This document shows positions 1 to 64,000 of a DNA stretch of 64,000 nt, one piece after another; position 1 is the stretch's first letter; every line of letters begins with the position of its first letter. The stretch is from Eubacteriales bacterium. GTDB taxonomy: Bacteria > Bacillota > Clostridia > Oscillospirales > RGIG5299. The notes beneath the pieces were generated by a model, which ran no database searches, was not told the DNA's origin, and saw only the letters and a list, made by a program, of their open reading frames with translations. The stretch covers positions 16,257-80,256 of the forward strand of contig JAZNEJ010000018.1 in assembly GCA_045588575.1 (NCBI GenBank), written 5' to 3'. The position numbers were made by a program, and so were the translations under genes.

Positions 1-729
1 GACGTTATCAATAGGAAAGATGGGAAGCATAAAAATCGCAACGCTTATAAGCATAACGATAATGAGAAAGCTGGTTCCGCATCTGGGATGTGTGCGCTTT
101 TGAATTCTAACGTTTTCAACGGTAAGAGGGAGACCTTTTTCATAACAAAAAATTGACTTATGCTCTGCTCCGTGATATTCAAAAACTCTTTTTATGCTTT
201 TGGTTTGCGATACCAAAAGAAGATAAGAAATGAAAATTATAAGCTTAAACAAGCCTTCGAAAAGAGAAATTGCGGTTTGGTCAAAACTGTTTCCGCAAAG
301 ATAGTTAAGACCGGCGGTTAAGTAGGTGGGAGCAAAGATAAAAAGACCAACGCTGAGAAGTAAGCCTAAAACAAGGGAAAAAGCAAGAACAACGTCCATA
401 ATTGATTTACCTGTTTTCTTGGCATACCATTTTTCGAATTTCGAGGGCTCTTCTTCCTCCATTCCCGCAAGCTCGGCAGAACGCATAATTGTTTTGGTGC
501 CGGTAATCATACTGGAAATAAAGATGAAAAAGCCTCTTATAAAGGGGATTTTTAAAATTTTACTTTTTTTCTTTTGCTCTGAAACGGTTTCAACGGTTAT
601 TTCTTTGGTTTGCTCGTTTCTAACGGCCAAAACGGTTTTAAAAGGGCCTTTCATCATAACGCCCTCAATTAAAGCCTGACCGCCTATTGAAGTTTTACAA
701 ACCTTTTGATTTTCAGAACATTTTTTCAT
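1..729 (-). CDS. DUF1385 (YqhQ-like) membrane protein, partial (C-terminus lies beyond window edge)
   Basis: Minus-strand frame is open from ATG at 729-727 to position 1, and is absent from the ORF track because it has no stop in the window. My translation starts MKKCSENQKVCKTSIGGQALIEG and contains RTHPRCGTSFLI, which is typical of DUF1385. The listed ORF 326..679(+) is its antisense shadow. Confidence 0.8.
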   Translation of the reverse strand, partial: MKKCSENQKVCKTSIGGQALIEGVMMKGPFKTVLAVRNEQTKEITVETVSEQKKKSKILKIPFIRGFFIFISSMITGTKTIMRSAELAGMEEEEPSKFEKWYAKKTGKSIMDVVLAFSLVLGLLLSVGLFIFAPTYLTAGLNYLCGNSFDQTAISLFEGLFKLIIFISYLLLVSQTKSIKRVFEYHGAEHKSIFCYEKGLPLTVENVRIQKRTHPRCGTSFLIIVMLISVAIFMLPIFPIDNV

Positions 730-745
730 TTAAATACCTCAAAAA

Positions 746-2401
746 TTATTCGGCAGACATAATGTAGTAATAAACGGGCTGACCGCCGGGGATAACGTTA
801 ACTTCGGCGTTTTGAATGTTTGCTTTTTTAACAAGCTCATTTGCTTCTTCTTCGGTAACGCCTTCACCGTAGAAAATATTTACACAGCTAATACTGTCAT
901 CTACTATTTTGTCGATAATTTCGGTAAAACATTCTTCAATTGAGCTTTTAACAACCGAAACCTTGCCCTCAACCAAGCCGAGAAGCTCGCCTTCTTTAAT
1001 AGACTGACCGTCGAACTCGGAATTTCTTGCTGCAAAGGTTATGTTTGCGGTTTTAACGTTAGAAGCAGCTTCGGTCATGCTTTCAATGTTTTGCTCTTCG
1101 GTGTTGCCCGCGTCGAAGCCAAGCATTGCCGAAATACCCTGAGGAACGGTTTTCGTGGGTAAAACAATAACCTTTCTGTCGGTAACAATCGGGATAACCT
1201 GCTCTGCGGCAAGAATAATATTTTTGTTATTGGGAAGCACGAAGACTGTCTTTGCGGGAGTTGCTTTAACTGCACTTAAAAGGTCGTCGGTGCTGGGGTT
1301 CATTGTCTGACCGCCTTCAACAACAACGTCGACCGCAAGGTTTTTAAATAAGGTTGATAAACCTTCGCCTGCGCAAACGGAAACGAAACCATAATCGTTT
1401 ACGGGCTCTTGGGGCTCGAAAGAAACCTTTGCATCGGCTGCGGGTGCTTCTTCTGCTTTTGATGCTTCGGCAGTTATTTTTTCACTGTGCTGAAGCTTCA
1501 TATTTTCAACTTTAATGTTAATCAAATCACCGAAGCCAAGGCCTCTTTCGATAACCTGACCGGGATTGTTGGTGTGAACGTGAAGCTTAATAATGTCGGA
1601 ATCCTCAACGCAAACAATGCTGTCGCCAATACGCTGAAGGAAAGAGTTTAACGAGCCGAGGTCTGCGGCTTTCGTACGCTGAATTACAAGCTCGGTGCAA
1701 TAAGAAAATTTAATATCTTCGGTATTGAACGATTGGAAGTTTGCTTTTTCGGAATTATCCTCCTCCGAAACTGCTTCGGCTTCAATTTTAATTCCTTTTA
1801 CGAGAACGGAAGCCATACCCTCAATAATTTTAAGAAATCCCTCACCGCCTGCGTCAACAACCTTTGCTTGCTTTAAAACGGGAAGCATTTTGGGAGTATC
1901 GTTTAAGGTTTTTTGAGCAGCTTCAAGAATTTCCGAAATAACCTCTTTTTCATTCTTTCTCAAACGCGCAGCCTGCATACCTCTTTCGGCGGCAACGCGG
2001 GCAACGGTGAGAATGGTTCCTTCCGCAGGTTTTCTAACGGCGGAATAAGCGTTTTTAACACCGACCTCCAAGCCTTTTGCAAGGTCGAATGCGGTAATCT
2101 CGTCTTTCTCTTTGAACTGACGCGAAAAGCCTCTGAAAAGAAGCGAGAGAATAACACCCGAATTACCTCTTGCGCCTTTAAGCATTGAAAGAGCAGCAGT
2201 ATCGGCAACTGCGCTTGCGGCAAGTGCGCCGTGCATTGCTTCAAGGTCGCGCTTTGCAGCGTTAATGGTCATTGACATATTTGTACCGGTGTCGCCGTCG
2301 GGAACAGGGAATACGTTTAAGTTATTTACTGCTTCTTTGCAATTTGTAAGGTTATTTGCGCCTGAAATAACCATCTTTTTAAAAGTTCTTCCGTTTATCA
2401 T
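746..2401 (-). CDS. yloV: DAK2-domain fusion protein YloV (DhaL-like N-terminus)
   Basis: 551-aa ORF with DhaL/Dak2 motif VFPVPDGDTGTNM near the N-terminus. It lies directly downstream of an Asp23-family gene, as in the Bacillus yloU-yloV pair. Confidence 0.9.
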   Translation of the reverse strand: MINGRTFKKMVISGANNLTNCKEAVNNLNVFPVPDGDTGTNMSMTINAAKRDLEAMHGALAASAVADTAALSMLKGARGNSGVILSLLFRGFSRQFKEKDEITAFDLAKGLEVGVKNAYSAVRKPAEGTILTVARVAAERGMQAARLRKNEKEVISEILEAAQKTLNDTPKMLPVLKQAKVVDAGGEGFLKIIEGMASVLVKGIKIEAEAVSEEDNSEKANFQSFNTEDIKFSYCTELVIQRTKAADLGSLNSFLQRIGDSIVCVEDSDIIKLHVHTNNPGQVIERGLGFGDLINIKVENMKLQHSEKITAEASKAEEAPAADAKVSFEPQEPVNDYGFVSVCAGEGLSTLFKNLAVDVVVEGGQTMNPSTDDLLSAVKATPAKTVFVLPNNKNIILAAEQVIPIVTDRKVIVLPTKTVPQGISAMLGFDAGNTEEQNIESMTEAASNVKTANITFAARNSEFDGQSIKEGELLGLVEGKVSVVKSSIEECFTEIIDKIVDDSISCVNIFYGEGVTEEEANELVKKANIQNAEVNVIPGGQPVYYYIMSAE

Positions 2402-2416
2402 AAAAATTACACCGCC

Positions 2417-2767
2417 TTAAGCTTTGATTGAATCGACAAAAACGTTAATTTCTTTAACGGTAAAACCGGTTGCCGATTCTATTGCGTATTTTGCATTGTG
2501 AGTAATACTTTCCGAAATAGCCATTATGTTTATTCCGTATGTTACGGCAATATGAATTGAAACCGAAACGGAATCTTTATCAACGGTAACAGAAATTCCC
2601 TTATTCAAAGAGGAACCCTTAAAAAGCGAAACTATGGAGTTTAAGGTGTTGTCCTTTGAAACCATTTCCGCAATACCGTAGCTGTTTGTAACGGCATTCG
2701 CGGCAATTGCAGAAATCGCATAGTCGGAAATTAAAATGTTGCCGTGAGAATTTTTGTAACTTAGCAT
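2417..2767 (-). CDS. yloU: Asp23/Gls24-family envelope stress protein (YloU-like)
   Basis: 116-aa ORF of typical Asp23-family length and composition (ISDYAISAIAANAV...). Paired with yloV. Confidence 0.85.
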   Translation of the reverse strand: MLSYKNSHGNILISDYAISAIAANAVTNSYGIAEMVSKDNTLNSIVSLFKGSSLNKGISVTVDKDSVSVSIHIAVTYGINIMAISESITHNAKYAIESATGFTVKEINVFVDSIKA

Positions 2768-2921
2768 TATAAACTACCTCCGAAGATGATAGGAGTATTT
2801 TACTTTAAAAATATATAATAATCAATCGGAAAAGAAATAATTTAACAAATAAATAACGAAAAATAACAACTTTGTGCAGTATGCACAGAAAAAATGTAAT
2901 TATCTGTAAAAAAAGCCAAAA

Positions 2922-4394
2922 TCAACTTATTTCTGCAAAAAACAGTGAATTATATATCAAAAAACGAGAAGGAGAAGCCTCTGCAGGAAAAATTCGACTG
3001 TAAACGAGCGAATTTCTGCGATAACAAACCGAAATAACGGGAGAATCGTCGATATATTTGTCAAAGGCGTTTGAGGAAAGATTTTGCGAAGCAAGGGCGT
3101 TGTAAAGAGCATCTAACGAGGCTTTGCCCCAGTTTCCGTAATTGAGAGTTGAAGAAGCAAGAATTGAAACGTCGGCATTTATAGGCATAACCGTTTCGCC
3201 GAGAAACAGGTCAAAATTTCCTGCTTTTAAAGCTGCCGTATAGGCGTCGTAATCAAGAACCTTGAGAGAAACGTCAATTCCGAAATTTTTGAGCTGTGAA
3301 ACAATGCTTTTGGCAAGATTGACCTTAAAGCTGTCTTCCGAATTGACTATAAGCGAAAAGCTTCCCATATTGTAAAAGCCTTTTCTTTTTGAAAAACCGT
3401 TTGATGAAAGCAGGTCGTGAGAAATATCGGGCATATATATCGAAGAAGGAAGCTCGAAACTGTTAAGCAAATAGTGGTTGGGGTTAACGGGATTCCAAAC
3501 GAAGTTTGCAAAATCCGAACGGTCCTCCTCGCTTAAAGCCTGACGGTTTAAAGCAAGATTAAACGCTTTTCTGACAGATGCGTAATTAAAAGGCCACTTA
3601 TTGCAGTTGAAACCGATAAAAATAAGATTATCGGTTATATAACTTTTCTTCTCGTAACTGCCTTTTATAATAACGGTGTTTGTGCTTGCGTTTATTGAAA
3701 TGGCTGAAACCGATTTTTTATTAAAAAAATGGACTGCTGAGGAAATGTCATCAATGTCTTCGAGAAAAATTTCAGAAACCTTAAATTGAGGGGAATTGAA
3801 ATAATTGTTTTTTATAAGTGAAACAACGTTTTCTTTTTTTAAAAACGCATATTCGCCCAAACCTAAAACCCCTGTTTCCGTGCGTTTAATAATGGGGATA
3901 TCCAAAAGAGAAAGGTTGGTTTCAGGATAATTTTTAAAGATAACGTAGAATTCATTGTTCGAAATTCCGTATTTTGTTATATAGTTAAATCTCGAAGCGT
4001 ATTTCGTTGATTTTTTCGCATAATCAAAAGAAGAAACAACGTCGCTTGGAGTTAAAAGCGAGCCGTCGGAGAATTTAACCTCGTTAAGCTTAAAGGTAAC
4101 CTTAGCGCCTGAAACCGAAAAATCGGAAACCGCAAAAGGCTCGGGGAGTGCCGAAGAGGTATTGATAAACAAGCCGGGAAAAACCAATGGAAAAAGCTGA
4201 TGGTTTACTGCGGTTTTTGCAATAAACGGGTCGAGCGAATCAGAGCCGTCGAATAAAAGGGCAGCGGAAGCTGCGGGCGTTGCGGACGGGACGCTGCTTT
4301 CGGGAGTTTCGTCGTCGTAAAAGCAGGCGGAGAAAGTCGAAAATAATATAGCGAAAACGATATTTAAAACAATAAATTTTTTAATCCGCTTCAT
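2922..4394 (-). CDS. Extracellular solute-binding lipoprotein, peptide/nickel (family 5)-like
   Basis: 490 aa with a lipoprotein signal peptide ending FSAC. Size and LDP-type N-terminal region resemble SBP_bac_5. No cognate permease genes are adjacent. Confidence 0.55.
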   Translation of the reverse strand: MKRIKKFIVLNIVFAILFSTFSACFYDDETPESSVPSATPAASAALLFDGSDSLDPFIAKTAVNHQLFPLVFPGLFINTSSALPEPFAVSDFSVSGAKVTFKLNEVKFSDGSLLTPSDVVSSFDYAKKSTKYASRFNYITKYGISNNEFYVIFKNYPETNLSLLDIPIIKRTETGVLGLGEYAFLKKENVVSLIKNNYFNSPQFKVSEIFLEDIDDISSAVHFFNKKSVSAISINASTNTVIIKGSYEKKSYITDNLIFIGFNCNKWPFNYASVRKAFNLALNRQALSEEDRSDFANFVWNPVNPNHYLLNSFELPSSIYMPDISHDLLSSNGFSKRKGFYNMGSFSLIVNSEDSFKVNLAKSIVSQLKNFGIDVSLKVLDYDAYTAALKAGNFDLFLGETVMPINADVSILASSTLNYGNWGKASLDALYNALASQNLSSNAFDKYIDDSPVISVCYRRNSLVYSRIFPAEASPSRFLIYNSLFFAEIS

Positions 4395-4483
4395 AACAGA
4401 AATTCCACATCGTTCATAAATTAATATAATAAAAATATTATAACATATAAAAATAAAAAAATCAATCCTAAAAATATACTGTA

Positions 4484-4762
4484 TTAAAAATCAAAAAAAC
4501 GGCGTTTTCCGTTTTTTGCGGCTTCAACGTCTTGCGGCTCGTAGCTGACTAAAATCAAGTCGTTTCCGGCCTTTTGAATGTCGGAAAACGGTATAACGTA
4601 ATCTTCTTTTTTCGCAAAAAAACCGGATGAAGCAGGCACGATAATCGACTTTACGTTACCGTTCGTTATATCAATTTCAATATCTCCCACAAAACCTATT
4701 TTTGCACCGTTTTGTAAATTTATAACCTCTTTGTTTTTTAAATCGGAAAGTCTCCAAAGCAT
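4484..4762 (-). CDS. YlmC/YmxH-family sporulation protein (PRC-barrel)
   Basis: 92 aa. The N-terminus LSDLKNKEVINLQNGAKIGFVGDIEIDITNGNVKSIIVP matches the YlmC/YmxH signature. Confidence 0.8.
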   Translation of the reverse strand: MLWRLSDLKNKEVINLQNGAKIGFVGDIEIDITNGNVKSIIVPASSGFFAKKEDYVIPFSDIQKAGNDLILVSYEPQDVEAAKNGKRRFFDF

Positions 4763-4811
4763 AAAAAAATCACCTCAAATAAATATATGAGGTGATGTAA
4801 AAAATATTAAA

Positions 4812-5966
4812 TTATATCGTGATAAGAGTCAATAAATCTTGCTTGTTGTTTTGAACGTTTCCGTGAGCGGCTTCGTGAAGGAAAAAAGTGAGAACGGCAC
4901 CTATTTTTTCGGGCTTAATTCCCAAATCCAAAAGGTCATTTCCGTTTACGGAAAGCTCCTTTAAAGAAAAGGGACGGCTTTGAAAAACGGGAAAAAGATT
5001 AAAAATTTCATCTCCTGAGGTTTTCTTGAAATTATAAAGTTTTATATATTTTTCCTTGCCGTAAGTGAGAACGAAATCTATTGAATTTTGCTCGTTTTTT
5101 AGGCTTTTTTTGCAAAATTCAACAAGAAATGAAACGTTTTCGGCAACTTTTTTTGAAAATGCAAAATCACATACGGTTTTAAAAACAATGCTTTTTTCAC
5201 TTGAAATAAAGAGTGCGGCGAGCATGAATTCAAGGTTCGAATTAAAGTGAGAAACCGCTTTAAAACACTCTTCGTCAAAAATGCAAGAGGGAAAACATTG
5301 CTCAAAAAAATCCTTATAAAAAACACCGTTTTTTTCGTTTAAAAAAGGAAGAATTTTTGCTGTTTCAGAACCTATTCTTTCTCTTGAAACTTCGTTTATT
5401 TGCGGCAAAAAAGACCTTGCCGCATTAAGCGTGTTTTCTTCGATTTTAAAGCCGAGCGAAAGAGAAAAACGAAGAGCTCGAATAATGCGAAGCTTATCCT
5501 CGGAAAAACGTAAAAACGGGTTGCCCACCGCTTTTATTTTTTTGTTTTTAAGGTCGGAAATACCGTCAAAAAAATCAATGATTTCTCCATTTTCGGAAGC
5601 TGCCATTGCGTTGATGGTGAAATCTCGTCTTTCGAGGTCCTGCTTTAAATCGGAGGCGAAAGAAACTTGAGAGGGATGTCTGCCGTCACAGTAATTTTCG
5701 TCTTTCCTGAAGGTCGTTATTTCAATTTTTTCGTCTTTATAAAATAAAGTAAGGGTGCCGAAATCAATTCCTGTATCAACAATCTTGAAATCTTTAAAAA
5801 TATTTTTCGTTTCTTCGGGGGTTGCCGAGGTGGCAATATCGATATCGTGTAAAGGAAGAGAGAGAAGACTGTCGCGGACCGAACCGCCCACGAGATAAGC
5901 TTCTTTGCCGCAAGAGGCGTAAATCTTTAAAATTTCAGCTACTTTTTCGGGCATAAAAATTTTCAT
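4812..5966 (-). CDS. cca: CCA-adding tRNA nucleotidyltransferase / poly(A) polymerase family
   Basis: 384 aa with class II nucleotidyltransferase head motif GGSVRDSLLSLPLHDIDIAT and RRDFTINA. Confidence 0.8.
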   Translation of the reverse strand: MKIFMPEKVAEILKIYASCGKEAYLVGGSVRDSLLSLPLHDIDIATSATPEETKNIFKDFKIVDTGIDFGTLTLFYKDEKIEITTFRKDENYCDGRHPSQVSFASDLKQDLERRDFTINAMAASENGEIIDFFDGISDLKNKKIKAVGNPFLRFSEDKLRIIRALRFSLSLGFKIEENTLNAARSFLPQINEVSRERIGSETAKILPFLNEKNGVFYKDFFEQCFPSCIFDEECFKAVSHFNSNLEFMLAALFISSEKSIVFKTVCDFAFSKKVAENVSFLVEFCKKSLKNEQNSIDFVLTYGKEKYIKLYNFKKTSGDEIFNLFPVFQSRPFSLKELSVNGNDLLDLGIKPEKIGAVLTFFLHEAAHGNVQNNKQDLLTLITI

Positions 5967-6066
5967 GTTTTTAAATCACCACAATAATTATAAACAAAAA
6001 AAGCAAATAGGTCAAGACGCTTGATTTTATATATAAAAAAGTGTATAATATAAAAGGTGATTTGCT

Positions 6067-6765
6067 TTGAAAAACAGATTTTTAGTCCTTTCGGGTGAGA
6101 TAAGCAACGATATAGCATTAAATGCCGAAAAATACGGCTATAAGGTTTTGAAGACGGTAAAAGTAGCGGAGCTTTCCGATGAGGTGGCATATCATCCCGA
6201 CTTACAAATGCTTTGCGACGGTAAAAACGTTTATCTTCCGGCAAATTGCTATGATTATTACAGCAAATTGTTTTTGGAAAACAATATAGAAAAAACGATT
6301 GTAAGACTTAATGAAAAGGTGTTCTCACCTTATCCGAACGATTGTCTTTTGAATGTTACGATACTGGGAAATAATCTTTTTAAAGGTAAAAAAACGCCGA
6401 TGCTTTCTTGCTTTTCGGACTATGAAATTATTGAGGTTAACCAAGGCTACGTAAACTGTTCGACTTTAAAAATATCGGAAAGTGCAATAATAACAGAGGA
6501 TAAAACAATAGCCGATGCGGCGCTTAAACGTAATACCGACGTTCTTTTTCTTCCTGAAAAAAAGGTTTATTTAAAGGGCGCAAACTGTGGATTTATAGGC
6601 GGTGCAGCCTTTGAAGATAACGGTAAGGTTTTCTTTTTCGGAAACCTTGAAAAATATAAATACGCTGATGAAATAACTGATTTTTGCAAAAAACACCGTA
6701 AAGACGTTTCTTCTCTTTCAAATGAAAAATTAACCGATTACGGTAAAAGTATAGTTATTTTTTGA
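6067..6765 (+). CDS. Hypothetical protein (conserved clostridial type, function unknown)
   Basis: 232-aa ORF with a TTG start preceded by AAAGGTGA. No motif I can name with confidence. Confidence 0.55.
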   Translation: MKNRFLVLSGEISNDIALNAEKYGYKVLKTVKVAELSDEVAYHPDLQMLCDGKNVYLPANCYDYYSKLFLENNIEKTIVRLNEKVFSPYPNDCLLNVTILGNNLFKGKKTPMLSCFSDYEIIEVNQGYVNCSTLKISESAIITEDKTIADAALKRNTDVLFLPEKKVYLKGANCGFIGGAAFEDNGKVFFFGNLEKYKYADEITDFCKKHRKDVSSLSNEKLTDYGKSIVIF

Positions 6766-6829
6766 GATTTTTCACAAAAAAATACTTCTCCGAATAGAAT
6801 GAAATAAAGATTTTCGGGGAGGAATAACG

Positions 6830-9510
<2,681 letters not shown>

Positions 9511-9546
9511 ATTTATATACATCTCTAATTATATATTAAAAAATAC

Positions 9547-9575
9547 TTGCCGAATAAAAATTATTGTGATATAAT
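9547..9575 (+). promoter_or_regulatory. Sigma-A-type promoter (TTGCCG-17-TGaTATAAT)
   Basis: -35 TTGCCG at 9547-9552, 17-nt spacer, extended -10 TGaTATAAT ending at 9575. It lies 40 nt upstream of the 9617 ATG. Confidence 0.5.
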
Positions 9576-9616
9576 TAAAACATAACCAATAAAATTTATT
9601 ATCAGGAGGAAGAAAA

Positions 9617-9841
9617 ATGCCGGACATTAATTATGAAATTATCAAAGAAGTTGGAACCCTTTCCACCAATCCCACAGGTTGGGAAAAGAAAGTAAAGCTC
9701 ATCAGCTGGCTCGGTAGAGAAGCAAAGTACGATATTCGTGACTGGGCTCCCGATGGCGAAAAGATGGGCAAGGGAATTACCCTCACTGCCGACGAATTAA
9801 AGGCTTTAAAAGAAATTCTTAAAGATTACAACGAGTTTTAA
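9617..9841 (+). CDS. PC4/YdbC-family single-stranded DNA-binding protein
   Basis: 74 aa. GWEKKVKLISWLGREAKYDIRDWAPDGEKMGKGITL closely resembles what I recall of Lactococcus YdbC (bacterial PC4-like fold). Strong RBS AGGAGG. Confidence 0.75.
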   Translation: MPDINYEIIKEVGTLSTNPTGWEKKVKLISWLGREAKYDIRDWAPDGEKMGKGITLTADELKALKEILKDYNEF

Positions 9842-9852
9842 GGAAGAACGGT

Positions 9853-10443
9853 ATGCAAGAGTCGCTTTTGCAAAAATATGAGGAGATTAAAAACAAGGTG
9901 GTCGTAAGACGCGCCCAGTTAGATAGGCTTCTCGAATATATGGAGAAAAATACGAGTTGGCTTACCTCGCCTGCAAGCACGAAGTTTCATTTGAGCTGCG
10001 AGAGCGGGTTGCTTATTCATTCTCTTAACGTTTGCGAAAACATTTTAAAAATAAGAGAAGCTCTTTATCCCGAGATTTCGGAGGAAAGCTGCGTTATAGT
10101 AGCCCTTCTTCACGACCTCGGAAAAGTGGGTATGCCAAATAATCCTCAATATATTCCCGCACAGCCAACTGAAAGACAACGCCAATACGGCTACGGTCCC
10201 ACAAATCCTTATATTTTTAATAACGACCTCGTATATCTTTCGGTTCCCATAAGAAGTATTTATTTAAGCTTGCCTTTCATAAAGCTTTCGCAGGAAGAGG
10301 TTCAGGCGATTGTTTATCATGACGGGCAATATGTTGACGATAACAAATCGGTTGCCACTAAAGAAGAGCCGTTAACGCTTATGCTGCAATATGCAGACTC
10401 GTGGTCGAGCTTTGTTACCGAGAAGGAAAGCCGGAAAAAATGA
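9853..10443 (+). CDS. HD-domain phosphohydrolase
   Basis: 196 aa with H...HD motif (FHLSCESG...ALLHDLGK) and a distal D (YHDGQY). Confidence 0.75.
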   Translation: MQESLLQKYEEIKNKVVVRRAQLDRLLEYMEKNTSWLTSPASTKFHLSCESGLLIHSLNVCENILKIREALYPEISEESCVIVALLHDLGKVGMPNNPQYIPAQPTERQRQYGYGPTNPYIFNNDLVYLSVPIRSIYLSLPFIKLSQEEVQAIVYHDGQYVDDNKSVATKEEPLTLMLQYADSWSSFVTEKESRKK

Positions 10444-10958
10444 AAATTTTTCAAAAAATAAAACAAAAGGCAAATGAAATAATTCACGACCGCAACACAA
10501 TCAAGCAATTTATATGTTATGTAATTGCGGGTGCTTCGGCGGTTTTGGTTGAGTTTATTTCTTTTAATTTAATGATGGGAATTACAGTTGACGGTAATCC
10601 TTTCGGAAACGTTGCGCTTTTTCTGATTCCTTTTGTTAATTGGACCGTAACGGGAACTAATATTTGCCAATCTGTTTCAATGTTTTTGGGAACGGTTTGC
10701 TCTTATACCTTAAACCGTAAATGGTCGTTTAAAACCAAAAACCCAATTATTCCCGAAATGCTTCGCTTTGGCGCGCTTTTCCTTGTCAACTTACTAATAA
10801 CCAATGTTGTTATTAGATTCCTTCAGCTTACTCCCATGCCCGATTGGATGTGTAAGGGCGCGGTTCAGTGTATGATGGTTTTGTGGAATTTCATTATTTA
10901 CAGAACGATTATATTCAAGCCTTATAACACGAAAGAAAAGAAAACCGAAGAAAACTGA
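10440..10958 (+). CDS. GtrA-family membrane protein
   Basis: The track ORF starts at 10401. I prefer the ATG at 10440, which overlaps the HD-gene stop (ATGA). It has four predicted TM segments and the motif YTLNRKWSF typical of GtrA. Confidence 0.7.
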   Translation: MKIFQKIKQKANEIIHDRNTIKQFICYVIAGASAVLVEFISFNLMMGITVDGNPFGNVALFLIPFVNWTVTGTNICQSVSMFLGTVCSYTLNRKWSFKTKNPIIPEMLRFGALFLVNLLITNVVIRFLQLTPMPDWMCKGAVQCMMVLWNFIIYRTIIFKPYNTKEKKTEEN

Positions 10959-10973
10959 ATTTAAAAAATAAAA

Positions 10974-10998
10974 AAGACACGTAAAGTGTCTTTTTTTG
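10974..10998 (+). terminator. Intrinsic terminator
   Basis: AAGACAC-gtaaa-GTGTCTT followed by a T-run. Confidence 0.7.
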
Positions 10999-11047
10999 TT
11001 TTTCAAACCGTCATAATCCTTTTTGTTTCGGAATAATAAACAAGGAG

Positions 11048-12448
11048 GTGAATTATGTGTTTGACGCTGCGATAATTATTTTATATCTTATTATAATAAC
11101 TTACATAGGAATAAAAGCTTCTAAAAAAACGAAAAGCCAAGGCGGTTTTTTTCAGACGAGTGAAAATTACAGTATTTTTGCGGTTATTGCGGCTTTGACA
11201 TCGGGATTTTTAGGTGGTGGATATTCGGTTGGAAATGCCGCAGGAAGTTATAAGATAGGAATAGGGTATTCAGTAGCGCTTTGCGGATTTGCGGTTGGAA
11301 TTATAGCTTTTTCGGTTTTTATAATACCGAAAATAAAAACAAAAGAAAAGACTTTATCCGGCGCTGTTAAAAGCTCTTTTGGAAGCTCTGCCGGACATTT
11401 TACCGCCTTTTTTTCTTTTTTGTTTTGCACGGGCATTGTTGCGGCTCAGCTTTCAACTCTCGGCATAATTCTTTCGGAATATTTCGGCTTTTCCAAATCA
11501 TTTTGCATTGTTGTTTCGGCAACCCTAATAATAGTATATTCAACAATCGGCGGAATAAATGCGGTGGTAAAAACCGATATAGCCCAGTTTATAATATTGG
11601 CAATAGGCATTCCGCTGCTTTTTATATTTAGTTTAAACGCTTTAAAAGCCTCTCCTAACGAATTTGATTATTCTATGCTGAAATTTCCTTATAACCAAGA
11701 AAAAATCTCTCCGGAGGCATTTTTGTCTCTTTTTATAGCATTTGGCGTGGGGGAGATGATAACCCCCCAGTTTATTCAAAGAATCAATCTTAATAAAAGC
11801 AAAAAGAAGATGGTAAGGGGCGTGGTAATATCGGGGATTTTATCAGCTCTGTTTTTTATAATAATAGGACTTATAGGCGTTTTTGGAAAACAAATTATGC
11901 CAAACGATATTCCGCAAAATATTCTTGTTAAAATGGCGGTTAAAGTAATGCCGATAGGACTAAACGGCGTTGTGGGAGCTTCGCTTTGCGCAATTTTAAT
12001 TTCATCGGCAGACAGTTCTTTAAACTCGGCTTCGGAAGCCTTGGCAAAAGATTTTTTGGGAGAAATTTTTCCAAATAAAAACAAAATAAAAAACGTTAGA
12101 CTGATAAATCTTATTTGCGGATTTATTGCCGTTGTTTTGGTTGTTACTTTGCCTGACGTTATGGAAATTTTAATGACCTCTTATAAATTTTGGGCTCCCG
12201 TTATTTTTTCTCAAGCTGTCTATTCGATTATAGGCAAAAAAGGAAGTGCGGCATTGTTTTATATTCCTGCAATTTCAGGAATTTTAGGGGTTGTTATATG
12301 GGATTCGGTTTTTAAAACTCCGTTTGACATTTCGTCGGTAACCGTTGGATTTTTTATAAATATAATAACCTTTACGGTAGCTGAAATAACAGAAAAGCTC
12401 TTCCTGAAAAGAAGGAAGAGCTTAAATCTTAAAGAATCTTATTTATAA
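11048..12448 (+). CDS. Sodium:solute symporter (SSS) family transporter
   Basis: 466 aa and polytopic, with about 12-13 hydrophobic segments. RBS AGGAGG overlaps the GTG start, so the true start may be a few codons downstream. Confidence 0.75.
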   Translation: MNYVFDAAIIILYLIIITYIGIKASKKTKSQGGFFQTSENYSIFAVIAALTSGFLGGGYSVGNAAGSYKIGIGYSVALCGFAVGIIAFSVFIIPKIKTKEKTLSGAVKSSFGSSAGHFTAFFSFLFCTGIVAAQLSTLGIILSEYFGFSKSFCIVVSATLIIVYSTIGGINAVVKTDIAQFIILAIGIPLLFIFSLNALKASPNEFDYSMLKFPYNQEKISPEAFLSLFIAFGVGEMITPQFIQRINLNKSKKKMVRGVVISGILSALFFIIIGLIGVFGKQIMPNDIPQNILVKMAVKVMPIGLNGVVGASLCAILISSADSSLNSASEALAKDFLGEIFPNKNKIKNVRLINLICGFIAVVLVVTLPDVMEILMTSYKFWAPVIFSQAVYSIIGKKGSAALFYIPAISGILGVVIWDSVFKTPFDISSVTVGFFINIITFTVAEITEKLFLKRRKSLNLKESYL

Positions 12449-12611
12449 CAAGACAAATTTTAACGGTAAATTTTTCCTGCAAAGGCGGGCGGTAAAACTC
12501 ACCGATTTTTCATAGCGGTTTTTATAAAGGAAAAGCGCAAGATTAACCATATATGTATTTTTTCAATTTTTTCGTTTATACTATTATAAAACAAAAGAAA
12601 GGAAAAAAACA

Positions 12612-12866
12612 ATGCTTTTATTTAAAAAAGGTTTATGCGATGGAATAATTATAGGAATGGTTGCGGGTATAGCCGTTGGAATAATGATAAAACCGTGCCT
12701 TTGCAAAATTGAAAACGTAATGAAAAAACGTTTACCCGAAATTAAAGAAGACGGGGAAGAATTTGTCAAAGATATGGTAGAAGATGTTAAAAAAATGGGC
12801 AGCGAAATAAAAGACGTGGTTGAAATAGAATCGGGTATAAAAGGCAACACAAAAGAAAGCGAATAA
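12612..12866 (+). CDS. Small membrane-anchored protein with acidic/lysine-rich tail (YtxH-like)
   Basis: 84 aa, one N-terminal TM (IIIGMVAGIAVGIMI) followed by a charged helix. The antisense ORF 12584..12850 is low-complexity and is judged to be a shadow. Confidence 0.45.
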   Translation: MLLFKKGLCDGIIIGMVAGIAVGIMIKPCLCKIENVMKKRLPEIKEDGEEFVKDMVEDVKKMGSEIKDVVEIESGIKGNTKESE

Positions 12867-12870
12867 AACT

Positions 12871-12899
12871 AATAATCCCCGCTTTATGCGGGGATTATT
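12871..12899. terminator. Bidirectional hairpin terminator
   Basis: AATAATCCCCGC-tttat-GCGGGGATTATT lies between convergent genes and overlaps the stop of the 12895 gene. Confidence 0.5.
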
Positions 12900-14127
12900 C
12901 TATTTTTAAAAGATTTTCCGAATAAATGCCCGATTGATTATAATAACAGAAGTTATAATAGCCGTCGTCCCCGAATAATTTTGCCTGACCTATTATTTGT
13001 TCATTGGAATATAATTGGTCGAAGGGGGCACTTGAAAGAATAAAGGGCTTAAGCACCGTGTTTTCGCCTAATTTAAAATTAGCATTTGTTTTAAGGGCAT
13101 CTATAAGTCCGATAGGATTTTTAAGGGGAGAAGAAACCGAAATGCCGCCTATAACAACGTCTCTGTTAGATGAAACAACAGATGAAATAAGAAAATCGGG
13201 AGAATAGTAATCTATGTTAAGCTTTGAAATATCAAAGGTTTGTCCCGATTCCTCCGAAAGCGCCGAAACAACATATTTCCAAGAGGTTTTAAGGGAAATT
13301 TCGGCCCCTGCTTGATGAACTATGTCGGCGCAAGTGTTTATGAATTCCGAAAGAATTTCAGCTCTTGAAAGAGTTTGTTCGCCGTAATCGAGCATATCAA
13401 TAGGACCGATATCGGGGAATTTAACCTCGTCGAGAATTATTTCGTCAAAGCCGAAGGGGAGAGCCTCGGAAATAACGGAATATAAATAATCTCTGGCGGT
13501 GGATTTATAAGGGTCCATCCAAAAAATATTGTTGAAATACCAGTTTACATTAGAAGAGGTTAAAACCGAATAAGGACGGTAATTGATTCGGTTTTTGGGC
13601 ATGGTGTTATCTTTAAAACAAACTACTCTGCCCGAAACCAAAAATCCGGCGTCCTTGAATTTTTTTATGTTTTGACGAAGAAGCTCGGCGTTTTGAGAAA
13701 CGTTTTCCACCTTCGTTACAATTTCAATTGAAGAAGAAGGGTAATAAAGCATTCCCGATTCGTCTTTGATATCAATTATAACGGTATTGATATCGGTGTT
13801 TTTTAAAGAAGCTATTATTCCGTTAACCTCTTCCACGCTGTCTAAAACCGAGGGCGGAATATAAACTGCTCGCATTCCCGAATTTTCAATAATGCTTACC
13901 TCGGGAGAGGAGCTTTGAGTTTCGGAAGAAACAAAACTTTCGTCTTGGCTTCCGTCGGGGAGTGAAGAATTATCCGGAATTTCATTGGAAAAGAAGGGGA
14001 GAATGAGCATTGCCGAAAAAAAGCCGAGGACAAGACAAGCCAATGCCGATGATAAATAAACAGCGGCTTTTTTAGCTTTTTTATATCTGTTTTGGCTTCT
14101 GAAATGCAATCTGCCTCTTCTTGCCAT
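12895..14127 (-). CDS. Putative glycoside hydrolase-like protein (DUF4015 type), membrane-anchored
   Basis: 410 aa with an N-terminal TM. The TIM-barrel-like segment RAVYIP...INTVIIDIKDESGMLYYPS and DEVKFPD resemble the DUF4015 family. Confidence 0.6.
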   Translation of the reverse strand: MARRGRLHFRSQNRYKKAKKAAVYLSSALACLVLGFFSAMLILPFFSNEIPDNSSLPDGSQDESFVSSETQSSSPEVSIIENSGMRAVYIPPSVLDSVEEVNGIIASLKNTDINTVIIDIKDESGMLYYPSSSIEIVTKVENVSQNAELLRQNIKKFKDAGFLVSGRVVCFKDNTMPKNRINYRPYSVLTSSNVNWYFNNIFWMDPYKSTARDYLYSVISEALPFGFDEIILDEVKFPDIGPIDMLDYGEQTLSRAEILSEFINTCADIVHQAGAEISLKTSWKYVVSALSEESGQTFDISKLNIDYYSPDFLISSVVSSNRDVVIGGISVSSPLKNPIGLIDALKTNANFKLGENTVLKPFILSSAPFDQLYSNEQIIGQAKLFGDDGYYNFCYYNQSGIYSENLLKIE

Positions 14128-14138
14128 TTTTATTCCCC

Positions 14139-15056
14139 TTAATCGTTCTTTTTATCGGTAAAATCAAAGGCGGGCTCGGCCTTTTTTCTCAAAGGATTAG
14201 AAGAAATTTCTTTTTCCGCTTTTTTGTTGTTAAGCATAGAAGCGATAATGTTTCTGGGACACTTTTCAACACAAGTGCCGCATTCGGTGCAAAGGTCGAA
14301 ATTTATAACTGCAAGATTGTTTTGAATGGTTATTGCCTGAGTGGGACAAACTTTTGCGCAAAGAGTACATCCAACGCAACCTACTTCGCAATATTTTTTT
14401 ACCTTTGCGGCTTTATCTTGAGAATTGCACGATACCCAAATTTTCGAATCGAAGGGAACAAGCTTTATTATATTTTTGGGACAGCTTGTGGTGCAAACGC
14501 CGCAACCTTTACATTTTTCGTAATCAACTACTGCAACGCCGTTTTTAATGGAAATAGCCTCTGCAAGACAAGATTTAACACAGGTGCCGAGACCTATACA
14601 TCCGTAAGCGCACTCCTTGGAGCCGCCGCCTATTTTTGAGGCGTGAACACAGTCGGAAATGCCTTCATATTTATATTTTTGAGTGGTTACGCTTGAAGTT
14701 CCCGAACACATGACCTGCGCGCGCATACGTTTTACTTCTTCTGCTTCAACACCCATTAATTTGGAAATTTCTTTAACGGTTTTTTCGCTTGAAAGGGCGC
14801 AAAGATTTGTTTTTGCTTCCCCTGCAACTATTGCTGCCGCATATTGAGCACAGCTGGGATATCCGCAACCGGAGCAGTTTCCGCCGGGAAGAAGCTCCGC
14901 TATTTTTTCGGCTCTTTCATCAACGTCAACGTGGAAAAACTTACTTGCAATAACGAGAAGCACGCCGAAAAGAAAGGCAATGGCGCCGAAAATACCAATA
15001 ATAATTAAAATATTTATAAAAAGTTCCATAGAGTCCTCTATTCCGTGCAAAAGCAC
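14139..15056 (-). CDS. rnfB: Rnf complex subunit B (polyferredoxin)
   Basis: 305 aa with an N-terminal TM, a CxGCGxxxC motif and several CxxCxxCxxxCP 4Fe-4S motifs. It is the last gene of rnfCDGEAB. Confidence 0.93.
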   Translation of the reverse strand: MLLHGIEDSMELFINILIIIGIFGAIAFLFGVLLVIASKFFHVDVDERAEKIAELLPGGNCSGCGYPSCAQYAAAIVAGEAKTNLCALSSEKTVKEISKLMGVEAEEVKRMRAQVMCSGTSSVTTQKYKYEGISDCVHASKIGGGSKECAYGCIGLGTCVKSCLAEAISIKNGVAVVDYEKCKGCGVCTTSCPKNIIKLVPFDSKIWVSCNSQDKAAKVKKYCEVGCVGCTLCAKVCPTQAITIQNNLAVINFDLCTECGTCVEKCPRNIIASMLNNKKAEKEISSNPLRKKAEPAFDFTDKKND

Positions 15057-15074
15057 AAATTATCTGAAAAATAA

Positions 15075-15662
15075 TCAGAAAGGAAGGCTTAAGCCTTGGA
15101 ATCCCGAAAAGGCAATCGCAAGCAATGCGGCTGCAATTAACGATAATGGGAAACCTTTAAAAGCCTTGGGAGGTTTACAAAATTGAAGTCTTTCCTGAAT
15201 TCCCGAGAAGAGAATCATGGCAAGGGTATAACCGAGACCTGCGGCAAAAGCATAAATGAGAGGATATATTATATTATCGTATTCGCTGTCTGCCATAAGA
15301 ATAGCAACGCCTAAAACCGCACAGTTTGTGGTTATGAGAGGGAGGTATATACCGAGTGCCTTATAAAGAGAGGGAACACACTTCTTAAGGAACATTTCAA
15401 TAAGCTGAACCAAAGATGCTATAACAAGTATGAATATAATCGTGCGCAAATATTCAAAGCCGAAAGCGACGAGAATATAACGGTTGATAAGCCAGGTGAG
15501 AAGAGTTGCAACCGTCATAACGAAGGTAACGGCCATACCCATACCAACAGAGGTATCAAGCTTTTTGGAAACGCCCAAGAAGGAGCAAATGCCGAGGAAT
15601 TTAACCAAAACGAAGTTTTCAATTAAAATTGCGGCAAGACAAATAGAAAGTATTTCACCCAT
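15075..15662 (-). CDS. rnfA: Rnf complex subunit A
   Basis: 195-aa polytopic protein (ENFVL...LGICSFLG). Position in operon. Confidence 0.93.
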   Translation of the reverse strand: MGEILSICLAAILIENFVLVKFLGICSFLGVSKKLDTSVGMGMAVTFVMTVATLLTWLINRYILVAFGFEYLRTIIFILVIASLVQLIEMFLKKCVPSLYKALGIYLPLITTNCAVLGVAILMADSEYDNIIYPLIYAFAAGLGYTLAMILFSGIQERLQFCKPPKAFKGFPLSLIAAALLAIAFSGFQGLSLPF

Positions 15663-16306
15663 TATTCGTCACCTCTTTCGTCTTTTTTGAATTTACCCAA
15701 AACAAACTGGAAAAGAGCAATAACAATGCCAAGGAAAAGGAATCCGCCGAAAGGAGCGGCAACTAAAATTGCGGGCGGGAAAGCATCTCCGAAAATTGAA
15801 ATGCCCCAAATTGTGCCGTTGCCCAAAACCTCGCGGAAAACGGATACAAGCATAAGCGCCAAGGTGAAGCCCAATCCGCATGCAAGACCGTCAACCGCAG
15901 AGGGAATAACGGAATTCTTTGAAGCAAAGCTTTCTGCACGTGCGAAGATAATGCAGTTAACAACTATAAGGGGAATGAATAATCCGAGAGATGCGGAAAG
16001 GGCAGGGAGAAAAGCAACGAGAACCATATCGATAATGGAAACGAAGCCTGCTATAATAACGATATATGCCGCAATACGAATCTTTTCGGGAATAAATTTA
16101 CGAAGTATGGAAATAAGAATGTTCGAAAAAATGAGAACGAAGGTGGCTGATAATCCCATACCGATAGCGTTTTGAAGAGTGGTTGAAACTGCCAAAGCAG
16201 GACACATACCGAGAAGCTGAACCATAACGGGATTTTCAAAAATAACGCCGTTGGTGAAAATTTTCCAAAGAGAATATCTTTTCTTTTTCTTTTTAGTTAA
16301 TTTCAT
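15662..16306 (-). CDS. rnfE: Rnf complex subunit E
   Basis: 214-aa polytopic protein (NPVMVQLLGMCPALAVS). Position in operon. Confidence 0.93.
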   Translation of the reverse strand: MKLTKKKKKRYSLWKIFTNGVIFENPVMVQLLGMCPALAVSTTLQNAIGMGLSATFVLIFSNILISILRKFIPEKIRIAAYIVIIAGFVSIIDMVLVAFLPALSASLGLFIPLIVVNCIIFARAESFASKNSVIPSAVDGLACGLGFTLALMLVSVFREVLGNGTIWGISIFGDAFPPAILVAAPFGGFLFLGIVIALFQFVLGKFKKDERGDE

Positions 16307-16874
16307 TCGTTTCAGCCTCCTTTAACATATCAAAAACCTCAAGAACGTGATTTATTGATTTCGTAACGGCTTTTGAAGTTATTGTAGCACCGGTAAGCGC
16401 TGTTAATCCGCCCTCGCCGAGAGCAACCGAGCCGCTTTTTCCGTTAAATCTGTCGAGGAAGGCAGGTTCAAGTGCTTTTTGACCGATTCCGGGGGTTTCC
16501 GATGCGGAAATAACCTTAACACCGCCGATTGAGCCGGAAGCGTTTACTCTAACCATTAAGTTAATAGCGCCGCCGTAACCCTTTTCGGAGGATTTAATAC
16601 AGTAACAAATGAGAGAACCGTCATTGGTGCTTGAAATTTTATAAATTTTTTCAATGGACTCGTCGGAAAAACCGTCAACCTCGTCAATAGTATAAGATTC
16701 CTCGCTTATAAGAGCACGAACCGAATCCATAACCTTTTCGCTTTCGAGCTGTTCAGCGATAGGTTGTGTTACAAAGTTAACAAGACACAGTGAAACGCAA
16801 GTAATTGCCGTTATTATGAAAAGTTTAAGAGCGGTTGATAAAATTTCGTGGAGATTAAGCTTATTATTTGACAT
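16293..16874 (-). CDS. rnfG: Rnf complex subunit G (FMN-binding)
   Basis: 193 aa with an N-terminal TM and the FMN attachment-type motif GATITSKAV. Confidence 0.9.
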   Translation of the reverse strand: MSNNKLNLHEILSTALKLFIITAITCVSLCLVNFVTQPIAEQLESEKVMDSVRALISEESYTIDEVDGFSDESIEKIYKISSTNDGSLICYCIKSSEKGYGGAINLMVRVNASGSIGGVKVISASETPGIGQKALEPAFLDRFNGKSGSVALGEGGLTALTGATITSKAVTKSINHVLEVFDMLKEAETNEIN

Positions 16875-17865
16875 TTACTGCACCTCCTCCGGTTCCGTAA
16901 CGCTTGGGAAGGGTTATTTTATCGAAATATCCGGCAAGAACGTTCATAATGAGAATTGAATAGCAAACGCCTTCGGGATTATTGCCGAAATATCTTATAA
17001 ATACGGTAAGCAAGCCGCAACCTATGCCGTATAAAACCTTGCCACGCTTTGTAACGGGCGAAGTAACGTAATCGGTAGCCATGAATATTGCGCCGAGGAG
17101 AAGACCGCCGGATAATACGTTATAAAGCATAAAGTCGAGATTGCTAAATCCGTACATCGGGAAAATAAAGGTTACAAGAGCAACGGTGCCAACGAAGAAA
17201 ACGGGAGTGTGCCAAGTTATAACCTTTCTTACGAGAAGAATAACGAAGCCGATGATTAAGAAAAGAGAAGATGTTTCGCCTATGCATCCGCCTGCCTGAC
17301 CGATGAAAAGGTCGCCTAAAGATACGAGAAGGGGGTTAGAGGGACCTGCTTCAAGCGCAACGAGGGTTGTGGGAGAAGTAACGACGTCGGCAGTATTTAT
17401 AAATCCTGCGGAAAGTTCGGAGAAAACTGCGGGGAAGGTGGTCATTAAAACGGGCCAAGACATAAGAAAGGCTCTGGCAGCAAGGGCGGGGTTTACTATG
17501 TTGTGTCCAAGACCGCCAAAAAGCATTTTAACGATTATTATTGCAAAAAACGAGCCTACAACGGGCAACCAATAGGGAACCGATTGGGGAAGAACGTAAG
17601 CAAGTAATAAACCTGTTACAACGGCTGAAAAATCACCTATTGAAAGCTTTTTCTTCATAATAAGGCAATATAAAGCCTCAAATGCAACGCAGGAAACAAC
17701 CGAAACAAGAATTATTATTAAAGGACGCAAGCCGAAGAATACCACGCTCATAATGCCGGGAGCAAGCAAAGCAAAAATAACGGTGAGCATAATGCTTTTT
17801 GTGCTGTCCGGCGTTTTGATGTTGGGAGAGGTAGTTACGGTAAAAAGCTTTTTAATGTTTTCCAT
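16864..17865 (-). CDS. rnfD: Rnf complex subunit D
   Basis: 333-aa polytopic NqrB/RnfD-like protein (FMATDYVTSP). Confidence 0.93.
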   Translation of the reverse strand: MENIKKLFTVTTSPNIKTPDSTKSIMLTVIFALLAPGIMSVVFFGLRPLIIILVSVVSCVAFEALYCLIMKKKLSIGDFSAVVTGLLLAYVLPQSVPYWLPVVGSFFAIIIVKMLFGGLGHNIVNPALAARAFLMSWPVLMTTFPAVFSELSAGFINTADVVTSPTTLVALEAGPSNPLLVSLGDLFIGQAGGCIGETSSLFLIIGFVILLVRKVITWHTPVFFVGTVALVTFIFPMYGFSNLDFMLYNVLSGGLLLGAIFMATDYVTSPVTKRGKVLYGIGCGLLTVFIRYFGNNPEGVCYSILIMNVLAGYFDKITLPKRYGTGGGAVNVK

Positions 17866-19205
17866 TATTTTTTTACCTCCGTTTGTTTTGCAAATCTTAC
17901 TTTTTCTTTAGCTATACGCATTGACTGAATAAGATAAAGTCTTTGCGGACAGGAATATGCGCAACAACCGCATTCAATACAGTCCATAACGTTGTATTTT
18001 TCACAAAGGTCGATGCGGCCGTTTGAAATGTAGAGATTTATATAGTTGGGCATAAGCTTCATGGGGCAAGCCGCAACGCATTTTCCGCATCTTATGCAGG
18101 TTGCGTCTTCGGTTGCGTAATGAGATTTATCGTAACCGAAAGCCAAAACGGCGGAAGTTCCTTTAACAACGGGAACGTCGAGAGTGTGAAGTGCAAAGCC
18201 CATCATGGGACCGCCTGCAATAATGCGCTCGGCATCTTTTTTAAGACCGCCGCAGTAGTTAAAGAGTTCCGAAACGGGAGTTCCGAGTCTTACAAGAAGG
18301 TTCTTCTGAGCGTTAACCTTATCGCCCGAAACGGTAACAATGCGCTTAATAAGCGGGAAGCCCGAAACGGAAGCGCGGTAAAGAGATGCGCAAGTATCAA
18401 CGTTAAAAACCGCAACGCCTGCATCAAGGGGAAGCTTTCCGGGTGAAATTTCATAGCCTAAAACGGAACGGATAAGCTGTTTTTCGCCGCCTTGAGGGTA
18501 TTTTGTTTGAAGCTCTTTAATTATAATTTTATCGTCGTTACCGATAATCTTTCTCATAGTATCGATAGCGTCTTTTTTGTTATTCTCAATTGCAAGATAA
18601 GCTTTATCAAGATTAAGACATTGAAGAATAAGACGAATACCGCCCACTATAAAACGGGGATATTCAAGCATTGCGCGGTGGTCGCTGGTTATGTAAGGCT
18701 CGCATTCGCATCCGTTTATAATAACGGTGTTAACCTTTTTTTCAATTGCCGAGGTGAGCTTGACTGCGGTGGGGAATGCAGCGCCGCCCATACCTACCAA
18801 GCCGGCATCCTTCGCTATTTTTATAATTTCTTCAGGAGTGTATTCGGCCAAGGTTTTGCCCTTGGGGGTTGCTATAAGATTATCGCAAACGGTATCTTTA
18901 TAATCGTTTTCAATAACAATAGACAAAACGTCGAAACCTGAAGTAACGGGGCGAGGCTCAATGGCAACTACCTTTCCCGAAACAGAGGAGAAAATAGGCG
19001 CGCTCATAGGTGAATCGCTTTCAGCAATGCGCTGACCGACTGTAACGGCATCTCCTACATTAACGAGTGCCGTGCAGGGTTTTCCTATATGTTGAGATAA
19101 AGGGAATACGTAGAATTGTGAAGGCGGCAATTTTTCTATGGGTGTGGCACAAGTGAAATCCTTGTGATAATCGGGGTGAATTCCGCCCTTAAAGGTTGAA
19201 GGCAT
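17865..19205 (-). CDS. rnfC: Rnf complex subunit C
   Basis: 446 aa with GMGGAAFPT and two C-terminal CxxCxxCxxxCP motifs. Confidence 0.95.
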   Translation of the reverse strand: MPSTFKGGIHPDYHKDFTCATPIEKLPPSQFYVFPLSQHIGKPCTALVNVGDAVTVGQRIAESDSPMSAPIFSSVSGKVVAIEPRPVTSGFDVLSIVIENDYKDTVCDNLIATPKGKTLAEYTPEEIIKIAKDAGLVGMGGAAFPTAVKLTSAIEKKVNTVIINGCECEPYITSDHRAMLEYPRFIVGGIRLILQCLNLDKAYLAIENNKKDAIDTMRKIIGNDDKIIIKELQTKYPQGGEKQLIRSVLGYEISPGKLPLDAGVAVFNVDTCASLYRASVSGFPLIKRIVTVSGDKVNAQKNLLVRLGTPVSELFNYCGGLKKDAERIIAGGPMMGFALHTLDVPVVKGTSAVLAFGYDKSHYATEDATCIRCGKCVAACPMKLMPNYINLYISNGRIDLCEKYNVMDCIECGCCAYSCPQRLYLIQSMRIAKEKVRFAKQTEVKK

Positions 19206-19264
19206 GGTTTTTAAATTCCTCCTTTAAAAATAGAAATAGCTATATATAATAAAAATACTAGAAT

Positions 19265-19293
19265 ATTATAAACTTTTATAAAAAAAATGTCAA
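19265..19293 (-). promoter_or_regulatory. Consensus sigma-A promoter of rnf operon (TTGACA-17-TATAAT)
   Basis: On the minus strand, TTGACA at 19293-19288, an exact 17-nt spacer, and TATAAT at 19270-19265. It lies about 60 nt upstream of the rnfC ATG. Confidence 0.65.
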
Positions 19294-19374
19294 TATCAAA
19301 GATAACAAAAAGAAATAAATAAAAGTAACCGAAACGGTTTAAACTGCTATAATGTTAATATACTCACGAGCGAG

Positions 19375-19935
19375 ATGGGAGCTGATATATTGAAGCTTAC
19401 AAAGTTAGATGAAGATAATATCAGAATATTATTGGAAAAAGAGGATTTGGAAAAATATAATATTTCGTTTGAGCTTATAAAGGTGAAAAGCATTAAAACC
19501 AAGGAAGCTTTTTGGAAAATAGTTAATGCGGCGCACGAAAAATCGGGATTTAATCCAACAGGAAACAAGCTTTTAATTGAAGCTTTTCCCAAGTCAAACG
19601 GGGAGGTGCTGTTATACGTGACCAGACTTCCCGAAGAAAGTAACTTAAAAACGGGTGAAAGCGGAAAAACATATTTGTTTTCATTTAACGATGCCGATGC
19701 ATTTTTAGGAGCATACAGAGAGATAAACGAAACTCGGCTTGAGCTTATGGAGAAAAAACATTATATTTATAACGGAACGCATTACCTTTATTTTATGCCG
19801 GTTTCCATCACGGTAACCGATGCGCGCCTTCTTGAAAAGCTGTTGTTATCGTTATATGAATACGGACAAGAAATAACACCTGTGAATTTTCGTTATTTTT
19901 TAGAAGAACACGCTCAAAATCAGGCAACTATATAG
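19375..19935 (+). CDS. mecA: Adaptor protein MecA (Clp adaptor)
   Basis: 186 aa. KLTKLDEDNIRILLEKEDLEKYNISF resembles the MecA N-terminus. An alternative TTG start at 19390 has better GGAG spacing. Extended -10 TGcTATAAT at 19345-19353. Confidence 0.7.
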   Translation: MGADILKLTKLDEDNIRILLEKEDLEKYNISFELIKVKSIKTKEAFWKIVNAAHEKSGFNPTGNKLLIEAFPKSNGEVLLYVTRLPEESNLKTGESGKTYLFSFNDADAFLGAYREINETRLELMEKKHYIYNGTHYLYFMPVSITVTDARLLEKLLLSLYEYGQEITPVNFRYFLEEHAQNQATI

Positions 19936-19940
19936 AAAAA

Positions 19941-19972
19941 ACCCATAGCTTAAAACAAAGCTATGGGTTTGG
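19941..19972. terminator. Bidirectional intrinsic terminator
   Basis: AACCCATAGCTT-aaaaca-AAGCTATGGGTT between convergent genes. The A-run on the plus side gives a U-run for the minus-strand gene. Confidence 0.7.
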
Positions 19973-19977
19973 TGTTG

Positions 19978-20931
19978 TTAGGGCAATTGCCATTTTTCCG
20001 ATATTTTTCTTAACTCGCTTAAATATTTTTCAGGGTTTTTGGGATAAGCAAGACCGTGCCCTGCGCCGGAAACGGTTATTAAACACTTTTTTTCGGAGCC
20101 GCATTCCTCAAACATTTTCTTGCTCATTTCGTAAGGGACAAAGTCATCGTTATCACCGTGAACAAATATTATGGGAAGCTTGCAATTTTTAGCGGCTTTT
20201 ACAGGAGTTGTTTCTTCCAAATCGAAATTGCCGAAAATTTTAGCGCCGAGCTTAACGAAAGGATAAAGCAAATCCGCAGGAAGCTTCATTTCACGAATAA
20301 CCTTTTTAATTATTTCCTTTGCAGATGAAAAACCGCAGTCGGCAAGGACGAACTTAACGTTTTCGGGTAAATCCTCCTCGGTTGCCATAAGAACGGTTGC
20401 GGCACCCATTGAAACGCCCGAAATGCCGAGGTTTACGTCTTTTCCAAAGTGTTTAACCGCAAAATCAACCCATGCCTTGCAGTCTTTTCGTTCTTTAATT
20501 CCAAAGGTGCAAATTCTGCCCTCGCTACCGCCTGTTGCTCGGTGGTCTACAAGCAAAGCATTTCTGCCGATTGCAAAGCAACGCTCAATGGCACCGCACA
20601 AATCTCTTTCAGAGGTGCTTTTATAACCGTGAAACAAAATTTCGGTTAAACCGTTGGGGTTGCACTCGTAATATTTTCCTTTGAGTTTTAAACCATCAAA
20701 CGACTTTATTTCAAAAATCTCATAAGGCATTTCGCGACTTTTTTTGGTCCAATTTATTATTTGTTCGCGAAAGGGAGCGTAAACTTCGCCTTCCGGCACT
20801 TCGTATTCGTTTTCACCCAAGGGTTTTCTTCTTTTAAAATAGAAAACCTTCAAAAAGCATATGAAAGACGTTAAAAGAATTAAAAGAACTATAATTCCCA
20901 AAGCTATTAAAATCCACTGTAAAAATTCCAT
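19978..20931 (-). CDS. Alpha/beta hydrolase, membrane-anchored
   Basis: 317 aa with an N-terminal TM, nucleophile elbow GVSMGA, and distal D and H (HGDNDD, GAGHG). Confidence 0.8.
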   Translation of the reverse strand: MEFLQWILIALGIIVLLILLTSFICFLKVFYFKRRKPLGENEYEVPEGEVYAPFREQIINWTKKSREMPYEIFEIKSFDGLKLKGKYYECNPNGLTEILFHGYKSTSERDLCGAIERCFAIGRNALLVDHRATGGSEGRICTFGIKERKDCKAWVDFAVKHFGKDVNLGISGVSMGAATVLMATEEDLPENVKFVLADCGFSSAKEIIKKVIREMKLPADLLYPFVKLGAKIFGNFDLEETTPVKAAKNCKLPIIFVHGDNDDFVPYEMSKKMFEECGSEKKCLITVSGAGHGLAYPKNPEKYLSELRKISEKWQLP

Positions 20932-21084
20932 ATAAATTCTCCGTTAAAGGCATAAAACCGTGTTTTTTATATGATATAACTTTTGAAGGAATTTGTCAAT
21001 AAAGTGTAGCCAAAAGAGTTTTTTATAGACAAATTATATTTTTTTGTGATATAATTTAACCGTAAACTTTTTAAAAGAAAAGAG

Positions 21085-22992
21085 ATGTTTATGAAAAAGA
21101 AAATTTCACGTTTTTTGGCATTGCTTCTTGCTTTTGTAATTGTGAGCGGTCTTTGCTTTACGGTGCAGGCTGAAAACGGGGAGGATGTAACCATTTTGTT
21201 CACTCACGATTTACATTCGCATCTTCTTCCTTCAAAAGCTGAAGATGGCGGTGAATTCGGAGGTTATGCACGGCTTATGACTGCAATTAAAGAGCAAAAG
21301 GCGCAAAATCCCAATGCTATTTTGGTTGATGGCGGCGACTTTTCTATGGGCTCGCTTTTCCAAACGGCATTTGCAACCTCTGCAATTGAGCTTCGAATGA
21401 TGGGAGCAATGGGCTACGATGTTACCACCTTTGGAAATCATGAGTTTGATTATCTTCCCAAGGGCCTTGCTTCAATGCTTAACGCCGCAAAAGCTTCGGG
21501 CGATCCTGTTCCTGCAATAGTTAACGCAAACTATATAACTCCCTCGGACTCCTCAATTGACAACTCGGAAATTTTAAATGCTTTTGAAAACTATGGCGTA
21601 AAGCCTTATACTATTATTGAACGAGGCGGAGTTTACTTTGTAATTTTCGGTATTATGGGCTTTGACGGTGATGATTGCGCTCCTAATTCGGGAATGGAGC
21701 TTAAAGACCCCGCTGAAATAGCTCAAAAAACGGTTGATGAAGCCGTTAGCGAGTGTGAAAGCACTTACGACGCACATCCTGTTGTAATTTGTCTTTCCCA
21801 TGCGGGAACGAGCGACGGCAAGGGTGAAGACTATGAAATGGCTGAAAAGGTAAATGGAATAGACCTTATTATTTCGGGACATACTCACACAACGATAAAT
21901 CAAGCTATTTCGGTAAATAACACGCTTATAGTTTCTGCAGGTGAATACGGCAAAAATCTTGGTGTTGTAAAGTTAAACCGCAATAATGACGGCACTGTTT
22001 CTTTGAAAAATTATTCTCTTGTTGAAATAGACGAAACAGTTGCGGATGATGCTCAAATTGCAAGCCTTGTAAGCAGCTTCAAATCAAGTGTTGAAACGGA
22101 TTATCTTTCAAAATACGGCGTAACCTTCGATGAAGTGCTTGTAAACAATCCTTATGAATTCGAAAACGTAAAGAGCGTGTATGCAACTCAACATGAATCA
22201 ACGCTTGCAAATATATTCTCCGATGCTTATAAAAAAGCGGTTGAGAAGGCGCTGGGCAAAGAGGTTGACGTTGCACTCACTGCGGCAGGCGTTATCCGCG
22301 AAACCTTACCGATGGGAAACGTAACTACATCCGATGTTTTTAACGCCGCATCGCTCGGCGTTGGCACGGAAGGTGAGCTTGTTGCGGTTTACATAACAGG
22401 AAAAGATTTAATGAATGCTTTAGAGGTTGATGCATCCGTTCAGCCTTTAATGTCGGCGGCCCAACTTTTCTTTTCAGGCGTTGAATATTCTTTTAACACA
22501 TACCGTATGCTCTTTAACAAGGTGGATTACGCAATGCTTCGCAGAAACGACGGCACTCTTCAAGCAATAGAATTGGAACGTCTTTATTTGATTGTAACGG
22601 GAATGTATTGCGGACAGATGTTGGGTGCAGTTGAAGAAACTTCAATGGGATTAATAAGTATTACTCCAAGAGATGAAAACGGAAATCCCATAGAGGTTAA
22701 AGACCTTGCAAACTATGTTGTTAAAGATGAAAACGGAAATCCTTTAAAAGAATGGAATGCAATAGCCACCCATCTTAAAGATATGGACGGCATAATGGAT
22801 TCGAAATATTCTCAAACCGACGGACGCAAGGTTGTATATTCAAGCCTTAACCCCGTAATGCTTTTAAGAAATGCAAACCATTTTACCTACATAATAATTG
22901 CCGTTATTTTAGTTCTTATCTCGGTAATTGTGTTAGTTCCTGTTTTAGTTGTTCGCAAAATACGCCGCAAAAAGCTTAAAAAAGCGGCTTGA
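21085..22992 (+). CDS. Bifunctional metallophosphatase / 5'-nucleotidase, secreted with C-terminal membrane anchor
   Basis: 635 aa with a signal peptide, metallophosphoesterase motifs DLHSH, GGDFSMGS, GNHEFD and GHTH, plus a C-terminal TM and RKIRRKK. Confidence 0.88.
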   Translation: MFMKKKISRFLALLLAFVIVSGLCFTVQAENGEDVTILFTHDLHSHLLPSKAEDGGEFGGYARLMTAIKEQKAQNPNAILVDGGDFSMGSLFQTAFATSAIELRMMGAMGYDVTTFGNHEFDYLPKGLASMLNAAKASGDPVPAIVNANYITPSDSSIDNSEILNAFENYGVKPYTIIERGGVYFVIFGIMGFDGDDCAPNSGMELKDPAEIAQKTVDEAVSECESTYDAHPVVICLSHAGTSDGKGEDYEMAEKVNGIDLIISGHTHTTINQAISVNNTLIVSAGEYGKNLGVVKLNRNNDGTVSLKNYSLVEIDETVADDAQIASLVSSFKSSVETDYLSKYGVTFDEVLVNNPYEFENVKSVYATQHESTLANIFSDAYKKAVEKALGKEVDVALTAAGVIRETLPMGNVTTSDVFNAASLGVGTEGELVAVYITGKDLMNALEVDASVQPLMSAAQLFFSGVEYSFNTYRMLFNKVDYAMLRRNDGTLQAIELERLYLIVTGMYCGQMLGAVEETSMGLISITPRDENGNPIEVKDLANYVVKDENGNPLKEWNAIATHLKDMDGIMDSKYSQTDGRKVVYSSLNPVMLLRNANHFTYIIIAVILVLISVIVLVPVLVVRKIRRKKLKKAA

Positions 22993-23007
22993 ACAAAAAA
23001 AGAAAAA

Positions 23008-23038
23008 GCCGGTACTCGTTAAGAGTAGCGGCTTTTTT
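23008..23038 (+). terminator. Intrinsic terminator (probably bidirectional)
   Basis: GCCGGTACTC-gttaa-GAGTAGCGGC (one mismatch) followed by T6. An A-run precedes it. Confidence 0.6.
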
Positions 23039-23041
23039 ATT

Positions 23042-23821
23042 TTATTTTTTAAATTCAAAAAGTCTGTAAAGCTTTTTGGAAAATTTTCCGGCATAAAGCT
23101 TTGAGAAAATACTTTTTTCAAAGCCTTTTAATTGGTTTATATATTTTTCGGGCGTTATTTCGTGCTCTCTTACAAATGAAAAAGCTCCGTTTTCGAGCAA
23201 TTCGGGATTATCAATTCCGAAAACCTCGCTAACGCCAACGTCGTTTACGGGATTTTTATATTTAGACATTTTGGCAGCTAAAGAACTGTAACAGTCGGTT
23301 AAAAGGGAAAATTCGTCAAAATGCTCACACAACGCCTCTGTTAAAGCGTTAAGCTCGTAAAGGGTTAAATACATGCTAACCCCTTCCATAATTATAACGG
23401 CACTTTTCTGTTTGGGAATGCTTTTTAGCCATTCCGATTTTCGAATATCGCCGCCTATCATTTTATAACGCTCGTTTTCCTCGTAATAACGCTTTCTTTC
23501 TGATATGACTTCGGGAAAATCTACGTCATACCATTTTTTATATTCGTTTATTCTTAAAGCTCTGCTGTCCATTCCTGAGCCTAAATGAATAATAACAGAC
23601 TCTTCGTTTTCTTTAATTTTTTCTTTCGTCCAATCATCAAAAACGGCAGAACGAATGCCCATATAATAGGCAAGCCATTTAGATTTGGATTTTCCTTTCA
23701 GGTGAAAATCCTCGGAGTCCCAAATTTCCTCGGCTTTTTTATCATCAAGAAAAAGCGCTTTTCGGCTAACGTAGGCTTTGCCGTAAAGAGGAATGTAAAG
23801 CGTTTTATTAACACTGTTCAT
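23042..23821 (-). CDS. Class I SAM-dependent methyltransferase (LCM/TcmP-like O-methyltransferase family)
   Basis: 259 aa. The N-terminus LYIPLYGKAYVS and HLGSGMDSR are typical of this family. Confidence 0.7.
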   Translation of the reverse strand: MNSVNKTLYIPLYGKAYVSRKALFLDDKKAEEIWDSEDFHLKGKSKSKWLAYYMGIRSAVFDDWTKEKIKENEESVIIHLGSGMDSRALRINEYKKWYDVDFPEVISERKRYYEENERYKMIGGDIRKSEWLKSIPKQKSAVIIMEGVSMYLTLYELNALTEALCEHFDEFSLLTDCYSSLAAKMSKYKNPVNDVGVSEVFGIDNPELLENGAFSFVREHEITPEKYINQLKGFEKSIFSKLYAGKFSKKLYRLFEFKK

Positions 23822-23835
23822 ATTAACCTCCTTGG

Positions 23836-25182
23836 TTAAATTTTAGTTAACAACACAACGTTTTCAATGTGATATGTTCTGGGGAACATATCAACGGGCT
23901 GAATTTTTTTAATTTCATAGCCGTTTTCAACAAACTTTTTAACGTCGCGCGCCTGAGTTGTAGGGTCGCAGGCAATGTAAACTATTTTCTTCGGCGAAAA
24001 TTCGCAAACCGTTTTAACTGCAAGCTCGTCAAGCCCCTTTCTTGCGGGGTCAAGTGTTACAATATCGGGTTTAAATCCGCTTTCCTTGAGTTCCTTTGCG
24101 GCAATTCCGGCATCCTCACAAATAAAGGTGCAGTTTGAAAGAGAGTTTCTTTCAGCATTCTTTTCAGCATCAATAACCGCTTCTTTTACAATTTCAATTC
24201 CAACCGCTTTGCTTACTTTTCTTGCAAAAAACTGCGTTATAGTGCCCGTTCCACAGAAAATATCAAGTAAAATATCGTTTTTTTGAGGTTGCATAAGCTC
24301 AAGCGCAGTGGTGTAAAGCTTTTCAACTTGATATGGGTTAATTTGAAAAAACGAAAGGGGAGAAACCGAAAAAGAGAGGTCGCCGATTAAATCGGTAATA
24401 AAATCATCGCCCCAAAGGGTAATGCATTTTTCACCCATAATTTCGTTACCGGTTTTGTTATTAACGTTAAGAATAACGCTCTTCAAACCGTTTATTTTTG
24501 CTTTTAATTCCTCTATGAGTGAAGAAACGTTGGGTAGCTTTTCGCCGTTTGCAACGATTATAATCATAACCTCGTTGGTTTTTACGCCAACTCTGCCGCC
24601 AACGTGTCTTATAAGACCTTTTCCCGTAAGCTCATCGTAAACCGAAACGTTATTTTTTAAAATCCAATCCTTAAAAACGGGAATAACGGCATCAAAAGCG
24701 GAATCGTGAAGCATACAGCGCTCAATATCCACAATTGAGTGTGAGTGCTGACGGTAAAAGCCTATTTTAAGCTCGCCGTTTTTCTTTGAAACGGGAAACA
24801 TGGCTTTGTTTCGGTAGCCGACGGTTTTGGGTGAGGGAATAACGTTTGAAATTTCAAATTCGGTTTTTCCAATTCTCGAAAAAGCATCTTCAATAAAGCG
24901 TTTTTTATATTTAAGCTCCGTTTCGTAGGAAAAATCGGCAAAACAGCAGCCGCATTTACCGCCAAAGAGGCAAAAATGCTCTTCTCTTTCGGAAGACGGG
25001 GCGATAAGCCTTTCAATTTTTCCAAATGCGTAAGATTTAAAAACCTTTAAAATTCTTATCTCGCAAAGGTCGCCTTTAACGGTTCTCGGCACGAAAACAA
25101 CAATGCCGTCTGCCTTGCAAATTCCGCTTCCGCCGTATGAAATTGCTTCAATTTCGGCTGTTATAATATCATTCTTTTTCAT
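23836..25182 (-). CDS. rlmD: 23S rRNA (uracil-C5)-methyltransferase RlmD/RumA family
   Basis: 448 aa with an N-terminal TRAM domain, a Cys cluster (CxxxxxxCGCC) and the SAM motif DIFCGTGT. The catalytic region (PARKG) lies near the C-terminus. Confidence 0.85.
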   Translation of the reverse strand: MKKNDIITAEIEAISYGGSGICKADGIVVFVPRTVKGDLCEIRILKVFKSYAFGKIERLIAPSSEREEHFCLFGGKCGCCFADFSYETELKYKKRFIEDAFSRIGKTEFEISNVIPSPKTVGYRNKAMFPVSKKNGELKIGFYRQHSHSIVDIERCMLHDSAFDAVIPVFKDWILKNNVSVYDELTGKGLIRHVGGRVGVKTNEVMIIIVANGEKLPNVSSLIEELKAKINGLKSVILNVNNKTGNEIMGEKCITLWGDDFITDLIGDLSFSVSPLSFFQINPYQVEKLYTTALELMQPQKNDILLDIFCGTGTITQFFARKVSKAVGIEIVKEAVIDAEKNAERNSLSNCTFICEDAGIAAKELKESGFKPDIVTLDPARKGLDELAVKTVCEFSPKKIVYIACDPTTQARDVKKFVENGYEIKKIQPVDMFPRTYHIENVVLLTKI

Positions 25183-26365
25183 TTTCGCATTTTCCGCAAA
25201 TAATTCTTATAAATTCAACGTTGCTCATTGCAATATTTTCCAAACGCTCAAAATCAACTGCTTTTTCCGCTTTAATAACGTCCTCTAAAACGGGGTTTGT
25301 TTTAGGATGTCTGGGTGTGAAAACGGTGCAACAATCCTCGTAAGGAAGAATTGAGGTTTCAAAGGTGTCAATTTTTCTTGCAATATCAATTATTTCGTTT
25401 TTATCTAACCCTATTAACGGCTTGAAGATGGGAATTTCGGCTTCCGCTTCGGTGCAGCACATTGCCGCGAGCGTTTGCGAGGCAACCTGACCAAGACTTT
25501 CGCCTGAAATTAAGCAGGGAATGTGATAATTTATGGCAAGCTTAGATGCAATTCGCATCATTGAGCGGCGCAAAATAATTGTTGAAAGCTCTTCGGGGCA
25601 ATTATCTCTTATATGCTCTTGAATTTCGGTGAAGTTTATAATATTTAAATTGAATTTTTGCTCGTAAAGAGAGATTTTTTTGCAAAGGGTAATAACCTTT
25701 TCTTTTGCCATTTCGGAGGTGTAGGGATATGAAAAAAAGTGGATTCCGTCAACTGACATTCCGCGCTTGGCCATCATATAGCCTGCAACGGGAGAATCAA
25801 TTCCACCTGAAATTAAGAGAAGACCTCTTCCGTTTGAGCCGGTGGGCATTCCGCCTGCACCGACAAAACCGTTTGCTCTTATAAATGCCGATTGGTCGCG
25901 TATTTCGACGGTAACGGTAACGTCGGGATTATGCATATCCGCTTTTAAATGCGGGAAATTATCTAAAATAAAATCACCGAAATGAAGACAAAGCTGAGGA
26001 GAATTCATAAAAAACGCTTTGTCGGAGCGTTTGGCAACAACTTTGAAGGTTTTTGCATTTAATAAATCTTCGCCTATTGCCTCGGGAATGGCATCTTCAA
26101 TAGCCTTAATATCTTTTTCGACCTCGTAAGCAAAGCTGAAATTTATAATGCCGAATACCTTTGAAACGGCGTTTTTAACCGCATCCATATCTGCATCTTG
26201 ATTTTTTAAATGCAAAACGGCGGTTGATTGAGCGGTGTAATAATCAAAACCGCCAAAGGGTGCGAGAGCCGATTTAAGAGAACGTATTAAAAGTATTTCA
26301 AAACGGTGCTTATTAAGCCCTTTTAACGTCATTTCACCGTATTTAAGCAAAACACACTTTTTCAT
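25169..26365 (-). CDS. thiI: tRNA 4-thiouridine(8) synthase ThiI
   Basis: The track ORF extends to 26407. I prefer the ATG at 26365 (MKKCVLLKYGEMTLKG), which has AGGAG upstream. THUMP domain plus PP-loop LISGGIDSPVA. Confidence 0.92.
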   Translation of the reverse strand: MKKCVLLKYGEMTLKGLNKHRFEILLIRSLKSALAPFGGFDYYTAQSTAVLHLKNQDADMDAVKNAVSKVFGIINFSFAYEVEKDIKAIEDAIPEAIGEDLLNAKTFKVVAKRSDKAFFMNSPQLCLHFGDFILDNFPHLKADMHNPDVTVTVEIRDQSAFIRANGFVGAGGMPTGSNGRGLLLISGGIDSPVAGYMMAKRGMSVDGIHFFSYPYTSEMAKEKVITLCKKISLYEQKFNLNIINFTEIQEHIRDNCPEELSTIILRRSMMRIASKLAINYHIPCLISGESLGQVASQTLAAMCCTEAEAEIPIFKPLIGLDKNEIIDIARKIDTFETSILPYEDCCTVFTPRHPKTNPVLEDVIKAEKAVDFERLENIAMSNVEFIRIICGKCENEKE

Positions 26366-26376
26366 TTTAAACTCCT

Positions 26377-27507
26377 TTAAACCTTGAAATAAACTATTGC
26401 TTCGCAAATTGCGTTATAAAGCGCTTCAACTTCTTCAACGGTGTTTTGAACGCCGAAGCTTATGCGAAACGCCGATTTTTGCCTATCGGGAGAAAGCTTC
26501 ATTGCCGCCAAAACCGAGGAAGCCAAGCTTTTGTTTGAAGAACATGCCGAGCCGGGAGAAACAAAAATATCTCTATCTTGCAAAAATCTAACCATAACCT
26601 CGGAGGGAATCTTCGGAACCGAAAGATTTAAAACCGCATGCGATGAATTCTCGGTGCTGTTAATGAAAACCTTGGGATTATTTGAAAAAAGCTCAACGCC
26701 TTTTTTAAAAAGCAAATCGTAATGAGATTTATATTCGTTAAAGTTTTCGATAAGAAGGGAGGCTGCCGCTGAAAGCGACATAATGGCGGGCACGTTTTCG
26801 GTGCCGTTTCTTATTCCTTTTTCTTGGCCGCCGCCGAAAACAATGGGAGAAAGGCGCAAACTGCTTGATGCATATAAAACACCAACGCCCTTTGAAGCTC
26901 TTATTTTGTGGCCGCTTACGGTTATGAGGTCAACCTCTTTTTTTGAGGGAAGCGGCACTTTACCGAAAGCCGCAACACAGTCGGAATGAATAATTGCGTT
27001 GGCTTTTGCCTGCTTTACCGCTTTTCTTATTGCCCAAACGTCGTTTATGGCGCCCGTTTCGTTGTTTGCAAGCATAAGAGAAACAAAAACGGTGTTGGAA
27101 TTTATTTTAGAAAAAATTTCTTCTTCGGTTATTCTGCCTTCTTTATTGGGTTCAAAATAAACGACCTCGAATTTATCGGTAAGCTCTTTAAAAGGCGCCG
27201 AAACCGATGAATGCTCGGTGCGAGAAAGGCAAATTCTTCCGCCGCTTCTGATAAGCTTTTTTAAAACGCCTAAAATTGCAATATTATTGGCTTCTGTACC
27301 GCCTGAGGTAAAATAAACCTCATCGGCAGAAAAGCCTTCTGCAAAAAGAGCAATCTTTTTTCTTGCATTTAAAAGCTCGGATTTTACGCTTTGACCAAAA
27401 CGGTGTATTGATGAGGGGTTTGCATATTCTGTTTTCATAGCGTTAACCGCCGCGTTAATTGCCTCGTTACAAACGGGGGTTGTTGCACCGTTATCGAAAT
27501 ATATCAT
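26377..27507 (-). CDS. Cysteine desulfurase (NifS/IscS class V aminotransferase)
   Basis: 376 aa with PLP-lysine motif SGHKI and active-site loop SPGSACSS. Immediately upstream of thiI. Confidence 0.9.
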   Translation of the reverse strand: MIYFDNGATTPVCNEAINAAVNAMKTEYANPSSIHRFGQSVKSELLNARKKIALFAEGFSADEVYFTSGGTEANNIAILGVLKKLIRSGGRICLSRTEHSSVSAPFKELTDKFEVVYFEPNKEGRITEEEIFSKINSNTVFVSLMLANNETGAINDVWAIRKAVKQAKANAIIHSDCVAAFGKVPLPSKKEVDLITVSGHKIRASKGVGVLYASSSLRLSPIVFGGGQEKGIRNGTENVPAIMSLSAAASLLIENFNEYKSHYDLLFKKGVELFSNNPKVFINSTENSSHAVLNLSVPKIPSEVMVRFLQDRDIFVSPGSACSSNKSLASSVLAAMKLSPDRQKSAFRISFGVQNTVEEVEALYNAICEAIVYFKV

Positions 27508-27589
27508 AATGCCAGTCTTCTTTCTAAAATACTAAATAATATTCTATCATATTTTGAATAAAAAAACAACCGAGTAATTATCTGTTAAT

Positions 27590-27620
27590 AAAAAAACGAC
27601 AATCTTTTTCAGAGTGTCGT
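27590..27620 (-). terminator. Intrinsic terminator candidate
   Basis: ACGACA-13 nt-TGTCGT followed by a U-run on the minus strand, downstream of the 27630 stop. Confidence 0.4.
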
Positions 27621-27629
27621 TTTAATTTT

Positions 27630-28952
27630 TTATTCTTCCAAAACAGGCTCGGATTCGACCTTTGTGTATTGCAAAATGTTCTTTGAATATTCGCGCTGGA
27701 AACGGCAAAGGGAAACATTTCCTTCGGCATCGGTTAAATTAAAATAAACGTAGCCGCCCACAATGCTGAAGCTTTCGGCATCTCCATCGCAAATTTTTAT
27801 TTTTTCCGAAAGATTGTCTTTTTTGCAGGCATAGGCGGTCCCGTCGTTAAAGGAACAAATAATATAATCGCCGTCTATAATAAAATCGGAAACGTTTTCA
27901 AGAATGAGCTCGGGGAAGGGCTCTTGAATGTTTGCGGAATAAAGATGGCCGTCCTCTTCCGAAATGAAGTAGATTTTTCCTTCTTCATTTCCAATGTTAA
28001 ACTTGGTAACGGCTTTATTTATTACGGTAGAGGTACCGTCGCCTTCAACGGAAACCGAGCAAATAAAGTTATCGCCGTTGCGCTCATTTATGTAGTAAAT
28101 AATATCGTCCCAAATTATAAACTGATAGGGAATATGGCTGTTAATTCTTTCGGGATTTGTATCTTCATCATAATCCAAGGGGAGTCTGTGGAGATAGCCT
28201 ATATCAACTGCTGAGGTTGCATTTGAATAATAAAGGTAGCCATCGTAAACCATCATATATCTGGCGTAAATGTCTTTTCCGGTGTTGTTGTTCTTTAAAG
28301 CCTGACGGTCTGCACCGTTAGTTCTTACCTTGTAAACAGTGTAGTCGGAAATATAATAAACCCAATCTCCGACAACGTTTATGTGCGAACAGTTTTCTTG
28401 AGAAAGCACTATGGAGAAGCTTTTATCGGTGCGTTCTCTTACTATTTGTTTATCGTGGTTAAGATAATAAAAATAATCGTTTGCAGCCGCGGCAATACCG
28501 CCACCCATTAGATTTTTGCCCCAATTTCCTTTAACCTTATCATCACTTCCGGAGAAGGGATTATATTCAACGCTGATTTCGTAAACACGCTCCGAGCCGT
28601 TTGGCGAAATTGTTTTTATTAAAACAACGTTGTTGCCTTTTGTGAAATTTTCGTTATAAAGTATTTTAACCGTAACGTTCTGACCGTCGGGAATTGCGGA
28701 GATTTCAAGATGGTCTATTTTATCGAGAACGGTAACGGTGTAAGACAAAACGGATTTGTCAAACTGAGGCATTAACGTATAATTGCCAACCGTGAGGTTT
28801 TTCAAGAAGTTATTTGTGTCTTCTTGTCTTTTTGAAGTAATATCGGCGTTTATAAAAACAGCGGCGATAATTAAGCCGATGATTAGAACGGGCGCAACAA
28901 TAAACGATATGAGGGTTGTAATAGGGAGTTTTGATTTGATGTTTAATTTCAT
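27630..28952 (-). CDS. Membrane-anchored DUF5050 / beta-propeller-like protein with cadherin-like beta-sandwich domain
   Basis: 440 aa with an N-terminal TM. LMPQFDKSVLSYTVTV matches the cadherin-like beta-sandwich domain. Repeated YY..N/D blades resemble DUF5050. Confidence 0.55.
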   Translation of the reverse strand: MKLNIKSKLPITTLISFIVAPVLIIGLIIAAVFINADITSKRQEDTNNFLKNLTVGNYTLMPQFDKSVLSYTVTVLDKIDHLEISAIPDGQNVTVKILYNENFTKGNNVVLIKTISPNGSERVYEISVEYNPFSGSDDKVKGNWGKNLMGGGIAAAANDYFYYLNHDKQIVRERTDKSFSIVLSQENCSHINVVGDWVYYISDYTVYKVRTNGADRQALKNNNTGKDIYARYMMVYDGYLYYSNATSAVDIGYLHRLPLDYDEDTNPERINSHIPYQFIIWDDIIYYINERNGDNFICSVSVEGDGTSTVINKAVTKFNIGNEEGKIYFISEEDGHLYSANIQEPFPELILENVSDFIIDGDYIICSFNDGTAYACKKDNLSEKIKICDGDAESFSIVGGYVYFNLTDAEGNVSLCRFQREYSKNILQYTKVESEPVLEE

Positions 28953-29117
28953 ATAAAGTCCTCCGCAAAAAGACTAATTATATTATACATTATAAAAGAG
29001 TTATAGTCAATAAAAACAAAAGTAACAAAAAAATGAATTTTTCATAAAATAACAGTAGACAAATAACTGAAAAGTGTGATAAAATGTAACAAGAAAAACA
29101 AAAAACTACTATTTTTT

Positions 29118-29275
29118 AAAAAGAGGTGACGAAAATGGACGCAGGCAACGGCGGCACTATACCCCGAAGTAGACGCATAAATATATCTGAAAATGGCTGT
29201 GTTCTGTTTTCGTAACACGATATATTTGTGCGTGTAGTCAGGCGCAAGGTGCCATGCCAATTCTTACCCGAATAA
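29118..29275 (+). promoter_or_regulatory. M-box (ykoK-type Mg2+) riboswitch candidate in mgtE leader
   Basis: The blocks AGAGGUGACG, GGACGC, AGUAGACGC and CAAGGUGCCAUGCC occur in the same order as the B. subtilis M-box blocks AGGUGAGG, UACGC, AAGACGC and UAAGGUG...AUGCCA, directly upstream of mgtE. ORF 29042..29260(-) overlaps it and is judged spurious. Confidence 0.55.
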
Positions 29276-29309
29276 AAATTTTACCGCAAAAAAAGGGAGG
29301 AAAACAGGT

Positions 29310-30659
29310 ATGGAAAATACTATGACAAAAATCAAAGAGCTTTTAACAGAGAAAAGCTTTGGAAAAATTAAAACCATATTGGTAGAAATGAATCCTGCCG
29401 ATATTTCGCAGCTTTTTAACGAAATAGAAGAAAGCGAATGCCTTTTGCTTTTCAGACTTTTACCTAAAGAGCTTGCGGCGGAAAGCTTCGTTTATTTCGA
29501 CAGCGACATTCAAGAACAACTTATAAACAATTTTTCCGATAAAAATTTAAGAGAAATATTCTTCGACGAGCTGTTTTTGGACGATACCGTTGATATCATC
29601 GAAGAAATGCCCGCAAACGTAGCGGCGAGAATTCTCAATAACTGCACCAATGCAGAAATAAGAAAAACAATTAACGAGCTTTTGAAATATCCCGAAGACT
29701 CTGCGGGAAGTATAATGACCGTTGAGTACGTCCGTCTTAAAAAGAGTATGACGGTAAGGGATGCTTTTGAAAGAATTCGTAAAACGGGTGTTGACAAAGA
29801 AACTATTTACACCTGTTACGTAACAGACGATAACCGCCATCTCGAAGGCATAGTTTCGGTTAAAACTCTTTTGCTTGCAAAACAAGACGATATTATTGAA
29901 GATATAATGGAAACGAACATTAAGTTTGTTTACACTTCGGAAGATAAAGAGCACGTTGGTAATCAGTTTAATAAATACGACTTTTTGGCTTTGCCGGTTG
30001 TAGATAACGAAAAACGCTTGCTCGGTATAGTAACGGTTGACGATGCTATTGACGTCATTCAGGAAGAGGCAAACGAAGACTTTGCAAAAATGGCAGCTAT
30101 AACGCCTTCCGAAACCTCTTATTTTAAAGAGTCTATTTTTAAGCACGCTAAAAACAGAATTCCTTGGCTGCTTGTTTTTATGCTTTCTTCAATATTTACA
30201 GGTGTAATTCTTTCGTGGTATGAAGAAGCCTTTGAAGCGTTACCTATTTTAATATCGTTCTTACCTATGCTTATGAACACGGGCGGTAACTGCGGTGCAC
30301 AAAGCTCTTCAACTATGATTCGCGGTCTTGCAATTGATGAAATTAAGCTTAAAGATTTCTTCAGAGCGCTTTTAAAAGAACTCGGAATAGGTCTTGTTGT
30401 AAGTGTGATTTTGGTTGCGGTAAGCACCTTGAGGATTTTAATTTTCGACCCTGCCGAGCTTGAAATTGCGCTGATTCTTGCGATTTCGCTTGCTTTTGTT
30501 GTTATTTTTGCAAAAGCTCTTGGATGTTGCTTGCCAATGCTTGCAAAAAAGATTAATGTTGACCCTGCAATTATGGCTTCGCCCTTAATAACAACAATAG
30601 TTGACTGTTGTGCAGTTTTGGTTTATTTTAACGTAGCGATTTTAATTTTAGGATTATAA
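29310..30659 (+). CDS. mgtE: Magnesium transporter MgtE
   Basis: 449 aa with an N-domain, tandem CBS domains and five C-terminal TMs with the motif MNTGGNCGAQSS. Confidence 0.95.
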   Translation: MENTMTKIKELLTEKSFGKIKTILVEMNPADISQLFNEIEESECLLLFRLLPKELAAESFVYFDSDIQEQLINNFSDKNLREIFFDELFLDDTVDIIEEMPANVAARILNNCTNAEIRKTINELLKYPEDSAGSIMTVEYVRLKKSMTVRDAFERIRKTGVDKETIYTCYVTDDNRHLEGIVSVKTLLLAKQDDIIEDIMETNIKFVYTSEDKEHVGNQFNKYDFLALPVVDNEKRLLGIVTVDDAIDVIQEEANEDFAKMAAITPSETSYFKESIFKHAKNRIPWLLVFMLSSIFTGVILSWYEEAFEALPILISFLPMLMNTGGNCGAQSSSTMIRGLAIDEIKLKDFFRALLKELGIGLVVSVILVAVSTLRILIFDPAELEIALILAISLAFVVIFAKALGCCLPMLAKKINVDPAIMASPLITTIVDCCAVLVYFNVAILILGL

Positions 30660-30662
30660 AAA

Positions 30663-30697
30663 GAATCCGCATATTTTATTATGCGGATTCTTTTTTT
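30663..30697 (+). terminator. Intrinsic terminator of mgtE
   Basis: GAATCCGCAT-attttatt-ATGCGGATTC followed by T7. Confidence 0.8.
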
Positions 30698-30733
30698 GAA
30701 AAGAAAAGAGCAAAAACGTTTTGTTTTTGCTCT
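30698..30733 (-). terminator. Intrinsic terminator of hydrogenase operon
   Basis: AGAGCAAAAAC-gtttt-GTTTTTGCTCT. On the minus strand it is followed by a U-rich tract, 10 nt after the hydA stop. Confidence 0.7.
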
Positions 30734-30742
30734 TTTTCATTT

Positions 30743-32488
30743 TTAATATTTTTCTCTTGCAGTATAGCCGGTGTGAAGGATTTCGTGTGCTTTATGGCTT
30801 CCGGGTTTTTCGAAATATTCCTCATAAATTTTCTTTATATCGGGATTTTCGTGAGACTTTCTAACGGGAAGCTGAGCATCGTCTTTATAAAGACCTTCAG
30901 CACGTTTTGCGCGAATATCGGTGAAGTTGCGAACAACAGCGGGAACGATGGGCTGACCGCCGCCGTTTACACAACCGCCGGGACAAGCCATGATTTCAAT
31001 GAAATCATACTGCTTTTCGCCACTCTTAACCATGTTAAGAAGTGCTTTTGCATTTGCAAGGCCGGAAGCAACTGCAACGCGAACCTTAGTGCCGTTTAAG
31101 TCATAGGTTGCTTCTTTAATGCCTTCAACGCCTCTAACATCGTTGAATTCAATATTTTCGAGGGGCTTTCCGGTTACGATTTCGGCAACGGTACGGAGAG
31201 CAGCCTCCATAACACCGCCGGTTGCACCGAAGATTGTGCCTGCGCCCGAGCCTAAGCCGAAGGGAGCATCGTATTCGCCGTCGGGAAGAGCGTTGAAGTC
31301 AATACCTGCTTTGCGAATCATTCTTGCAAGCTCTCTTACGGTGAGTGCAACGTCAATATCGGGGATATCTTTAACTGCGCTGTGCTCAGTTCTGGTAGCC
31401 TCGAATTTCTTGGCAGTACAGGGCATAATGCTTACTACGAAGATATCTTTGGGGTCAATTCCCATTTTTTCTGCATAGTAGGTTTTTGCAACTGCGCCGA
31501 ACATACCCTGAGGAGATTTGCAAGAAGAAATGTTGGGAATAAGTTCGGGAAAGTTGTGCTCTGCATATTTAACCCAACCGGGTGAGCAAGAGGTTATGAG
31601 AGGTAAGTTCTTGCCGGACTTAAATCTTTCGAGGAATTCGGTTCCTTCTTCCATAATGGTAAGGTCGGCAGTAAAGTTGGTGTCGAAAACTTTATCAAAG
31701 CCGAGCATACGGAGAGAGGAAACGAGCTTGCCGGTAACGATAGAGCCCATGGGATAACCGAACTCTTCACCAAGACCGATTCTTACTGAGGGAGCAGTTT
31801 GAACGATAACATGTTTAGCGGGGTCGTTAATTGCGGCGAATACCTTATCGGTATCGTCTCTTTCTCTTAATGCGCCGGTGGGGCAAACGGTGATACACTG
31901 TCCGCAGTTTACGCAAGCAACGTCATCGAGGTCTGCTTCGAAAGCACAACCGATATGAGTTGCAAAGCCTCTTTCGTTTGCGCCGATAACAGAAACTGCC
32001 TGAACCTTTCCGCAAGCTGCAATACAACGACGGCAGAGAATACATTTTCCGTTATCGCGAATCATGTGTACTGAAGTTGTATCTATTGTGGTGTCGGACA
32101 TTTCGCCGTCGAACTTGTGCTCGTCTTCAATTCCGTAATCGGTGCAAAGTTTCTGGAACTCGCAGTTTCCGGAACGAACGCAAGAAAGACATTTTTTGGT
32201 ATGAGTAGAAAGAAGAAGCTCAAGAGTGGTTTTTCTTGATTCTATAACTGCGGGGCTGTTTGTAACAACCTCCATCCCCTCATTAACGGGATAAACACAG
32301 GCAGCAACAAGGCTTCTTGCGCCTTTAACTTCAACAACACAAATACGACAAGCGCCGATTTCATTTATGTCTTTCAAATAGCAAAGAGTGGGAATATCAA
32401 TACCTACGTATTTTGCTGCTTGAAGAATAGTGCTGTTTTTCGGGACGGAATAATCCTTGCCGTTGATTTTAATATTTACCATATCCAT
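30743..32488 (-). CDS. hydA: [FeFe]-hydrogenase catalytic subunit (HydA, trimeric bifurcating/HndD type)
   Basis: 581 aa with an N-terminal 2Fe-2S ferredoxin fold, His-ligated and 2x[4Fe-4S] motifs, and the H-cluster motifs TSCSPGW, MPCTAKKFE and EIMACPGGCVNGGGQP. Confidence 0.95.
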   Translation of the reverse strand: MDMVNIKINGKDYSVPKNSTILQAAKYVGIDIPTLCYLKDINEIGACRICVVEVKGARSLVAACVYPVNEGMEVVTNSPAVIESRKTTLELLLSTHTKKCLSCVRSGNCEFQKLCTDYGIEDEHKFDGEMSDTTIDTTSVHMIRDNGKCILCRRCIAACGKVQAVSVIGANERGFATHIGCAFEADLDDVACVNCGQCITVCPTGALRERDDTDKVFAAINDPAKHVIVQTAPSVRIGLGEEFGYPMGSIVTGKLVSSLRMLGFDKVFDTNFTADLTIMEEGTEFLERFKSGKNLPLITSCSPGWVKYAEHNFPELIPNISSCKSPQGMFGAVAKTYYAEKMGIDPKDIFVVSIMPCTAKKFEATRTEHSAVKDIPDIDVALTVRELARMIRKAGIDFNALPDGEYDAPFGLGSGAGTIFGATGGVMEAALRTVAEIVTGKPLENIEFNDVRGVEGIKEATYDLNGTKVRVAVASGLANAKALLNMVKSGEKQYDFIEIMACPGGCVNGGGQPIVPAVVRNFTDIRAKRAEGLYKDDAQLPVRKSHENPDIKKIYEEYFEKPGSHKAHEILHTGYTAREKY

Positions 32489-32502
32489 TGTTTTATTCCT
32501 CC

Positions 32503-34314
32503 TTACTTCTTAATTATTGCATTGAACTTACATTTTTCAATGCAAGCACCGCACTTAATACATTTGGTTTTATCAATAACGTGAGGCTGCTTAACTGCAC
32601 CGGAGATTGCACCAACAGGGCAAACTCTTGCGCAAGCAGTACATCCCTTACATTTGTCTGCAACAACTTCATAAGAAAGAAGTGATTTACATACTCCTGC
32701 GGGACAACGTTTTTCAACAACGTGAGCAATATACTCATCGCGGAAATAACGAAGGGTAGAAAGAACGGGGTTGGGAGCAGTCTGACCAAGACCGCAAAGA
32801 GAGTTGTTTTTGATGTAGTAGCAGAGCTGTTCCATCTTTTCCAAATCTTCAAGGGTTGCCTGACCGTTGGTAACCTTTTCGAGCATTTCGTAAAGACGTT
32901 TTGTACCGATACGGCAGGGTGCGCATTTTCCGCAAGATTCATCAACTGTGAATTCGAGGAAGAATTTTGCAATATCAACCATACAGTTATCTTCGTCCAT
33001 AACGATAAGACCGCCGGAACCCATCATGGAACCGATGGCAATAAGGTTATCGTAATCTATCGGAACGTCTAAATGCTCGGCAGGGATACAACCGCCTGAA
33101 GGACCGCCGGTTTGAGCAGCCTTAAACTTTTTGCCATTGGGAATGCCGCCGCCGATTTCTTCGATGATGGTGCGGAGAGTGGTTCCCATGGGAACTTCAA
33201 CAAGACCGGTGTTGTTTATTTTTCCGCCGAGAGCGAAAACTTTGGTTCCCTTGCTCTTTTCGGTACCCATAGAAGCAAACCATTCGGGACCGTTTAAGAT
33301 GATTTGAGCAATGTTTGCATAAGTTTCAACATTGTTAAGAATTGTGGGTTTGCCGAAAAGACCTTTAACTGCGGGGAACGGAGGACGGGGACGGGGTTCG
33401 CCTCTGTGGCCTTCGATTGAAACCATAAGAGCAGTTTCTTCACCGCAAACGAAAGCGCCTGCGCCGAGACGGATTTCAAGGTCGAATGAGAAATCGGTGC
33501 CGAAAATGTTTTTTCCGAGCAAGCCGTATTCTTTAGCTTGGTCTATAGCAATCTGAAGACGCTTAACAGCAATGGGGTATTCAGCACGAATGTAGATATA
33601 ACCTTGGTCGGAGCCTATTGCATAAGCGGCAATAGCCATAGCTTCAATAACGGCGTGCGGGTCGCCTTCAAGAACGGAACGGTCCATAAATGCGCCGGGG
33701 TCGCCTTCGTCGGCGTTACAGCAAACGTATTTCTTATCGGAAACGGATTTGCTTGCAAATTCCCACTTGCGTCCGGTGGGGAAGCCTGCGCCGCCTCTTC
33801 CGCGAAGTCCGGAAGCGGTAATGGTTGCAATAACGTCTTGGGGCGTCATTTCGGTAAGAACTTTTCCAAGAGCCTTGTAACCGTCGTAAGCTATATATTC
33901 ATCAATGTTTTCGGGGTTGATAACACCGCAGTTTTTAAGAGCAACACGCTTTTGCTTTTTATAGAAAGCGGTATCGTTTAATGAATAAATAAGGTTTTCA
34001 ACCTGCTTTGCTTCTTCGGGATTTTTGCCGGTATCTTTGTAAACGAGTCTTTCAACGGGACGTCCTTTTAAAAGATGCTCGGAAACAATTTCCGGAATAT
34101 CTTCCTCTTTAACGAGGCTGTAAAAAGTGCCGTCGGGATAGACAATCATAATGGGGCCGAGTGCGCAAAGACCGAAACAACCGGTTTGCACAACGCCTAC
34201 TTCGTTTTCAAGTCCGTTTTTTGCAATTTCTTCTTCGAGTTTTTGTCTGAGGGCAGGGCTTCCGGAAGAAGTACAACCGGTACCGCCGCAGACTAAAACG
34301 TGTGAACGAATCAT
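32503..34314 (-). CDS. hydB: NuoF-like flavoprotein subunit of hydrogenase (HydB/HndC)
   Basis: 603 aa with an N-terminal thioredoxin-like 2Fe-2S domain, NuoF FMN/NADH motifs (GRGGAGFPTG, CNADEGDPGAF), SLBB, the N3 cluster ESCGKCAPCR and two C-terminal 4Fe-4S motifs. Confidence 0.94.
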   Translation of the reverse strand: MIRSHVLVCGGTGCTSSGSPALRQKLEEEIAKNGLENEVGVVQTGCFGLCALGPIMIVYPDGTFYSLVKEEDIPEIVSEHLLKGRPVERLVYKDTGKNPEEAKQVENLIYSLNDTAFYKKQKRVALKNCGVINPENIDEYIAYDGYKALGKVLTEMTPQDVIATITASGLRGRGGAGFPTGRKWEFASKSVSDKKYVCCNADEGDPGAFMDRSVLEGDPHAVIEAMAIAAYAIGSDQGYIYIRAEYPIAVKRLQIAIDQAKEYGLLGKNIFGTDFSFDLEIRLGAGAFVCGEETALMVSIEGHRGEPRPRPPFPAVKGLFGKPTILNNVETYANIAQIILNGPEWFASMGTEKSKGTKVFALGGKINNTGLVEVPMGTTLRTIIEEIGGGIPNGKKFKAAQTGGPSGGCIPAEHLDVPIDYDNLIAIGSMMGSGGLIVMDEDNCMVDIAKFFLEFTVDESCGKCAPCRIGTKRLYEMLEKVTNGQATLEDLEKMEQLCYYIKNNSLCGLGQTAPNPVLSTLRYFRDEYIAHVVEKRCPAGVCKSLLSYEVVADKCKGCTACARVCPVGAISGAVKQPHVIDKTKCIKCGACIEKCKFNAIIKK

Positions 34315-34331
34315 TTTCAGTTTCCTCCTAT

Positions 34332-34706
34332 TTAGCCGTTATGAGCGCCGATGGTGTATTCGGTTACAACTTTTCCGCCCTTAATGTGTTCGTTGATAAC
34401 GCGTTTTGCTTTTTCGGGGTTCATTTTAACGTAAGTAACCTTTTCTTTACCTGCTTCGAAAATTTCGACAACCGGTTCATACTGGCAAATTCCGATACAA
34501 CCTGTTTGAGTAACGGTTACCGAATTTGCAATGTTTTTTTCCTGAACTTCTTCAACAAAGGTGTTGAGAACAGGTCTTGCGCCTGCCGCAATGCCGCAGG
34601 TTGCCATGCCGACAACTATACGGATTGAATGCTCGACAGAGTCTCTGATTGCGATTTTGCCTTTCATTTTTTCTCTGATTGCCTCAAGATCTGCTAGGCT
34701 TTTCAT
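34332..34706 (-). CDS. Thioredoxin-like [2Fe-2S] ferredoxin (HndB/HydD-like)
   Basis: 124 aa with Cys pattern MATCGIAAG...TGCIGIC. Its position upstream of hydB matches the hnd/hyd operons I recall. Confidence 0.85.
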   Translation of the reverse strand: MKSLADLEAIREKMKGKIAIRDSVEHSIRIVVGMATCGIAAGARPVLNTFVEEVQEKNIANSVTVTQTGCIGICQYEPVVEIFEAGKEKVTYVKMNPEKAKRVINEHIKGGKVVTEYTIGAHNG

Positions 34707-34720
34707 GAAAAAATACCTCC

Positions 34721-34749
34721 ATATTATAATAATTTTTTATAGTGGACAA
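34721..34749 (-). promoter_or_regulatory. Candidate internal promoter (TTGTCC-17-TAATAT) ahead of the ferredoxin-hydB-hydA genes
   Basis: It lies in a 61-nt non-coding gap, one of only three sizeable gaps inside the operon. -35 is at 34749-34744. -10 is TAATAT at 34726-34721, or TATAAT with a 15-nt spacer. Confidence 0.3.
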
Positions 34750-34767
34750 ATATAAATATAAAACGTA

Positions 34768-35316
34768 TTACGTATTATATTGCTCGTTTAAGAATTCCTT
34801 AACCCAATTAAGCACTTCGGGGGAATTTAAGGGAACTTCACCCAACACCTCTCTTAATTCCTTGGTGTAAAGCTTAACCGATTTACAAGGTGTTTCGTGA
34901 ACAAAGAGAAAATCAATATCGGGATTGCCCTGCAAAAGCACACAAACGGTGCTTGCTATATCGCCGAGCGGAGTAAAATCAATGTTATTGGTATCAAAGG
35001 TTGCTGAAACTACTGTTCCGTGGTTTTCGGAATCGTCTTTTTCACTAACAGATGATATGGTAACAGTTCCGCCTGCTTGCTCGCTTGCGAGCTTTAAAAG
35101 GGGAATACCCATACCGACTTTTCTGGTGGTTCGGGTGGTGAAAAAAGGGTCTGAAACGGAATTTAACATCTCTTTGGTCATTCCCGTTCCGTCATCTTTG
35201 ATTTTTAAAGTTAAAATTCCGTTTTTATCTTCATTTAAGAGTATTTCAATGTTTTTTGCTTTTGCTTTAACGGAATTCATCGCAATATCAAGAATATTTA
35301 AAGAAAGCTCTTTCAT
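34768..35316 (-). CDS. Stand-alone histidine-kinase-like ATPase (HATPase_c only; no HisKA/DHp, no sensor)
   Basis: 182 aa with N-box NILDIAMNS, G1 DDGTGM and G2 GMGIPL. Its start overlaps the PHP gene stop (ATGA). Confidence 0.8.
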   Translation of the reverse strand: MKELSLNILDIAMNSVKAKAKNIEILLNEDKNGILTLKIKDDGTGMTKEMLNSVSDPFFTTRTTRKVGMGIPLLKLASEQAGGTVTISSVSEKDDSENHGTVVSATFDTNNIDFTPLGDIASTVCVLLQGNPDIDFLFVHETPCKSVKLYTKELREVLGEVPLNSPEVLNWVKEFLNEQYNT

Positions 35317-36044
35317 AAACCGAGCGCTTTGAAAAAGGCGTTTGTTAAAGCCTTTTCGTCGCCGAGCGCCTCCTCTTCCAAAGAAAGTCTGTTTACGGCC
35401 TCACTTATATCCCAAAGATGATGAGAGTCTGAATTATAAAGAAATTTTGCATTTTTAATTGAGTATTTTTCAATGCATTCTTCTTTATTCAACCTTGAAT
35501 TAAGCTCAATAAGATTAAAACCGTATTCGGAAGGAATTGTGCCGAGAATTGCAGCCATTCCGTTCGAGGTTCTGTCAATATGAGCGGGGAAAACTGCGGC
35601 GTTATATTTTTTTGCTTCAGAAATAGCATCGTCAACAGTTAATGAGGTTGCATTTATAAGCAAAAGATTTTCAGTGTCAATTACGTTGTCATCGGAATCA
35701 ACTATAAGCTGATTTCCGAAGATTTCGGTTTTGTTTTCAACAGGCAAAAGCTTTGTTTTAACAAAACTGCCAAAAGACAAGGCGTCTTGTTGGGAACGGA
35801 AAAGCAATACCATATGAATATCTTCTGCGGTAGTAAGCTCAATTCCTGCTATCGGCAGAATATTAAAATATCGGCAACATTCAAAAAAAGCGGGAATATT
35901 TGCAGTGGAATTGTGGTCGGTTAGAGCAACTATTCCAAGACCTTTAATGTGCGCCATTCCTGCAATGTTTGCCGGAGTCATATCATCGTCTGCACAAGGT
36001 GAAAGGCAGGAATGAATGTGTAAGTCGTAAGCAAAACTTTTCAT
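35313..36044 (-). CDS. PHP-domain phosphoesterase
   Basis: 243 aa with YDLHIHSCLSPCADDD and ALTDHNS, typical of the PHP metal-binding motifs. ATGA overlap with the upstream DRTGG gene. Confidence 0.85.
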   Translation of the reverse strand: MKSFAYDLHIHSCLSPCADDDMTPANIAGMAHIKGLGIVALTDHNSTANIPAFFECCRYFNILPIAGIELTTAEDIHMVLLFRSQQDALSFGSFVKTKLLPVENKTEIFGNQLIVDSDDNVIDTENLLLINATSLTVDDAISEAKKYNAAVFPAHIDRTSNGMAAILGTIPSEYGFNLIELNSRLNKEECIEKYSIKNAKFLYNSDSHHLWDISEAVNRLSLEEEALGDEKALTNAFFKALGL

Positions 36045-36373
36045 AAACCGAGTATTTTTCCCAGTTCAACCGAAACTTCAAAGGAGTTTTTGGGAGAACG
36101 AAGGAGATTTATTTGTTTTGATTTCGCAATTGAAATAAGTTCATCGGAAATTTCGGCATTTTCGGTTATTATAATGCAAGAAACGTCCGCAAGAGAAGCA
36201 ACTGCCAAAACGTTTACGTTGGTCATTATGGTAATCCAAGCGTAATCGCTTTTTGCTCTACCCATTACCCAACTTAAAAGGTCGCCGGAGTAACCGCCCA
36301 AAACTTCTCTTTCGGGCTCGGCTAAATTAACCGTTTCGAGAGATAAGGTTTTTATTAAGGCTTCCAGTGTCAT
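36041..36373 (-). CDS. DRTGG-domain protein (copy 2)
   Basis: 110 aa, similar in length and layout to the 38128..38484 protein. Its start abuts the HydS-like stop with no gap. Confidence 0.7.
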   Translation of the reverse strand: MTLEALIKTLSLETVNLAEPEREVLGGYSGDLLSWVMGRAKSDYAWITIMTNVNVLAVASLADVSCIIITENAEISDELISIAKSKQINLLRSPKNSFEVSVELGKILGL

Positions 36374-37669
36374 TTACTCGCCGCCTTTCTTTTTGCGCAT
36401 AACACGCAGATAACGCTCACGGAAACGCATAATGCAATCGTCTTCAGAGGCTTCGCCTGAAACTATGTCTTCGGCGAGAGCTCTGCAAGAGGGAGCACCG
36501 CAAGAGCCGCAGTCGAGGTCGGGAAAACGTGAACAAATATTCTGAATTTCCGACATCTTTTGCAAAGCGGAATCCATATTGTCATCAAGACGTAAAATGG
36601 GGTTGTGGGTAAGTTGGTTTTTCCAAAGATATTCCTCGGGCACGGGGCTTTGATTTTCGTCTTCCCAAACGCCGTTTATGCGGTTTTGAGAAACCGGCAA
36701 ATAACGTTTAAGATTTTGAAGCCTTGCCTTTGAAATATAAGGATTAACAATATTGAGCGCACCGCCGACACAACCGCCGTTGCAAGCGTTTAATTCTATA
36801 AACTCAAGATTTTGAATGTTTCCGTTTTCAATTTCGTCAAGAACTTTTATAACGTTCTCAATTCCGTCTGCCGCAAGGTAGCGGTCGTTGAAAAGAGAAA
36901 CGGATTCGCCGCCGGAAGCGGCCCAACCCACGCCTATAAGTCCTGTTTTGCAAAGACTTTTAGGCTCGTCTATTTTTTTCATTGCGGGAATCAGTCTGAA
37001 ACAAATTTCGCTCATTGAAAGAGCTCCGTCAACCTCGCTCTTATCAAGACCGATGGTGTTTCGCACGTAGCTTACCTTTGCGGGACAGGGAGATATGAAG
37101 AAAACTCCTATATCATCATATTTGAGCTCGGGGTGCTTTTCCATAGCGGCTTTTTTCGCAAGCTTTGCGGCAAGCTCGATTGGCGGTAATAAGGGTAAAA
37201 CGTTTTCGCAGAGTGAAGGGAATCTTACGGCAATTATTCGAACGACGGCAGGACATGCAGAACTTATAACGGGCTTGGGAATGTTGTCGGCGTGAAGAAA
37301 TTTGCGAGTGTATTCCGAAATTATTTCGGCAGCGCTTGCAACTTCAAAAACATCGTCGAAGCCAATTTCCAAAAGTCCCGTGAGAATGAGGTCGAGGTCG
37401 TCGATATTATCGAATTGGCCGTAAAGAGTAGGGGCGGGAAGAGCTATTTTGTATTTAAAAGACTCAATAACCGAAGCGTCGTCAAAGCTTGCCTTCTTTG
37501 CCTTGTTGGGACAAACGCGAATGCATTCTCCGCAGTCTATGCAAAGCTCGGATTTAATAACGGCGTGGCCGTCACGTATACGAATTGCCTCGGTGGGACA
37601 TCTTTTAAGGCAGGTTGTACATCCTTTGCATCTTTCTTTAAGAAGATAAACAGAGTGTAAAACTGACAT
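36374..37669 (-). CDS. hydS: Sensory-type [FeFe]-hydrogenase-like protein (HydS-like; 2x[4Fe-4S] + H-domain + C-terminal 4-Cys motif, no PAS)
   Basis: 431 aa with two CxxCxxCxxxCP motifs (C14-C24, C43-C53). H-cluster-like motifs are SSACPAV (res 136-142), SPCPAK (C195) and ELNACNGGCVGG (C296, C300). C-terminal C387-x2-C390-x4-C395-x16-C412. Confidence 0.8.
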   Translation of the reverse strand: MSVLHSVYLLKERCKGCTTCLKRCPTEAIRIRDGHAVIKSELCIDCGECIRVCPNKAKKASFDDASVIESFKYKIALPAPTLYGQFDNIDDLDLILTGLLEIGFDDVFEVASAAEIISEYTRKFLHADNIPKPVISSACPAVVRIIAVRFPSLCENVLPLLPPIELAAKLAKKAAMEKHPELKYDDIGVFFISPCPAKVSYVRNTIGLDKSEVDGALSMSEICFRLIPAMKKIDEPKSLCKTGLIGVGWAASGGESVSLFNDRYLAADGIENVIKVLDEIENGNIQNLEFIELNACNGGCVGGALNIVNPYISKARLQNLKRYLPVSQNRINGVWEDENQSPVPEEYLWKNQLTHNPILRLDDNMDSALQKMSEIQNICSRFPDLDCGSCGAPSCRALAEDIVSGEASEDDCIMRFRERYLRVMRKKKGGE

Positions 37670-37706
37670 AAAAACTCTCCCTTCGTAAAAAGAATGAATT
37701 TAAAAA

Positions 37707-38135
37707 TCAGAACAAAACATCCATAGTAACAACGGTTCCTTGACCTACAACCGATTGAATATCAAGCATATCGGTGTATTTTTTCATGTTCGGCAAGCCC
37801 ATTCCGGCGCCGAAACCGAGAGAACGCACGTTGTCTTTTGCGGTGGAATAGCCTTCTTGCATGGCAAGCTCGATGTTTTCAATTCCCGGTCCTTTATCGC
37901 TTAAAACGATTCTTACGCGGTCGTTGTAAACAAAGACGTCGGCTGTTCCGCCGTTTGCGTGAATTACCATGTTGATTTCGCCCTCATACATAGCAATTGA
38001 AACGCGTTTTACAACATCGGGGTCGATGTGAAGCTGACGTAATAATTTTTTGACGTTAACGGAGGCTTCGCCCGCAGAGGTGAAACTATCGCCGTCAACG
38101 TTAAAATGAAATCTTACGGGATTGGAGTTATCCAT
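37707..38135 (-). CDS. RsbW/SpoIIAB-like Ser/Thr kinase-type ATPase (HATPase_c_2-like anti-sigma regulatory factor family)
   Basis: The track ORF extends to 38216. I prefer the ATG at 38135 (MDNSNPVRF...), which overlaps the DRTGG stop (ATGGATAA). G1 DKGPGI, G2 GFGAGMGL. 142 aa. Confidence 0.75.
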   Translation of the reverse strand: MDNSNPVRFHFNVDGDSFTSAGEASVNVKKLLRQLHIDPDVVKRVSIAMYEGEINMVIHANGGTADVFVYNDRVRIVLSDKGPGIENIELAMQEGYSTAKDNVRSLGFGAGMGLPNMKKYTDMLDIQSVVGQGTVVTMDVLF

Positions 38136-38484
38136 TGATAACACAACCGCCGTTAAGGCCGTTATCAAAAAGCTTTCCGCAAGCAGGATACATGCGTTCA
38201 TCGGAAGCCAAAACAACTATTCCGGATTCATCTGCAAGGCGGATAACATCGTCAGCAGGCTGTTTTCCTCTTACAAAAACGATACAACGCATATCCATCA
38301 TTACGGCTGTTCTTACAACTTGCATATTTACAAGACCGGTAATTAAAACCGCTTGGTCTTTTACAAATGCAAGGACATCGCTCATCATATCGGAAGCACA
38401 GGCGGAATGAACCTCGGATTCGAGCTTGTCTTCGCCGCAAAGAACGCGAGCTTCAAGAAGAGATGCAATAGTACTGATTTTCAT
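38128..38484 (-). CDS. DRTGG-domain protein (copy 1)
   Basis: 118 aa with LITGLVNMQVVRTA and CIVFVRG blocks, as in DRTGG-domain proteins. Confidence 0.7.
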   Translation of the reverse strand: MKISTIASLLEARVLCGEDKLESEVHSACASDMMSDVLAFVKDQAVLITGLVNMQVVRTAVMMDMRCIVFVRGKQPADDVIRLADESGIVVLASDERMYPACGKLFDNGLNGGCVING

Positions 38485-38513
38485 TGTAAACCATCCTTTA
38501 GAGGTTATTTAAC

Positions 38514-39005
38514 TCAATACTTTTCGAGTATTTCGGGGATTTGTGCTGCAGTAAGCTTGCCGTAAACGTCATCGTTAACGGTCATAACGGGAGCAAGACC
38601 GCAACAGCCGATGCAACGGGTTGCAATAAGAGAAAACTTTCCGTCGGGAGTAATGCCGCCGGATTTGATATTGAGAATTTGCGATGCCTTATCGAATACT
38701 TCCTGAGCGCCTTTAACGTAGCAAGCGGTGCCAAGACAAATTCCAACTTCATACTTGCCTTTGGGCTGAATAGAGAAGAAAGAATAGAAGCTTACAACAC
38801 CGTATACTTCTTCAAGCGGAAGATCCAAGCCTTCTGCAATAAAGGTTTGAACTTCGAGAGGAAGATATCCGTAGATTTCCTGTGCTTTTTTAAGAACTTG
38901 AATAAGAGCACCGGGAACGTTTTTGAAATCGGCGATAACAGCATCGAGTTTTGCGTGCTTTTCAGCCGAGTCCGTAAAGGGAACAATCTGCAACTTGTTT
39001 TTCAT
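38514..39005 (-). CDS. hydC: NuoE-like [2Fe-2S] subunit of hydrogenase (HydC/HndA)
   Basis: 163 aa with Cys pattern CLGTAC...CIGCCGLAP. It is the first gene of the operon. RBS GAAGGAGG. Confidence 0.9.
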   Translation of the reverse strand: MKNKLQIVPFTDSAEKHAKLDAVIADFKNVPGALIQVLKKAQEIYGYLPLEVQTFIAEGLDLPLEEVYGVVSFYSFFSIQPKGKYEVGICLGTACYVKGAQEVFDKASQILNIKSGGITPDGKFSLIATRCIGCCGLAPVMTVNDDVYGKLTAAQIPEILEKY

Positions 39006-39093
39006 TCAGTTGCCTCCTTCTTTAGTAATACAAAATGTTGATTTTGCCTATATAGAAAATGTAAAAATACATAAATAGAATATAGACTAAGTT

Positions 39094-39122
39094 ATTATAA
39101 CATAAATTAAGATGAATGTCTA
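39094..39122 (-). promoter_or_regulatory. Proximal promoter candidate of hyd operon (TAGACA-17-TATAAT)
   Basis: On the minus strand, TAGACA at 39122-39117, a 17-nt spacer, and TATAAT at 39099-39094. It lies about 90 nt upstream of the hydC ATG and downstream of the 39168-39195 terminator. Confidence 0.45.
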
Positions 39123-39167
39123 TAAGAAAAACAGAAATATTGACAAAAAATTATCAAATAATTTGCG

Positions 39168-39195
39168 AAAAAAACTTCCCTCGGGAAGAGGGAAG
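39168..39195 (-). terminator. Intrinsic terminator ending the upstream non-coding unit
   Basis: Minus strand reads CTTCCCTC-ttccc-GAGGGAAG followed by U7 (plus-strand A-run 39168-39174). Confidence 0.75.
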
Positions 39196-39318
39196 CTGAT
39201 ATGTAAATTTGTTTATAAGGTTTTATTGAACAACTGTGTGTTTTTACAAAGCAATACTAGATTTCTTTGATGCAAACCTCCTTAAAAGATTTTAAAAAGA
39301 AACCTTGAGTTCAATTGC

Positions 39319-39449
39319 TGCATTGGACTCACCCTTTCACTGAAGTTGAGAGCTGTTTTGTGCATTGGACTCACCTCTCTGAATAGACACAACAGAATTA
39401 AAAGTGTTGCCGGGAAAGTTGCCTTTTAATAGTTTTTTGGACTCAACCC
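39319..39449 (-). repeat. Three direct copies of GGGT(T)GAGTCCAA motif (two are a perfect 15-mer GGTGAGTCCAATGCA)
   Basis: Plus-strand TGCATTGGACTCACC occurs at 39319-39333 and 39361-39375 (15/15 identical, 42 nt apart). The third copy, TTGGACTCAACCC, is at 39437-39449. Confidence 0.9.
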
Positions 39450-39468
39450 TTTCCTTTATCTTGTCTAT

Positions 39469-39497
39469 ATTATAGCAAATAAAAATGATAATGTCAA
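39469..39497 (-). promoter_or_regulatory. Perfect consensus sigma-A promoter with extended -10 (TTGACA-17-TGcTATAAT)
   Basis: On the minus strand, TTGACA at 39497-39492, a 17-nt spacer, TG at 39477-39476, and TATAAT at 39474-39469. Confidence 0.65.
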
Positions 39498-39621
39498 TAA
39501 TATTTTTTAAAAAAGTATAAAAAAATTATTATTTTTGCACAAAGAAATAAGAGAAACAGAAAAGAGTCATAAAAAAGCTCAAAACAAAATATATTTTTGT
39601 AGAAATAAAAAAGCATGAGAG

Positions 39622-41160
39622 GTGTTTCAGTTGGAGATACAAGGAAAAAACATAATAATTGGCGAAACAGTGGCGGATATGGTGTCCGAAAAAACTCTTG
39701 AAGGCGAGATAATAATTCCCGATTATTTAACAGATGCGGTTAGGGTAATAAAAACCGAATGCTCTCCCAGAATAATATCTAAAAGGAAAAGCGAAGATAA
39801 GATTTGCATCGATGTTGCTGCCGACGTAAGAATTTGGTATTATTCCGAAGAGGGAAAGGTAGCTCTCATTTTAAGAACGGAGAACTACACCGAAGAGTTT
39901 AATATAAAGGAATGTCAAAGCTCAATTTGCTTGAGAACGGCAACAAAAACGGAATATGCAAACGGGGGTACGATAAATTCCCGCAAATTAAGCTATAAAG
40001 TGGTAGTTTCAACTTCGGTAAGATGCTATTTCAGAAAAGAAACCAAAATAGTAACCGATGAACAGGCGGCTTGCATGGAATGCGAGCAAACAACTTTTTC
40101 GTTTGGCACTATGGCTGCGGCAACCGAGAAAAATATATCTGTTTCCGACGTTATAGAGGTAATGAGCGGTAAAGGAGAAATAAAGGAAATTTTAAAAAGT
40201 GAGGCAGTGGTTTATACCGGAGATATGAAGCCCATAAATAATAAAATAATAATGAGAGGGCACGTTGATGTAAAAATACTTTATATAAGCGTTGAAGGAA
40301 AAATCGAAACTGTGAGAGCTGAAATTCCGTTTACACAAATTATTGATATAGACGGAATGGACGAAGAATGTATTGCAGACCTTCGTTACACGGTAAACGG
40401 CATAACAGCAACCCCGAAAACCGATGAAAACGGTTTAATGAAGCATATAACCGTTGACGTTGAGCTTTTGGTTTTGGCAAGAGGCTATAAAAACAGTGAA
40501 TATACCGTTTCCTCAGACGCTTATTCTATGGCTTATAAATGTGAGCTTGAATTAAATGAAGTGGAAGCGGAACATTTTGATGGCAAGTATAATGCCTTGA
40601 CAACCGAAAGAGGAACTATTGAAAGCTCCGATACCATTATCTCGGTAAGCGACGTAAGCGCAACTGTTTACACAACCGGAATATTAAGAGAAAACGGTGT
40701 TATAAAAGTTAAATGTGCGGTGAATTGCACTGCACTTGCCGAAAATTCCAATAAAGAGCCCATAGTTTTGAATAAACGCTTTGAAACGGTAAGCGAGCTT
40801 GAAATTAAATCCGATGCAAAATCGGTAAGAGTGGACCCGGATGCAAAGATTTCTTCTATAAGCTACTCAATTTCGGGTGATAACAGAATAGATATTAAAT
40901 ACGATATTAACGTTGACGCCTTGGTTTTTTCGAGCATAAGGGGCGAAATCGTTTCTGCGGCTAAAATAGATGAAAGCGCAAAAATAGAACGCAAAAATTC
41001 ATCACCGTTGGTTATTTATTACGCTAAAAAAGGCGATAAGATTTTTAATATAGCAAAGGCTTACCGCACCTCGAGCAGAGCAATAAGCGAAGCAAATTCG
41101 TTAACCGAATCGGTTTTAAGCGAAGACAAAACAATAATAATCCCGATAATAAAGGCATAG
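39622..41160 (+). CDS. SipL/SpoVID-like spore-coat morphogenetic protein (DUF3794/SPOCS repeats + C-terminal LysM)
   Basis: 512 aa with repeated beta-rich modules and a C-terminal LysM (VIYYAKKGDKIFNIAKAYRTSSRAISEANSL). It ends 12 nt upstream of spoIVA. The start is uncertain (GTG 39622 or TTG 39631). Confidence 0.6.
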   Translation: MFQLEIQGKNIIIGETVADMVSEKTLEGEIIIPDYLTDAVRVIKTECSPRIISKRKSEDKICIDVAADVRIWYYSEEGKVALILRTENYTEEFNIKECQSSICLRTATKTEYANGGTINSRKLSYKVVVSTSVRCYFRKETKIVTDEQAACMECEQTTFSFGTMAAATEKNISVSDVIEVMSGKGEIKEILKSEAVVYTGDMKPINNKIIMRGHVDVKILYISVEGKIETVRAEIPFTQIIDIDGMDEECIADLRYTVNGITATPKTDENGLMKHITVDVELLVLARGYKNSEYTVSSDAYSMAYKCELELNEVEAEHFDGKYNALTTERGTIESSDTIISVSDVSATVYTTGILRENGVIKVKCAVNCTALAENSNKEPIVLNKRFETVSELEIKSDAKSVRVDPDAKISSISYSISGDNRIDIKYDINVDALVFSSIRGEIVSAAKIDESAKIERKNSSPLVIYYAKKGDKIFNIAKAYRTSSRAISEANSLTESVLSEDKTIIIPIIKA

Positions 41161-41172
41161 GGGGCAACTGAA

Positions 41173-42645
41173 ATGGAAAACATATATAAAGATATAGCTG
41201 TTCGCACCGACGGCGACATATATATAGGAATAGTCGGCCCCGTAAGAACGGGAAAATCAACTTTTATTAAAAAGTTTATGGAAACTCTTGTTTTGCCAAA
41301 TATAGAAAACAACTATACCAGAACGCGTGCAACAGACGAGCTTCCGCAAAGCGCCGCAGGCAGAACGATTATGACAACCGAGCCGAAATTCGTGCCTAAC
41401 GAAGCGGTTGAGGTAACGTTGGAAAACAACGCAAAAATGAGAGTGAGAATGATAGATTGCGTTGGATATATTGTTCCGAGTGCTTTGGGTTATATAGAAA
41501 ACGAAACGCCGAGAATGGTGAGAACTCCGTGGTTTGAAGAGGAAATACCGTTTAATATGGCGGCGGAAATAGGAACGCAAAAGGTTATAAACGAGCATTC
41601 CACCATAGGCGTTTTAATAACTACCGACGGCTCTATAGGCGAACTCCCCAGACGCGAATACATAGAGGCAGAGCAAAGAGTTGTTGCGGAATTAAAAGAA
41701 ATTAAAAAGCCGTTTGTAGTGGTTTTGAATACGGTTGACCCTCAAAATCAGGAAACGATTCAGCTTGCAAAAAATATGCAGGATGAATATGGCGTAAGAG
41801 TAATACCGTTAAACTGCCTTAATTTAAACGAAGAAATGATAAAGGTTGTTTTGCAAAGCGTTTTGTTTGAATTCCCAATCAACGAGATATCTATAAATAT
41901 GCCGTCGTGGATAAACGGACTGGCAATTGAACATTGGCTTAAAAGCTCGGTTTTCGGCACGGTTTTGGAGGCTGCCTCTGAAATTTCAAGGGTAAGTCAG
42001 CTTAACGTAATGCGAAATGTTATTGCAACCAATGAGAATATAATATCTACCGAAATAGAAAATGTAGACCTCGGAAGCGGAAACATAACCTTAAAGCTCG
42101 TTTTAAAGGAAGAACTTTTCTATAAAACGATTTGTGAAATGACGGGAATGGAGCTTTCGGATGAAAGCGACCTTATGAAGACGGTAATAGAGCTTGCGGC
42201 TGCAAAGAAACAGTATGACAGAGTAAGCGAAGCTCTTGCACAGGCAAACGATACGGGTTACGGAATAGTTGTTCCCGGAATGGAAGAATTAACGCTTGAA
42301 GAGCCTGAAATGGTGCGTCAAGGCGGAAAATACGGCGTAAGACTTAAAGCCTCCGCTCCGTCGTATCACATAATAAAAGCGGATATCGAAACCGAGGTAA
42401 GTCCCATAGTGGGAAGCGAAAGACAGTCGGAAGATTTGGTTAGATATTTACTTACTGAGTTTGAAGAGGACCCGAAGCAAATATGGGATTCCAATATATT
42501 CGGAAAATCGCTTCACGAACTTGTAAACGAGGGCCTTCATACCAAGCTTTCAAAAATGCCCGAGGATGCAAGAGATAAGATAAGAGAAACTCTTGAGAGA
42601 ATAATAAACGAGGGAAGCGGCGGCTTAATTTGCATAATATTATAA
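41173..42645 (+). CDS. spoIVA: Stage IV sporulation protein A
   Basis: 490 aa. The N-terminus DIAVRTDGDIYIGIVGPVRTGKSTFIKKFM contains the Walker A motif, and similarity to SpoIVA extends over the full length. Confidence 0.95.
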   Translation: MENIYKDIAVRTDGDIYIGIVGPVRTGKSTFIKKFMETLVLPNIENNYTRTRATDELPQSAAGRTIMTTEPKFVPNEAVEVTLENNAKMRVRMIDCVGYIVPSALGYIENETPRMVRTPWFEEEIPFNMAAEIGTQKVINEHSTIGVLITTDGSIGELPRREYIEAEQRVVAELKEIKKPFVVVLNTVDPQNQETIQLAKNMQDEYGVRVIPLNCLNLNEEMIKVVLQSVLFEFPINEISINMPSWINGLAIEHWLKSSVFGTVLEAASEISRVSQLNVMRNVIATNENIISTEIENVDLGSGNITLKLVLKEELFYKTICEMTGMELSDESDLMKTVIELAAAKKQYDRVSEALAQANDTGYGIVVPGMEELTLEEPEMVRQGGKYGVRLKASAPSYHIIKADIETEVSPIVGSERQSEDLVRYLLTEFEEDPKQIWDSNIFGKSLHELVNEGLHTKLSKMPEDARDKIRETLERIINEGSGGLICIIL

Positions 42646-42667
42646 TAGAATAAATTATAAATAAAAA

Positions 42668-42689
42668 AGCCTTGAAGTAAGGCTTTTTT
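42668..42689 (+). terminator. Intrinsic terminator of spoIVA
   Basis: AGCCTT-gaagt-AAGGCT followed by T6. Confidence 0.7.
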
Positions 42690-42714
42690 GTTTTAATATT
42701 TTAATAAAAAATGC

Positions 42715-42743
42715 TTGACAAAATCAAATTATCGTGCTATCAT
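42715..42743 (+). promoter_or_regulatory. Sigma-A promoter (TTGACA-17-TGcTATCAT)
   Basis: TTGACA at 42715-42720, a 17-nt spacer, and TATCAT at 42738-42743 preceded by a TG motif. Confidence 0.55.
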
Positions 42744-42787
42744 ATTATCACACTAAAGTGAAAACAAAATGAAACGAGGAAAATAAA

Positions 42788-43618
42788 ATGAAAAAAATCA
42801 CAAAAATTCTTGCTCTCGTCGTTGCAGTCTCTCTTTTCGCTCTTTGCTTTGCAGGCTGCACAACACCTCAAAAGGACACTCTTATTTGCGGTGTTACCAT
42901 CTACGAAGACTTTAACGAAAAAGATGCGGAAGGCAATTGGATTGGCTTTGAATGCGATTTCGCAAGAGCAGTCGGTGAAATTATCGGCATGAACGTTGAG
43001 TTCCAGGAAATTGACTGGGGCAAAAAATACGATGAACTTAATTCCGGCGCAATTACTTGTATTTGGAACGCTTTCACCGCAAACTCAACCGATAAAGTAA
43101 CTCTTCCCGGTTCTTCAACACCTGTTGAAATAAAAAGAAGCGAGCTCGTTGATTTTACCTACGGTTATATGTTAAATCAGCAGTGCATCGTTGTTAAGGC
43201 TTCTGAAGTTGATAACTATAAAACCACGGCAGACCTTGCAGGCAAAACCGCATGCGCAGAGCAGGGAAGCGCAGGTTACAGCACCGCAGCAGAATATACC
43301 GATGAAGACAACATTTCCACTACCCCTGCACAGATTAACGCATTCACCGAGGTTAAGTCGGGCGCAGTTCAGTTTATAGTTGTTGATATTCTTCTTGCAC
43401 AAAGACTTTGCGGTCAGGGCGACTTTGCAGACCTTGCAATTGCCGAAGACATTGTTCTCGACAGCGAAATCTACGCTATCGGCTTCAAAAAGGATAGCCC
43501 TCTCACTGCTAAAGTAAACGCAGCTATTAAACAACTTGAAGAAAACGGCAAACTTATGGAAATTGCAACCAGATGGGGTCTTGAAAACGTTCTTCAGGTT
43601 TCTGAAACCATTGAATAA
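42788..43618 (+). CDS. Amino-acid ABC transporter substrate-binding lipoprotein
   Basis: 276 aa with lipobox FAGC and a family-3 SBP layout. It is followed by the permease and ATPase genes. Confidence 0.88.
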   Translation: MKKITKILALVVAVSLFALCFAGCTTPQKDTLICGVTIYEDFNEKDAEGNWIGFECDFARAVGEIIGMNVEFQEIDWGKKYDELNSGAITCIWNAFTANSTDKVTLPGSSTPVEIKRSELVDFTYGYMLNQQCIVVKASEVDNYKTTADLAGKTACAEQGSAGYSTAAEYTDEDNISTTPAQINAFTEVKSGAVQFIVVDILLAQRLCGQGDFADLAIAEDIVLDSEIYAIGFKKDSPLTAKVNAAIKQLEENGKLMEIATRWGLENVLQVSETIE

Positions 43619-43644
43619 TAAAAACTAAAGGAAAACAATATATT

Positions 43645-44289
43645 ATGGGCTTTGTTGAAGTTACACTGGCTTTGCTGGAAGGATTCAAAACGACCTGTGC
43701 TATTTTTGCGCTGACACTTGTGTTAGCGCTTCCTTTAGGTTTATTGATATCTTTTGCATCAATGTCTAAATTTAAGCCACTCGCTTGGATAACAAAAATA
43801 TTTATTTGGGTAATACGCGGCGTGCCGCTTATGCTTCAGGTAATTATAGTTTTCTATGTTCCCGGATTTTTGTTCGGAACGCCCTTGTTTACGAGATTTG
43901 CATCTGTTATTGCAGCTTTTGCAATAAACTACGCTTGCTATTTTTCCGAAATATATCGCGGCGGCATAGAAAGCATTTCTAAAGGTCAGCGTGAGGCAGG
44001 AGAGGTTTTAGGTCTTACAAAAGGCCAAATTTTCTCCAAAATAATTCTTCTTCAGGTTATAAAAAGAATAATTCCTCCTATGGCAAACGAGATAATTACC
44101 CTTGTTAAAGATACGGCTCTTGCAAGAGTTGTTCTTGTTGCGGAAATTATAAAAAACGCCGAGATTTTTACGTCATACGGACTTATTTGGCCGCTTTTCT
44201 ATTCCGCAGTATTCTATCTCGTTTTCGTTGGAGCCCTCACACTTTTGTTCGGCTTCATCGAGAAAAAGCTTTCATATTTCAAGGCTTAA
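43645..44289 (+). CDS. Amino-acid ABC transporter permease (His/Glu/Gln/Arg/opine family)
   Basis: 214 aa with five TMs and the EAA-like loop GQREAGEVLGLTKGQIF. Confidence 0.9.
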   Translation: MGFVEVTLALLEGFKTTCAIFALTLVLALPLGLLISFASMSKFKPLAWITKIFIWVIRGVPLMLQVIIVFYVPGFLFGTPLFTRFASVIAAFAINYACYFSEIYRGGIESISKGQREAGEVLGLTKGQIFSKIILLQVIKRIIPPMANEIITLVKDTALARVVLVAEIIKNAEIFTSYGLIWPLFYSAVFYLVFVGALTLLFGFIEKKLSYFKA

Positions 44290-44301
44290 GGAGGTTAAGT
44301 T

Positions 44302-45054
44302 ATGTCGTTACTTGAAGTAAGCGGTCTTTATAAGAACTTTGGGAAAACAAAGGTATTAAAGGGAATAGACTTTACACTTGAAAAGGGTGAAGTGCTTTCT
44401 ATAATCGGCTCGTCGGGAAGCGGAAAAACAACGCTTTTAAGATGTCTTAATTCTCTTGAATTTGCCGATAAAGGAACTATTTTGCTTAACGGTAAAACCA
44501 TCTTTGATGCTTCCGAAACGGGCAAAATAAACGATGCAATTCTTCGTGAAAGACGTTTGCATTTCGGTTTGGTTTTCCAATCGTTTAACCTTTTTCCTCA
44601 ATATACCGCTTTCGAAAATATAGTTCTTGCCCCTAAGCTTCTTAAAAAAGGAACAGAAGAAGAAATAAATGCAAAAGCCAAAGAGCTTATAGAAAAGGTT
44701 GGTTTAACGGGTAAAGAAAAAAATTATCCCTGTGAGCTTTCCGGCGGACAGCAGCAGCGTGTTGCAATAGCAAGAGCGCTTGCTTTAAATCCCGAAATAC
44801 TTTGCTTTGACGAGCCTACGTCGGCGCTCGACCCTGAGCTTACCGGTGAGGTTTTGAAGGTAATTCGTTCACTTGTAAGCCATGATATGACCATGATAGT
44901 GGTAACTCACGAAATGGCTTTTGCAAGAGACGTTTCAAGCAGAGTAATCTTTATGGATGACGGTGTAATTGCCGAAGCGGGTACTCCGGCTGAAATCTTC
45001 AACCATCCCAAAAGTGAAAGACTTAAAACGTTTTTGGCATCATTTAATAAATAA
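44302..45054 (+). CDS. Amino-acid ABC transporter ATP-binding protein (GlnQ-like)
   Basis: 250 aa with Walker [10 protein letters not shown], signature [15 protein letters not shown] and Walker [13 protein letters not shown]. Confidence 0.95.
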
Positions 45055-45060
45055 AATCAA

Positions 45061-45090
45061 ACAGTTCGCAATTTTGCGAACTGTTTTTTA
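45061..45090 (+). terminator. Intrinsic terminator (between convergent genes)
   Basis: ACAGTTCGCA-attt-TGCGAACTGT followed by T6. It overlaps the stop of the minus-strand CDF gene. Confidence 0.75.
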
Positions 45091-45987
45091 ATGCGGCACC
45101 GTTTCAACGGTTATGCCTTTAATTATTGAAACCTCTTCTTTAATTTCCTTTTTGATTTTTTCGGTAATATTATAGACGTCTTTAAAAGAAAATGTTGAGC
45201 TGATTGCTATTTTTAAATCAACATAGCCTTTATTACCGAATTTTCTTGTGCGAAATGAAATAATTTCTTCTATATTTGCGTTTTTTGAAATGATTTCTTT
45301 TATTTTTTCTTGATAACGGTTTTCTAAAGAGGAATCAATCATATCTCTTAAAGCGATTACAAGAAAATCAAATCCTATTTTAATAATAAAAACGGAAACG
45401 GTTAAGCAGGCTACAAAATCGGCTTTCGGAAACCCTAGCATAGCTCCTATTATTCCAATAAAAGAAGCAACGGAAGAAAGCGCGTCGGAACGGTGATGCC
45501 AAGCGTCTGCCAAAAAAGCGGACGAGTTGATTTTTTTGGCGTAATATTTGGTGTAATGGTACATTGCTTCTTTTACAATTATTGAAATTCCTGCGGCAAT
45601 TAAGGCTATTAAACCGGGTTTTTTAATAGTTTCGCAAGAATTTATTAAAAGGCTTAAAACGGCTGTTTTTGATATTTCAAATCCGGTTATCAGTAGGATA
45701 GCGCCTAAAAAAATCAAGGCTACCGATTCAAACCGTTCATAGCCGTAAGGATGTTTTAAATCGTTTTCTTTTTTTGAAAGCTTAACCCCGAAAAAAGCAA
45801 TAACGGTTGTTAAGAGGTCGGAAAGAGAATGAATTGCATCGGAAACCATAGAGGAGGAGTTTCCCGAAAATCCTGCGAATAGTTTAAAAACTGTTAAAAT
45901 AAAATTGCCTAAAATGCTTGCTGCGGACATTTTTTTAATAGCGGATTTTTCATAGTCTTTATGAAAATCCGCTTTTGTTTTTTTCAT
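45088..45987 (-). CDS. Cation diffusion facilitator (CDF) family metal efflux transporter
   Basis: 299 aa with six TMs, HSLSD and HHRSDALSS metal-site motifs, and a C-terminal cytoplasmic domain. Confidence 0.9.
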   Translation of the reverse strand: MKKTKADFHKDYEKSAIKKMSAASILGNFILTVFKLFAGFSGNSSSMVSDAIHSLSDLLTTVIAFFGVKLSKKENDLKHPYGYERFESVALIFLGAILLITGFEISKTAVLSLLINSCETIKKPGLIALIAAGISIIVKEAMYHYTKYYAKKINSSAFLADAWHHRSDALSSVASFIGIIGAMLGFPKADFVACLTVSVFIIKIGFDFLVIALRDMIDSSLENRYQEKIKEIISKNANIEEIISFRTRKFGNKGYVDLKIAISSTFSFKDVYNITEKIKKEIKEEVSIIKGITVETVPH

Positions 45988-46012
45988 AAAAACCTCCTTT
46001 GAAACGGGGTAG

Positions 46013-46052
46013 AAAAAAGCATCTGCGGAACTTAATGCTGTCCCGCAGATGC
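46013..46052 (-). terminator. Leader terminator upstream of CDF gene
   Basis: Minus strand reads GCATCTGCGG-14 nt-CCGCAGATGC (10 bp perfect) followed by U6. It ends about 25 nt before the CDF start codon. Confidence 0.7.
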
Positions 46053-46110
46053 TGTAAAAAGCTCTGCTGTCATTCGAGATGACCCGGCTATATGCCTGTT
46101 CAGATTGGTA
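46013..46110 (-). promoter_or_regulatory. Candidate metal-responsive riboswitch/attenuator leader (possibly czcD/NiCo-like)
   Basis: Upstream GCAGA can pair with TCTGC of the terminator 5' arm, giving an antiterminator. There are small hairpins GGC-auaua-GCC and GUCAU-cucga-AUGAC. ACAGG, CCGGGUC and GCGGGAC elements are reminiscent of NiCo conserved blocks. Class assignment is from memory only. Confidence 0.35.
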
Positions 46111-46171
46111 TTAATTTGTAAATGGAACTCTACACTTTATGATATGCTGATATTTGCAAAAAGGTGAGAAT

Positions 46172-46212
46172 AAAAAAACAGAGTGTTCATAACGGTTGTT
46201 ATGAACACTCTG
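46172..46212 (-). terminator. Intrinsic terminator of tRNA-Pro
   Basis: A 15-bp perfect stem, CAGAGTGTTCATAAC-4 nt-GTTATGAACACTCTG, followed by U7 on the minus strand, 3 nt after the tRNA 3' end. Confidence 0.85.
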
Positions 46213-46214
46213 CG

Positions 46215-46291
46215 TGGTCCGAGTGACAGGAGTCGAACCTGCGGCCTCTTGAACCCCATTCAAGCGCGCTACCAAGCTGCGCTACACCCGG
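46215..46291 (-). tRNA. tRNA-Pro (anticodon GGG), CCA encoded
   Basis: Cloverleaf folded by hand. Acceptor CCGGGUG/CACUCGG, D-arm GCGC-AGCUUGGUA-GCGC, anticodon arm CUUGA-AUGGGGU-UCAAG, T-arm GCAGG-UUCGACU-CCUGU, discriminator A plus CCA. Confidence 0.9.
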
Positions 46292-46321
46292 AAATTTAAG
46301 GGGTAATTTTTAATACCACAG

Positions 46322-46350
46322 TATTGTAACTCAAAACAATCAAAAAGTCA
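46322..46350 (-). promoter_or_regulatory. Sigma-A promoter of tRNA-Pro (TTGACT-17-TACAAT)
   Basis: On the minus strand, TTGACT at 46350-46345, a 17-nt spacer, and TACAAT at 46327-46322. Confidence 0.55.
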
Positions 46351-46506
46351 AGCGAAAATAAAGAAAAAAATAAAATATTTTCTTTTTGTAAAAAATAAGG
46401 TTATATCTCTTGTAAAAGGTAAAATTTATATTTAAAGTTGCACAAAACGATTTTTTGTGGTAAACTTAAAATAATAATTCTTATAATAAGAAAACGGGGT
46501 GTAAAT

Positions 46507-47019
46507 ATGTCGCTCAGAGGTTTGATAATCGGTCCGGATGAAAATGACTATTTAAAGCACAGAGCAAAATATTTTAAAAGCAAGACAAAGCTTTTCAAAA
46601 AGTGGCACAGCGTTATGTGCAGCAAAATACTTTATAAAAATAACGCCTCAATTGAGCTTTGCACTAAAATAAAAGGTAAAATAAATTTTCCGCACGGACT
46701 TAACGGAATTTTAATTTCCGCAGGCGCTGAAATCGGTGATAACTGCACTGTTTTTCATCAGGTAACAATTGGCTCGAATACAGCAAAGGGCAGTAAAAAG
46801 CAGGGAAGTCCAAAAATTGGCGATAACGTTTATATAGGTGCGGGCGCAAAAATTATCGGAGGAATAACTGTTGGAAATAACGTCAGAATAGGCGCTAATT
46901 GCACTGTTTTTGAAGACGTTCCCGATAATGCTACCGTTGTGCTTGAAAAACCCCGTGTTATAATTCACGAACAAGCAAGAGACAATACCTTTACCCCTTT
47001 TCGAAATTTCGAAAAATAA
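46507..47019 (+). CDS. Hexapeptide-repeat acyltransferase (serine O-acetyltransferase-like)
   Basis: The track ORF starts at 46438. I prefer the ATG at 46507 (MSLRGLI...). LbH repeats are GAEIGDNCTVFHQVTIG and IGDNVYIGAGAKIIGGITVGNNVRIGANCTV. Confidence 0.7.
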   Translation: MSLRGLIIGPDENDYLKHRAKYFKSKTKLFKKWHSVMCSKILYKNNASIELCTKIKGKINFPHGLNGILISAGAEIGDNCTVFHQVTIGSNTAKGSKKQGSPKIGDNVYIGAGAKIIGGITVGNNVRIGANCTVFEDVPDNATVVLEKPRVIIHEQARDNTFTPFRNFEK

Positions 47020-47112
47020 ATAAAAAAATAAAAAAGAAAAAGAAAAATTTCATACAAATTTACATATTGAAAAATAGTTGAAATAAGTATATTATATATA
47101 ATAACAGCAGGA

Positions 47113-47147
47113 GTGCTGCCGACGTTTTAAAGGGCGGCACTTTTCTT
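47113..47147 (+). promoter_or_regulatory. Terminator-like hairpin in glutamine synthetase leader (possible attenuator)
   Basis: GTGCTGCC-12 nt-GGCGGCAC (8 bp, one G-U) followed by TTTTCTT. It lies between the candidate promoter TTGAAA-17-TATTAT (47067-47095) and the RBS GGAGGG (47152). Confidence 0.35.
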
Positions 47148-47165
47148 ATACGGAGGGAAGTTTAA

Positions 47166-49256
47166 ATGAGCATAAAAACCGTTTCGGAATTTTTTGGAGA
47201 AAACGTTTTTAACGATAAGGTAATGAAAGAGCGTTTGCCGGAAGAAGCCTATAACGCCATAATAAAAACAATAACCGAAGGCGCTCATATAGACGATAAT
47301 ATTGCAAAAACAGTAGCCCCGGTTTTAAAGGATTGGGCCATTGAAAAGGGAGCTACTCATTATACCCATTGGTTTCAACCCATGACGGGAATAACTGCCG
47401 AAAAGCATGATTCATTTATTTCGCCCGCAGAGGGCGGACGTGCCATAATGGAATTTCAGGCAAAAGAGCTTATTAAAGGCGAATCGGACGCTTCCAGCTT
47501 TCCTTCGGGCGGCTTAAGAGCAACCTTTGAAGCAAGAGGCTATACCGTTTGGGACCCCACCTCATATGCATTTGTAAGAGATACAACTCTTTATATTCCC
47601 ACTGCTTTTTGCTCCTTTTCGGGCGAGGCGCTCGATAAGAAAACTCCGCTTTTAAGGTCAAACGAGGCAATAAACAGGGAAGCTTTAAGAGTTTTGAAAT
47701 TCTTTAACGACGATACTCCCAAAAGAGTTTTTGCAACGGTTGGCGCCGAGCAGGAATATTTTCTTATAGATAAAGAAACCTTTATGAACAGAAAAGACCT
47801 TCGTTATACGGGCAGAACGCTTTTCGGAGCAAAACCCCCGAAAGGTCAAGAACTTGACGACCACTATTACGGAAATATAAAAGAACGCGTAATGCTCTTT
47901 ATGAAAGAGGTTGATAACGAACTTTGGCGTCTTGGTGTGTGTGCAAAAACAGAGCATAACGAGGTTGCGCCCGCACAGCACGAACTTGCGCCCGTTTTTT
48001 CCGTTTGCACCGTGGCGGCAGACCATAACCAGATAATAATGGACGTTTTAAAGAAGGTTGCGGAAAGACAAAACCTCGTTTGTCTTCTTCACGAAAAGCC
48101 TTTTGAGGGAATAAACGGTTCGGGCAAACATAATAACTGGTCGCTTAACACAGATACGGGCATTAAAATTTTCAAGCCCGGAAAAACACCCGAAACCAAC
48201 TATAAATTTTTGATTTTCGTTGCAGCCACCGTTGCAGCCGTTGACCTTTATGCCGATATTTTAAAGGCATCGGTATCAAGCGCGGGAAACGACCGACGTT
48301 TAGGCGGAAACGAAGCTCCTCCTTCGGTAATATCGGTATATTTAGGGGACCATATTACTAATATATTCGAATCGTTATCAAAAGGAAAGGAATACGTCCG
48401 CCCACACACTACTTATATGGACACCGGCATTGAAAGCATGCCCGTTTGGAAAAAAGATTTAAACGACAGAAACAGAACATCTCCCTTTGCCTTTACGGGA
48501 AATAAGTTTGAATTCAGAATGGGTGGCTCTTCGCAATCCATTTCCGGAAGCACAACCGTTATCAACACAATAGTTGCCGAGGTTCTTTCTCGGTTTGCCG
48601 ATAGGTTGGAGGCCTCTGAAAATCCCGAAGCCGAAAAGCTTGAAATAATAAAGGAAACCTACGAAAAACATAAGAAAATCATATTTAACAGCAATAACTA
48701 TTCGGATGAATGGCTTGTTGAAGCAAAGGAAAGAGGACTTCCTAATCTTAAAAACGCGGTTGAAGCTTTTGAGGCTTATATAGAGCCCAAAAATATTGAG
48801 GCTTTTGAAAAACATAAAGTTTTAAGCGAGCCTGAGCTTCGTGCAAGATATGAAATATATCTCGATACCTATATCAAAACAATAAAAATTGAAGCGCTTA
48901 CAATGCTTGATATGGCTAAAAAAGATATAATTCCTGCGGTTATGAAGTATGAAACCCTTATGCTTAAAAACATAAGATATAAAAAAGAACTTGCTTTTAA
49001 TATAGAAGCCGATACCAACGCTTTTGCAAAATATGATATTTTGTTTATAAACGCTTCTGAAAGAACAGAGGAACTTGCAAAGGTGCTTCACGAAGCAGAC
49101 GATATTCGCGACGTTAAAGAAAAAGCGACATTCTACGCCGAAAGAGTTTTAACTGCAATGAACGCACTTCGAACTGTGTGCGACAGTCTTGAAATGGCAA
49201 CCGACGAAAAAGACTGGCCTTTCCCGTCTTACGGAGAATTGCTTTTCAATATTTGA
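47166..49256 (+). CDS. glnN: Glutamine synthetase type III
   Basis: 696 aa. The length and the N-terminus VSEFFGENVFNDKVMKERLP, together with NEVAPAQHELAP and NGSGKHNNWS, are GSIII hallmarks. Confidence 0.92.
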   Translation: MSIKTVSEFFGENVFNDKVMKERLPEEAYNAIIKTITEGAHIDDNIAKTVAPVLKDWAIEKGATHYTHWFQPMTGITAEKHDSFISPAEGGRAIMEFQAKELIKGESDASSFPSGGLRATFEARGYTVWDPTSYAFVRDTTLYIPTAFCSFSGEALDKKTPLLRSNEAINREALRVLKFFNDDTPKRVFATVGAEQEYFLIDKETFMNRKDLRYTGRTLFGAKPPKGQELDDHYYGNIKERVMLFMKEVDNELWRLGVCAKTEHNEVAPAQHELAPVFSVCTVAADHNQIIMDVLKKVAERQNLVCLLHEKPFEGINGSGKHNNWSLNTDTGIKIFKPGKTPETNYKFLIFVAATVAAVDLYADILKASVSSAGNDRRLGGNEAPPSVISVYLGDHITNIFESLSKGKEYVRPHTTYMDTGIESMPVWKKDLNDRNRTSPFAFTGNKFEFRMGGSSQSISGSTTVINTIVAEVLSRFADRLEASENPEAEKLEIIKETYEKHKKIIFNSNNYSDEWLVEAKERGLPNLKNAVEAFEAYIEPKNIEAFEKHKVLSEPELRARYEIYLDTYIKTIKIEALTMLDMAKKDIIPAVMKYETLMLKNIRYKKELAFNIEADTNAFAKYDILFINASERTEELAKVLHEADDIRDVKEKATFYAERVLTAMNALRTVCDSLEMATDEKDWPFPSYGELLFNI

Positions 49257-49263
49257 ATTATTT

Positions 49264-49292
49264 AAACAGACAGAATATTCTGTCTGTTTTTT
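49264..49292 (+). terminator. Intrinsic terminator of glnN
   Basis: ACAGACAG-aatatt-CTGTCTGT followed by a T-run. Confidence 0.8.
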
Positions 49293-49349
49293 ATTTGGTA
49301 TTTTTTTTGAATAAAGTGGAATACTGTTTTTAAAAAAGGAGATTTTGAT

Positions 49350-49784
49350 ATGATAGAACAAGATACTATAAGATTACTCCGCGAGTGCGATGCGGGAATT
49401 AAAATGGGAATAAAATCCATTGAGGATGTGCTTGACAGAATAAAAAGCACAGATTTAAAAAGAATTTTGCAGGATAACAGGGAAAAACACGGAATAATCG
49501 ACCGAGAGCTTCAAGACTTGCTTAAAAAATATCACGACGAAGGAAAGGACGTTAATTTCATAGCCGAAAAAATGGCTGAAATAAAAACCGAAATAAAGCT
49601 TCAAATGAATAAAGAAGATGAAACAATAGCAGACCTTATAACAGACGGCTGCAATATGGGTGTTAAAAGTCTTAATCGATATTTAAATCAATACGTTGCG
49701 GCGGACGAAAAATCAAAGGATATTTGCAAAAGGCTTATAGATTTGGAATCTTCGCTTGCTGTCGATATAAGACGCTTTTTATAA
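49350..49784 (+). CDS. Hypothetical helical protein (ferritin-like/four-helix-bundle guess)
   Basis: 144-aa, highly charged, predicted all-helical ORF with a nearby RBS GGAG. No diagnostic motif. Confidence 0.5.
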   Translation: MIEQDTIRLLRECDAGIKMGIKSIEDVLDRIKSTDLKRILQDNREKHGIIDRELQDLLKKYHDEGKDVNFIAEKMAEIKTEIKLQMNKEDETIADLITDGCNMGVKSLNRYLNQYVAADEKSKDICKRLIDLESSLAVDIRRFL

Positions 49785-49940
49785 TATTAAAGGCTCCGAT
49801 AAAGAATAAAAACTTTATTGGAGCTTTATTATAATCTGTTTTTTTGTTTTTTTAATAAAAATTACTGTTTTACTATTGAATAAATTAAAAAAATATTATA
49901 AAATATAGTGTGATAAAAAACAAATAAAATTTATATATTT

Positions 49941-50531
49941 ATGGAGATGTTAAAAATGGAAAAGAAAATTATGGTAGAAACCTCAGCAAGACACGCACAC
50001 GTATCAAGAGCAGACCTCGACGTTCTTTTTGGCGCAGGCTACGAGCTCACTAACAAAAAAGACCTTTCTCAGCCCGGCCAGTTTGCTTGTGAAGAGAAAA
50101 TCGTTGTAACCGGACCTAAAGGCTCTCTCAAAATGTCTATTCTCGGCCCCGTGCGTCCCGCAACTCAGGTAGAAGTTTCTTTCTCCGATGCAAGAGCTCT
50201 CGGAATTACCGCTCCTGTTCGTGAGTCCGGCGACATTGCAGGCTCTGCACCCCTCACTATTGAAGGTCCTAAGGGCAAGGTTGAAATCGCTGAAGGCGGT
50301 ATAGTTGCAAAAAGACACATTCACGTAACTCCCGAAGAAGCTGCTGAACGTGATATTTCCGATAAAGAAATCGTTTCCGTTAAGGTTGCAACCGGCAACG
50401 GAAGAGATATTGTTTTCGGCGACGTTGTTGTAAGAGTAAGCCCCAAATTCTCCGGTGCAATGCACATCGACACCGATGAAGCAAACGCAGGTGCAATTTC
50501 GGGAACCGTTTACGGCGAAATTATAAAATAA
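49941..50531 (+). CDS. pduL: Phosphate propanoyltransferase / PduL-type phosphotransacylase
   Basis: 196 aa. [11 protein letters not shown] and the second half-repeat [10 protein letters not shown]...[10 protein letters not shown] match the duplicated PduL fold. The true start may be at 49956. Confidence 0.85.
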
Positions 50532-50532
50532 G

Positions 50533-50982
50533 TTGAAACAGATAGTTATATATACCGACGGCGCTTGCAGCGGAAATCCCGGTGCGGGCGGCTATGCTGC
50601 GGTTTTGGAATATAACGGCTATAAGAAAACCGTTAAAGGCGGTGAAGCAAACACCACCAATAACCGCATGGAGCTAACTGCGGCAATTAAAGCGCTTGAA
50701 GCCTTAAACGAGCCTTGTGAGGTTACCTTATACAGCGATTCAAAATATTTGATTGATGCAATAAATAAGGGTTGGCTTTACGGGTGGCAAAAAAAAGGCT
50801 GGAAAAAAAGCGACGGCAAGGCTGTTTTAAACGTTGACCTTTGGGAGAAAATACTTTCAATGCTTTCTGTTCATAAAGTTAAATTTATTTGGGTGGAAGG
50901 GCATAACGGCAACGAGAAAAATGAGCTTTGCGATAAATTAGCAGTTGAAATGTCTGAAAAATATAAAGGGAACAGTGTATAA
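50533..50982 (+). CDS. rnhA: Ribonuclease HI
   Basis: 149 aa with a TTG start. [26 protein letters not shown] and DSKY form the DEDD catalytic set. Confidence 0.9.
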
Positions 50983-50983
50983 T

Positions 50984-52144
50984 ATGAGAAACGTTTATGC
51001 AGATAACGCAGCAACAACACAGGTGAGAAAAGAAGTAGTGGAGGCTATGATGCCTTGCTTTATGGAAAACTACGGCAATCCCTCATCGCTTTATAAAATA
51101 GGTGTTGATGCTAAGGTTGCAATAGATAAAGCAAGAGCGCAGGTTGCCTCTGTAATAGGCGCGAAACCGAATGAAATTTATTTCACCTCGGGCGGCTCCG
51201 AATCGGATAACTGGGCAATTAAAAGCGCTATAAAGATGAAAGCGAACAAGGGCAAGCACATAATAACTTCCGCAATTGAGCATCACGCCATTCTTCACGC
51301 CTTACAGGCGCTTGAAAAAGAGGGTTATGAGGTTACTTATCTTGAAGTGGGCTCTAACGGAATTGTAAAGCCCGAGGACGTTTTAAACGCTATTCGTCCC
51401 GATACTGTTCTCATCACGATTATGTTTGCCAATAATGAAATAGGCACAATTCAGCCTATAAAAGAAATTGGTAAAATAGCAAAAGAAAAGAGCATTTTGT
51501 TCCATACCGACGCCGTTCAGGCTTTCGGCCATGAGGAAATAGACGTAAATGAAATGAATATCGACTTTTTGTCGATATCTGCACATAAACTTTACGCTCC
51601 CAAGGGCGTTGGCGCGCTTTATGCCAGAGCAGGTATGCGCCTTACTCCTCTTATTTACGGAGGAGGTCAGGAAAGGAGCAAAAGAGCGGGAACCGAAAAC
51701 GTTCCTTCAATCGTAGGCTTTGGCGTAGCCGCTGAGCTTGCTCAAAAGGAAATGAAAGAAGAACATGAACGTCTTGCAAAAATGAGAGACCGTCTTATCG
51801 ACGGAGTTTTAAGCACAATTCCTTACTCCCGTTTAAACGGCGACAGAACCAACCGCCTTGCAGGAAACGCTAATTTTTCAATTGAGTTTATTGAAGGCGA
51901 ATCGCTTCTTCTCCTTATGGATTTAAACGGAATTTCCTGTTCTTCCGGCTCTGCCTGCACATCGGGCTCGCTTGACCCCAGCCACGTGCTTTTGGCACTC
52001 GGCTTAAAGCATGAGGTCGCTCACGGCTCGCTTCGAATAAGCTTGGGCAGAAACAACACCGAAGAAGATATAGACTGGATATTAGAGGCGCTTCCCAAGG
52101 TAGTAACAAGACTCAGAGCAATGTCGCCTCTTTGGAAAGGATAA
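50984..52144 (+). CDS. nifS: Cysteine desulfurase NifS
   Basis: The track ORF starts at 50945. I prefer the ATG at 50984 ([12 protein letters not shown]). PLP Lys motif [10 protein letters not shown] and active-site loop SSGSACTSG. Confidence 0.92.
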
Positions 52145-52149
52145 ACAAA

Positions 52150-52581
52150 ATGTATTCTGAAAAAGTAATGGACCACTTCACAAATCCCCGCAACGTAGGC
52201 GAGCTTGCCAATGCAAACGCAATAGGCGAGGTTGGAAATGCAAAATGCGGCGATATAATGCGCATATATCTTAATATTGAAGACGGCATAATTAAAGACG
52301 TAAGCTTTAAAACCTTTGGTTGCGGCGCTGCCGTTGCAACAAGCTCAATGGCAACCGAAATGATAAAAGGAAAATCGATTGAAGATGCTGTAAAGCTTAC
52401 GAATAAGGCCGTTGTTGAGGCTCTTGACGGACTTCCTCCTGCAAAAATCCACTGCTCTGTTTTAGCTGAAGAAGCGGTTAAAACGGCAATTCTCGATTAT
52501 TACAATCGCAAAGGCGAGCAAGCTCCCTTTGAGTTTAAAGCCGGTTGCACCGAATGCTGTGCAAACTGTGATAAAGCATAA
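52150..52581 (+). CDS. nifU: Fe-S cluster assembly scaffold NifU/IscU
   Basis: I prefer the ATG at 52150 (MYSEKVMDHFTNPRNVG). Ligands occur in GNAKCGD, FGCGAA and HCS. Confidence 0.92.
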   Translation: MYSEKVMDHFTNPRNVGELANANAIGEVGNAKCGDIMRIYLNIEDGIIKDVSFKTFGCGAAVATSSMATEMIKGKSIEDAVKLTNKAVVEALDGLPPAKIHCSVLAEEAVKTAILDYYNRKGEQAPFEFKAGCTECCANCDKA

Positions 52582-52582
52582 T

Positions 52583-53641
52583 ATGCAGTCGGTTGTGTTG
52601 GGAATATCGGGCGGTGTGGATAGCGCCGTTGCGGCATTCATTCTCAAAAACAGCGGATATGACGTTACAGCCGTGTTTCTAAAGATGCACGGCTGTGCTT
52701 CTATATCTGAGCAAGATGCAAAAGCGGTTTGCGAAACGCTTGGAATAAAGTTCGTTTCACTTGACGTAGCCAAAGAATTTGATGCTAAAATAACCGACTA
52801 TTTTGTAAATGAATATCTTCTCGGAAGAACCCCTAATCCTTGCGTTCGTTGCAATGCCGAAATAAAATTTAACGCATTATTGAATTATGCCGACGAAAAC
52901 GGCATTGAAAAAATTGCAACAGGGCATTATTGCGGCATTTTTTACGATGAAAACACCGGAAGATATGCCATTTCAAAAAGCAATACTAAAAAAGACCAAT
53001 CTTATATGCTTTCAAGACTTCCGCAGTCGGTAATATCGAGAATTATTTTTCCGTTGAATCAGTTCGATAAAGAAACTGTGAGAAAAATTGCAATTGAAAA
53101 CAATATTCCGGTTGCCGAAAAGCCCGATAGTCAGGAAATTTGTTTTATTCCCGATAACGATTACGTTTCTTACATAGAGAAAAGAAAAGGGAAAATTCCC
53201 GAAGGCGACTTTTATTTGGAAGATGAAAATAAAATAATAGGCAAGCATAAAGGAATAATTCATTATACAACGGGGCAAAGAAAGCGTCTTGGTATAGCGG
53301 TGGGCGTTCCGCTTATCGTTAAAGATATAGATGCTGAGAAAAATATCATAACGGTAACGAAAAAACCGTTTCTTTCTATAAAAGCGGTTAAAATAGAAAA
53401 TGTTTGCTATCAAAAAAACGAAAATTTCCAAAACGTACCCGAATGCTTTATAAAACTGCGATATACTGCGAAACCAATAATGTGTAAAGTTGTGGAACTT
53501 TATAATGAAAAAACGTTATTTTGTGAGTTTTTTGAGGCTGTTTCGATGGCTTCAAAGGGACAAACAGCGGTTTTGACCGATGAAAACGGTGTTATTATAG
53601 CATCGGGTGAAATTTCGGAAGTAATTTTTAATGAGGAATAA
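52583..53641 (+). CDS. mnmA: tRNA 2-thiouridine(34) synthase MnmA
   Basis: I prefer the ATG at 52583 (MQSVVLGISGGVDSAVAA, PP-loop). Also has NPCVRCN and KDQSYML motifs. Confidence 0.93.
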   Translation: MQSVVLGISGGVDSAVAAFILKNSGYDVTAVFLKMHGCASISEQDAKAVCETLGIKFVSLDVAKEFDAKITDYFVNEYLLGRTPNPCVRCNAEIKFNALLNYADENGIEKIATGHYCGIFYDENTGRYAISKSNTKKDQSYMLSRLPQSVISRIIFPLNQFDKETVRKIAIENNIPVAEKPDSQEICFIPDNDYVSYIEKRKGKIPEGDFYLEDENKIIGKHKGIIHYTTGQRKRLGIAVGVPLIVKDIDAEKNIITVTKKPFLSIKAVKIENVCYQKNENFQNVPECFIKLRYTAKPIMCKVVELYNEKTLFCEFFEAVSMASKGQTAVLTDENGVIIASGEISEVIFNEE

Positions 53642-53645
53642 AACA

Positions 53646-54308
53646 ATGTCTAAAAAGTTTTTAATATTTGATTTCGACGGAACGCTTGTTGATTCTATGC
53701 GCCATTGGGAGAGAATTCTTCCCGAAACGTTGGCGGAATATAACATAACCGATATAAGCAAGATAAACGATGAGATGAGAAGACTGAGTCTTTTGGAATT
53801 TTCCAAGTTTCTTGAAGAACGTTATCCCGTTCTTTCGGAAGGAAAGCCTTTGCGTCAAAAATGGGCAGACAAAATGGAGCATTACTACACTCACGACGTA
53901 AAGCTTCGCACTAATGCCAAAGAATTTTTAGACTATTTAAAACAACAAAATAAATATAAGTTTTGTCTTGCATCGGCTACCGATAAGCCTCTTTTAACCG
54001 TTGCGTTAAAACATTTTGGATTATACGATTATTTCGATATAATTTTAACCGAGAAAGAGGTTGGAAAAACAAAGAAAAATCCCGACCTATATAACGAATG
54101 CATGAAAAGGGCGGGAGTAACTCCCGATGAAACGGTTATTTTCGAAGACGTTGTTTATGCGATTAGAACCGCAAGAAGCATTAACACGACGATTTGTGCC
54201 GTTTTTGATGAAGCTATGAAGCGTTTTGAAGATGAGATAAAAACGCTTGCAGATGTTTGTGTTGATGATTTTGCAACTTACGAAAAAATACTTCCTTATC
54301 TTGAATAA
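53646..54308 (+). CDS. HAD-family hydrolase
   Basis: I prefer the ATG at 53646 (MSKKFLIFDFDGTLVDS, motif I). Motif II is ASAT and motif IV is FEDV. Confidence 0.85.
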   Translation: MSKKFLIFDFDGTLVDSMRHWERILPETLAEYNITDISKINDEMRRLSLLEFSKFLEERYPVLSEGKPLRQKWADKMEHYYTHDVKLRTNAKEFLDYLKQQNKYKFCLASATDKPLLTVALKHFGLYDYFDIILTEKEVGKTKKNPDLYNECMKRAGVTPDETVIFEDVVYAIRTARSINTTICAVFDEAMKRFEDEIKTLADVCVDDFATYEKILPYLE

Positions 54309-54359
54309 AAGTGAAAAAAGGGAAGATAATTAAAAAGAAAAAATAATTCAAAAAAAGGC

Positions 54360-54388
54360 TTGACAATTCTTAATATAAATAGTATAAT
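54360..54388 (+). promoter_or_regulatory. Consensus sigma-A promoter of rplS (TTGACA-17-TATAAT)
   Basis: TTGACA at 54360-54365, an exact 17-nt spacer, and TATAAT at 54383-54388. The ~70-nt leader contains small hairpins and could be an L19-type autoregulatory leader, but I cannot verify that. Confidence 0.65.
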
Positions 54389-54459
54389 ACTTGAGTTAAA
54401 ACTCGGGCAGTCCTCTGCAATGCTCTGCATGAATGTTACGGGAAAATGGAGGAATAAAA

Positions 54460-54804
54460 ATGAGCGATATTATTAAAGATTTCACAAAAGAGCAATTAAA
54501 ATCCGACATCACTCCCTTTAACATAGGTGATACGGTAAAGCTTTCTCTCAAAATCAAAGAAGGTTCAAGAGAGAGAATACAGGTCTTTGAAGGCACTGTA
54601 ATCGCAAGAAGCGGTAGCGGAATTTCAGAAACCTTCAAGGTTCGTAGAGTTTCTTACGGCGTAGGCGTAGAGAAAACATTCCCGATTCATTCTCCCAACA
54701 TTGAGAAAATCGAGGTTACCAGAACCGGTAAAGTCAGAAGATCAAAACTTTATTATTTGAGAGACAGAGCCGGCAAAGCTGCAAAGACCAAAGAGCGCAT
54801 ATAA
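54460..54804 (+). CDS. rplS: 50S ribosomal protein L19
   Basis: I prefer the ATG at 54460 (MSDIIKDF...). It contains [20 protein letters not shown] and a conserved YYLR-containing C-terminal block. Confidence 0.97.
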
Positions 54805-54812
54805 GACGGTTT

Positions 54813-54847
54813 AAAAGGGGCTTTCCGAAAAGCCCCTTTTTATTTTT
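54813..54847 (+). terminator. Intrinsic terminator of rplS
   Basis: AAAAGGGGCTTT-ccga-AAAGCCCCTTTT followed by a T-run. Confidence 0.85.
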
Positions 54848-54862
54848 TAGGCGGTGAAATAA

Positions 54863-55720
54863 ATGGCTGATAACGAAAACAGAAAAACTCAAATATCTTC
54901 AAATTCTCAGAGCGCAGAAACAGACGGTAAAACAACCGTTATTTCTAACGTATCTGCAGATTTTAAGAATGATAAACAACAGGTTGAGTCGCATACAGTT
55001 GTTTTTACCGATAAGAAATTTTCAGAAGAAGAAAAAAGCGCCTATTATTTGCAGTATGAAGCTCTTCAGCAAGAACGTGCAGAAGAAATTTCGGAGCAAA
55101 TAAAATCAAACGTTGTTTTCACCGAAGAAAAAACCGAAGAAAAACAACCGGAAAAAATAAAAAAAGAAAAAGAGCCCAAAGAAAAAACCGATGTTTTTGA
55201 TTTTGTTGAAATGCTTGTTTTGTCGGTTGCTTTCGTAATACTTCTTTTTACATTTGGCGTGAGAAATGTATTTGTAGACGGTCTTTCAATGTATCCCACC
55301 CTTGATAACAAAGACCTTTTGCTTATAACCGACGTTGTTGATTACGATTACGGCGATATAATAGTTTTTATACCCGACGGCAACCGCGAAACAACAAACC
55401 CCAAGCTTCAAAAGCCGTTTATTAAGCGTGCTATTGCCTTTGAAGGCGACGTTGTAGAGGTTGACTATATAAATAACCGTGTTTTAGTAAACGGCGAAGA
55501 AATAAACGAAGAATATTTAGAAGGAATTATTATGACCGATGAAGGTGATATATCATATCCCTTTACCGTGCCGGAAAATCATATATTTTTCTTGGGAGAT
55601 AACCGAAACGGAAGCTGGGACAGCCGCTTTAAAGCAGTAGGAACGGTTGATTCGCGTCTTGTTATGGGGAAAGTGGTTTTAAGAGTTTTTCCCTTTGACG
55701 TTTTCGGATTAGTGGAATAA
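54863..55720 (+). CDS. lepB: Signal peptidase I with ~115-aa low-complexity N-terminal extension
   Basis: 285 aa with a TM around residue 125. The catalytic Ser box is GLSMYPT. Also has KRAIAFEGD and the GDNRNGSWDSR box. Confidence 0.9.
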   Translation: MADNENRKTQISSNSQSAETDGKTTVISNVSADFKNDKQQVESHTVVFTDKKFSEEEKSAYYLQYEALQQERAEEISEQIKSNVVFTEEKTEEKQPEKIKKEKEPKEKTDVFDFVEMLVLSVAFVILLFTFGVRNVFVDGLSMYPTLDNKDLLLITDVVDYDYGDIIVFIPDGNRETTNPKLQKPFIKRAIAFEGDVVEVDYINNRVLVNGEEINEEYLEGIIMTDEGDISYPFTVPENHIFFLGDNRNGSWDSRFKAVGTVDSRLVMGKVVLRVFPFDVFGLVE

Positions 55721-55723
55721 AAA

Positions 55724-56581
55724 ATGAGTGATATTGAAAATATAAATTGGTTTCCGGGGCATATGGCGAAAACTCGCCGAATGATAGAAGAAACCGTTAA
55801 AAAGTGTGATGTGGTTGTTGAAGTGGTTGATGCAAGAATACCGCTTAGCAGCCGTAATCCTTATTTAAATCAGTTTATTGAGGGTAAACCCAGAATAGTA
55901 ATTTTAAATAAAAGCGACCTTGCCGATGAAGCTATGAATGAAAAATGGAAAAACAAGCTTAAGGCAGAGGGTTATATTCCTTTAATAACCGATTGCAAGA
56001 ACAAAAAAGGTTTAGGTAAGTTTAACGAGGTTGTTAAAGAACTTACAAAAGAGAGAACCGAAAGATTAAAGCAACGCAATTTACAGGGAATAACAACGAG
56101 AGTAATGGCTGTTGGTATTCCTAATTGCGGTAAATCAACCTTTATAAATGCAATATCGGGCAGAAATATTGCAAAATCGGAGGACCGTCCCGGAGTTACG
56201 AGAGACGTTCAGCTTGTTCATGCGGCAAACGGAATTGACCTTTTTGATATGCCGGGTATGCTTATGCCTAAAATTCCTTCTTCCGAAGCAGCAATAAAAT
56301 TGGCGGTAACGGGAGCCGTTGGCGAAAACGCCTTTGACGTAACGGAGCTTGCATTGAAATTTTGCGAAATAATAAAAAAAATAAAGCCCGAGGCGTTGGA
56401 GCAACGCTATAAAATTATTCTTGATGAAAACGAAACTCCGCTTGAAACGCTGACGAAAATAGCAACTAAAAGAGGCTTTTTCATAAAGGGCGGAGAGCTT
56501 GACTACGAGCGCGCCGCAATAATTTTGCTTGACGAATTCAGAAGCGGAAAGCTCGGAAGAATAACACTTGAAAAGATTTAA
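55724..56581 (+). CDS. rbgA: Ribosome biogenesis GTPase A (YlqF/RbgA)
   Basis: 285 aa with a circularly permuted GTPase order: NKSDL (G4) precedes GIPNCGKST (G1) and DMPG (G3). Confidence 0.92.
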   Translation: MSDIENINWFPGHMAKTRRMIEETVKKCDVVVEVVDARIPLSSRNPYLNQFIEGKPRIVILNKSDLADEAMNEKWKNKLKAEGYIPLITDCKNKKGLGKFNEVVKELTKERTERLKQRNLQGITTRVMAVGIPNCGKSTFINAISGRNIAKSEDRPGVTRDVQLVHAANGIDLFDMPGMLMPKIPSSEAAIKLAVTGAVGENAFDVTELALKFCEIIKKIKPEALEQRYKIILDENETPLETLTKIATKRGFFIKGGELDYERAAIILLDEFRSGKLGRITLEKI

Positions 56582-56602
56582 CCGAAACCGAGGAATAAAA
56601 AA

Positions 56603-57559
56603 GTGGCAGACCTTTGGGAATATGAAAAAGAAGCAGCTGAATATAACTACAATATTATAGCGGGAATAGATGAAGCGGGCAGAGGCCCTCTTTGCGGTCC
56701 CGTTTGTGCTGCTGCGGTAATTTTGCCATTTGGTCTTGAAATTGAAGGTCTTAACGATTCTAAAAAATTAAGCGAAAAGAAAAGGGAAGAACTTTATAAT
56801 ATAATAGTAGAAAAAGCGGTTTCTTACGGCGTTGCTTTTGCAACTCCTGAGGAAATTGATGAAATAAATATTTTAAATGCTACATTTTTGGCAATGCGCC
56901 GAGCTGTTGATATGCTTACTGTTCGTCCCGATATACTTTTTGTTGACGGGAACAGAATAAAAAATCAGGAAATAGAAGCAAAGCTTATAGTAAAAGGCGA
57001 CAGTAAATCGGCCAATATAGCTGCAGCATCTATAATTGCAAAGGTTACAAGAGATAGATATATGCTTGAGCTTGATAAGCAATATCCGCAGTATAACTTA
57101 AAAAAACATAAGGGTTACGGCACTCCCGAACATTACGAAGCAATAAAAAAATACGGCATTGCACCATTTTACCGCAAGAGCTTTTTGAAAAACATTGAAA
57201 GAGACGTTATAAAAAAGCAAAACGGAAAAAGAGGAGAACAAGCTGCAATTAACTATTTAATAAAAGAAGGCTATGAGATAATAGAAACCAATTACAGAGA
57301 CGGTCATAACGAGGTCGATATAATTGCGTTAAAAGATAACACGCTTTCTTTTGTTGAGGTTAAAACAAGAAAAAATACCAAGTACGGCAGACCTGCAGAT
57401 ATGGTAACCGATGAACAACAAGACAGAATTATTGAAACGGCATTTAAATATCGCAAGGAAAAACATCCCGAAAAGAAGGTTCGTTTTGATATAATGGAAG
57501 TTATTATAAACGAAAACGAACCCGAAAAGCTTTGTTTTCTTCCGGGCGGATTTTGTTAA
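56603..57559 (+). CDS. rnhB: Ribonuclease HII fused to a C-terminal YraN (UPF0102) endonuclease-like domain
   Basis: 318 aa with a GTG start. Residues 1-~200 are RNase HII (GIDEAGRGPLCGPV, DSKKLS, DSKSANIAAASIIAK). Residues ~205-318 are YraN-like (GEQAAINYLIKEGYEI...NEVDIIA...SFVEVKTR...RFDIMEV). Confidence 0.85.
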   Translation: MADLWEYEKEAAEYNYNIIAGIDEAGRGPLCGPVCAAAVILPFGLEIEGLNDSKKLSEKKREELYNIIVEKAVSYGVAFATPEEIDEINILNATFLAMRRAVDMLTVRPDILFVDGNRIKNQEIEAKLIVKGDSKSANIAAASIIAKVTRDRYMLELDKQYPQYNLKKHKGYGTPEHYEAIKKYGIAPFYRKSFLKNIERDVIKKQNGKRGEQAAINYLIKEGYEIIETNYRDGHNEVDIIALKDNTLSFVEVKTRKNTKYGRPADMVTDEQQDRIIETAFKYRKEKHPEKKVRFDIMEVIINENEPEKLCFLPGGFC

Positions 57560-57571
57560 AGGGGCTTTTTA

Positions 57572-58510
57572 ATGTTTGATTTTTTTGACATGCATTGCGA
57601 TACCGCAACTGAGATTTTTAATAATAAAGCGGAGCTTTTAACAAATAACCTTAATATATCGCTTGATAAGAGCGACGAGATTGCAAAATACGTTCAAACC
57701 TTTGCTTTTTGGACGAAAAACGACGAAGACGTTACCGTAAACAGATTTAACGCTTTCACCGAATGTTACTCCTATTTTATGAAGCAGTGCATTAAGAACT
57801 CGGAACGCGTAATGATTATTTCCGATAAGGACGATTTGAAAAAATCAACCGATAACAATAAACGCGGAATAATTCTTGCCATTGAGGGCGGCGGAGTAAT
57901 AGAGGGTAAAATAGAAAGACTTGAAAAGCTCAGAAAAAACGGCATAAAGCTTTTAACTGTTACTTGGAATTTAAAAAATGAGCTTTCGGGCGGAATACTT
58001 GACGAGGTCGAAAGCGGTATGACGGAAACCGGTAAGGAAGCAGTTTCGGAAATGGAGCGGCTCGGAATAATTCCGGACGTTTCACATATATCCGATAAAG
58101 GTTTTGAAGATATGTGTGCTATTGCTAAAAAGCCCTTTGTTGCAACGCATTCAAATTCCAGAAGCGAATGCAAGCATAAAAGAAACCTCACAGACGATAT
58201 GTTTAAGGAAATCGTTAAAAGAGGCGGAATAGTAGGAATTAATCTTTACGCCAAATTCCTTAACGACAGTGAAATAGCGGACGATAAAGATATAGTCCGT
58301 CATATAGACCGTTTTTTGAAGCTTGGCGGCGAAGATACCGTTGTTTTCGGAACCGATTTCGACGGTGTTGACAATAAACTTCCCAAAGGCATAAAAACAC
58401 TTAAAGACGTTAACAAACTGGTAACGTTATTGATGGGAAATTACGGCAAGGAAACAGCCGAAAAAATACTTTATAAAAATGCATATAGCTTTTTTGAAAA
58501 ACAACTGTAA
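57572..58510 (+). CDS. Dipeptidase (peptidase M19 family)
   Basis: 312 aa with DMHCDT, PDVSHISDKGF, ATHSNSR and GTDFDG motifs. Confidence 0.85.
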   Translation: MFDFFDMHCDTATEIFNNKAELLTNNLNISLDKSDEIAKYVQTFAFWTKNDEDVTVNRFNAFTECYSYFMKQCIKNSERVMIISDKDDLKKSTDNNKRGIILAIEGGGVIEGKIERLEKLRKNGIKLLTVTWNLKNELSGGILDEVESGMTETGKEAVSEMERLGIIPDVSHISDKGFEDMCAIAKKPFVATHSNSRSECKHKRNLTDDMFKEIVKRGGIVGINLYAKFLNDSEIADDKDIVRHIDRFLKLGGEDTVVFGTDFDGVDNKLPKGIKTLKDVNKLVTLLMGNYGKETAEKILYKNAYSFFEKQL

Positions 58511-58522
58511 GGAGCGGTCAAA

Positions 58523-59992
58523 ATGTTTATAAGTACAAGAGGAAATCCCGAAAAACTCACAGCATCTCAAGCAATTCTTAAAGGTATAGCGGAAGACGGA
58601 GGTCTTTACATACCCACCGAGTTTTCGAAATTCTCCAAACTCGACATTTCAAATCTTTGCGATTTGGATTACAAAGGAAGAGCAAAGTATATTTTAAAGG
58701 AGCTTTTGGACGATTTTACGGAAGATGAAATATCCGATTGCGTTGAAAAAGCCTACGGAAACAATAAATTTCCCAAAGAAGTTGCTCCTTTAAAGCCCGT
58801 TGACGATAATTTATGGTCGTTAGAGCTTTGGCACGGTCCTACCTGCGCATTTAAAGATATGGCGTTGCAGATATTGCCGCATCTTATGACCGTTGCAATG
58901 AAGAAAAACAATATAAATAAAAAAATTCTGATTATTGCCGCAACCAGCGGAGATACCGGTAAAGCGGCTTTGGAGGGTTTTAAAGACGTTGAAAATACTC
59001 ACGTTATAACTTTCTTCCCCGAAGAAGGCGTAAGCAAGGTTCAAAAGCTTCAAATGACCACTCAAGAGGGAAATAACGTAGACGTTTACGGCGTATATGG
59101 AAACTTCGATATGGTTCAAGGCGAAGTAAAGGTTGCTTTAACAAATCAGGAAACCATAGATGAAATTGATAAGAAGGGTTACAGATTCTCATCTGCAAAC
59201 TCTATAAACTGGGGTAGACTTGCTCCGCAGGTTGTTTACTATTTCTCTGCATATTGCGACCTTGTAAACGCAGGATTTATAAGCATTGGCGATAAAGTTG
59301 ATTTTTGCGTTCCCACGGGAAACTTCGGTAATATTTTAGCAGGTTATTACGCAAGCAAGATGGGACTTCCCGTAAACAAGCTTATATGTGCATCTAACTC
59401 GAATAATATATTAACCGAGTTTATTGAAACCGGTAAATATTCAAGAGCAAGAGTATTTAAAATAACAATCAGTCCCTCAATGGATATTTTAATTTCCAGC
59501 AACTTGGAACGTCTCCTTTACGAGCTTTTGGATGGCGATGCCGAAACTCTCGTTAAACACGTTGCGGATATTCGCAAAAAGAGCGATTACAGCATTACCG
59601 AAGCAGAAACTAAAAAGCTTCAGGAAATGTTTATGGGCGAATGCATGGACGACGAAGAAACTATGGCAGAGATAAAAAGAAGATATGAAAAAGGCTATCT
59701 TTGCGACCCGCACACTGCCGTTGCAATGGGCGTTTACGAAAAGATAGGCAATAAAGATATCCCCACCGTTATTGTTTCAACTGCAGACCCCTATAAGTTT
59801 AATGCTCCGGTATTAAAAGCAATAGGAGCTCCTGTTGAAGATAATATGAACGAATTCCAGCTTATTGAGCTTATGGAAAAAGTTACACACGTAAAGCCGC
59901 CCAAACAGATTGCAGAACTTAGCGAAAAAGAAGTTCGCTTCAGCGAAAAAATCTTGGGTTCCGGCATAAGAAAGATGGTTGCGAACGTTTAA
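58523..59992 (+). CDS. thrC: Threonine synthase
   Basis: 489 aa, long-form ThrC. FISTRG and the PLP-Lys motif HGPTCAFKDMA. Confidence 0.93.
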   Translation: MFISTRGNPEKLTASQAILKGIAEDGGLYIPTEFSKFSKLDISNLCDLDYKGRAKYILKELLDDFTEDEISDCVEKAYGNNKFPKEVAPLKPVDDNLWSLELWHGPTCAFKDMALQILPHLMTVAMKKNNINKKILIIAATSGDTGKAALEGFKDVENTHVITFFPEEGVSKVQKLQMTTQEGNNVDVYGVYGNFDMVQGEVKVALTNQETIDEIDKKGYRFSSANSINWGRLAPQVVYYFSAYCDLVNAGFISIGDKVDFCVPTGNFGNILAGYYASKMGLPVNKLICASNSNNILTEFIETGKYSRARVFKITISPSMDILISSNLERLLYELLDGDAETLVKHVADIRKKSDYSITEAETKKLQEMFMGECMDDEETMAEIKRRYEKGYLCDPHTAVAMGVYEKIGNKDIPTVIVSTADPYKFNAPVLKAIGAPVEDNMNEFQLIELMEKVTHVKPPKQIAELSEKEVRFSEKILGSGIRKMVANV

Positions 59993-60005
59993 TATGTAGC
60001 CGAGC

Positions 60006-60034
60006 AAAAGCCCGACGTTGTTACTCGGGCTTTT
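60006..60034. terminator. Bidirectional intrinsic terminator
   Basis: AAAAGCCCGA-9 nt-TCGGGCTTTT lies between convergent thrC and the small minus-strand gene, whose stop codon it overlaps. Confidence 0.75.
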
Positions 60035-60194
60035 CTTCAAAAGTGCCGCATTCCGTTTGATGACAGTTGCAGGCTTCTTTAGGACCAACTTTAACTACGC
60101 TTGCACAGCATTTGTTATCATCACAGTGATAAACGCAATTGGTAACCTCGCAACAAATTTTACTTTCTTTAGACATTTCTTTGAAATTATTCAT
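60021..60194 (-). CDS. Small Cys-rich DUF1540-like protein (57 aa)
   Basis: Not in the ORF track because it is under 60 aa. My translation is MNNFKEMSKESKICCEVTNCVYHCDDNKCCASVVKVGPKEACNCHQTECGTFEEKPE. RBS GAGGA lies 8 nt upstream. The Cys pattern resembles DUF1540. Confidence 0.7.
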   Translation of the reverse strand: MNNFKEMSKESKICCEVTNCVYHCDDNKCCASVVKVGPKEACNCHQTECGTFEEKPE

Positions 60195-60288
60195 AATAAA
60201 TCCTCACTGAAAAATATTTCGGCTAAATTACCGCAAAAATAATATGCCCGAAAATAAAACAAAAATACGCAAAACAAAGGAGCAAAAA

Positions 60289-60993
60289 ATGGCAACATAT
60301 ATTATCGGCGATTTGCATTTATCCACGTCAACCGATAAACCGATGGACATTTTTGCCGGTTGGGAAAATCACACCGAGCTTTTAAAAGAAAACTGGGAAA
60401 ATCAAGTAAAAGATGAGGATACTGTTATAGTTGCGGGAGATATATCGTGGGCAATGACGCTTGAAGAAGCAATTCCCGACCTTGAATGGATAAACAACCT
60501 AAAAGGTAAAAAAATCCTTATGAAAGGTAATCACGATTACTGGTGGCAAAGCAAAAAGAAGCTTGATGATATTATAAAGGAAAAAAACTTTACAACAATT
60601 TCATTCCTTTTTAATAACGCTTTTGAAACAGATGAGCTTATCGTTACAGGAACGAGAGGTTGGCAAATAGTAGGCGACACTAAAAGCGAAGAAGATAAAA
60701 AGATAATGAACAGAGAGGCGGGCAGATTTAAGCTTTCACTCGATGCCGCCAAAAAACTTTCGGGTTATAACTTGAAGAAACAAATTGCGGTATTCCATTA
60801 TCCGCCTATTTATAACCAGTTTATTTTTGAAGGTCTTTTTGATTTAATGCTTCGGGAAAATATTTCAAGCTGTTATTTTGGACATTTGCACGGCAAAATT
60901 GACGCTTCGGCGGCAAAAACAATGAAATATAACATAGAATGTAAATTAATTTCGGCAGATTATTTGAAATTTTCGCCATTAAAGTTGACATAA
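60289..60993 (+). CDS. Metallophosphoesterase (calcineurin-like)
   Basis: I prefer the ATG at 60289 (MATYIIGDLHLS) with AAAGGAG upstream. Motifs GDIS, GNHDYW and GHLH. Confidence 0.8.
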   Translation: MATYIIGDLHLSTSTDKPMDIFAGWENHTELLKENWENQVKDEDTVIVAGDISWAMTLEEAIPDLEWINNLKGKKILMKGNHDYWWQSKKKLDDIIKEKNFTTISFLFNNAFETDELIVTGTRGWQIVGDTKSEEDKKIMNREAGRFKLSLDAAKKLSGYNLKKQIAVFHYPPIYNQFIFEGLFDLMLRENISSCYFGHLHGKIDASAAKTMKYNIECKLISADYLKFSPLKLT

Positions 60994-61044
60994 AGAAAAA
61001 AATAAGTATAATTATAATGATACATTATTGGAGGTCTAAATATA

Positions 61045-62424
61045 ATGAAATTGGTAGAAACAAAAAAACTCGAAAAAAATACGGTATCTCTCGAGATAAC
61101 AGTAACAGCAGAAGAGTTTGAAGCAGCTTGCGCAAACAGCTACAAGAAAAACGTTGGCAAAATGAAAGTAAACGGCTTCAGACCCGGTAAAGCTCCCCGT
61201 CATATTATTGAGAAGCTTTACGGCCCCGAAATCTTCTTCGAAGATGCAGTAGATGCAACTTGCTACATGGCATTTTCCGAAGCAGTAAACGAAGCAGGTC
61301 TTGACGTTATTGACCGTCCCGAAATTGAGATTAAAGATAAAGTAACAAAAGAAGGCTACACCTTTATTGCAAAGGTATTGGTAAAGCCCGTTGCTGAACT
61401 TGGCGAATACAAAGGTTTAAAGGTTGAAAAGCTCGTTGCAACCGTAACCGATGATGACGTTGCAAACGAACTCAAAAAATATCAGAATAAATATTCCAGA
61501 CTCGTTCCCGTAACCGACAGAGCAAGTGCTGAAGGTGATACCGTTGTTATCGACTACGAAGGCTTTACCGATGGCGTTGCTTTTGAAGGCGGAAAAGACG
61601 AGAACCATAACTTGAAGCTTGGTTCCGGCCAGTTTATTCCCGGCTTTGAAGACCAGCTTATCGGCAAAAATGCAGGAGATGACGTTGACGTTAACGTAAA
61701 ATTCCCCGATGAGTATCATTCCGAAGAGTTAAAGGGTAAGGATGCAACCTTCAAAGTAAAGGTTAAGGAAATTAAAACCACCGAGCTTCCTGAGTTAAAC
61801 GATGAATTTGTAAAAGATATTTCCGAATTCGATACTCTTGATGCTTTCAAAGCAGACATTAAAGAGAAATTGCAGAAAGCACGTGATGAAGAATCCGAAA
61901 ACTTTATGATAGATAGCCTCGTTGCACAGCTTGTTGAAGGCATGAAGGTTGAAATTCCCGAAGTTATGTTTGAAAACGAATTAAACAACATAATGAGCGA
62001 TTACGACCAGCGTCTTCGTCAGCAGGGAATGGATTTAGCATCTTATATGAGCTATCTTGGCCAGAGCGCAGACGATTTCAAAACAATGTTCAGACCTCAG
62101 GCTGAAGCGAGAGTAAGAAGCCGTCTTGCACTTGAAGCGGTTGCAATAAATGAAAAAATTGCTGCATCTGCCGAAGAAATTGCAGACGAATACAAGAGAC
62201 TTGCAGACATTTACAAGGTTGAAGAAGAAACCGTAAAAATGTATATTCCCGAACAGGAATTAATTAAAGACCTTGCTGTAACAAAAGCTCTTGAGTTCAT
62301 TAAAGTAAATGCAGTAGTTACCGAAAAATCGGCAAACGAAAAAGCAAAGAAAGCCCCTGCAAAGAAAAAGACTGCTACCAAAAAGGCAGAAACTGCCGAA
62401 AAAGCAGAAGAAAAAGCCGAATAA
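61045..62424 (+). CDS. tig: Trigger factor
   Basis: 459 aa with the ribosome-binding motif GFRPGKAP, a central FKBP PPIase domain (FIPGFEDQLIG) and a Lys/Ala/Glu-rich C-terminal tail. Confidence 0.95.
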   Translation: MKLVETKKLEKNTVSLEITVTAEEFEAACANSYKKNVGKMKVNGFRPGKAPRHIIEKLYGPEIFFEDAVDATCYMAFSEAVNEAGLDVIDRPEIEIKDKVTKEGYTFIAKVLVKPVAELGEYKGLKVEKLVATVTDDDVANELKKYQNKYSRLVPVTDRASAEGDTVVIDYEGFTDGVAFEGGKDENHNLKLGSGQFIPGFEDQLIGKNAGDDVDVNVKFPDEYHSEELKGKDATFKVKVKEIKTTELPELNDEFVKDISEFDTLDAFKADIKEKLQKARDEESENFMIDSLVAQLVEGMKVEIPEVMFENELNNIMSDYDQRLRQQGMDLASYMSYLGQSADDFKTMFRPQAEARVRSRLALEAVAINEKIAASAEEIADEYKRLADIYKVEEETVKMYIPEQELIKDLAVTKALEFIKVNAVVTEKSANEKAKKAPAKKKTATKKAETAEKAEEKAE

Positions 62425-62481
62425 TAAAATAACGGAATAAAAAAACGGGGTAATGACAATAATTGTTGAGAGGTGTTAGTA

Positions 62482-63063
62482 ATGAGTTTAGTGCCAATGG
62501 TAATTGAACAAACAAATAGAGGCGAGAGGTCTTACGATATTTATTCAAGACTTTTGAATGACAGAATAGTAATACTCTCAGAAGAAGTAAACGATGTTAC
62601 TGCAAGTCTTATAGTATCACAGCTTCTTTACCTCGAATCGGTAGACCCTGAAAAAGATATAAGCTTTTATATTAACAGTCCCGGCGGTTCGGTATCGGCA
62701 GGTTTTGCTATTTACGATACTATGAACTACATTAAGTGCGATGTTTCAACAATATGTATAGGTATGGCGGCAAGCATGGGAGCGTTTTTGCTTTCATCGG
62801 GCGCAAAAGGCAAAAGATTTGCCTTGCCTAACAGTGAAATTATGATTCATCAGCCCTTGGGCGGAATGCAGGGACAGGCAAGCGATATTAAAATCCATGC
62901 CGACCACATTTTAAGAACCCGCGAAAAGCTTAATAAAATTCTTGCGGAAAATACAGGAAAAGCTATTGATGTAATAGAAAAAGATACTGAACGCGATAAC
63001 TTTATGTCTGCCGCAGAAGCTGCATCATACGGACTTATAGATAAGGTTATTGAAAAAAGATAA
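62482..63063 (+). CDS. clpP: ATP-dependent Clp protease proteolytic subunit
   Basis: I prefer the ATG at 62482 ([25 protein letters not shown]). Catalytic Ser in GMAASMGA and His in MIHQP. Confidence 0.97.
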
Positions 63064-63069
63064 CGAGAA

Positions 63070-63097
63070 CAAAGCAGGCAAAACGCCTGCTTTGTTT
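63070..63097 (+). terminator. Hairpin between clpP and clpX (partial terminator/attenuator)
   Basis: CAAAGCAGGC-aaaac-GCCTGCTTTG followed by only TTTG, a weak U-tract that probably allows read-through into clpX. Confidence 0.4.
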
Positions 63098-63117
63098 GTA
63101 AAGGAAACGGTGATATA

Positions 63118-64000
63118 ATGGAAAAAAACAAAAAAGATAATATTGCTTGTTCTGTTTGCGGTGCAACTCAAGACAGCGGCGTGTTTTTTATGTATTACAA
63201 CGGTATCTATATCTGTCAGGACTGCTTAAACAAGCAAGGAATATACGATACAGAGGATATGGAGCTTATTGCCGAAGAAAATATGCCTGTTAACAATCCC
63301 AAAAAAGTAATTGAGCTTAAAAGACCGAAAGAAATAAAGGAAATTCTCGATAGCTACGTTATCGGTCAGGATGAAGCTAAAAAAGCCCTTTCCGTTGCAG
63401 TTTACAATCATTATCGAAGAATTAACTCGCTTGACGACGGTGAAGACGTAGAGCTTCAGAAAAGTAACGTGCTTTTATTAGGCCCTTCGGGTTGTGGAAA
63501 AACTTTAATGGCGCAGGTGCTTGCAAAATCGTTAAACGTTCCTTTTGCAATAGCTGATGCTACAACCTTAACCGAAGCAGGCTATGTAGGCGAAGACGTT
63601 GAGAATATCCTCCTTCGTTTAATTCAGGCCGCAGATTATGATATTAAGCGAGCTGAACACGGAATTATTTACGTTGACGAAATTGATAAAATCGCCCGTA
63701 AAAGCGAAAATCCCTCGATTACAAGAGATGTAAGCGGCGAAGGCGTTCAGCAGGCACTTCTTAAAATATTGGAAGGCACTGAAGCAAACGTTCCCCCTCA
63801 AGGTGGAAGAAAGCATCCTCAGCAGGAATTTATAAAGCTTAACACTAAAAATATTTTGTTTATTTGCGGCGGCGCTTTCGACGGTATTGAAAAGATTATT
63901 GAAAAAAGAAGCGTAAAATCTTCAATGGGATTCAATTCTGATTTAAGTGTTAAAAAAGCAGAAAAAGAAGACTGTTATTCAAAGGTTTTACCCAGAGATT
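63118..64000 (+). CDS. clpX: ATP-dependent Clp protease ATP-binding subunit ClpX, partial (C-terminus beyond window)
   Basis: Open frame from the ATG at 63118 to the window end. Zn-finger CSVCG...CQDC, Walker A GPSGCGKT and Walker [10 protein letters not shown]. Confidence 0.95.

Follow-up and report, generated by a model that had tools for sequence, protein, structure and literature searches.

Stand-alone RNAs with their own promoter and terminator and several copies of a motif that mimics a ribosome-binding site (RBS) are exemplified by CsrB and RsmZ, in which the motif is a GGA displayed in hairpin loops; in Firmicutes, CsrA is controlled by the protein FliW and is not known to be controlled by an RNA. 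Firmicute small RNAs with purine-rich sites resembling a Shine-Dalgarno (SD) sequence include RosA (RoxS/FsrA) of Bacillus subtilis and RsaI of Staphylococcus aureus, whose sponge sites are G-rich and SD-like. STAB-SD elements of the cryIIIA type (GAAAGGAGG) belong to the 5' UTRs of long mRNAs, leader-peptide attenuators of the trp/his/pyrL and erm/cat kinds place short ORFs with a strong RBS ahead of an intrinsic terminator upstream of an operon, and type III toxin-antitoxin loci (ToxI/ToxN) line up a promoter, head-to-tail 36-nt direct repeats, a terminator and a downstream gene. To our knowledge, almost no riboregulators have been characterised in Oscillospiraceae-like gut Clostridia. Here, a locus from such a bacterium is described that resembles several of these systems in part.

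The locus lies in a window of 64 kb, that is, the whole 64,000-nt stretch of Eubacteriales bacterium DNA that was analysed (GCA_045588575.1 JAZNEJ010000018.1:16257-80256). The unit under study occupies positions 39168-39497 on the minus strand, with hydC downstream (start at 39005) and the divergent neighbours sipL and spoIVA on its other side. It had been singled out from the sequence as a textbook sigma-A promoter followed, some 295 nt further on, by a strong intrinsic terminator, with no ORF above 27 codons between them; all sequence statements of this original prediction about the unit were correct at their coordinates. The elements that delimit the RNA are as follows.

39469..39497, minus strand: promoter P1, TTGACA, 17-nt spacer with TG at -15/-14, TATAAT; 12/12 with TG in the promoter scan
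39168..39197, minus strand: intrinsic terminator, 10-bp stem, 5-nt loop and U7, from the promoter/terminator scan
39094..39122, minus strand: promoter P2 of hydC, TAGACA, 17 nt, TGTTATAAT; 11/12 with TG; bounds the RNA and lies outside it
38514..39005, minus strand: hydC, NuoE-like 2Fe-2S subunit (Pfam PF01257, E = 1.5e-49); opens the downstream operon

P1 is an extended -10 promoter composed of TTGACA (39497-39492), TG (39477-39476) and TATAAT (39474-39469). P1 is the sole perfect instance of TTGACA-N14-TG-N-TATAAT in the 64-kb window; allowing up to one mismatch gives four sites, P2 among them, where 0.03 would be expected. Transcription from P1 is predicted to start near 39462 and to end at the terminator, which reads AGCTTCCCTC/TTCCC/GAGGGAAGTT at 39197-39173 and then T7 up to 39168 (as RNA, AGCUUCCCUC/UUCCC/GAGGGAAGUU followed by seven U). 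Its hairpin has a predicted energy of -14.9 kcal/mol and was the top-ranked terminator of the region in the scan. The predicted RNA would measure ~295 nt in the window and 240-270 nt in relatives. Between its two ends, the following elements were located.

39433..39454, minus strand: repeat A, GGAAAGGGTTGAGTCCAAAAAA; SD-like, no start codon, ~10-30 nt from the predicted 5' end
39410..39418, minus strand: CTTTCCCGG element; CCCGG invariant in alignments
39360..39380, minus strand: repeat B, AGAGAGGTGAGTCCAATGCAC; Shine-Dalgarno, 5-nt spacer, AUG at 39365-39363
39318..39338, minus strand: repeat C, GAAAGGGTGAGTCCAATGCAG; invariant across lineages bar A/G at one position
39282..39365, minus strand: ORF-B, 27 codons plus stop (MHKTALNFSERVSPMQQLNSRFLFKIF), starting at the AUG of repeat B
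39259..39305, minus strand: hairpin H3 (AGGUUUCUUU ... AAAGAAAUCU); AAGGAGG in the loop, predicted in every lineage

The three direct repeats of GGTGAGTCCAA(TGCA) had gone unmentioned in the original prediction. Where 0.39 copies of their 11-nt core would be expected in the whole window, three are present, at spacings of 72 and 42-43 nt, and no extra copy or complement of the repeat above chance was found elsewhere in the 64 kb. Copy A (GGAAAGGGUUGAGUCCAAAAAA, 39454-39433) has AAA where B and C have AUG, and its core TGA(G/T)TCC(A/G)AA is found in all lineages. Copy B (AGAGAGGUGAGUCCAAUGCAC, 39380-39360) is kept across lineages and shares an exact 15 nt with copy C (GAAAGGGUGAGUCCAAUGCAG, 39338-39318; RNA consensus GAAAGGGUGAGUCCRAUGCAG). 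The core of copies A and B is retained in all five lineages in which the RNA was found (see below), and copy C is invariant although between-lineage identity is only 50-57% for SipL and 76-79% for HydC. The repeats read as an extended Shine-Dalgarno sequence, a 5-nt spacer and then, in B and C, AUG-CA; GAAAGG-GUGA-UCC matches in three blocks AGAAAGGAGGUGAUCC, which we take to be the complement of the 16S rRNA 3' end here as it is in bacteria generally (the host's own rRNA lies outside the window). Counted from the AUG, the invariance covers about -17 to +6, which is roughly the portion of an mRNA that an initiating 30S subunit holds. The simplest reading of these sequences is that the repeats would be selected as initiation-competent ribosome-binding or factor-recognition sites and not for their products. 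By eye, CUUUCC of the CTTTCCCGG element could also pair with GGAAAG of repeat A.

The distribution of the RNA was assessed in one genome per GTDB species with HydC. The 80 loci fetched in this way were searched with single-sequence and profile nhmmer and read by eye, and the RNA was present in one of them, L001, the closest to the window (HydC 79% identical). Further loci were obtained via HydC and SipL homologues and a metagenome scan (L177), bringing those with the unit to 15, drawn from five lineages (the window with L183 and L184; L001 and L185; L188; L081-L085; and L086, L087, L177, L190 and L191). A profile search of 192 fetched loci (1.24 Mb) gave full-length matches only in those 15. 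The RNA always lies between sipL-spoIVA and hydC, an adjacency of sipL and hydC that is itself exclusive to the clade; conservation upstream of orthologous operons, which had been proposed as a check, was found and is limited to these five lineages. P1 matches perfectly in all 15 RNA-bearing loci whose DNA spans it: hexamers, TG and 17-nt spacing do not vary in the alignment, and the spacer sequence does. The terminator stem exists in four versions across the lineages (GCUUCCCUC/GAGGGAAG, CCUCUCCGA/UCGGAGAGG, GAUCCUCUC/GAGAGGAUC and AUCUCCUCCC/GGGAGGAGAU), all able to pair with predicted energies of -12.5 to -19 kcal/mol; these were compared by direct reading, the aligned stems being out of register. 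Because it occurs in 15 loci from five lineages with invariant P1 hexamers and pairing-preserving changes in the terminator, the unit stands above chance; it is real, under selection and restricted to a narrow clade, a small group of uncultured gut Clostridia. No match was found in plasmids or phages, giving no sign of a mobile-element origin; the single viral match, from an 18-mer scan of a viral collection, fell in high-GC coding DNA and was dismissed as chance. Many apparent terminators upstream of hydC in other loci belong to neighbouring genes.

RNAalifold, run on six and on nine sequences, supported a common structure only for the terminator and H3, and these were also the only parts in which pairs had changed on both sides among the five lineages, a number that leaves the structural support thin. 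In H3, three pairs are altered on both sides in L087 and L177 (UUU/AAA to CCG/CGG), the arms reading GGUUUCC...GGAAAUC in the window versus GGaCCGCC...GGCGGCC in the L087 lineage. Predicted folds around the repeats differ from lineage to lineage, and a hairpin that exposes the SD of repeat B and buries its AUG is compatible with all lineages and has no double changes, a combination that fits repeats recognised as sequence and not as fold. Comparison with Rfam 15 returned no family at the gathering threshold for the window region, in keeping with the original view that the RNA belongs to no known family; at E<=10 only weak matches appeared, and at E<=1 three homologues (L087, L085 and L191) gave none on the RNA. 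The 'hya' RNA motif is known, and Rfam showed no match to the region. The best weak match was the PyrR binding site (RF00515, 27.1 bits against a gathering score of 54), to which H3 and the terminator bear a loose resemblance as anti-antiterminator and terminator, with window repeat B preceded by CAGAGAGG. This identity was rejected: the score is sub-threshold and comes mostly from the terminator, CAGAGAGG is not conserved and the downstream genes are not pyr genes.

The longest minus-strand ORF in the unit (39282-39392) counts 36 codons if begun at a TTG and 27 if begun at the ATG at 39365. ORF-B ends with UAA at 39284-39282, immediately next to GGAGG in the H3 loop, and ORF-C comprises 13 codons from the repeat C AUG (39323), in frame with ORF-B in the window. 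Compared with the other lineages, the window has one base fewer between repeats B and C and one more between repeat C and H3, a -1/+1 pair of indels by which both the spacing and the ORF-B frame are restored. No conserved protein-coding frame was found in the RNA, the ORF-B and ORF-C peptides varying across the five lineages. Since sipL and spoIVA are neighbours and SpoVM is the 26-aa partner of SpoIVA, ORF-B was considered as a SpoVM; this was ruled out, as there is no similarity to the SpoVM sequence known to us and the promoter is of the sigma-A type.

The relation of the RNA to the operon that follows it was examined from the hydC promoter onwards. The original prediction had noted a second, weaker promoter-like element, TAGACA-17-TATAAT at 39122-39094; the element is there, and its key bases turned out to be invariant, with TATAGAC and TG(T/C)TATAAT conserved in all lineages, as befits hydC's own promoter. 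In distant relatives that lack the RNA, the only promoter is a TGnTATAAT promoter 60-120 nt upstream of hydC. It corresponds to P2, so P2 is the ancestral hydC promoter, and the RNA unit lies upstream of it. An intrinsic terminator of conserved structure does stand between P1 and hydC (39197-39168), as a leader would have, and a separate promoter follows it in every lineage. No conserved antiterminator emerged from folds of the nascent transcript, duplex searches or ribosome-constrained folds across the five lineages. When the regions under a ribosome were forced to be unpaired, with the ribosome at the ORF-B and ORF-C stop codons or five codons earlier, the terminator persisted intact in each of the five lineages. 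Among the models compared, a constitutive terminator, with no detectable regulating alternative structure, is the best-supported. In L081 and L083, which differ by only three substitutions, the changes fall in the AGGAGG segment of the H3 loop and in the terminator 5' arm. That segment can pair with the arm, a weak hint of an antiterminator.

A second line of evidence came from the genes downstream. The ten-gene order is HydC, DRTGG, HATPase_c_2, HydS-like [FeFe]-hydrogenase domain protein, DRTGG, PHP, HATPase_c, HydD-like, HydB and HydA; domain annotation agrees with the description of this operon as encoding an apparent H2 sensor without a DNA-binding regulator, since a DNA-binding domain was found in 0 of the 10 genes. 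From this gap it had been proposed that the RNA supplies the missing control point of the sensor, and this proposal is not supported by the comparison of loci. A HydS-like gene is present in 35 of the 80 species loci, and the order hydC-DRTGG-HATPase-HydS-DRTGG of the window in 16; of these 16, only L001 has the RNA, leaving 15 species loci with the same cassette order and no RNA. Conversely, the RNA is intact in L177 and L190, where the whole cassette is gone and hydC runs straight into HydD/HydB, and in L188, where only the second DRTGG gene and HATPase_c are left. Identity between the RNAs of L177 and the cassette-bearing L087 is ~95%. The cassette is gained and lost among close relatives independently of the RNA, and the idea of an H2-sensor output, attractive as it was, appears to be wrong. 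No usable literature was found on a hydrogenase-associated RNA motif or on DRTGG signalling. The comparison of loci shows that the RNA is independent of the sensor cassette, and we hold with fair confidence that it is a transcription unit of its own and not the output of HydS. Of the two roles originally offered, stand-alone small RNA or terminating leader (riboswitch), the former stood, as the RNA has its own conserved promoter and terminator and no conserved coding frame. A role as leader of the hydrogenase operon is not supported in these comparisons, given P2, the lack of an antiterminator and the mismatch with the cassette. From position alone, the RNA may have a cis role for the structural hydrogenase genes.

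The repeat was also sought outside the locus. A metagenome scan with copy C returned 92 contigs, one of them a hydC locus; the number of hits may reflect chance and a general enrichment of SD-like sequence. The remainder fall into about six contexts in human-gut bacteria, mostly unrelated and single-copy. In one, the 21-mer provides the RBS and start codon for a gene downstream of hpf that encodes a small membrane-anchored protein, and it is identical in three diverged subfamilies whose flanks differ; in another, it lies directly downstream of agrB-agrD and opens two- or three-codon ORFs (MQ*, MQN*); in a third, it lies upstream of secreted-protein genes and opens MQL* or MHR*. In every context it is oriented with the neighbouring genes and sits at the RBS position, and its neighbours (AgrB, HPF, unannotated secreted proteins) share no common family. 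These contexts support reading the repeats as initiation regions and are otherwise an unexplained side observation. One of the loci, L134, appears to be a chimera made in assembly, with the 21-mer at the junction.

Candidate targets of the RNA were sought in the window and in hydC. The repeat is partly complementary to two segments of hydC, codons 10-15 and the codons for R-C-I-G-C-C-G-L-A-P. Pairing with the hydC 5' region is strong only in L001 and L188. Pairing with the CIGCC codons is predicted at -21 to -25 kcal/mol in L001, L188, L087, L177 and L190, where it is among the best non-self sites, and is weaker in the window (-14.8 kcal/mol) and in L081 (-18.3). The A/G position of the repeat matches the third base of the Ile codon in three of five lineages, which is not significant, and a complement of 7 of 8 nt could well arise by chance in a gene of 490 nt. 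hydC was not called as a target. A blastn-short target search gave only chance-level matches of 9-14 nt, duplex prediction with the whole RNA was dominated by unrealistic long loops, and the 64-kb window yielded no C-rich partner RNA.

Taking the anatomy of the unit, its conservation and its independence from the cassette together, we propose that it is an independent, clade-restricted small-RNA gene that acts through its RBS-like repeats, a reading that we think about equally apt to prove right or wrong. P1 would drive a small RNA that the intrinsic terminator ends just upstream of P2, with H3 and the terminator forming its 3' body. Its working parts would be the three 15-21-nt copies, which mimic a complete translation-initiation region: copy A, close to the 5' end, would probably act as a stabiliser by binding 30S subunits, and copies B and C would start tiny ORFs whose peptides are not conserved. 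We infer that the RNA is transcribed and engages ribosomes, or a factor that recognises the initiation region, and that it then acts in trans, either as an RBS mimic (decoy or sponge) or as a translated small RNA. Some observations weigh against a stand-alone gene. A cis role would suit just as well a unit that occurs nowhere but between sipL and hydC, the 27 codons of ORF-B in four lineages and its stop at GGAGG hint that translation as far as that stop matters, and the L081/L083 differences give their weak hint of an antiterminator.

These same observations are the starting point for the alternative that the unit acts in cis as a conditional terminator, with P1 as a second strong promoter of hydC and read-through occurring once the fold is altered, either by translation of the small ORFs or by a bound factor. 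The unit is always directly upstream of hydC, and it resembles regulatory leaders in having short ORFs with strong initiation and peptides that are not conserved; these ORFs include the 5' arm of H3, and GGAGG directly adjoins the stop of ORF-B. In addition, all four terminator 5' arms are CU-rich and can pair with SD-like upstream segments at -7 to -9 kcal/mol, and the three differences between L081 and L083 fall in those segments. However, these best duplexes are weak and differ in position between lineages, the terminator survives every ribosome-occupancy constraint tried, a conserved ancestral P2 intervenes before hydC, L087-type RNAs have neither AGGAGG nor a long ORF-B, and most related operons do without the unit, so that we consider a conditional terminator rather unlikely. 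Translation would matter most directly if the RNA were a short mRNA for small peptides, namely ORF-B (27 aa), ORF-C (10-13 aa) or both. Two near-optimal initiation regions with AUG, an ORF-B whose length is 27 codons in four of the five lineages (the window, L001, L188 and L081) and that is kept in frame by restoring indels in the window, and an ORF-B ending shared by L001, L188 and L081 (..AAFRR(W/R)FP..(I/T)Q, with synonymous CCG/CCT/CCA changes) speak for this. Yet repeat C is invariant in nucleotides while being read in different frames, as RVSPMQ in the window versus KGESNA in those three lineages; most of the window ORF-B peptide bears no relation to the others, L087 and L177 have an ORF-B of only 9 codons, ORF-C encodes different peptides (MQQLNSRFLFKIF, MQHSDGGF(RL/LL/HS), MQASHTDRRAG) and repeat A has no start codon. 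A peptide-encoding mRNA is in our view unlikely.

The repeats could alternatively work as DNA, as an operator array at which a regulator of sipL-spoIVA, P1 or P2 binds, the RNA being incidental. Three direct repeats spaced 72 and 42-43 bp apart between divergent promoters, a 21-bp invariance typical of protein-binding sites and a sipL adjacency exclusive to the clade would suit such an array, which nevertheless leaves the consensus promoter, the pairing-preserving terminator changes and H3 unexplained; moreover, the 21-mer elsewhere points with genes at the RBS position, and the repeats, which are not palindromic, would have to act over 100-300 bp on the promoters supposedly controlled. We regard an operator array as very unlikely. 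A narrower form of the trans-acting RNA, in which it is an abundant RBS-mimic decoy that titrates 30S subunits, a translational regulator or a C/U-rich small RNA, or, as a variant, pairs through its repeats with the hydC CIGCCGLAP segment, in a duplex predicted at -21 to -25 kcal/mol in four lineages, is decidedly unlikely as a specific claim. If the decoy were true, the titrated factor would also act on the genes that start with the same 21-mer in other gut Clostridia, and if the variant were true, pairing at the codons of the 2Fe-2S ligands would couple hydrogenase synthesis to translation capacity. For the stand-alone small RNA as a whole, the consequence, if it is real, would be a new small-RNA family in Oscillospiraceae-like gut Clostridia, of limited practical value as the family is narrow and its five lineages are all uncultured.

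Set beside the described systems, the unit resembles ToxI/ToxN in its succession of promoter, direct repeats, terminator and downstream gene, but its 15-21-nt cores are 72 and 42 nt apart and not head-to-tail, and no ToxN-family gene is found among the downstream genes, the first of which is hydC with its own promoter. Leader-peptide attenuators share with it short ORFs with a strong RBS ahead of an intrinsic terminator upstream of an operon; unlike them, it has no regulatory codons, no conserved arrest peptide (its peptides vary) and no alternative hairpins in the folds, and a separate promoter follows the terminator. As in RNA sponges, the repeats could titrate a C/U-rich regulator, GAAAGGG being complementary to CCCUUUC-type seeds, and the purine-rich SD-like sites recall RosA and RsaI; the conserved unit here extends through AUG-CA, which a sponge site would not need. 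Repeat A is like STAB-SD in being SD-like (GGAAAGGG..), lacking a start codon and lying near the predicted 5' end, but the RNA ends at ~295 nt instead of leading into a long mRNA, and the motif recurs twice with start codons. With CsrB and RsmZ the unit would share the plan of a stand-alone RNA that has its own promoter and terminator and carries several copies of an RBS-mimicking motif. It departs from them in that repeat C (GAAAGGGUGAG) has no GGA, the repeats number only three and their presentation in hairpins is not consistent, the motif being instead a 15-21-nt full initiation region (GGGUGAGUCCAAUGCA). Overall, three invariant copies of a full translation-initiation region in a single small RNA would be an unusual design.

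The ribosome-binding-site-like direct repeat carried by the RNA unit, a predicted promoter-to-terminator small RNA on the minus strand (~39462-39168) between sipL-spoIVA and hydC, is complementary to hydC in two blocks, CUGCAUYGG and CUYGCNCCC. The complementary site is located as follows.

~38590-38620: hydC codons ~130-140, together with the homologous positions in the RNA-bearing loci L001, L188, L087, L177 and L190

This segment encodes the 2Fe-2S ligand motif RCIGCCGLAP. In four lineages the duplex predicted between the repeat and these codons has an energy of -21 to -25 kcal/mol; it is weak in the window (-14.8 kcal/mol) and in L081 (-18.3 kcal/mol). A second, partial site complementary to the repeat was found at hydC codons 10-15.

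The RNAs of L081 and its relatives L082-L085 are near-identical, with three substitutions in all (RNA positions ~175-190 and ~232-240), which change AGGAGGCAAUCA to AGGGGGCAGUCA in the loop segment of the predicted hairpin H3 and GAUCC to GAUUC in the 5' arm of the terminator. In these RNAs the H3-loop segment and the terminator arm are able to base-pair (~-8 kcal/mol); that both are altered may hint that they interact, or may be a coincidence.

The third copy of the repeat (repeat C) was also observed elsewhere, as the exact 21-mer GAAAGGGTGAGTCCRATGCAG is present as a single copy in each of about six unrelated contexts from human-gut bacteria (loci L091-L182). Example loci, further ones being L142, L097, L130 and L181, are:

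L158, 10979-10998
L113, 1204-1223
L140, 4236-4255
L151, 175-194

In the hpf-type context, the 21-mer supplies both the ribosome-binding site and the start codon for a membrane-protein gene downstream of hpf. Elsewhere it lies just after agrB-agrD (agr-type) or precedes genes for secreted proteins, and in these settings it opens ORFs of two to four codons (MQ*, MQN*, MQL* and MHR*). This recurrence may be due to chance, to common ancestry or to a regulatory site that the contexts share. In L134 (contig OIZX01023148.1, ~position 1098 in motif orientation), hpf-type sequence as in L158 precedes the 21-mer and agr-type sequence as in L130 follows it. The most likely explanation is a chimeric assembly with its join at the shared 21-mer, not recombination.

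The putative sensor cassette comprises six genes (DRTGG, HATPase_c_2, HydS, DRTGG, PHP and HATPase_c; window equivalent 34768-38484) and differs between very close relatives, being present in L086 and L087 and absent from L177 and L190, where hydC is followed directly by HydD/HydB. In L188, the second DRTGG gene and HATPase_c alone remain. Within the bifurcating hydrogenase operon, the cassette behaves like a module that can be dispensed with. In L008 and L010, relatives that do not carry the RNA unit, several TATCTATATA/TATCGATAA-like repeats occur ~60-120 nt upstream of hydC, possibly as the operator array of a different regulator.

A riboswitch was also identified in the window, in the following arrangement.

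46218-46291, minus strand: tRNA gene, just upstream of the riboswitch
46036-46113, minus strand: NiCo riboswitch (46.5 bits; gathering score 37)
45088-45987, minus strand: cation-efflux (CzcD-type) gene, directly 3' of the riboswitch

This order of tRNA, NiCo riboswitch and CzcD-type efflux gene is a known, ordinary layout.

Follow-up and report, generated by a model that had tools for sequence, protein, structure and literature searches.

The window, as we call the whole 64 kb stretch of DNA analysed here, carries on its minus strand an electron-bifurcating hydrogenase (hyd) operon that opens with hydC (39005-38514) and continues with genes for a DRTGG protein, HATPase_c_2, a HydS-like [FeFe]-hydrogenase, a second DRTGG protein, PHP, HATPase, a NuoE-like and a NuoF-like protein; the upstream gene, sipL, is divergent. 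Between sipL and hydC lies a transcription unit (Table 1) that begins at a predicted promoter, P1, and ends at an intrinsic terminator, the stem of which differs in sequence among species while its pairing is kept. A second promoter, P2, follows and would serve the hyd operon, with hydC downstream of it. With a promoter of its own, a strong terminator at its end and a separate promoter for hyd beyond that, the unit appears to be transcribed separately and not to be simply the hyd leader. Judged from its sequence, it is an independently transcribed small RNA of about 240-300 nt (238-267 nt predicted in the orthologues). The proposal of an earlier, sequence-only reading of this DNA, that the repeats discussed below lie within a transcribed non-coding unit, is thus supported by a predicted promoter and terminator.

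Table 1. Coordinates of the features in and around the small RNA unit (positions in the window)
Feature	Sequence	Positions	Strand	Remarks
Promoter P1 of the small RNA	TTGACA, 17 nt, TATAAT, TG extension	39469..39497	-	12/12 sigma-70 consensus positions; -35 and -10 kept in all orthologues
Predicted transcript, ~296 nt		39166..39463	-	5' end placed by the -10 element, 3' end by the U run of the terminator
R1	GAAAGGGUUGAGUCCAA	39437..39453	-	~10-26 nt from the predicted 5' end; no start codon; predicted 16S-tail duplex -15.8 kcal/mol
Segment X	UUUAAUUCUGUUGUGU	39387..39402	-	5' strand of long-range helix HA; alternative partner AUGCACA of R2; strongly conserved
R2	GAGAGGUGAGUCCAAUGCA	39361..39379	-	GAGGUGA, a 7-nt perfect Shine-Dalgarno match; AUG 39365-39363; predicted duplex -17.7 kcal/mol
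Small ORF from the R2 AUG		39282..39365	-	27 codons + stop; in frame with the R3 AUG in the window species
Pyrimidine tract	CUCUCAAC	39345..39352	-	3' strand of candidate stem P3 around R2; 87.5% paired, one double-change pair
R3 with flank	GAAAGGGUGAGUCCAAUGCAG	39318..39338	-	AUG 39323-39321 opens a 13-codon ORF; predicted duplex -16.2 kcal/mol
Helix HA, 3' strand	AUGCAGCA-A-UUGAA	39310..39323	-	includes the R3 AUG
Helix P4, 5' strand	GGUUUCU	39298..39304	-	89.8% paired (<=63% when slid); three double-change pairs
Element in the P4 loop	AAGGAGGU (AGGAGG)	39276..39283	-	fourth Shine-Dalgarno-like element; no following start codon; -13.0 kcal/mol
Helix P4, 3' strand	AGAAAUC	39260..39266	-	partner of GGUUUCU
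Intrinsic terminator	9-10 bp stem, 5-nt loop, U7 run	39166..39197	-	stem 39197-39173
Promoter P2 of the hyd operon	TAGACA, 17 nt, TATAAT, TG	39094..39122	-	kept in orthologues; outside the small RNA

An Rfam scan of positions 38000-41000 gave no match on the unit at E<=10, and Rfam 15 at gathering thresholds returned for the whole window only a tRNA and a NiCo riboswitch, both outside the unit. These two adjoin each other, the riboswitch (46.5 bits, gathering score 37) and the tRNA gene lying at 46036-46113 (-) and 46218-46291 (-). The small RNA fits no Rfam family and is, to all appearance, previously undescribed.

Other elements lie close by (loci fetched for comparison are labelled L001, L086 and so on). 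Between the small-RNA terminator and the -35 element of P2 there is a conserved TTGATAA-N4-TTGTCAA (39140-39157 (-); TTGATAAAAATTTGACAA in L086), found at the matching relative position in L086 and L212. It resembles a Rex-type operator (TTGTTAA-N4-TTAACAA), and redox control of the hyd operon would agree with this. A 6-bp hairpin, GCAACU...AGUUGC (38990-39013 (-)), carries the hydC start codon in its loop and is kept in L001 and L208; GCAACU also occurs in the small RNA, both in the window and in L001, and is absent from that of L081 and L086. Pairing between the small RNA and the hyd leader was considered and set aside: RNAduplex gave only long non-specific duplexes, and the common GCAACU is not kept in L081 and L086. 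An insertion of ~45 nt between P4 and the terminator (about 39205-39250 (-)) is specific to the window and absent from the other species, and 12 nt of it (39237-39248) are 92% complementary to the hyd leader at 39060-39071. The spacer between sipL and P1 holds a 44-nt AT-rich direct repeat (39508-39551 and 39570-39613, 73% identity).

Three repeats kept in five species

The minus strand holds two exact copies of a 15-mer, GGTGAGTCCAATGCA, at 39375-39361 (R2) and 39333-39319 (R3), 42 nt apart, just as the sequence-only reading had described, and the 15-mer has no further match at up to two mismatches in the whole 64 kb window. The third copy claimed at the time is real, with a correction to its extent: the 17-mer quoted for it, GAAAGGGTTGAGTCCAA, runs from 39453 to 39437 (R1) on the minus strand, and the span then given, 39449-39437, covers only the shorter GGGTTGAGTCCAA. 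R1 has one additional T relative to R3 and is without the ATGCA tail. The orientation is the same for all three copies, again as first described.

The suspicion that such a repeat is hardly accidental has been borne out. When the 298-nt unit was shuffled 5000 times with its dinucleotides preserved, an exact direct repeat of 15 nt came up only 4 times, and motif copies are present in the orthologous units, where the order of the repeats is constant and their spacing similar (67-72 nt between R1 and R2, 42-44 nt between R2 and R3, across five species). Since all three copies are kept in this way in four other species-level orthologues, chance is ruled out. What is invariant in 15/15 instances is a 9-nt core, UGA-N-UCC-R-A, preceded on its 5' side by a purine tract (GAAAGG, GAGAGG and variants); R2 and R3 add UGCA after the core, and the flanks and the spacing vary while the core stays fixed. 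A dispersed REP/MITE-like repeat, which would have refuted the earlier proposal, is not what the 64 kb window and a metagenome scan show: TGANTCCRA is at chance level in the 64 kb window (four matches, 3.8 expected), three of the four matches being the repeats and no further copies being present, and in a metagenome scan the 19-mer of R3 belonged to a homologous RNA only in the orthologue L195, its other matches being unrelated. We therefore take the repeats as real and conserved, and as specific to a small RNA that is new and of narrow distribution.

How narrow that distribution is can be seen from the hydC loci. A HydC scan of 185,579 species genomes led to 80 loci, and the small RNA was found in one, the closest (L001, 79% HydC identity). 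Homologue look-ups with HydC and SipL added L081-84, L085/86, L195, L206-209 and L211-213, giving five species-level variants in all (the window and four others); each has the order sipL, RNA, hydC, and each keeps both promoters, the terminator and all three repeats. In the other 79 hydC loci (58-70% HydC identity) the RNA was absent by exact motif, nhmmer and covariance model (49/79), and 11 of these upstream regions were read directly; the covariance model represents the R3-P4 domain, and neither it nor nhmmer detected a homologue in these loci. The small RNA was absent also from L087, where HydC identity is 74%. The idea that the motif might mark hyd leaders in general has to be abandoned, given its absence from those 79 loci. 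As no SipL relative above 25% identity was found beyond the five-species clade, the family is limited to a clade of about genus size among the uncultured gut Clostridia.

One of the variants bears on the partners (DRTGG, HATPase, PHP and HydS proteins) that had been put forward for the repeats. In L208, hydC is followed directly by genes for a 110-aa DRTGG-like and a 182-aa HATPase protein (L208 1501-2916), and the small RNA is intact, with its three copies, whereas the 118-aa DRTGG, HATPase_c_2, HydS and PHP are missing at that operon position. These partners are weakened as candidates, because the RNA persists at a locus that lacks most of them.

Structure of the small RNA

Two helices of the unit show compensatory changes. 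In helix HA, segment X (UUUAAUUCUGUUGYGU, 39402-39387) pairs with AUGCAGCA-N-UYRRA, 90.3% being paired against at most 48.5% when slid, with three double-change pairs. Helix P4 has the consensus GGUUUCY with RGAAAUC and reads GG-A-CCGCC with GGCGGCC in L086, where U-A has become C-G or G-C; the alignment offsets the window row by one column, so the count given for P4 in Table 1 is conservative. The compensatory changes in P4 and HA together suggest that the unit is a structured RNA, and this evidence is modest, as it comes from five lineages only and the changes come mostly from one of them. Segment X can also be paired with AUGCACAG of R2 (87.5% paired, zero double changes), which makes X:R2 pairing a possible alternative to helix HA. 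The AGGAGG element in the loop of P4 is kept in 4/5 species.

The stems that the sequence-only reading had drawn by hand around the individual copies fared less well. At copy 1, GGAAAG/CUUUCC is 72.9% paired with no covariation. At copy 2, GAGAG/CUCUC receives partial support, being 87.5% paired with one double change and no further ones. The extended hairpin at copy 3 was rejected: its outer stem, GAAA/UUUC, uses a strand needed by the covarying P4 and is lost in L086, where P4 is kept, and no species other than that of the window has its inner stems. The idea that every core has a local hairpin was likewise rejected, since a better-than-shuffled downstream complement was seen only in L086 and at copy 3 of the window. 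For the 9-nt core, 3/5 species offer no conserved partner within the RNA, in the sense of a significant downstream complement, so the core probably lies outside any conserved helix. The earlier suggestion of a site for a trans-acting partner gains from this, and can now be given a concrete candidate RNA partner, the 3' tail of 16S rRNA, which that suggestion did not name. Folding prediction places the purine tracts mostly in pairs (unpaired probability 0.06-0.49) and gives the cores only average accessibility.

Likeness of the repeats to translation start sites

What had been overlooked in the sequence-only reading is that the repeats have a Shine-Dalgarno and AUG character and are complementary to the 16S 3' tail. 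The tail used here is that of the generic Firmicute 3' end (CUGGAUCACCUCCUUUCU, with reverse complement AGAAAGGAGGUGAUCCAG; single-stranded tail 5'-GGAUCACCUCCUUUCU-3') and not this genome's own. All of the repeat instances (15/15) are predicted to pair with almost the entire generic tail, at -14.3 to -17.7 kcal/mol, and in every orthologue the three repeats are the top three sites of 16S-tail pairing. In R3, for example, the predicted pairing runs through GAAAGG, GUGA, a bulged base and UCCA. For comparison, the real start regions in the window (n=52) have a median of -9.2 and a best value of -17.4 kcal/mol, and a value of -15.8 kcal/mol is attained at only 15 sites when both strands of the 64 kb window are counted, three of which are the repeats. 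In the full 18-nt tail duplex, the core positions that vary are only the predicted bulge (GAGUCC to GAUUCC) and an A-U/G-U position (CCAA to CCGA). These energies are to be read with the state of the tail in mind: they drop to -10 to -12.7 kcal/mol when only the strictly free 15-nt tail is used, and pairing with the GGA of the tail would require the last pairs of helix 45 to open. Also, the complementarity was reached after many ideas had been tried, so its nominal rarity (~1e-3) has to be discounted. Among the fetched loci there is one 16S end, GGATCACCTCCTTTCT, which belongs to another gut organism (L156); at positions 780-1200 of L156 this 16S rRNA 3' end is joined to part of a tRNA and to the 3' end of hpf, so that the contig is probably a chimeric assembly.

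In sequence, R2 and R3 are built like strong start sites of the Firmicute type in which the Shine-Dalgarno pairing is extended. In 5/5 species, GAGGUGA or AAGGGUGA is followed by an AUG, as in a canonical initiation region, and in all ten R2 and R3 instances this AUG stands at a constant 8 nt past the GAGG/AGGG core; R1 has no start codon. The way in which the same sequence is used elsewhere points in the same direction. A metagenome scan with the R3 19-mer, AAGGGTGAGTCCNATGCAG, gave 116 loci. On 79 contigs the 19-mer serves as start site for a membrane-protein gene that lies downstream of hpf, an assignment that replaced the reading of these matches as an internal coding match (KGESDAA); on 11 contigs it is the start site of rplE, and on one that of an IS110 transposase, and the ORFs that open at the motif AUG in these three contexts have 111-343 codons. 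That the 19-mer works as a genuine start site for unrelated genes is an independent support for the start-site character. About seven families of matches are chance occurrences inside genes, and five are intergenic with ORFs of 2-3 codons. Outside L195, the metagenome matches have nothing in common with the small RNA beyond the selected 19-21-mer.

The intergenic cases are curious in their own right. GAAAGGGTGAGTCCRATGCAG is there followed by a stop after 0-1 more codons (MQ*, MQL*, MQN*), at L133 1524-1559, L151 4235-4263, L202 2780-2815, L119 1203-1259 and L165 665-735, all gut metagenome contigs, and three of these cases lie just past agrD-like peptide genes. L133, L144 and L202 have a common right flank, and the left flank of L144 differs, as at a recombination junction.

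If R2 and R3 do initiate translation, the products are small and changeable. The R2 ORF has 27 codons in four of the five species and 9 in L086, and it crosses R3 in another frame in L001, L208 and L081; the R3 ORFs have 10-13 codons and sequences that are unrelated among species. Across the five species neither sequence, frame nor length of these ORFs is conserved, and indels shift the frame, for which reasons protein coding was rejected. With the peptides unconserved and the frames differing, nothing here supports translation as such mattering, and any function would have to be one of the RNA itself or of initiating as such. Support is lacking also for a classical leader-peptide attenuator, since codons and peptides are unconserved and the small ORFs end far from the terminator (stops 47 to >130 nt before it).

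Interpretation and comparison with known systems

The explanation that we favour, tentatively and at somewhat less than even chances, is that the repeats are elements resembling ribosome (30S) binding sites, carried by a small RNA that is peculiar to this lineage and transcribed independently. 30S subunits would bind R1-R3. R1, near the predicted 5' end and without a start codon, would act as a 5' stabiliser in the manner of a STAB-SD, while R2 and R3 would initiate tiny ORFs of which the peptide sequence is immaterial. Segment X would pair with the AUGCA of R3 (helix HA) or with that of R2, and since it could take either partner, we propose that one start codon would be masked at a time. Among the points that count against this 30S reading, the 15/15 identity of R2 and R3, which includes the spacer and post-AUG bases, is more than start sites need, and the purine tracts are predicted to be paired.

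A bolder extension makes the small RNA an abundant stand-alone regulator, which would capture 30S subunits or the 3' end of immature 16S rRNA, as a ribosome sponge or throttle, or else titrate a dedicated protein, and so link translation capacity or hyd expression to the H2/redox state in these gut Clostridia. We hold this to be improbable, and we know of no bacterial small RNA whose action rests on multivalent pairing to the 3' tail of 16S rRNA.

Among the alternatives to 30S binding, the one that survives best, though still rather unlikely in our estimate, is an array for a sequence-specific RNA-binding protein, possibly an oligomer, which would turn the RNA into a protein sponge or a protein-controlled regulator. 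The RNA would then perhaps be an output or target of the hydrogenase signalling genes, with UGANUCCRA shown in loops closed by purine/pyrimidine stems. A core that is invariant in 15/15 instances between variable flanks and spacings, and that in 3/5 species has no conserved partner within the RNA, is what such an array could look like, and the identity of R2 and R3 over 15 nt, beyond the requirement of a start site, would be accounted for. Yet no RNA-binding domain was found in the nine operon proteins scanned, and L208 keeps the RNA while lacking HydS, PHP, HATPase_c_2 and the 118-aa DRTGG at the locus. The stems divide in the same manner: that of R2 is 87.5% paired with one compensatory change and the predicted folding has the purine tracts paired and the cores more open, but the stem of R1 shows no covariation. 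Finally, a strong promoter fits an abundant titrating RNA, against which no additional motif copies lie near start codons in the 64 kb window, so that a regulon is not visible there.

The probability is low, as well, that the repeats are structural modules of one larger fold, riboswitch-like, ligand-binding or self-assembling, in which a triplicated unit of ~45-70 nt makes tertiary contacts or pockets. Two helices do covary, and the likeness of R2 and R3 extends past the 15-mer (purine tract, core, AUGCA, ~12-18 nt, UUUC), but the minimum free energy is ordinary (z = -1.0), no Rfam family matches beyond terminator-driven sub-threshold alignments, and the distribution, over five species, is very narrow. 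The terminator just upstream of a same-orientation operon is reminiscent of a riboswitch or tandem aptamer; against this, the conserved part of the RNA ends 8 to >60 nt before the terminator depending on the species, no conserved antiterminator was found in the five species, and beyond the terminator a separate, conserved promoter serves the hyd operon.

A role at the level of DNA, as transcription-factor operators or a GANTC methylation cluster between P1 and P2, is very improbable: the variable core base is the N of GANTC (GAGTC/GATTC), the window contains fewer GANTC sites than dinucleotide shuffles would give (113 against 190 expected) and the 42-44 bp from R2 to R3 correspond to about four helical turns, but the depletion vanishes under a higher-order expectation and GANTC is then ordinary (0.74 observed/expected under a 4-mer Markov model, 0.90 in relatives, with CCNGG and CTNAG lower than GANTC), the conservation is far wider than GANTC and strictly directional, whereas GANTC is palindromic, the R1-R2 spacing of 67-72 bp gives no helical phasing, the neighbouring sequence evolves as RNA does, with compensatory and G-U changes, and the unit that encloses the sites is bounded by a perfect promoter and a terminator. 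The most depleted palindromic 5-mers of their kind in the window under that model are CCNGG (0.62), CTNAG (0.69) and GANTC (0.74), which may reflect restriction avoidance.

If the repeats are indeed ribosome-binding-site-like elements, we would have before us an undescribed small RNA family of uncultured gut Oscillospirales-type Clostridia, with three unusually long Shine-Dalgarno-like motifs, and a natural case for extended 16S-tail pairing outside ordinary genes, be it for RNA stabilisation, decoy starts or 30S capture. The fixed place of the RNA before an electron-bifurcating hydrogenase operon suggests RNA-level control of H2 metabolism as no more than a possibility. The family spans five species only, so its general importance would be limited unless the mechanism is new.

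Several known RNAs can be set beside the small RNA. The nearest Rfam families, the PyrR binding site (RF00515), the PyrG leader (RF02371) and the Bacillus sRNA ncr952 (RF02453), were rejected at 20-28 bits against gathering scores of 54-100, the best score in the four orthologues being 27.6 bits against a gathering score of 65. These sub-threshold alignments span R2/R3 to the terminator (PyrR in L208 and L086, PyrG leader and ncr952 in L208 only); they rest mainly on the terminator hairpin, and the pyrimidine gene context is absent here. The CsrB/RsmZ sponges are like our RNA in being separately transcribed and probably abundant small RNAs with several copies of a short motif, partly in predicted loops. 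The motif of CsrA sites is GGA, however, whereas the repeat core here contains no GGA and is present in three copies only; just two GGA occur in the window RNA outside the terminator.

The closer parallels are found in translation initiation. In Staphylococcus aureus, a Firmicute, extended Shine-Dalgarno helices define start sites, as seen by cryo-EM (PMC13009471). R2 and R3 resemble such starts in their Shine-Dalgarno core, in complementarity that continues towards the start codon and in an AUG at ~8 nt; they differ from these starts, and from small leader ORFs, in that the ORFs here have 9-27 codons and are unconserved. The STAB-SD is a Shine-Dalgarno sequence without a start codon that binds 30S subunits, stabilises the RNA and blocks RNase J1 (PMC4113751), the case in point being the 5' mRNA stabiliser of Bacillus thuringiensis cry3A (Agaisse and Lereclus 1996, reviewed in PMC4113751). 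There a lone element (GAAAGGAGG) sits in the leader of an mRNA that encodes a protein, whereas here three copies lie in a terminated non-coding unit, and these repeats add the invariant UGANUCCRA extension, two of them with an AUG; stabilisation by R1 is our proposal. In its sequence, R1 nonetheless has what characterises a STAB-SD, with a position near the 5' end (~+10 to +26 from the predicted start), predicted pairing with the complementary 16S 3' end at -15.2 to -16.2 kcal/mol, and no usable start codon following.
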